This document shows, piece after piece, positions 1 through 12,090 of a DNA stretch of 12,090 nt. The translations under genes and the position numbers were made by a program. The notes under the pieces were generated by a model. The model did no database searches and was not told where the DNA came from. It worked only from the letters and a program-made list of their open reading frames with translations. The number at the start of each line of letters is the position of its first letter. Within the stretch, counting starts at the first letter, position 1. The stretch is from a bacterium (GTDB lineage Bacteria > Acidobacteriota > Blastocatellia > HR10), in NCBI GenBank assembly GCA_041640655.1, contig JBEPZV010000065.1, forward strand, positions 1 through 12,090. The letters run 5' to 3'.

Positions 1-484
1 GTTCCACGAAGTGGCGCAGCCGTTCGGGTCGGCGCCGTATCGCCGAATTCCGTTCGGGATGCGCGAGGACTGGTCGAACTCCGACAGTCAACAACTCAAA
101 GAAGAGCCGCTCGACACCCGGAGGAATGATCTCGGGCGGAAACTCCAGCAGCACCGACGATGTGCCGGCCAGAAGGAGCGCGCGATCCCCGTCCGCTGAG
201 GACTGAGCGAGACGCCCCGCCCAGTCTCGCACCTCGGGGACGATCCGCACCTCCGCGCCCGGCAGCAGGCGCAGCCGCCCCTGAAGCGCATGATTCAACC
301 GCGCCAAGTGCGCGCGGATCACCATGGGGTCGGGATTCGGAGAGCGCACCCAGAAAAAGTGCGGCGTGGCCACGGCGAGCGTGACCCCTTCGTCCGCCAG
401 TCGAGCCCCGAGCGCGAGAGCCTCCTCCCACGTCTCCGGCCCATCGTCCACGCCCGGCAGCACATGACAGTGCAGATCAATCAC
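1..484 (-). CDS. CpsB/CapC/YwqE-family PHP-type protein-tyrosine phosphatase (3' end beyond window edge)
   Basis: Not in the ORF track; translated by hand. GTG at 484-482 overlaps the wzc TGA (GTGA). Reads MIDLHCHVLPGVDDGPETWEEALAL...VATPH...LLPGAEVRI...VLLEFP...PVLAHPERNS and stays open to base 1. DxHxH, DDG, ATPH, GxE and AHPER are the CpsB family motifs. Confidence 0.95.
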   Translation of the reverse strand, partial: MIDLHCHVLPGVDDGPETWEEALALGARLADEGVTLAVATPHFFWVRSPNPDPMVIRAHLARLNHALQGRLRLLPGAEVRIVPEVRDWAGRLAQSSADGDRALLLAGTSSVLLEFPPEIIPPGVERLFFELLTVGVRPVLAHPERNSAIRRRPERLRHFVE

Positions 485-2778
485 GATGCGCCCTCCGAGG
501 AAGAACGGTCCGCACCGATCGCCTCGGGTCTCTCCGCGGACTCCGCGACCTCGCGGTCGCCAGCATAGTAGTAGCGATAGTAGTAGTACGAGTACCCATC
601 CTGCGTCACATCCACGCGATTGAGGACGACGCCGAAGATGCGCGCGTTCACATCCAAGAGCGCCTGATGCGCGCGATGCACCAGCTCGCGCGGCGTCTCC
701 CCACAGCGGATGATGAGGATCACACCATCCACCAGCGCCGAGAGCACGAGCGTATCTGGCGTGGAGACCGGCGGCGAATCCAGGAGGATGAAATCATACC
801 GCTCGCTCACCTGCTTCATCAGCTCGCGCATCTTGGCCGATCCGAGCAACTCCGAGGGATTGGGGGGGACCGCCCCCGCCGGGATCACGAAGAGGTTCTC
901 CGCAGGCTGATGGATGATGACGGTCTCCAGGTCGAGCGGACGCGTCAAATAGGCCGAGAGCCCAGGATGATTCTTCACGTTCAAGGCTTTGTGCAAGCCA
1001 GGCTTGCGCATGTCCCCATCAATGAGCAACACGCGCGCGCCCATCTGCGCGAGCGAGATCGCCGTGTTGATGGCCGTCGTCGTCTTCCCCTCGCCGGGCC
1101 CGCTGGAGGTGAAGAGAATCGTCCGCGGGGGATGCTCCGCGTGGGAGAGCAAGACCGAGGTGCGCAGCGTGCGAAATGCTTCGGCGAAGCTCGAGCGTTG
1201 TCGCTGGCTGATCAAAATGGGACGCTCCTCTTCCTTCCGCCGAGGAAGGCGCGGCAGCGCTGACCACGGCCTCCGCTCCAAGCTCTCCAGTGCCGGCACG
1301 AGCCCGAGCACCGGTAGACCGAGCAGCCGGTCCACATCCTCGGTGGACTTCACCGTGTTGTCCAGATATTCGACGAACAGCGCCAAACCGATGCCGAGCA
1401 GAAGCCCGACGATCACGCTGAGGCCGATGTTGAAGAGCTTCCGGGGCCGAGCTGGACGCAGGGGAACCTCGGCCTTGTCGAGAATTTGAATGTTGGTGGT
1501 CGTCAGCGTCGAGAGCAATTTCACATCGTTGAGCTTCTCGAGCAACCCCTCGTAGAGCTGGGTCGTCACCTCGACTTCGCGCTTGCGCAAGCTCAGCTCG
1601 ATGGCCCGCTCGTTCTGGCGCAGCGTCTCGGCGCGCTGCCGCTCCAAGGCCGCGCGCAGATCGTTCTCGCGCCGCACGGCGGCTCGGTATTCGGCCTCGA
1701 TGTTGGCCACGATACGGCGCTTGGCCAGAGCCAATTGCCGCTCGGCCTCGGCGATCTGCTCGCGCACGCGAGCGACGCGCGGATGCGTCGGCTGATACTC
1801 CACGTTCAGTTGCGCCAGCTCCTGACGCAGCTCGGCCAATCGGGCGTTCAACGCCTGAACCTGCGGATCGGCCAGGACCGGTGGCAAGGCGTCAATCTCC
1901 CCCTCGCGGCTGAGCCGATAGAGCGTCTCAGCGCGAATCCGATCGGTCTCGGCCTCGACCAGCCGCCGGTTCAAGTCGGCCAGTCGCTCGACCGTGATCG
2001 TCTGGTTCTCGCTGAGCTGCACGATCTCGTTCTCCCGGCTATATCGGACCAGCTCCTCCTGCGCCTTCTCGGCCCGATCGCGCAAGAGGGTGAGCTGCTC
2101 CTGCAACCACTCGGTCGCCTTGCGCGTCGAATCCGAGCGCGCCTCCAGCATGTACTCGCCGTACTGCGCGAACAGCTCGTTGACGGCGCGCGCGGCCAAC
2201 TGAGGATCGTGCGCGCTATAGGTGACGGCCACCACGCGCGTGTTGCGCACAAGTTCCACTTTGAGGTTCTCCAGGAAGCGATCAATCAGCAACACGCGCC
2301 GCCGGTCCGGATCGGCGACCCGCGCCGTGATGTCCGCGAACTCCGGATGCTTCTCCAGCCCGAGCGCCTCGATGACGCGACGCGCCAGCTCCCGACTCCG
2401 CAGGACGTTCTGCTGCGTCTCCAGATACTGCGCGTCGTTGGAGGAGAGATCGGCGCCGGTCTCCTTCTCCCGCGTCACCCGCAACGGCATCTGCGGATTG
2501 ATGATGATCCGCCCCGTGGATTCGTACACGACCGGCAATTGGGACATGCGGATCGTCACAATGGTGACGACCACCAGCATCACACTCAGGACGATCCACC
2601 GCCGCTTCTTGATCACCCGCCAGTAGTCGAGCAGGTGGATGTCGCGTTCGCCCCCCTCCTCGAAGGCGCTCGCCGGATAGAACTTCATCACGTGTCCCGA
2701 CGGCGCTCCCGGCGCATGCAGCGAGGATCGCTCCGAAGGAGTGGGCGGGAGAAAGGGTCTCTCTCCAGATTCCGCCAT
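481..2778 (-). CDS. wzc: Polysaccharide co-polymerase / BY-kinase, fused Wzc/GumC type (765 aa)
   Basis: N-terminal Wzz-like segment (IHLLDYWRVIKKRRWIVL plus TM helix), long coiled coil, PxRP plus second TM helix, Walker A SSGPGEGKTT, LLIDGDMRKP, Walker B ILLDSPP, C-terminal Tyr cluster GYSYYYYRYYY. Purine-rich RBS (GGGGAGGGGAG) upstream of the ATG. Confidence 0.96.
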   Translation of the reverse strand: MAESGERPFLPPTPSERSSLHAPGAPSGHVMKFYPASAFEEGGERDIHLLDYWRVIKKRRWIVLSVMLVVVTIVTIRMSQLPVVYESTGRIIINPQMPLRVTREKETGADLSSNDAQYLETQQNVLRSRELARRVIEALGLEKHPEFADITARVADPDRRRVLLIDRFLENLKVELVRNTRVVAVTYSAHDPQLAARAVNELFAQYGEYMLEARSDSTRKATEWLQEQLTLLRDRAEKAQEELVRYSRENEIVQLSENQTITVERLADLNRRLVEAETDRIRAETLYRLSREGEIDALPPVLADPQVQALNARLAELRQELAQLNVEYQPTHPRVARVREQIAEAERQLALAKRRIVANIEAEYRAAVRRENDLRAALERQRAETLRQNERAIELSLRKREVEVTTQLYEGLLEKLNDVKLLSTLTTTNIQILDKAEVPLRPARPRKLFNIGLSVIVGLLLGIGLALFVEYLDNTVKSTEDVDRLLGLPVLGLVPALESLERRPWSALPRLPRRKEEERPILISQRQRSSFAEAFRTLRTSVLLSHAEHPPRTILFTSSGPGEGKTTTAINTAISLAQMGARVLLIDGDMRKPGLHKALNVKNHPGLSAYLTRPLDLETVIIHQPAENLFVIPAGAVPPNPSELLGSAKMRELMKQVSERYDFILLDSPPVSTPDTLVLSALVDGVILIIRCGETPRELVHRAHQALLDVNARIFGVVLNRVDVTQDGYSYYYYRYYYAGDREVAESAERPEAIGADRSSSEGAS

Positions 2779-2809
2779 GATCTCCCCTCCCCTGCGCTCG
2801 ATCGTCGTC

Positions 2810-3823
2810 TCACCGCAACAGCCAGATCAGTTGCGACGCCGCTCCCAGACTGAAGGCGTTCAACATCGCCATCCCCACGTTGCGCATCGAGGAGGACGGG
2901 ACGAAGACGATGTCGTTCGGCTCCAGTGGCACATCCTTCACCTGATCCCGCTCCACCTTCTCCAGATCCACGACGATCTCCACCCGCTCGCTCCGTCCCG
3001 GCACATGCCGCAAGATCGTCACCTTGTTCTTCTGCGAGTGCGGACGCAGGCCGCCGGCGAGCGCGATCGCTTTGGTCAGCGTCATATCGCCGCGGATCCG
3101 AAAGGCGTTTGGATTCACGACGTTCCCCGTCACGAAGATCTGATCCGCCTCGGGCACGCTCACGATGTCCCCCGGATAGATGAGCGTGTTGACCAAGTCC
3201 CACTGTCCGCTGAGCAACTGCCGCAGGTCCACGACCTCAAGGCGCGGTTCGACCTCGCCGGCCGCCTCGCTCGCCGAAGCCGCGGGTCGCTTCCCCGTGC
3301 GAATGATGTGAATGGTGTTCCCCGCGTTCTCCGTCATCCCTCCGGCGGCAGCCAGCAGGTTCAACAAGCGCGTCCCGCGCACGATCTCATACCGATCCGG
3401 CTTGCGAACCGCGCCGATGACAGCCACGAACCGACTCCGCGACTCCTTCACGCGAACGACCACCTGAGGGTTTTTGAACAACGCCATGAGCTTCTGGCGA
3501 ATGATGTCGGCCAATTGATGCTCCGTATATCCGGCCGCCCGGATCGGCTCCGCAAAGGGAAGGATGCGAATATACCCTTTGAGCGAGACGCGCACATCGC
3601 CGCTCAAGTCCGGTTGCTCGAAGACGCGAATCTCCAGCAGGTCTTCCGGCCCGATGATGTACTCCTCCTCTTCCTCATCCGGCAGCGGACGCTCCGGCAC
3701 CTCTCGCTTCTCCTGGGACGTCCCGCGCTCGGGGGACGCCGCCGGAGCCCCTTGAGACCACGGAGTCACCCGAATGCCCCCTCCGAGACTCGCCATCACC
3801 AGAAGGCTCAGCACCCACATCAT
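2810..3823 (-). CDS. Polysaccharide export protein, OPX/Wza family (Poly_export plus SLBB domains)
   Basis: EYIIGPEDLLEIRVFEQPDLSGDVRVSLKGYIRILPFAEPIRAAG is the Poly_export motif. Two SLBB repeats follow (VAVIGAVRKP...AAAGG, IFVTGNVVNP...ALAGG, PNDIVFVP). Start moved from 4156 to ATG 3823 (MMWVLSLL signal peptide, GGAGGAG RBS), which removes the overlap with the upstream gene. Confidence 0.92.
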   Translation of the reverse strand: MMWVLSLLVMASLGGGIRVTPWSQGAPAASPERGTSQEKREVPERPLPDEEEEEYIIGPEDLLEIRVFEQPDLSGDVRVSLKGYIRILPFAEPIRAAGYTEHQLADIIRQKLMALFKNPQVVVRVKESRSRFVAVIGAVRKPDRYEIVRGTRLLNLLAAAGGMTENAGNTIHIIRTGKRPAASASEAAGEVEPRLEVVDLRQLLSGQWDLVNTLIYPGDIVSVPEADQIFVTGNVVNPNAFRIRGDMTLTKAIALAGGLRPHSQKNKVTILRHVPGRSERVEIVVDLEKVERDQVKDVPLEPNDIVFVPSSSMRNVGMAMLNAFSLGAASQLIWLLR

Positions 3824-3873
3824 CGCTCCTCCCCCCTCCGTATTCGGGGACTGCTCGATCGTCACAGGATCAC

Positions 3874-4932
3874 TCAAAATCCGCATCGGTTCCCCGCAAT
3901 CTCCCTCCCCACCTGCGTCACCACCTCGACGATGCCTCCGGCGGCGAGATCGGCAGGCGTCGCCGCCAGCACCGCCTGGTAATAGCCGAGGAAGGGTCCA
4001 TCGGCGCCCGTGACGACGTTCAACACCGTCAGACCAGGCAGCCGACTCCGGAACAAGACGCGGACGATCACGGGGGCTCCCCCAATCGGAGTCGTGCCCA
4101 AAGCGACCCGCCCGACCACGCGCAGCCCCCGACCAAAGAGTTTCTCCGCACGGCATTGGATCACGAGCGGGGGCCGCTCGGTCGTCTCCGGCGCGGGCAT
4201 CGGAGCGGGCGAATACCCCACACGCGCGCGCTCATCCACATGCTGGAATGGCAACACGGCGATGGCACGAGCCACCTCGGGAGGGACAGCGCGCAATGCT
4301 TGGACGAATCCTTCCTTCAACGGACGAATCACCATCCCTCCCTCGCGCGCGAAGATCTCATAGAGAGCTTCCCCAGCCCGCGCCCCCCGCAGCATCTGAC
4401 GATCCAAGGCCGGGCTCAAGCGAAGAGGATGCTCTGGTCCCTCGACCTCGATATCTTCGTGACCGCGCACCGTCGCTTCTCCGTAGAGAACGCGAAGGCG
4501 CAGCGTCGAGCCCGCACGAGAGAGCCGCACTCGGCTCGCCGGTCCGATGAAGATCACCCCCCGACCTTCATGTAAGCGCACGAAGGCCATGCTCGACGTC
4601 GTCTCAATGTCGCTCCCGTCCGGGACTGCGCTCCCCCAGAAGGTGGGAACGCCGTTGAGGCGCACAACACCATCTCCGACCGTGATCACTTCGCCCAAAA
4701 CCCCGCGCTCCGAAGGTGACCCTCGCTTGGAGACATCGCCGGCCAGTCTCACAGAAGAGGACTCAAAGCGAGCATTTGGCCCCGGGATTTTCGTCCCCTC
4801 ACGATCGCGAGCCGCCCTGGGCAGCCCCGCCGATCCAGAATCTGCCCTCACCCCCGCCAACAGAACAATCAGAAGACCTCCAATCCACAGATGGAGCCCC
4901 AACGCTTGAGACCATCGCCGACCGTCACACAT
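3874..4932 (-). CDS. Exported hypothetical protein with FecR-like beta domain and beta-rich C-terminal domain
   Basis: ATG 4932 with GGAGG RBS. Signal-like LWIGGLLIVLLAGVRA. Segment GVVRLNGV...GSDIETTSSMAFVRL...IFIGPASRVRL...LRVLYGEA resembles the FecR-domain pattern. Co-oriented with the wza-like gene, 50 bp upstream of it. Confidence 0.7.
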   Translation of the reverse strand: MCDGRRWSQALGLHLWIGGLLIVLLAGVRADSGSAGLPRAARDREGTKIPGPNARFESSSVRLAGDVSKRGSPSERGVLGEVITVGDGVVRLNGVPTFWGSAVPDGSDIETTSSMAFVRLHEGRGVIFIGPASRVRLSRAGSTLRLRVLYGEATVRGHEDIEVEGPEHPLRLSPALDRQMLRGARAGEALYEIFAREGGMVIRPLKEGFVQALRAVPPEVARAIAVLPFQHVDERARVGYSPAPMPAPETTERPPLVIQCRAEKLFGRGLRVVGRVALGTTPIGGAPVIVRVLFRSRLPGLTVLNVVTGADGPFLGYYQAVLAATPADLAAGGIVEVVTQVGREIAGNRCGF

Positions 4933-5121
4933 CCGCTCGTCCCTCCGCCCACGCTTCTGCACGATCCCAAGAACGTGCGCACCGCAGATCCCCTCTTCTC
5001 ACCCGCTGCGCGATCTGCCACGCGACCCTCCATCTCACAGACCGCCACACGCGCTCTCGTCGCTCGCCCCAAGACGTCACCTCGCGCGCCTCGACTGCCC
5101 ATGCCTCTCTCATTGGCCCGT

Positions 5122-5150
5122 ATTGTAGGTTCGACCTACTGCAATGTCAA
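5122..5150 (-). promoter_or_regulatory. Sigma70-type promoter of the polysaccharide operon
   Basis: Minus strand TTGACA (5150-5145), 17 bp spacer, TACAAT (5127-5122). Confidence 0.8.
5125..5139. promoter_or_regulatory. Palindromic candidate operator GTAGGT-N3-ACCTAC
   Basis: Perfect 6-bp inverted repeat spanning the spacer and part of the -10 box of the minus-strand promoter. Confidence 0.5.
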
Positions 5151-5252
5151 GGAGATTTCGGGACGGACGCGCTTCTTGCGCGAGATGAGGGCGAGAGCGC
5201 TCGGCCAAAGCCCCCAGCGTTCAGCTAAGCTCTGCTGAGAGCAAAACTTAAT

Positions 5253-5300
5253 GAAAGGCGCGGATCCTCGCAGCCCCCATCGCAGGGGGACCCGCTTTTC
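5253..5300. other. Intergenic stem-loop (terminator-like or part of an ncRNA)
   Basis: GCGGATCC (5260-5267) pairs with GGACCCGC (5288-5295) with one mismatch. An alternative inner stem is CCCCC/GGGGG. Followed by TTTT on plus and TTTC on minus. Confidence 0.35.
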
Positions 5301-5406
5301 TCAGTTAACGGGCAATGTTGAGGTGAAACTTGAAAGCGAACGCCTCCCCCAATTCTATCCCGCCTCTTGCAACCCCAAGCAGCCCCGCCCAAGCCTCGAG
5401 AGTCTC

Positions 5407-5435
5407 TTGCCAGCGCCCGCAGCACGTGCTACGCT
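5407..5435 (+). promoter_or_regulatory. Sigma70-type promoter with extended -10 for the S8 protease gene
   Basis: TTGCCA (5407-5412), 17 bp spacer, TACGCT (5430-5435), preceded by TGn. Confidence 0.6.
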
Positions 5436-5531
5436 CACCGAGCGATGAAGCGTGCTCGGCTTGACCTTCGCGCGTGGACGCGCCGAAAATTCACAGCCGA
5501 CACGAGAGCCCCATGCTCCCCTCGCAGGGGA

Positions 5532-7358
5532 ATGCCTCGCGTGATGCGCATTCTGCTGCTCACCTGCGCCCTCATCCTCAGCGGCGCAATCGAGCGTCCG
5601 CTGCCATCGGTTACTCGCTCGACCTCGCTTCCATCGAGTCGGCCCCGCTACGCCCCTGACCGTCTCATCGTCGGCCTTCGACCGGGCGTATCGCTGCCGA
5701 CGGGACCTGTCGTCTCGGCTGAGAAGATACCGCATGCGCTGTTTCGAGAGCTGGCCGCGACGGCCGGACTTCGCGAGATCATCCGTCTGGCGCCTGCTCT
5801 CCCTCCTCCATCCGACCGCCAGCGCGTGAACGAAGCGCTCATGCGACGCGCCCCTCGCTCCTTTCCGGAAGCGGCGCTTCTTCTCGAACGCCATGGCGTG
5901 GATCGCCTGATCGCGCTCCGGTTCGCCCGCCCGATTGATCCCCCGCGACTGGCCGAGACGCTCCTGCGCCAATATCCGAATGCGATCGAATTCGCTGAGC
6001 CCGATTACATCCTCCGCTCTCAGCTCGTCCCGAATGATCCGCTCTTCGGTCTCCAATGGTATCTCCGCGACCGCAATGTCTTCCCGGAACGGCGAGCCGA
6101 CGTGTGGGCGCCGGAAGCGTGGGACATCACGACGGGGAGCTCAGAGGTGGTCATTGCTGTCATTGACACTGGCATAGATGCGACGCATCCGGACCTCGCG
6201 CGCAAGCTCTTCGTCAACCCGGGGGAAATCCCCAACAATGGCGCGGATGACGATGGCAACGGATTCGCGGATGATGTCTCGGGATGGGACTTCGTCCGTC
6301 GGGATCCTGATCCGGATGACGAGAATGGACATGGGACATGGATGAGCAGTCTGGCGGCGGCCGAGACCAATAACGCTCTGCATATCGCCGGCATCAGTTG
6401 GGGGAGCCGCATCCTTCCCTTGAAGGCGGGAGATGAACGAGGGAACTTCTCAACGTCCACGATCATTCAGGCAGTCAACTACGCCGTGGCGATGGCTCCG
6501 CGCGGCGTGCGCGTCATCAACATGAGCTTCGGTGGTCCGGGGACGAGCGTGGGACTCGAACGCGCCCTGGCCGCGGCCAATGACGCGCGCATCATCGCCA
6601 TCGCGGCCGCGGGGAACGATGGGCAGAATAACGATGCGGCTCCGCAACTCCCCGCCTATCTCACGACGAGGCTCGACAACGTCGTCGCCGTGGCGGCGAC
6701 GGATCGGTTCAATCAACTGGCCTATTTCTCCAATTACGGACGGCGGAACGTGGACGTGGGCGCTCCGGGCGTGGGGATCATCGGCCTCACGACGCGAAAT
6801 CCGGCAGCGGAGCTTGGGCGCAGCGAGGGCACGATCACCGGAAATGGGACCTCCCAAGCGGCGGCGCTGGTGAGCGGCATCGCCGCGTTGATCTATTCGG
6901 CGTATCCCGAAAGCGCGCCGATTCAGGTGAAGGTCCGATTGCTGGCCAATGCCGATCGTATCCCGGAGCTTGCGGAGAAACTCGTCTCCGGCGGGCGCGT
7001 GAACGCCTTCCGAGCGCTCGATCGCGATGAGGTCGCGCCGGCCCCGATCACCGATCTGCGCGTCCTCAGCGGGGTCACGCCGCCCACGCTCACCTGGACG
7101 GCGACGGGCGATGATGGTCTTCTCGGGCAAGCGGCTTTCTATGATATTCGCTACAGCTCCTCCCCGATCACGGCCAGCACCTTGCGCTTCGCCATTCGCG
7201 TGAAAGATCCCCCGCGCCCACAACCGGCCGGGACGATCGAGACCTGGACCATCCCTTCGGACATCCCGCCGCGCACGTACTACTTCCTCATCCGCGTCTT
7301 CGATAATGCCGGGAATATGGCGGAATCGAATCAGGTGGAAGTCACCCTCACGCCCTGA
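5532..7358 (+). CDS. Secreted S8 (subtilisin-like) serine peptidase with pro-domain and C-terminal FN3-like domain
   Basis: Catalytic Asp in VIAVIDTG (6165), His in DENGHGT (6330), oxyanion Asn in AAGNDG, Ser in GTSQA (6852). Also AEPDY..PNDP pro/mature junction, the DDDGNGFADDVSGWDF insert, and C-terminal DEVAPAPITDL...LTWTATGDDG...YDIRYS. Signal peptide MRILLLTCALILSG. The start could be 5532, 5541 or 5544. Confidence 0.95.
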   Translation: MPRVMRILLLTCALILSGAIERPLPSVTRSTSLPSSRPRYAPDRLIVGLRPGVSLPTGPVVSAEKIPHALFRELAATAGLREIIRLAPALPPPSDRQRVNEALMRRAPRSFPEAALLLERHGVDRLIALRFARPIDPPRLAETLLRQYPNAIEFAEPDYILRSQLVPNDPLFGLQWYLRDRNVFPERRADVWAPEAWDITTGSSEVVIAVIDTGIDATHPDLARKLFVNPGEIPNNGADDDGNGFADDVSGWDFVRRDPDPDDENGHGTWMSSLAAAETNNALHIAGISWGSRILPLKAGDERGNFSTSTIIQAVNYAVAMAPRGVRVINMSFGGPGTSVGLERALAAANDARIIAIAAAGNDGQNNDAAPQLPAYLTTRLDNVVAVAATDRFNQLAYFSNYGRRNVDVGAPGVGIIGLTTRNPAAELGRSEGTITGNGTSQAAALVSGIAALIYSAYPESAPIQVKVRLLANADRIPELAEKLVSGGRVNAFRALDRDEVAPAPITDLRVLSGVTPPTLTWTATGDDGLLGQAAFYDIRYSSSPITASTLRFAIRVKDPPRPQPAGTIETWTIPSDIPPRTYYFLIRVFDNAGNMAESNQVEVTLTP

Positions 7359-7371
7359 AGCCAGAAGGTGT

Positions 7372-7398
7372 GGAATAAACGACCCGCTCGATTGTGTT
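7372..7398 (+). promoter_or_regulatory. ECF-type (SigH/SigR-like) autoregulatory promoter
   Basis: GGAAT (7372-7376), 19 bp spacer, GTT (7396-7398) upstream of the ECF sigma gene. The SigR/SigH consensus is GGAAT-N18/19-GTT. Confidence 0.65.
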
Positions 7399-7475
7399 CA
7401 CTCAATGAGTACGGACGCAGGGAGATGCGCGCCGGGGCGCGAGAAAACATGAGCCTCGAGGATGAGGACTGAGCG

Positions 7476-8114
7476 ATGATTCGGCGATGGCGAGCGCGCA
7501 ATCATGCAGAGCGGGAGTTCGAGCGCCAGGCCCTGGCGTATCTGGACGGACTCTACAACTTCGCCATGGCGTTGACGCGAGACCGAACGGAGGCGGAGGA
7601 TTTGGTGCAGGAGACCTATTTTCGCGCGTTTCGCGGAGCGGCTCAGAAACTGCCGACCGGCGATATCAAGGCCTGGCTCTTCACGATCATGCGCCACATC
7701 TGGATCAACGATCGGCGGCGAAGAGCGCGGCAACCGGACGCCGAAGGCCTGGAGGCCGGGGAGGAAGAGTCCGGATCCTCCGGGACGGCGATGGCCGATG
7801 ATCGGCATCGTCCGGACCTGCTGCATGAGCAGAACGCGTTGGGCGAAGCGATTCGCCGAGCTATTGAGAGCCTGCCCGAGGTATACCGCGAGGTCATCGT
7901 CCTGCGCTTCCTGGAGGGATTCAGCTACAGCCAAATCGCCACGATCCTCGGTTGTCCGGCGGGGACGGTCATGTCGCGCATCAGTCGCGCCCGCGCCGAG
8001 CTGCGGAAACGGTTGAGCCCTCACGTGTACGGAGAATGCGCCGCCAATCCGCCGCACGGAGGAGCGGGCGATGAGCGGGAGGAGAAACGCCTGCGCAGTG
8101 GGGGGATCATATGA
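7476..8114 (+). CDS. ECF RNA polymerase sigma factor, SigH/SigR-like
   Basis: Region 2: ALAYLDGLYNFAMALTRDRTEAEDLVQETYFRAF...KAWLFTIMRHIWIN. Region 4: AIESLPEVYREVIVLRFLEGFSYSQIATILGCPAGTVMSRISRAR. GAGG RBS upstream; ATGA overlap with the next gene. Confidence 0.96.
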   Translation: MIRRWRARNHAEREFERQALAYLDGLYNFAMALTRDRTEAEDLVQETYFRAFRGAAQKLPTGDIKAWLFTIMRHIWINDRRRRARQPDAEGLEAGEEESGSSGTAMADDRHRPDLLHEQNALGEAIRRAIESLPEVYREVIVLRFLEGFSYSQIATILGCPAGTVMSRISRARAELRKRLSPHVYGECAANPPHGGAGDEREEKRLRSGGII

Positions 8115-8947
8115 GGGATCACGTCGCGCACTTGATCGAGCTGTATCTGGATGAAGAGCTGCAGGGTGAAGAGCGCCGGCACGTCGAGGCGCATGTGGCC
8201 CAGTGCGCCGAATGTCGAGCCCGGCTGGAGCGAGAGCGACGCTTCATGGCTTTGCTCGCACATGCGCGCCCACTCTATGACGTGCCCGAGAGCGTCCGCG
8301 CGCGTGTGGAGCAGATGTGGGCTCGCGCTCAGCGCGTGCGACCGCGCGTCTGGTCGTGGGCTCTCGGCCTCGCTGCCCTGCTCCTCATCGGCCTTGCCAT
8401 CCGAGGCGCTCTTCGCGAACGCGTTCTCCCCCCCACGGCCGATCACGCGCGCCACAGTTCGGAGTTCGCTCTTCTGGCTGCCAATACGCATCAGCGTTGG
8501 GTGCGGGGGCAGCTCCCCCTGGAGATTCGGAGCCAATCGCCCGAAGAGATCTCCGCCTGGTTCGCCGATAAGGTCCCGTTCAATCTGAAGCTCCCGAGCT
8601 TTCGAGAATTCCCCGGCCAGTCGAAGCCCTATCAACTGGAGGGCGCGCGCTTGGTGAGCTTCAAGAACGATTACGCCGCCTATGTCACCTACCGGATGCG
8701 CAATCGCCCCATCTCTCTTCTGGTCACTTCGGAGACCGTCGTTCGTCCCTCCGGAGGCGAGGAGATTCGCGCCCAGGGTTTGGTCTTCCACTTCGAGGAG
8801 ATCAACGGGTGGAAGGTCCTCACGTGGTCGGATCGCGGCTTGACCTACGCCTTGGTCTCCGACTTCGAAGAGCGCGGCCAAGCTTCGTGCATGGTCTGTC
8901 ATCCCGGCGCCAATGAGCAGCATAAACTCGAAGAGCTGCGACGATGA
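8111..8947 (+). CDS. Membrane-anchored zinc-binding anti-sigma factor (zf-HC2/ZAS) with C-terminal CxxCH
   Basis: H4...YLDEEL...H28xxxC32xxC35 ZAS motif, TM helix at about aa 80-97, extracytoplasmic anti-sigma-type domain (LEGARLV...AAYVTYR...ISLLV...VLTWSDRGLTYALVSD), and C260-M-V-C263-H264. Translationally coupled to the sigma gene. Confidence 0.92.
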   Translation: MRDHVAHLIELYLDEELQGEERRHVEAHVAQCAECRARLERERRFMALLAHARPLYDVPESVRARVEQMWARAQRVRPRVWSWALGLAALLLIGLAIRGALRERVLPPTADHARHSSEFALLAANTHQRWVRGQLPLEIRSQSPEEISAWFADKVPFNLKLPSFREFPGQSKPYQLEGARLVSFKNDYAAYVTYRMRNRPISLLVTSETVVRPSGGEEIRAQGLVFHFEEINGWKVLTWSDRGLTYALVSDFEERGQASCMVCHPGANEQHKLEELRR

Positions 8948-8950
8948 ACG

Positions 8951-8993
8951 GGAAGCGCCCTCGCCTTCCAACGGCCAGAAGGCATGCGCTTCC
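8951..8993. terminator. Hairpin between convergent genes (possible bidirectional terminator, no U-tract)
   Basis: GGAAGCGC (8951-8958) / GCGCTTCC (8986-8993) outer stem plus GCCTTC / GAAGGC inner stem. Confidence 0.5.
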
Positions 8994-9016
8994 ACAGCCT
9001 GTCCTCGCGAAAGGGC

Positions 9017-9418
9017 TCACGTGGTCTCCGGCGGCGTTTTCATGGCCAGCCGGTGGAGGAACCGCGCCAGCTCGATCGGAGCGCGCACGTGCGTCCCCTC
9101 GCCGATCTTCTCCCGTTCATCGTAGGCCTCGACGGAGAATGTGACCGAGCGCTCATCCACGGCGACGACCTCGGCCCGAGCCGTGACCGCCATCCCCACC
9201 GGCGTCGCCGCCAGATGTCGCACGGCGACCGAGATGCCGACCGAAATCCATCCCTCGGGAAGATACGGCTGAATGGCTTCGGCCGCTGCGATCTCCATGA
9301 GATAGATCATCATCGGCGTCGCCAAAACGGCCGGAAGGCGCTCATCCACGCGCGCGATCGTCAGCTCCCGAGTCACCGTCCACGTCTTCGTCGCCGATAC
9401 GCCCACTGGAATGCGCAT
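9017..9418 (-). CDS. Hotdog-fold thioesterase, FlK (fluoroacetyl-CoA thioesterase)-like family
   Basis: VLATPMMIYLMEIAA...SVG...VRHLAATPVG...KIGEGTHVRA keeps the Thr/Glu/His pattern of the FlK family. Start set at ATG 9418 (GGAGGGAG RBS) rather than 9496. Confidence 0.92.
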   Translation of the reverse strand: MRIPVGVSATKTWTVTRELTIARVDERLPAVLATPMMIYLMEIAAAEAIQPYLPEGWISVGISVAVRHLAATPVGMAVTARAEVVAVDERSVTFSVEAYDEREKIGEGTHVRAPIELARFLHRLAMKTPPETT

Positions 9419-9458
9419 CCTGCTCCCTCCATGAATCGTCGCGCTCGCATGCTTCGCC

Positions 9459-9504
9459 ATTATACCCGGCCTTCCATTGACACGCCCTCCCGTCATGCTA
9501 TGCT
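9459..9504. promoter_or_regulatory. Back-to-back divergent sigma70-type promoters
   Basis: Plus strand: TTGACA (9477-9482), 16 bp spacer, TATGCT (9499-9504) with TGn. Minus strand: perfect TATAAT (9464-9459) with no recognisable -35. Confidence 0.65.
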
Positions 9505-9531
9505 AGAGGGAGAAATCCATCGGGAGGAGCG

Positions 9532-10230
9532 ATGATCATGTCGGAACGCACGGCGCGATCCGGGCCTTCCTTGGGGCTCATCGAGACGATCTTCGACGAT
9601 TTCCTCGCCCGCTTGGAGGAGAAGCTCGCCGATCCGCGACTCGATCGCAACGAGATCGTGCGCGATCTGCTCTACGAGCTGTATCTGGCCGAGGCGCCGA
9701 ATTTTCAGCGGCTGGGCGATTACACGTTCCCCATTGCCGCGCGCACCCTGATCGCGTGCTTCGATCCGAGAAACGTGACGTTGGAGGTCGAAACGAGCGC
9801 CGAGCTGGACCGGCAGCGGTACGCGGAGCGAAAACCGCTCATCTGGCTCTGGCGGATGTTCGATGATTCCCCGCTGGGGTTGAACGCGCATCTCGGCCTG
9901 CGGCTTCGTCGTCTTCTGGCCCCGTATATCTTCGCACGGGTTGGAGCGAACCTCACCTGCCACCGGGGGCTCCGCTGGAATTACGGATACAACATCGCTC
10001 TCGGAGACAACGTCGTGATTCAGAACGACGTGACCCTGGATGATCGCGGGGCGATCGAGATCGGGGATGATGTCTGCCTGGAGAGCGGCGCACATATTCT
10101 GGCCGCGCCCTCAGAAGCGACGACGCGCATCGGGCGCGGCGTCCGCATCGGCGCGCGGGCCATCGTGCTGGCGGGCGCTCAGATCCCGGATGGGATGACG
10201 ATCCCCCCGGCCGGCATCATGGGGCCATGA
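9532..10230 (+). CDS. Hexapeptide-repeat (left-handed beta-helix) acyltransferase-like protein with helical N-terminal domain, possibly catalytically degenerate
   Basis: RRLLAPYIFARVGAN...YGYNIALGDNVVIQNDVTLDDRGAIEIGDDVCL...TRIGRGVRIGARAIVLAGAQI hexapeptide coils. GGGAGGAG RBS. Confidence 0.85.
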   Translation: MIMSERTARSGPSLGLIETIFDDFLARLEEKLADPRLDRNEIVRDLLYELYLAEAPNFQRLGDYTFPIAARTLIACFDPRNVTLEVETSAELDRQRYAERKPLIWLWRMFDDSPLGLNAHLGLRLRRLLAPYIFARVGANLTCHRGLRWNYGYNIALGDNVVIQNDVTLDDRGAIEIGDDVCLESGAHILAAPSEATTRIGRGVRIGARAIVLAGAQIPDGMTIPPAGIMGP

Positions 10231-10892
10231 ACGAGAGGGGGATGAGCCGAATCGGAGCGAAGATCCGCACGTCCGATCAGGCACGGCGCGGGATCCTGCT
10301 CATCGTCCTCGCGCTCCTGCTGGGACGATTCCCGGAGAAAGCGATCGGGGAGTCCGCATGGGGATCGAGGCTCACCGCGTCTGCGCAAGCGCCCTCCCCG
10401 CAGAAGCCACCAGCTCCCGCCGAAACGGGGTCGGCGCGCGATCGAGAGAAGCAGGAATCGTCCGCGCGAGATCCCCTCACGGATCCAGAGCGGGAGCTGT
10501 TGGACCGCGCCGCCATCGAATATCGAAAGGCTGAACATCGCCGCGCCGTCGAAGCATCGGAGCAGATTCTGGCGCGAGCGCGCGAGCTCAGCCAGCAGTG
10601 GGAGCGGCACCGTCGCTCCCGGCGCTCGGAGGAATTGCTTCGAGAGATCGAGCGCTTCGCGCGCCGCGTCCGCTCCATCAGTGGGGCGGGCGATCTGGAA
10701 GCTCGCGAGCCGTTGCCTGAAGACCCGATGCAGGCGCTCGCGCGGTTGCGCGAATCGGCCGAGCGGTTGCACAAAGCCCTGAAGGCCCTCACTGCCTACG
10801 TCGTCTCGATCGAGGTCATGGAGCGCTCGGATGAGATCATCCGCCTCGCGCGATATCTGCGCGAGCGCGCGCGCGCCGATCAGGGGACGTGA
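10227..10892 (+). CDS. Exported alpha-helical hypothetical protein
   Basis: ATGA overlap with the previous gene (alternative start 10242). Hydrophobic signal ARRGILLIVLALLLG, Pro/Ala linker, then Arg/Glu-rich helical segments. Ends 1 bp before the VWA gene. Confidence 0.75.
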   Translation: MNERGMSRIGAKIRTSDQARRGILLIVLALLLGRFPEKAIGESAWGSRLTASAQAPSPQKPPAPAETGSARDREKQESSARDPLTDPERELLDRAAIEYRKAEHRRAVEASEQILARARELSQQWERHRRSRRSEELLREIERFARRVRSISGAGDLEAREPLPEDPMQALARLRESAERLHKALKALTAYVVSIEVMERSDEIIRLARYLRERARADQGT

Positions 10893-10893
10893 G

Positions 10894-11796
10894 ATGCTCC
10901 ACCGCCGGATCCCTGCCGTCCTCAGCATCGTCGTCGCGCTCAACGGCGGATGGCCCCAGCACGCGGAACAGGAGCCGATCCTTCGGTTGGACGCTCCCCT
11001 TGTCTTGCTCAACGTCACCGTCACCGGTGGCGATGGCCGCTATCTCTCGAAGCTCGAGGAGCGCGACTTCACCATCCTCGAAGATGGACGCCCGCAGCCG
11101 ATCGTCCATTTCAGCGCTGAGGAGACCCCCTTCGCCGTCGCGATCCTCCTGGACGTCAGCGGGAGCATGGAGCGCATGCTGCGGATCGCGCGCGCGGCCG
11201 CACGCGGATTCGTCCAAGGGCTTCGCGAGAACGATGTCTTCGCCCTCTATGCCTTCGCCACGCAGTTCGCGCAGATTCAACCGTTCGGCTCATACCCGGA
11301 GATCGAGCCGGAGGTCTGGAGCTTGAAGGCGGAGGGATACACGGCCCTGTACGATTGCCTGGTGAACGCCGCGCGGGATCTGGCCGCGCGTCCGGAGAAA
11401 CGGCGCGCCATCTTGCTGCTTTCCGACGGTGCGGATACGGCCAGTCGGGCCTCGCTCGAGGAGGCGCTTCGGGAAGCGCTCGCGGCGAGTGTGACCATCT
11501 ACGCCGTGGACCTCATGGACGAGACGTCGGCCTCTCCGGCCGATGTCCTGCGCGCCCGCAGCGCCCTTCGCACCCTGAGCGAGCAGACCGGCGGCCGATA
11601 CATCCGCGACCCGGGCGGAGCCCAGATGGACGCGACGTTTCGCGCGATCGTTCAAGAGCTGGGCCACCAGTACACGCTCGGCTATTATCCCGCCCTGGAG
11701 CGGCGCGATGGGCGATGGCACCGCATCGAGGTGCGTGTCGCGCGCCCGGGCGTCACCGTGCGCACGCGGCGCGGGTATTATGCCCCTCGAGGATGA
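10894..11796 (+). CDS. VWA-domain protein, Acidobacterial VWFA-related type
   Basis: LVLLNVTVT...DFTILEDGRPQPI..F, MIDAS DVSGSM, T in GYTALYD, D in LLSDGADT, QYTLGYYP...DGRWHRIEV...RTRRGYYAP. ATG 10894 after AGGGGA, followed by a signal-like N-terminus. Confidence 0.93.
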   Translation: MLHRRIPAVLSIVVALNGGWPQHAEQEPILRLDAPLVLLNVTVTGGDGRYLSKLEERDFTILEDGRPQPIVHFSAEETPFAVAILLDVSGSMERMLRIARAAARGFVQGLRENDVFALYAFATQFAQIQPFGSYPEIEPEVWSLKAEGYTALYDCLVNAARDLAARPEKRRAILLLSDGADTASRASLEEALREALAASVTIYAVDLMDETSASPADVLRARSALRTLSEQTGGRYIRDPGGAQMDATFRAIVQELGHQYTLGYYPALERRDGRWHRIEVRVARPGVTVRTRRGYYAPRG

Positions 11797-11873
11797 GCTG
11801 GGCGTCCTCGCCGAAGCTCAAGACCACTGCAGGTGAGAACTTCGCATCAAGAAGTCCAGCGCTCACCCCTTGG

Positions 11874-11902
11874 TTGCCTGCCTGCAGGAGATCGTGTATG
11901 AT
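11874..11902 (+). promoter_or_regulatory. Sigma70-type promoter for the terminal ORF
   Basis: TTGCCT (11874-11879), 17 bp spacer, TATGAT (11897-11902). Confidence 0.6.
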
Positions 11903-11980
11903 TGAGCGCAGCACATAAGCCCCAGGGCAATCCTGAATGCGGCGTGGGGGGAAGCAATGGGGCGCAGGAAGGGAGGAGAC

Positions 11981-12090
11981 ATGCCGGAGTCATCGAGCGC
12001 CAGACAGCGTCTGGCCGAGGAGATCGAAAATCTGAGTGAAGAGGAGGCTGTGGAGGTCCTCGAATACATCTCCATTATGCGGCTGATGAA
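11981..12090 (+). CDS. Small helical hypothetical protein (5' part only)
   Basis: Not in the ORF track. Strong RBS GGAGGAG then ATG; reads MPESSSARQRLAEEIENLSEEEAVEVLEYISIMRLM and stays open to the window edge. Confidence 0.75.
   Translation, partial: MPESSSARQRLAEEIENLSEEEAVEVLEYISIMRLM

Follow-up and report, generated by a model that had tools for sequence, protein, structure and literature searches.

The window, the whole stretch of 12,090 nucleotides analysed here, contains a two-gene operon for an ECF sigma factor and its anti-sigma factor, preceded by an ECF-type promoter and a subtilase gene (Table 1). The sigma factor scores 101.3 bits with the NCBIfam model TIGR02937 (sigma70-ECF; cut-off exceeded, 42.9), and the two genes share an ATGA at 8111-8114 that contains both the start of the anti-sigma gene and the stop of the sigma gene. 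A sigma homolog adjoins the anti-sigma gene in 78 of 80 related loci. These loci were found partly with a pattern containing SCxVCH and are therefore left out of all counts of motif conservation given below.

The promoter was already proposed in a first-pass annotation of this DNA. It is the sole match to GGAAT-N14-18-GTGTT in the window, where the expected number is 0.03; at least one match arose in 6 of 200 shuffled sequences. The strict motif precedes the sigma gene in 58 of the 80 related loci, rising to 62 if the -10 element is relaxed to GTG[AT]T. No ECF-type motif was found upstream of the window's subtilase gene, no sigma-70-like promoters or intrinsic terminators between 7200 and 9200, and Rfam and tRNA scans gave no matches. 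When the 17 open reading frames of the window were compared with the 80 loci by tblastn, the sigma gene alone was widely common (78/80); other window genes were common only to the four closest loci (L001-L004), plus a VWA gene in two more. The subtilase at position -1 is likewise kept only in these four.

Table 1. Features of the sigma/anti-sigma locus, with positions in the window
Feature	Position	Strand	Basis
S8 subtilase gene, position -1, its end 14 nt upstream of the ECF promoter	5367..7358	+	Pfam Peptidase_S8, E 3.4e-51
ECF-type autoregulatory promoter, GGAATAAA-N14-GTGTT (-35 GGAATAAA, -10 GTGTT)	7372..7398	+	Motif match
ECF sigma factor gene, 212 aa	7476..8114	+	Pfam Sigma70_r2, Sigma70_r4_2, Sigma70_ECF
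Anti-sigma factor gene, 278 aa: ZAS domain, one TM helix, predicted periplasmic CxxCH domain	8111..8947	+	Translation, Pfam/NCBIfam, hydropathy
H28-x3-C32-x2-C35 zinc-finger motif, predicted cytoplasmic	8192..8215	+	PF13490, residues 5-36
Single transmembrane helix, about residues 80-98	8348..8404	+	Kyte-Doolittle
Extracytoplasmic domain, residues 105-278: two helices, seven-stranded antiparallel sheet, C-terminal CxxCH segment	8423..8944	+	AlphaFold2
H127, first periplasmic helix	8489..8491	+	Conserved His, ancestral to the domain
H227, on a beta-strand, candidate distal ligand or pocket residue with F226 and Y174 (8630-8632)	8789..8791	+	Clade-specific conservation
C260-M-V-C263-H264, candidate covalent heme c attachment site	8888..8902	+	Conserved CxxCH, 14 residues before stop

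An ECF26-like sigma/anti-sigma pair

By its architecture and promoter, the pair at 7476-8947 is best read as an ECF26-like module. The text available from the supplement of PMC7826278 names as ECF26 examples PrtI/PrtR of Pseudomonas, RpoE1/RpoE4 of S. meliloti and SigE of Starkeya novella, gives the promoter as 'GGAATAAA in -35 and GTT in -10', and places catalases (ECF26s1) or subtilases (several subgroups) at position -1. The window pair matches this description in having a zinc-finger anti-sigma factor with one TM helix at +1 and a GGAATAAA/GTT promoter; at position -1 the window has a subtilase and its relatives have KatG or a cytochrome c peroxidase (CCP). There are also differences. ECF26 members are 99.87% proteobacterial according to the supplement, whereas 69 of the 80 loci of the present family are Acidobacteriota by their record labels and none is from Pseudomonadota. 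Furthermore, neither heme nor CxxCH nor cytochrome c is mentioned as a feature of the anti-sigma factors in the supplement text as available, where CXXCH has 0 occurrences (PMC7826278).

The first-pass annotation had instead framed the pair by SigH/SigR and their partners RshA/RsrA (ECF12), an identity that is abandoned here. The sigma factor reaches 126.8 bits with SigH_actino (TIGR02947, cut-off 251.55) and the anti-sigma factor 36.2 with the RsrA model (TIGR03988, cut-off 62.5), both below the curated thresholds, and the anti-sigma factor spans the membrane rather than being soluble. It does resemble RsrA/RshA and ChrR in its N-terminal HxxxCxxC sigma-binding zinc domain. However, those proteins are cytoplasmic and sense by a zinc-thiol site or a cupin, whereas the window protein has an extracytoplasmic domain. 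Regulons of the RsrA/RshA/ChrR type answer oxidative or thiol stress.

Domains of the anti-sigma factor

The zinc-finger site, the single membrane helix and the CMVCH that lies 14 residues before the stop are all present as first described. Zf-HC2 (PF13490) matches residues 5-36 with an E-value of 7.6e-8 (32.8 bits, cut-off 22.2). Conservation was counted in full-length representatives taken at the 50%-identity level: 151 identifiers (the query, P0027 and 149 others) yielded 112 proteins of 245-375 aa, with 39 fragments or long forms left out. H28, C32 and C35 are kept in 108, 107 and 107 of these 112. The only two solved structures related in sequence, RsrA (5frf, E 8.8e-7) and RsiW (5wuq, E 8.2e-6), cover the N-terminal ~80 residues.

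Hydropathy over 19 residues (Kyte-Doolittle) has its maximum, 2.0, in the segment starting at residue 83, and the next best segment with a start outside 55-105 reaches 0.42. A relative lacking the CxxCH is modelled with one long helix across the equivalent region. From the ZAS domain and the single TM helix, the C-terminus is predicted to lie outside the cytoplasm, as the idea of a heme site there had presumed.

The AlphaFold2 model of the extracytoplasmic domain has a mean pLDDT of 90.2 and a pTM of 0.85. Its core exceeds 90, and confidence is lowest, at 65-70, in the tail carrying the CxxCH; in the motif-less relative the corresponding C-terminal helix reaches 92-97. This difference between the two models would be compatible with a segment that depends on a cofactor for its structure. 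No Pfam or NCBIfam family covers residues 105-278, and a PDB fold search with the periplasmic domain gave 0 matches at E <= 1e-3. The best fold match was 1vr8 (E 3e-3, TMq 0.40), with weak likenesses to RseB/MucB. Other faint fold resemblances are to TM1622, PsbP and DcrB, and in a protein atlas the nearest clusters to the domain are unnamed, DUF3379 at 0.81 being a lead only.

Conservation of the CxxCH motif and candidate heme ligands

The anti-sigma factor has four cysteines in all (32, 35, 260 and 263), so that beyond the TM helix there are none but those of the CxxCH, as had been claimed. The pattern C-[IVLM]-V-C-H is found in 120 of 120 close homologs, the best 120 of 1823 matches. Among the 112 more distant representatives C260, C263 and H264 are kept in 105, 106 and 107, the His being as well conserved as the cysteines, and the whole aligned motif in 104; the two middle residues are free, with 32 different pairs (LV, SS, RT, NG, AR and others). 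Exactly two cysteines lie beyond the TM helix in 87 of the 112. The motif is broken in two representatives, P0188 (Cys260 to Arg) and P0193 (His264 to Arg). Judged by this pattern, the CxxCH is not a chance occurrence. A heme c site is classically recognised by constant Cys, Cys and His around freely varying residues, and the conservation makes it probable that a heme is covalently attached to the anti-sigma factor.

As to a distal His or Met that would complete such a site, no distal ligand is invariant among the representatives of the motif family, and H227 is the best candidate. Among 104 motif-bearing proteins 82% have His at this position, compared with 16% of 58 motif-less ones, and the neighbours of H227 in the putative pocket behave similarly (F226, 84% against 12%; Y174, 83% against 7%). 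Where H227 is replaced, Tyr, Asn, Gln, Asp, Gly or Phe takes its place. M196 is kept in only 49 of the 112 representatives and is ruled out as a distal Met. H127 is ruled out as a heme-specific ligand, being equally conserved without the motif: the motif-bearing proteins have His here in 89% of cases and the motif-less ones in 97%, as do 32 of 32 proteins of the P0264 family. None of 101 motif-bearing rows lacks both H127 and H227, where ~1.7 would be expected by chance, a difference that is not significant.

The same residues might serve without heme. CxxC is also a classic redox-active dithiol and metal-binding motif, and it could act as a periplasmic thiol/disulphide switch or form a Cys2His site for Zn or Cu, perhaps together with H227 or H127, with oxidation or the metal as the signal. 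The two further conserved His would suit the metal site, and the oxidant-responsive regulon discussed below would suit a thiol switch as well as it suits a heme. A thiol switch, however, gives no reason for a His as conserved as the Cys (107 against 105 and 106 of 112) amid 32 different middle pairs, and no copper or zinc homeostasis genes occur among the conserved neighbours, which argues against a metal site. Furthermore, a neighbouring gene in 35 of the 80 related loci encodes a predicted-exported protein with two CxxCH motifs; those hosts therefore make c-type cytochromes, and exported CxxCH motifs are in general substrates of cytochrome maturation systems. The 12-kb window offers no such sign for its own genome. 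A site without heme is considered distinctly unlikely.

A sister family without the motif

A sister family shares the periplasmic domain (hhalign probability 100%, E 1.3e-46), the alignment extending over residues 1-256 only. The CxxCH is found in 0 of 32 and 0 of 58 of its proteins, which end in a generic helix. On a tree of 162 rows built without the motif columns, the distribution of the motif needs two state changes, strict monophyly not being claimed; shuffling gave a mean of 47.8 changes, and none of 500 shuffles was as low as two. With no CxxCH and only a plain helix at the end of the sister domain, the motif is a derived gain that has been stably retained. The CxxCH segment is a replacement of the ancestral C-terminal helix. 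This natural motif-less group also provides a ready-made comparison for experiments.

The existence of an ancestral domain that works without the motif raises the question of whether the motif, with or without heme, is structural only. It would then be a stabiliser that replaced the ancestral helix, and the signal would be perceived by another protein, through proteolysis on envelope damage, or at the cytoplasmic zinc-thiol site. Sensing by ECF26-type anti-sigma factors is largely unknown according to the supplement text (PMC7826278), which leaves room for such a role, and the RsrA-like extra N-terminal Cys present in 89 of the 112 relatives could form a cytoplasmic redox switch. The window protein, however, is without this extra Cys. 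A structural role also has no need for strict retention of three ligand residues throughout a large and divergent family, with two changes in 162 rows. A structural motif is rated as very improbable, and a site for covalent heme stays the preferred reading.

Divergent genes in the related loci

The strict promoter motif is present in reverse orientation, just beyond the sigma promoter, in 59 of the 80 loci, and both copies are present in 52; only eight strict matches occur elsewhere in 1.10 Mb. With the relaxed -10 element the numbers are 62 on the sigma side, 62 reversed and 55 with both. The gene facing the reversed promoter varies. In 27 loci it encodes a di-heme protein of 465 aa, a distant relative of cytochrome c peroxidases whose match to these is weak and confined to the C-terminal half. 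A canonical di-heme peroxidase takes this position in eight loci (best PDB relatives, cytochrome c551 peroxidases, E about 1e-50) and a KatG catalase-peroxidase in seven (1284 bits, cut-off 981). A GSDH-like propeller is the first divergent gene in 17 loci. None of these four classes was found in 21 loci, five of which have less than 1.1 kb of upstream sequence. The divergent partner is thus a heme protein in 42 of the 80 loci, and the N-terminus is signal-like in each of the 46 divergent proteins that are 300 aa or longer. From the shared promoter motif, it appears that in these relatives the same sigma factor switches on exported genes of the peroxidase family.

For the window itself the regulon is an extrapolation from relatives at 43-59% identity, since its own clade, formed with L001-L004, has the subtilase upstream and no divergent promoter; it has no peroxidase neighbour either. 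In loci L005-L007, in the wider clade of the window (11 rows, support 100), a canonical CCP stands behind an ECF promoter. That promoter differs from the window's in several spacer bases and in its -10 element, GTGAT instead of GTGTT.

Because the same type of promoter drives exported peroxidase-family genes, the regulon points to sensing of peroxide or another oxidant more than of heme-maturation status. The first-pass annotation had proposed a heme-sensing ECF system with periplasmic redox, gas or heme maturation as its possible inputs. Its heme site has come through the three sequence-based checks it named (conservation of the motif, constancy of the His, side of the C-terminus) with none speaking against it; the likely output had escaped it, and the peroxidase genes now favour an oxidant over heme maturation as the signal. 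Overall, a peroxide or oxidant signal is put at a little under even odds. There is a partial parallel in Shewanella oneidensis, where RpoE2-ChrR controls a periplasmic glutathione peroxidase (PMC4336711): there too an ECF sigma factor and a ZAS anti-sigma factor drive a periplasmic peroxidase as a response to oxidative stress, at least in the text available. ChrR, however, is a soluble, cupin-type protein with no membrane span, periplasmic domain or heme motif.

Everything that speaks for a heme c site would apply equally if the signal were a different one: a gas (NO, O2 or CO), the redox state of periplasmic electron carriers, or the supply of heme or of cytochrome maturation, with the sigma factor adjusting the exported heme enzymes. 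As 42 of the 80 divergent partners are heme proteins, a logic of heme supply or respiratory state is conceivable, and bacterial di-heme peroxidases need electrons from periplasmic donors. The c-heme Cache sensors characterised so far, as described in the available part of PMC12889525, act as sensors of NO and not of O2. Against this stand the functions of KatG and the cytochrome c peroxidases, which remove peroxide, and the conserved neighbours, which include no genes for NO reductase, NO dioxygenase, heme uptake or heme biosynthesis. A heme with a signal other than peroxide is regarded as unlikely. The GSDH-like partner fits neither a peroxide signal nor these other heme signals.

De novo clustering of the neighbours also returned RNase J, an SDR, BacA and S9 and M64 peptidases in 15-25 loci. 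These clusters are read as vertical synteny and were rejected as functional partners.

A proposed mechanism

In the mechanism proposed here, the cytoplasmic zinc-finger (ZAS) domain of the anti-sigma factor would hold the ECF sigma factor, and the protein would cross the membrane once and expose a domain of ~170 residues, made up of helices and beta-sheet, to the periplasm. The C-terminal S-C-x-x-C-H would most likely be the attachment site of one covalent c-type heme, with H264 as its proximal ligand; on the distal side or in the pocket, the likeliest residue would be H227 (sometimes Tyr). This heme would report the oxidant load of the periplasm, most likely hydrogen peroxide, and reaction at the heme would alter the periplasmic domain or make it unstable. 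As a result the anti-sigma factor would lose its activity, probably through regulated proteolysis of the kind seen with other anti-sigma factors that cross the membrane once. Once released, the sigma factor would initiate transcription at GGAATAAA...GTGTT promoters, comprising that of its own operon and, in most relatives, that of the divergent gene for an exported enzyme of the peroxidase family. We infer both the mode of release and the transfer of the regulon from the relatives to the organism of the window.

For the reading as a whole, a periplasmic sensor with covalent heme, probably for peroxide or another oxidant, that releases an ECF sigma factor, we estimate a probability of about 0.45. 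The narrower proposal that the family senses hydrogen peroxide directly outside the cytoplasm and switches on exported heme peroxidases is more tentative and somewhat doubtful.

Relation to heme c sensors

Extracytoplasmic sensor domains have gained CxxCH and bind heme c in histidine kinases, chemoreceptors and c-di-GMP enzymes, according to the available text of PMC12889525. The present domain is like those of Geobacter GSU0582/GSU0935 (sCache_heme, DUF3365) in being a putative extracytoplasmic sensor domain with one CxxCH (PMC12889525, PMC3460858). It is also like the heme c sensors in its apparent history, in which a cofactor-free sensor fold came first and the motif was acquired later (PMC12889525). 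It differs from the heme c Cache and PAS sensors in fold and family, with no match to the Pfam family PF11845 and no Cache or PAS fold match. A further difference is that the motif of the present family replaces the C-terminal helix, rather than being an insertion. Anti-sigma output is not among the outputs listed in PMC12889525, and 'sigma' has 0 occurrences in the text available. No description of an anti-sigma factor with covalent heme was found in the literature searched, and the family suggests a heme-based envelope oxidant sensor on an anti-sigma factor, not previously described.

How most single-pass anti-sigma factors perceive their signals, those of ECF26 type included, is unknown. 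If the covalent heme is real, it would supply one anti-sigma family with a concrete and spectroscopically tractable sensing mechanism. The outputs of heme c sensors would then extend from kinases, chemoreceptors and c-di-GMP enzymes to the control of sigma factors. Were hydrogen peroxide sensed directly, it would be by a third bacterial peroxide-sensing chemistry, beside those of the thiol-based OxyR and the metal-based PerR, and ECF signalling would have its first sensor domain that carries a cofactor. The phylum Acidobacteriota is abundant in soil, its regulation has hardly been studied, and the link to KatG and cytochrome c peroxidase suggests that they have a dedicated envelope response to peroxide. 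The family is represented by 1823 word-indexed matches and by 556 representatives at E <= 1e-10.

The anti-sigma factor and its CxxCH motif

The protein encoded by the second gene of the window pair is a membrane-spanning zinc-binding anti-sigma (ZAS) factor with a conserved exported CxxCH, a derived gain. Its start overlaps the stop of the ECF sigma gene (7476-8114) by ATGA. It has one hydrophobic segment, with a 19-residue Kyte-Doolittle maximum of 2.0 (from residue 83) against 0.42 for the next elsewhere, and because it has four cysteines in all, those of the CxxCH are the only ones past the membrane. The first-pass annotation, which described an N-terminal HxxxCxxC zinc site, a single TM helix and a CMVCH close to the stop holding the only cysteines beyond that helix, is borne out by the translation, the hydropathy and the Pfam match (see the table).

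A search with residues 105-278 returned 1823 proteins at E <= 1e-3, and the best 120 of these, reaching down to 61% identity, all carry C-[IVLM]-V-C-H (CIVCH 64, CVVCH 33, CLVCH 13, CMVCH 10). An exhaustive search of 50%-identity representatives gave 3366 matches at E <= 1e-3, of which 556 reached E <= 1e-10; the best 150 were taken on, making a set of 151 identifiers (the query, P0027 and 149 others), from which 112 proteins of 245-375 aa were retained and 39 fragments or long forms left out. The full aligned CxxCH is present in 104 of the 112, and 87 have exactly two cysteines past the TM helix. Four of the eight exceptions (P0165, P0184, P0211 and P0244) look like frameshifted gene calls, P0188 has Arg for Cys260, P0193 has Arg for His264, and P0242 and P0264 are members of a motif-less sister family. 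The motif is thus conserved in homologs, and its histidine (H264, 107/112) is level with its cysteines (C260, 105; C263, 106), points on which the heme reading of the first-pass annotation could have failed. The residues between the cysteines take 32 different forms, including SS, ST, RT, NG, AR and VR. In a heme c site the two cysteines and the histidine are expected to be fixed and the middle residues free. It is unlikely that heme is absent and the motif is a thiol/disulfide or metal site, a dithiol switch leaving such strong conservation of H264 without reason. One c-type heme is probably attached at C260/C263, with H264 as its proximal ligand.

Residues 1-12 of the window protein (8111-8146) are without the cysteine that precedes the YLD motif in 89/112 relatives; His4 and His7 occur there in its stead. 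We take that cysteine to be an RsrA-type fourth zinc ligand, and His4 with His7 to be a ChrR-like ligand set. Because the extra cysteine is missing, an RsrA-type cytoplasmic disulfide switch is argued against in this protein.

Features of the window and divergent genes of the 80 related loci
Feature	Position	Strand	Remarks
Wzz/GNVR/AAA_31 tyrosine-kinase-type co-polymerase	481-2778	-	
Poly_export/SLBB outer-membrane exporter	2810-4156	-	
362-aa ORF without Pfam family	3874-4962	-	conserved in L002, L004 (72-74% identity, ~285 aa)
S8 subtilase, 663 aa	5367-7358	+	ends 14 nt ahead of ECF promoter
ECF-type promoter GGAATAAACGACCCGCTCGATTGTGTT	7372-7398	+	sole window match to GGAAT-N14-18-GTGTT
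Anti-sigma factor ORF, 278 residues	8111-8947	+	translation
Pfam zf-HC2 match enclosing H28-x3-C32-x2-C35	residues 5-36		PF13490, E 7.6e-8
C260-M-V-C263-H264	8888-8902	+	14 residues ahead of stop
FlK-type thioesterase	9017-9496	-	
Hexapeptide-repeat transferase	9532-10230	+	
VWA-domain protein	10831-11796	+	
Divergent ~465-aa protein with two CxxCH	L014:2164-3561; L053:7923-9317	-; -	27/80 loci (25 more)
Divergent canonical di-heme cytochrome c peroxidase-family protein			8/80 loci
Divergent catalase-peroxidase KatG			7/80 loci
Divergent GSDH-like beta-propeller as first gene	L065:8020-9204; L077:3196-4428	-; -	17/80 loci (15 more)
None of the four divergent classes			21/80 loci, 5 of them with < 1.1 kb upstream

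Origin and structure of the periplasmic domain

A search with the motif-less P0264 found 32 proteins, none with CxxCH; three are domain-only fragments with no cysteine, and the C-terminus of the family is a helix of the generic form D-[MIL]-x-x-L-V-S. A profile search with this family added 41 proteins, only two of them with CxxCH. Profile-profile comparison of the motif and motif-less families gives a probability of 100% (E 1.3e-46) over residues 1-256 of the window protein, ending right before S-C-x-x-C-H. A tree was calculated for 104 motif-bearing and 58 motif-less proteins with the columns after residue 256 omitted; on it CxxCH requires two state changes against a shuffled mean of 47.8 (0/500 shuffles as low). 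Because the family alignment ends at residue 256 and the tree needs only two changes, the sequences indicate that the CxxCH is a derived feature that took the place of an ancestral C-terminal helix and has been kept since.

The model of the periplasmic domain (mean pLDDT 90.2, pTM 0.85) comprises, in order, two helices, seven strands and the CxxCH segment. Its core lies above pLDDT 90, and the last three blocks (domain residues 151-174) score 70, 66 and 65; in the model of a motif-less relative the elements follow one another in the same way, and the C-terminal helix is at 92-97. The low-confidence predicted tail fits, without proving, a segment that needs its cofactor for placement. That the motif is purely structural, with sensing taking place elsewhere, seems quite improbable. 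A PDB fold search with the domain gave no match at E <= 1e-3, the best being 1vr8 (E 3e-3, TMq 0.40), and hits to RseB/MucB were weak; solved relatives by sequence (RsrA, RsiW, DdvA and 3hug) concern the ZAS domain only.

H127 is found in 89% of motif-bearing and 97% of motif-less proteins and therefore belongs to the ancestral domain. H227 (82 versus 16%), the adjacent F226 (84 versus 12%) and Y174 (83 versus 7%) are clade-specific; in the P0264 family (n=32) position 227 is His in 9, Tyr in 13 and another residue in 10. None of 101 motif-bearing rows lacks both H127 and H227, with ~1.7 expected by chance, and M196 is conserved in just 49/112 representatives. There is no invariant distal ligand among these candidates, a weak point of the heme-sensor reading. 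Conservation makes H227 the best candidate for a distal ligand or pocket residue; a five-coordinate heme is equally possible.

An ECF26-like system

The first-pass annotation had viewed the pair in the frame of SigH/SigR and RshA/RsrA, which is unsupported because both proteins miss the curated cutoffs (126.8 against 251.55 for SigH, 36.2 against 62.5 for RsrA). By its TIGR02937 score (101.3; cutoff 42.9) the sigma factor is an ECF protein of generic type. Its residues 182-212 (8021-8114) form a Gly- and charge-rich tail of ~30 residues after region 4, with no family match.

Only 0.03 matches to the promoter pattern are expected in the window, and 6/200 shuffles contained at least one. ECF26, in the available part of PMC7826278, has a zinc-finger anti-sigma with one TM at +1, promoters with -35 "GGAATAAA" and -10 "GTT", and at -1 catalases (ECF26s1) or, typically of four subgroups, subtilases, with PrtI/PrtR as a protease precedent. 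The window matches this described layout exactly, with its subtilase at -1, whereas ECF26 is given there as 99.87% proteobacterial and the present family is mainly acidobacterial. Likened by described layout and promoter rather than by group HMMs, the system is called ECF26-like and not a member. The subtilase-before-promoter layout is common only to the window and the four closest loci (L001-L004), and no ECF-type motif was found upstream of the window subtilase.

Promoters and divergent genes in related loci

Eighty related loci were fetched, and because one of the two retrieval patterns included SCxVCH they were left out of the motif-conservation counts. By record label 69 are Acidobacteriota (54 Blastocatellia), six "Clostridia", two Myxococcota, one Tectimicrobiota and two unlabelled. 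The anti-sigma genes of the six MAGs labelled Clostridia/Heliobacteriaceae (L003, L023, L041, L042, L072 and L078) nest within Blastocatellia clades, that of L003 encoding a protein 76% identical to the window's in a syntenic locus, and these labels look doubtful. The only universal neighbour of the anti-sigma gene is the sigma gene (78/80).

The ECF26-like promoter is autoregulatory, and one of the same type faces exported peroxidase-family genes in relatives. Of the 80 loci, 58 have the motif ahead of sigma, 59 have its reverse complement still further upstream, and 52 have both. The distance to this second copy is 25-130 nt in most loci and up to ~365 nt in one; only eight matches occur elsewhere in 1,095,434 nt. 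With the -10 relaxed to GTG[AT]T these counts become 62, 62, 55 and 20. From their sequences the two copies are read as back-to-back promoters of one type.

Divergent genes were classified by tblastn over the 80 loci (see the table). For the canonical di-heme proteins the nearest relatives are cytochrome c551 peroxidases (3o5c, 3.8e-50; 1eb7, 6.4e-50), with an MbnH-like enzyme (1e-39) and MauG (3e-29) more distant, and the identification of KatG is firm (1284 bits, cutoff 981). The commonest partner, the ~465-aa family, is exported with two CxxCH (usually CFDCH and another) and has no Pfam family; its first ~240 residues match nothing, and its C-terminal half alone resembles di-heme peroxidases/MauG weakly. 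The GSDH-like propeller is exported, with the same promoter type, a weak match to PF07995 and a ScyD/ScyE-like match below cutoff; it also lies behind the di-heme gene in 2/27 di-heme loci (L052, L063). A signal-like N-terminus is present in every one of the 46 divergent proteins that reach 300 aa. Across the anti-sigma tree the partner class has switched repeatedly: with five labels, 23 changes are counted, against a mean of 42.4 after shuffling.

Three loci with a canonical cytochrome c peroxidase (L005-L007) group with the window's clade (11 rows, support 100); relative to the window's promoter, theirs have several altered spacer bases and a -10 of GTGAT instead of GTGTT. No divergent promoter was found in the window or L001-L004, where a subtilase lies upstream instead; a peroxidase regulon for this clade would be an extrapolation from relatives, another weak point of the heme-sensor reading.

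Proposed mechanism

The reading preferred here, with an overall probability of about 0.45, is that the candidate heme would report peroxide or oxidant in the periplasm. Its reaction would inactivate the anti-sigma factor, probably by regulated proteolysis, and the freed sigma factor would transcribe its own operon and the peroxidase genes. The GSDH-like partner, for which this reading offers no explanation, is one of its weak points; that heme c answers instead to a gas, to the redox pool or to the supply of heme is possible but rather doubtful.

No description of a heme c anti-sigma factor was found in the non-subscription full-text literature searched; an anti-sigma factor with covalently bound heme gave zero full-text matches, and nothing relevant by title or abstract ties an ECF sigma/anti-sigma pair to cytochrome c peroxidase. 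In the available text of PMC3884062 the CXXCH belongs to a protein other than the anti-sigma factor, and that of PMC10024687 concerns an artificial heme tag assay. "Heme" is absent from the main text of PMC7826278, and "CXXCH" from the available part of its supplement. Sigma factors go unmentioned in the accessible portion of the c-heme Cache preprint (PMC12889525), where the outputs named are kinases, chemoreceptors and c-di-GMP enzymes. The new element would be a cofactor-based periplasmic input domain, within the known frame of an ECF/ZAS anti-sigma system.

Other genes

The downstream genes (9017-11796) are syntenic with L001-L004 only, with no link to the sigma system. Exopolysaccharide export genes occupy 481-4156 (-), and the 362-aa ORF overlaps the annotated Poly_export start region and several plus-strand ORFs.
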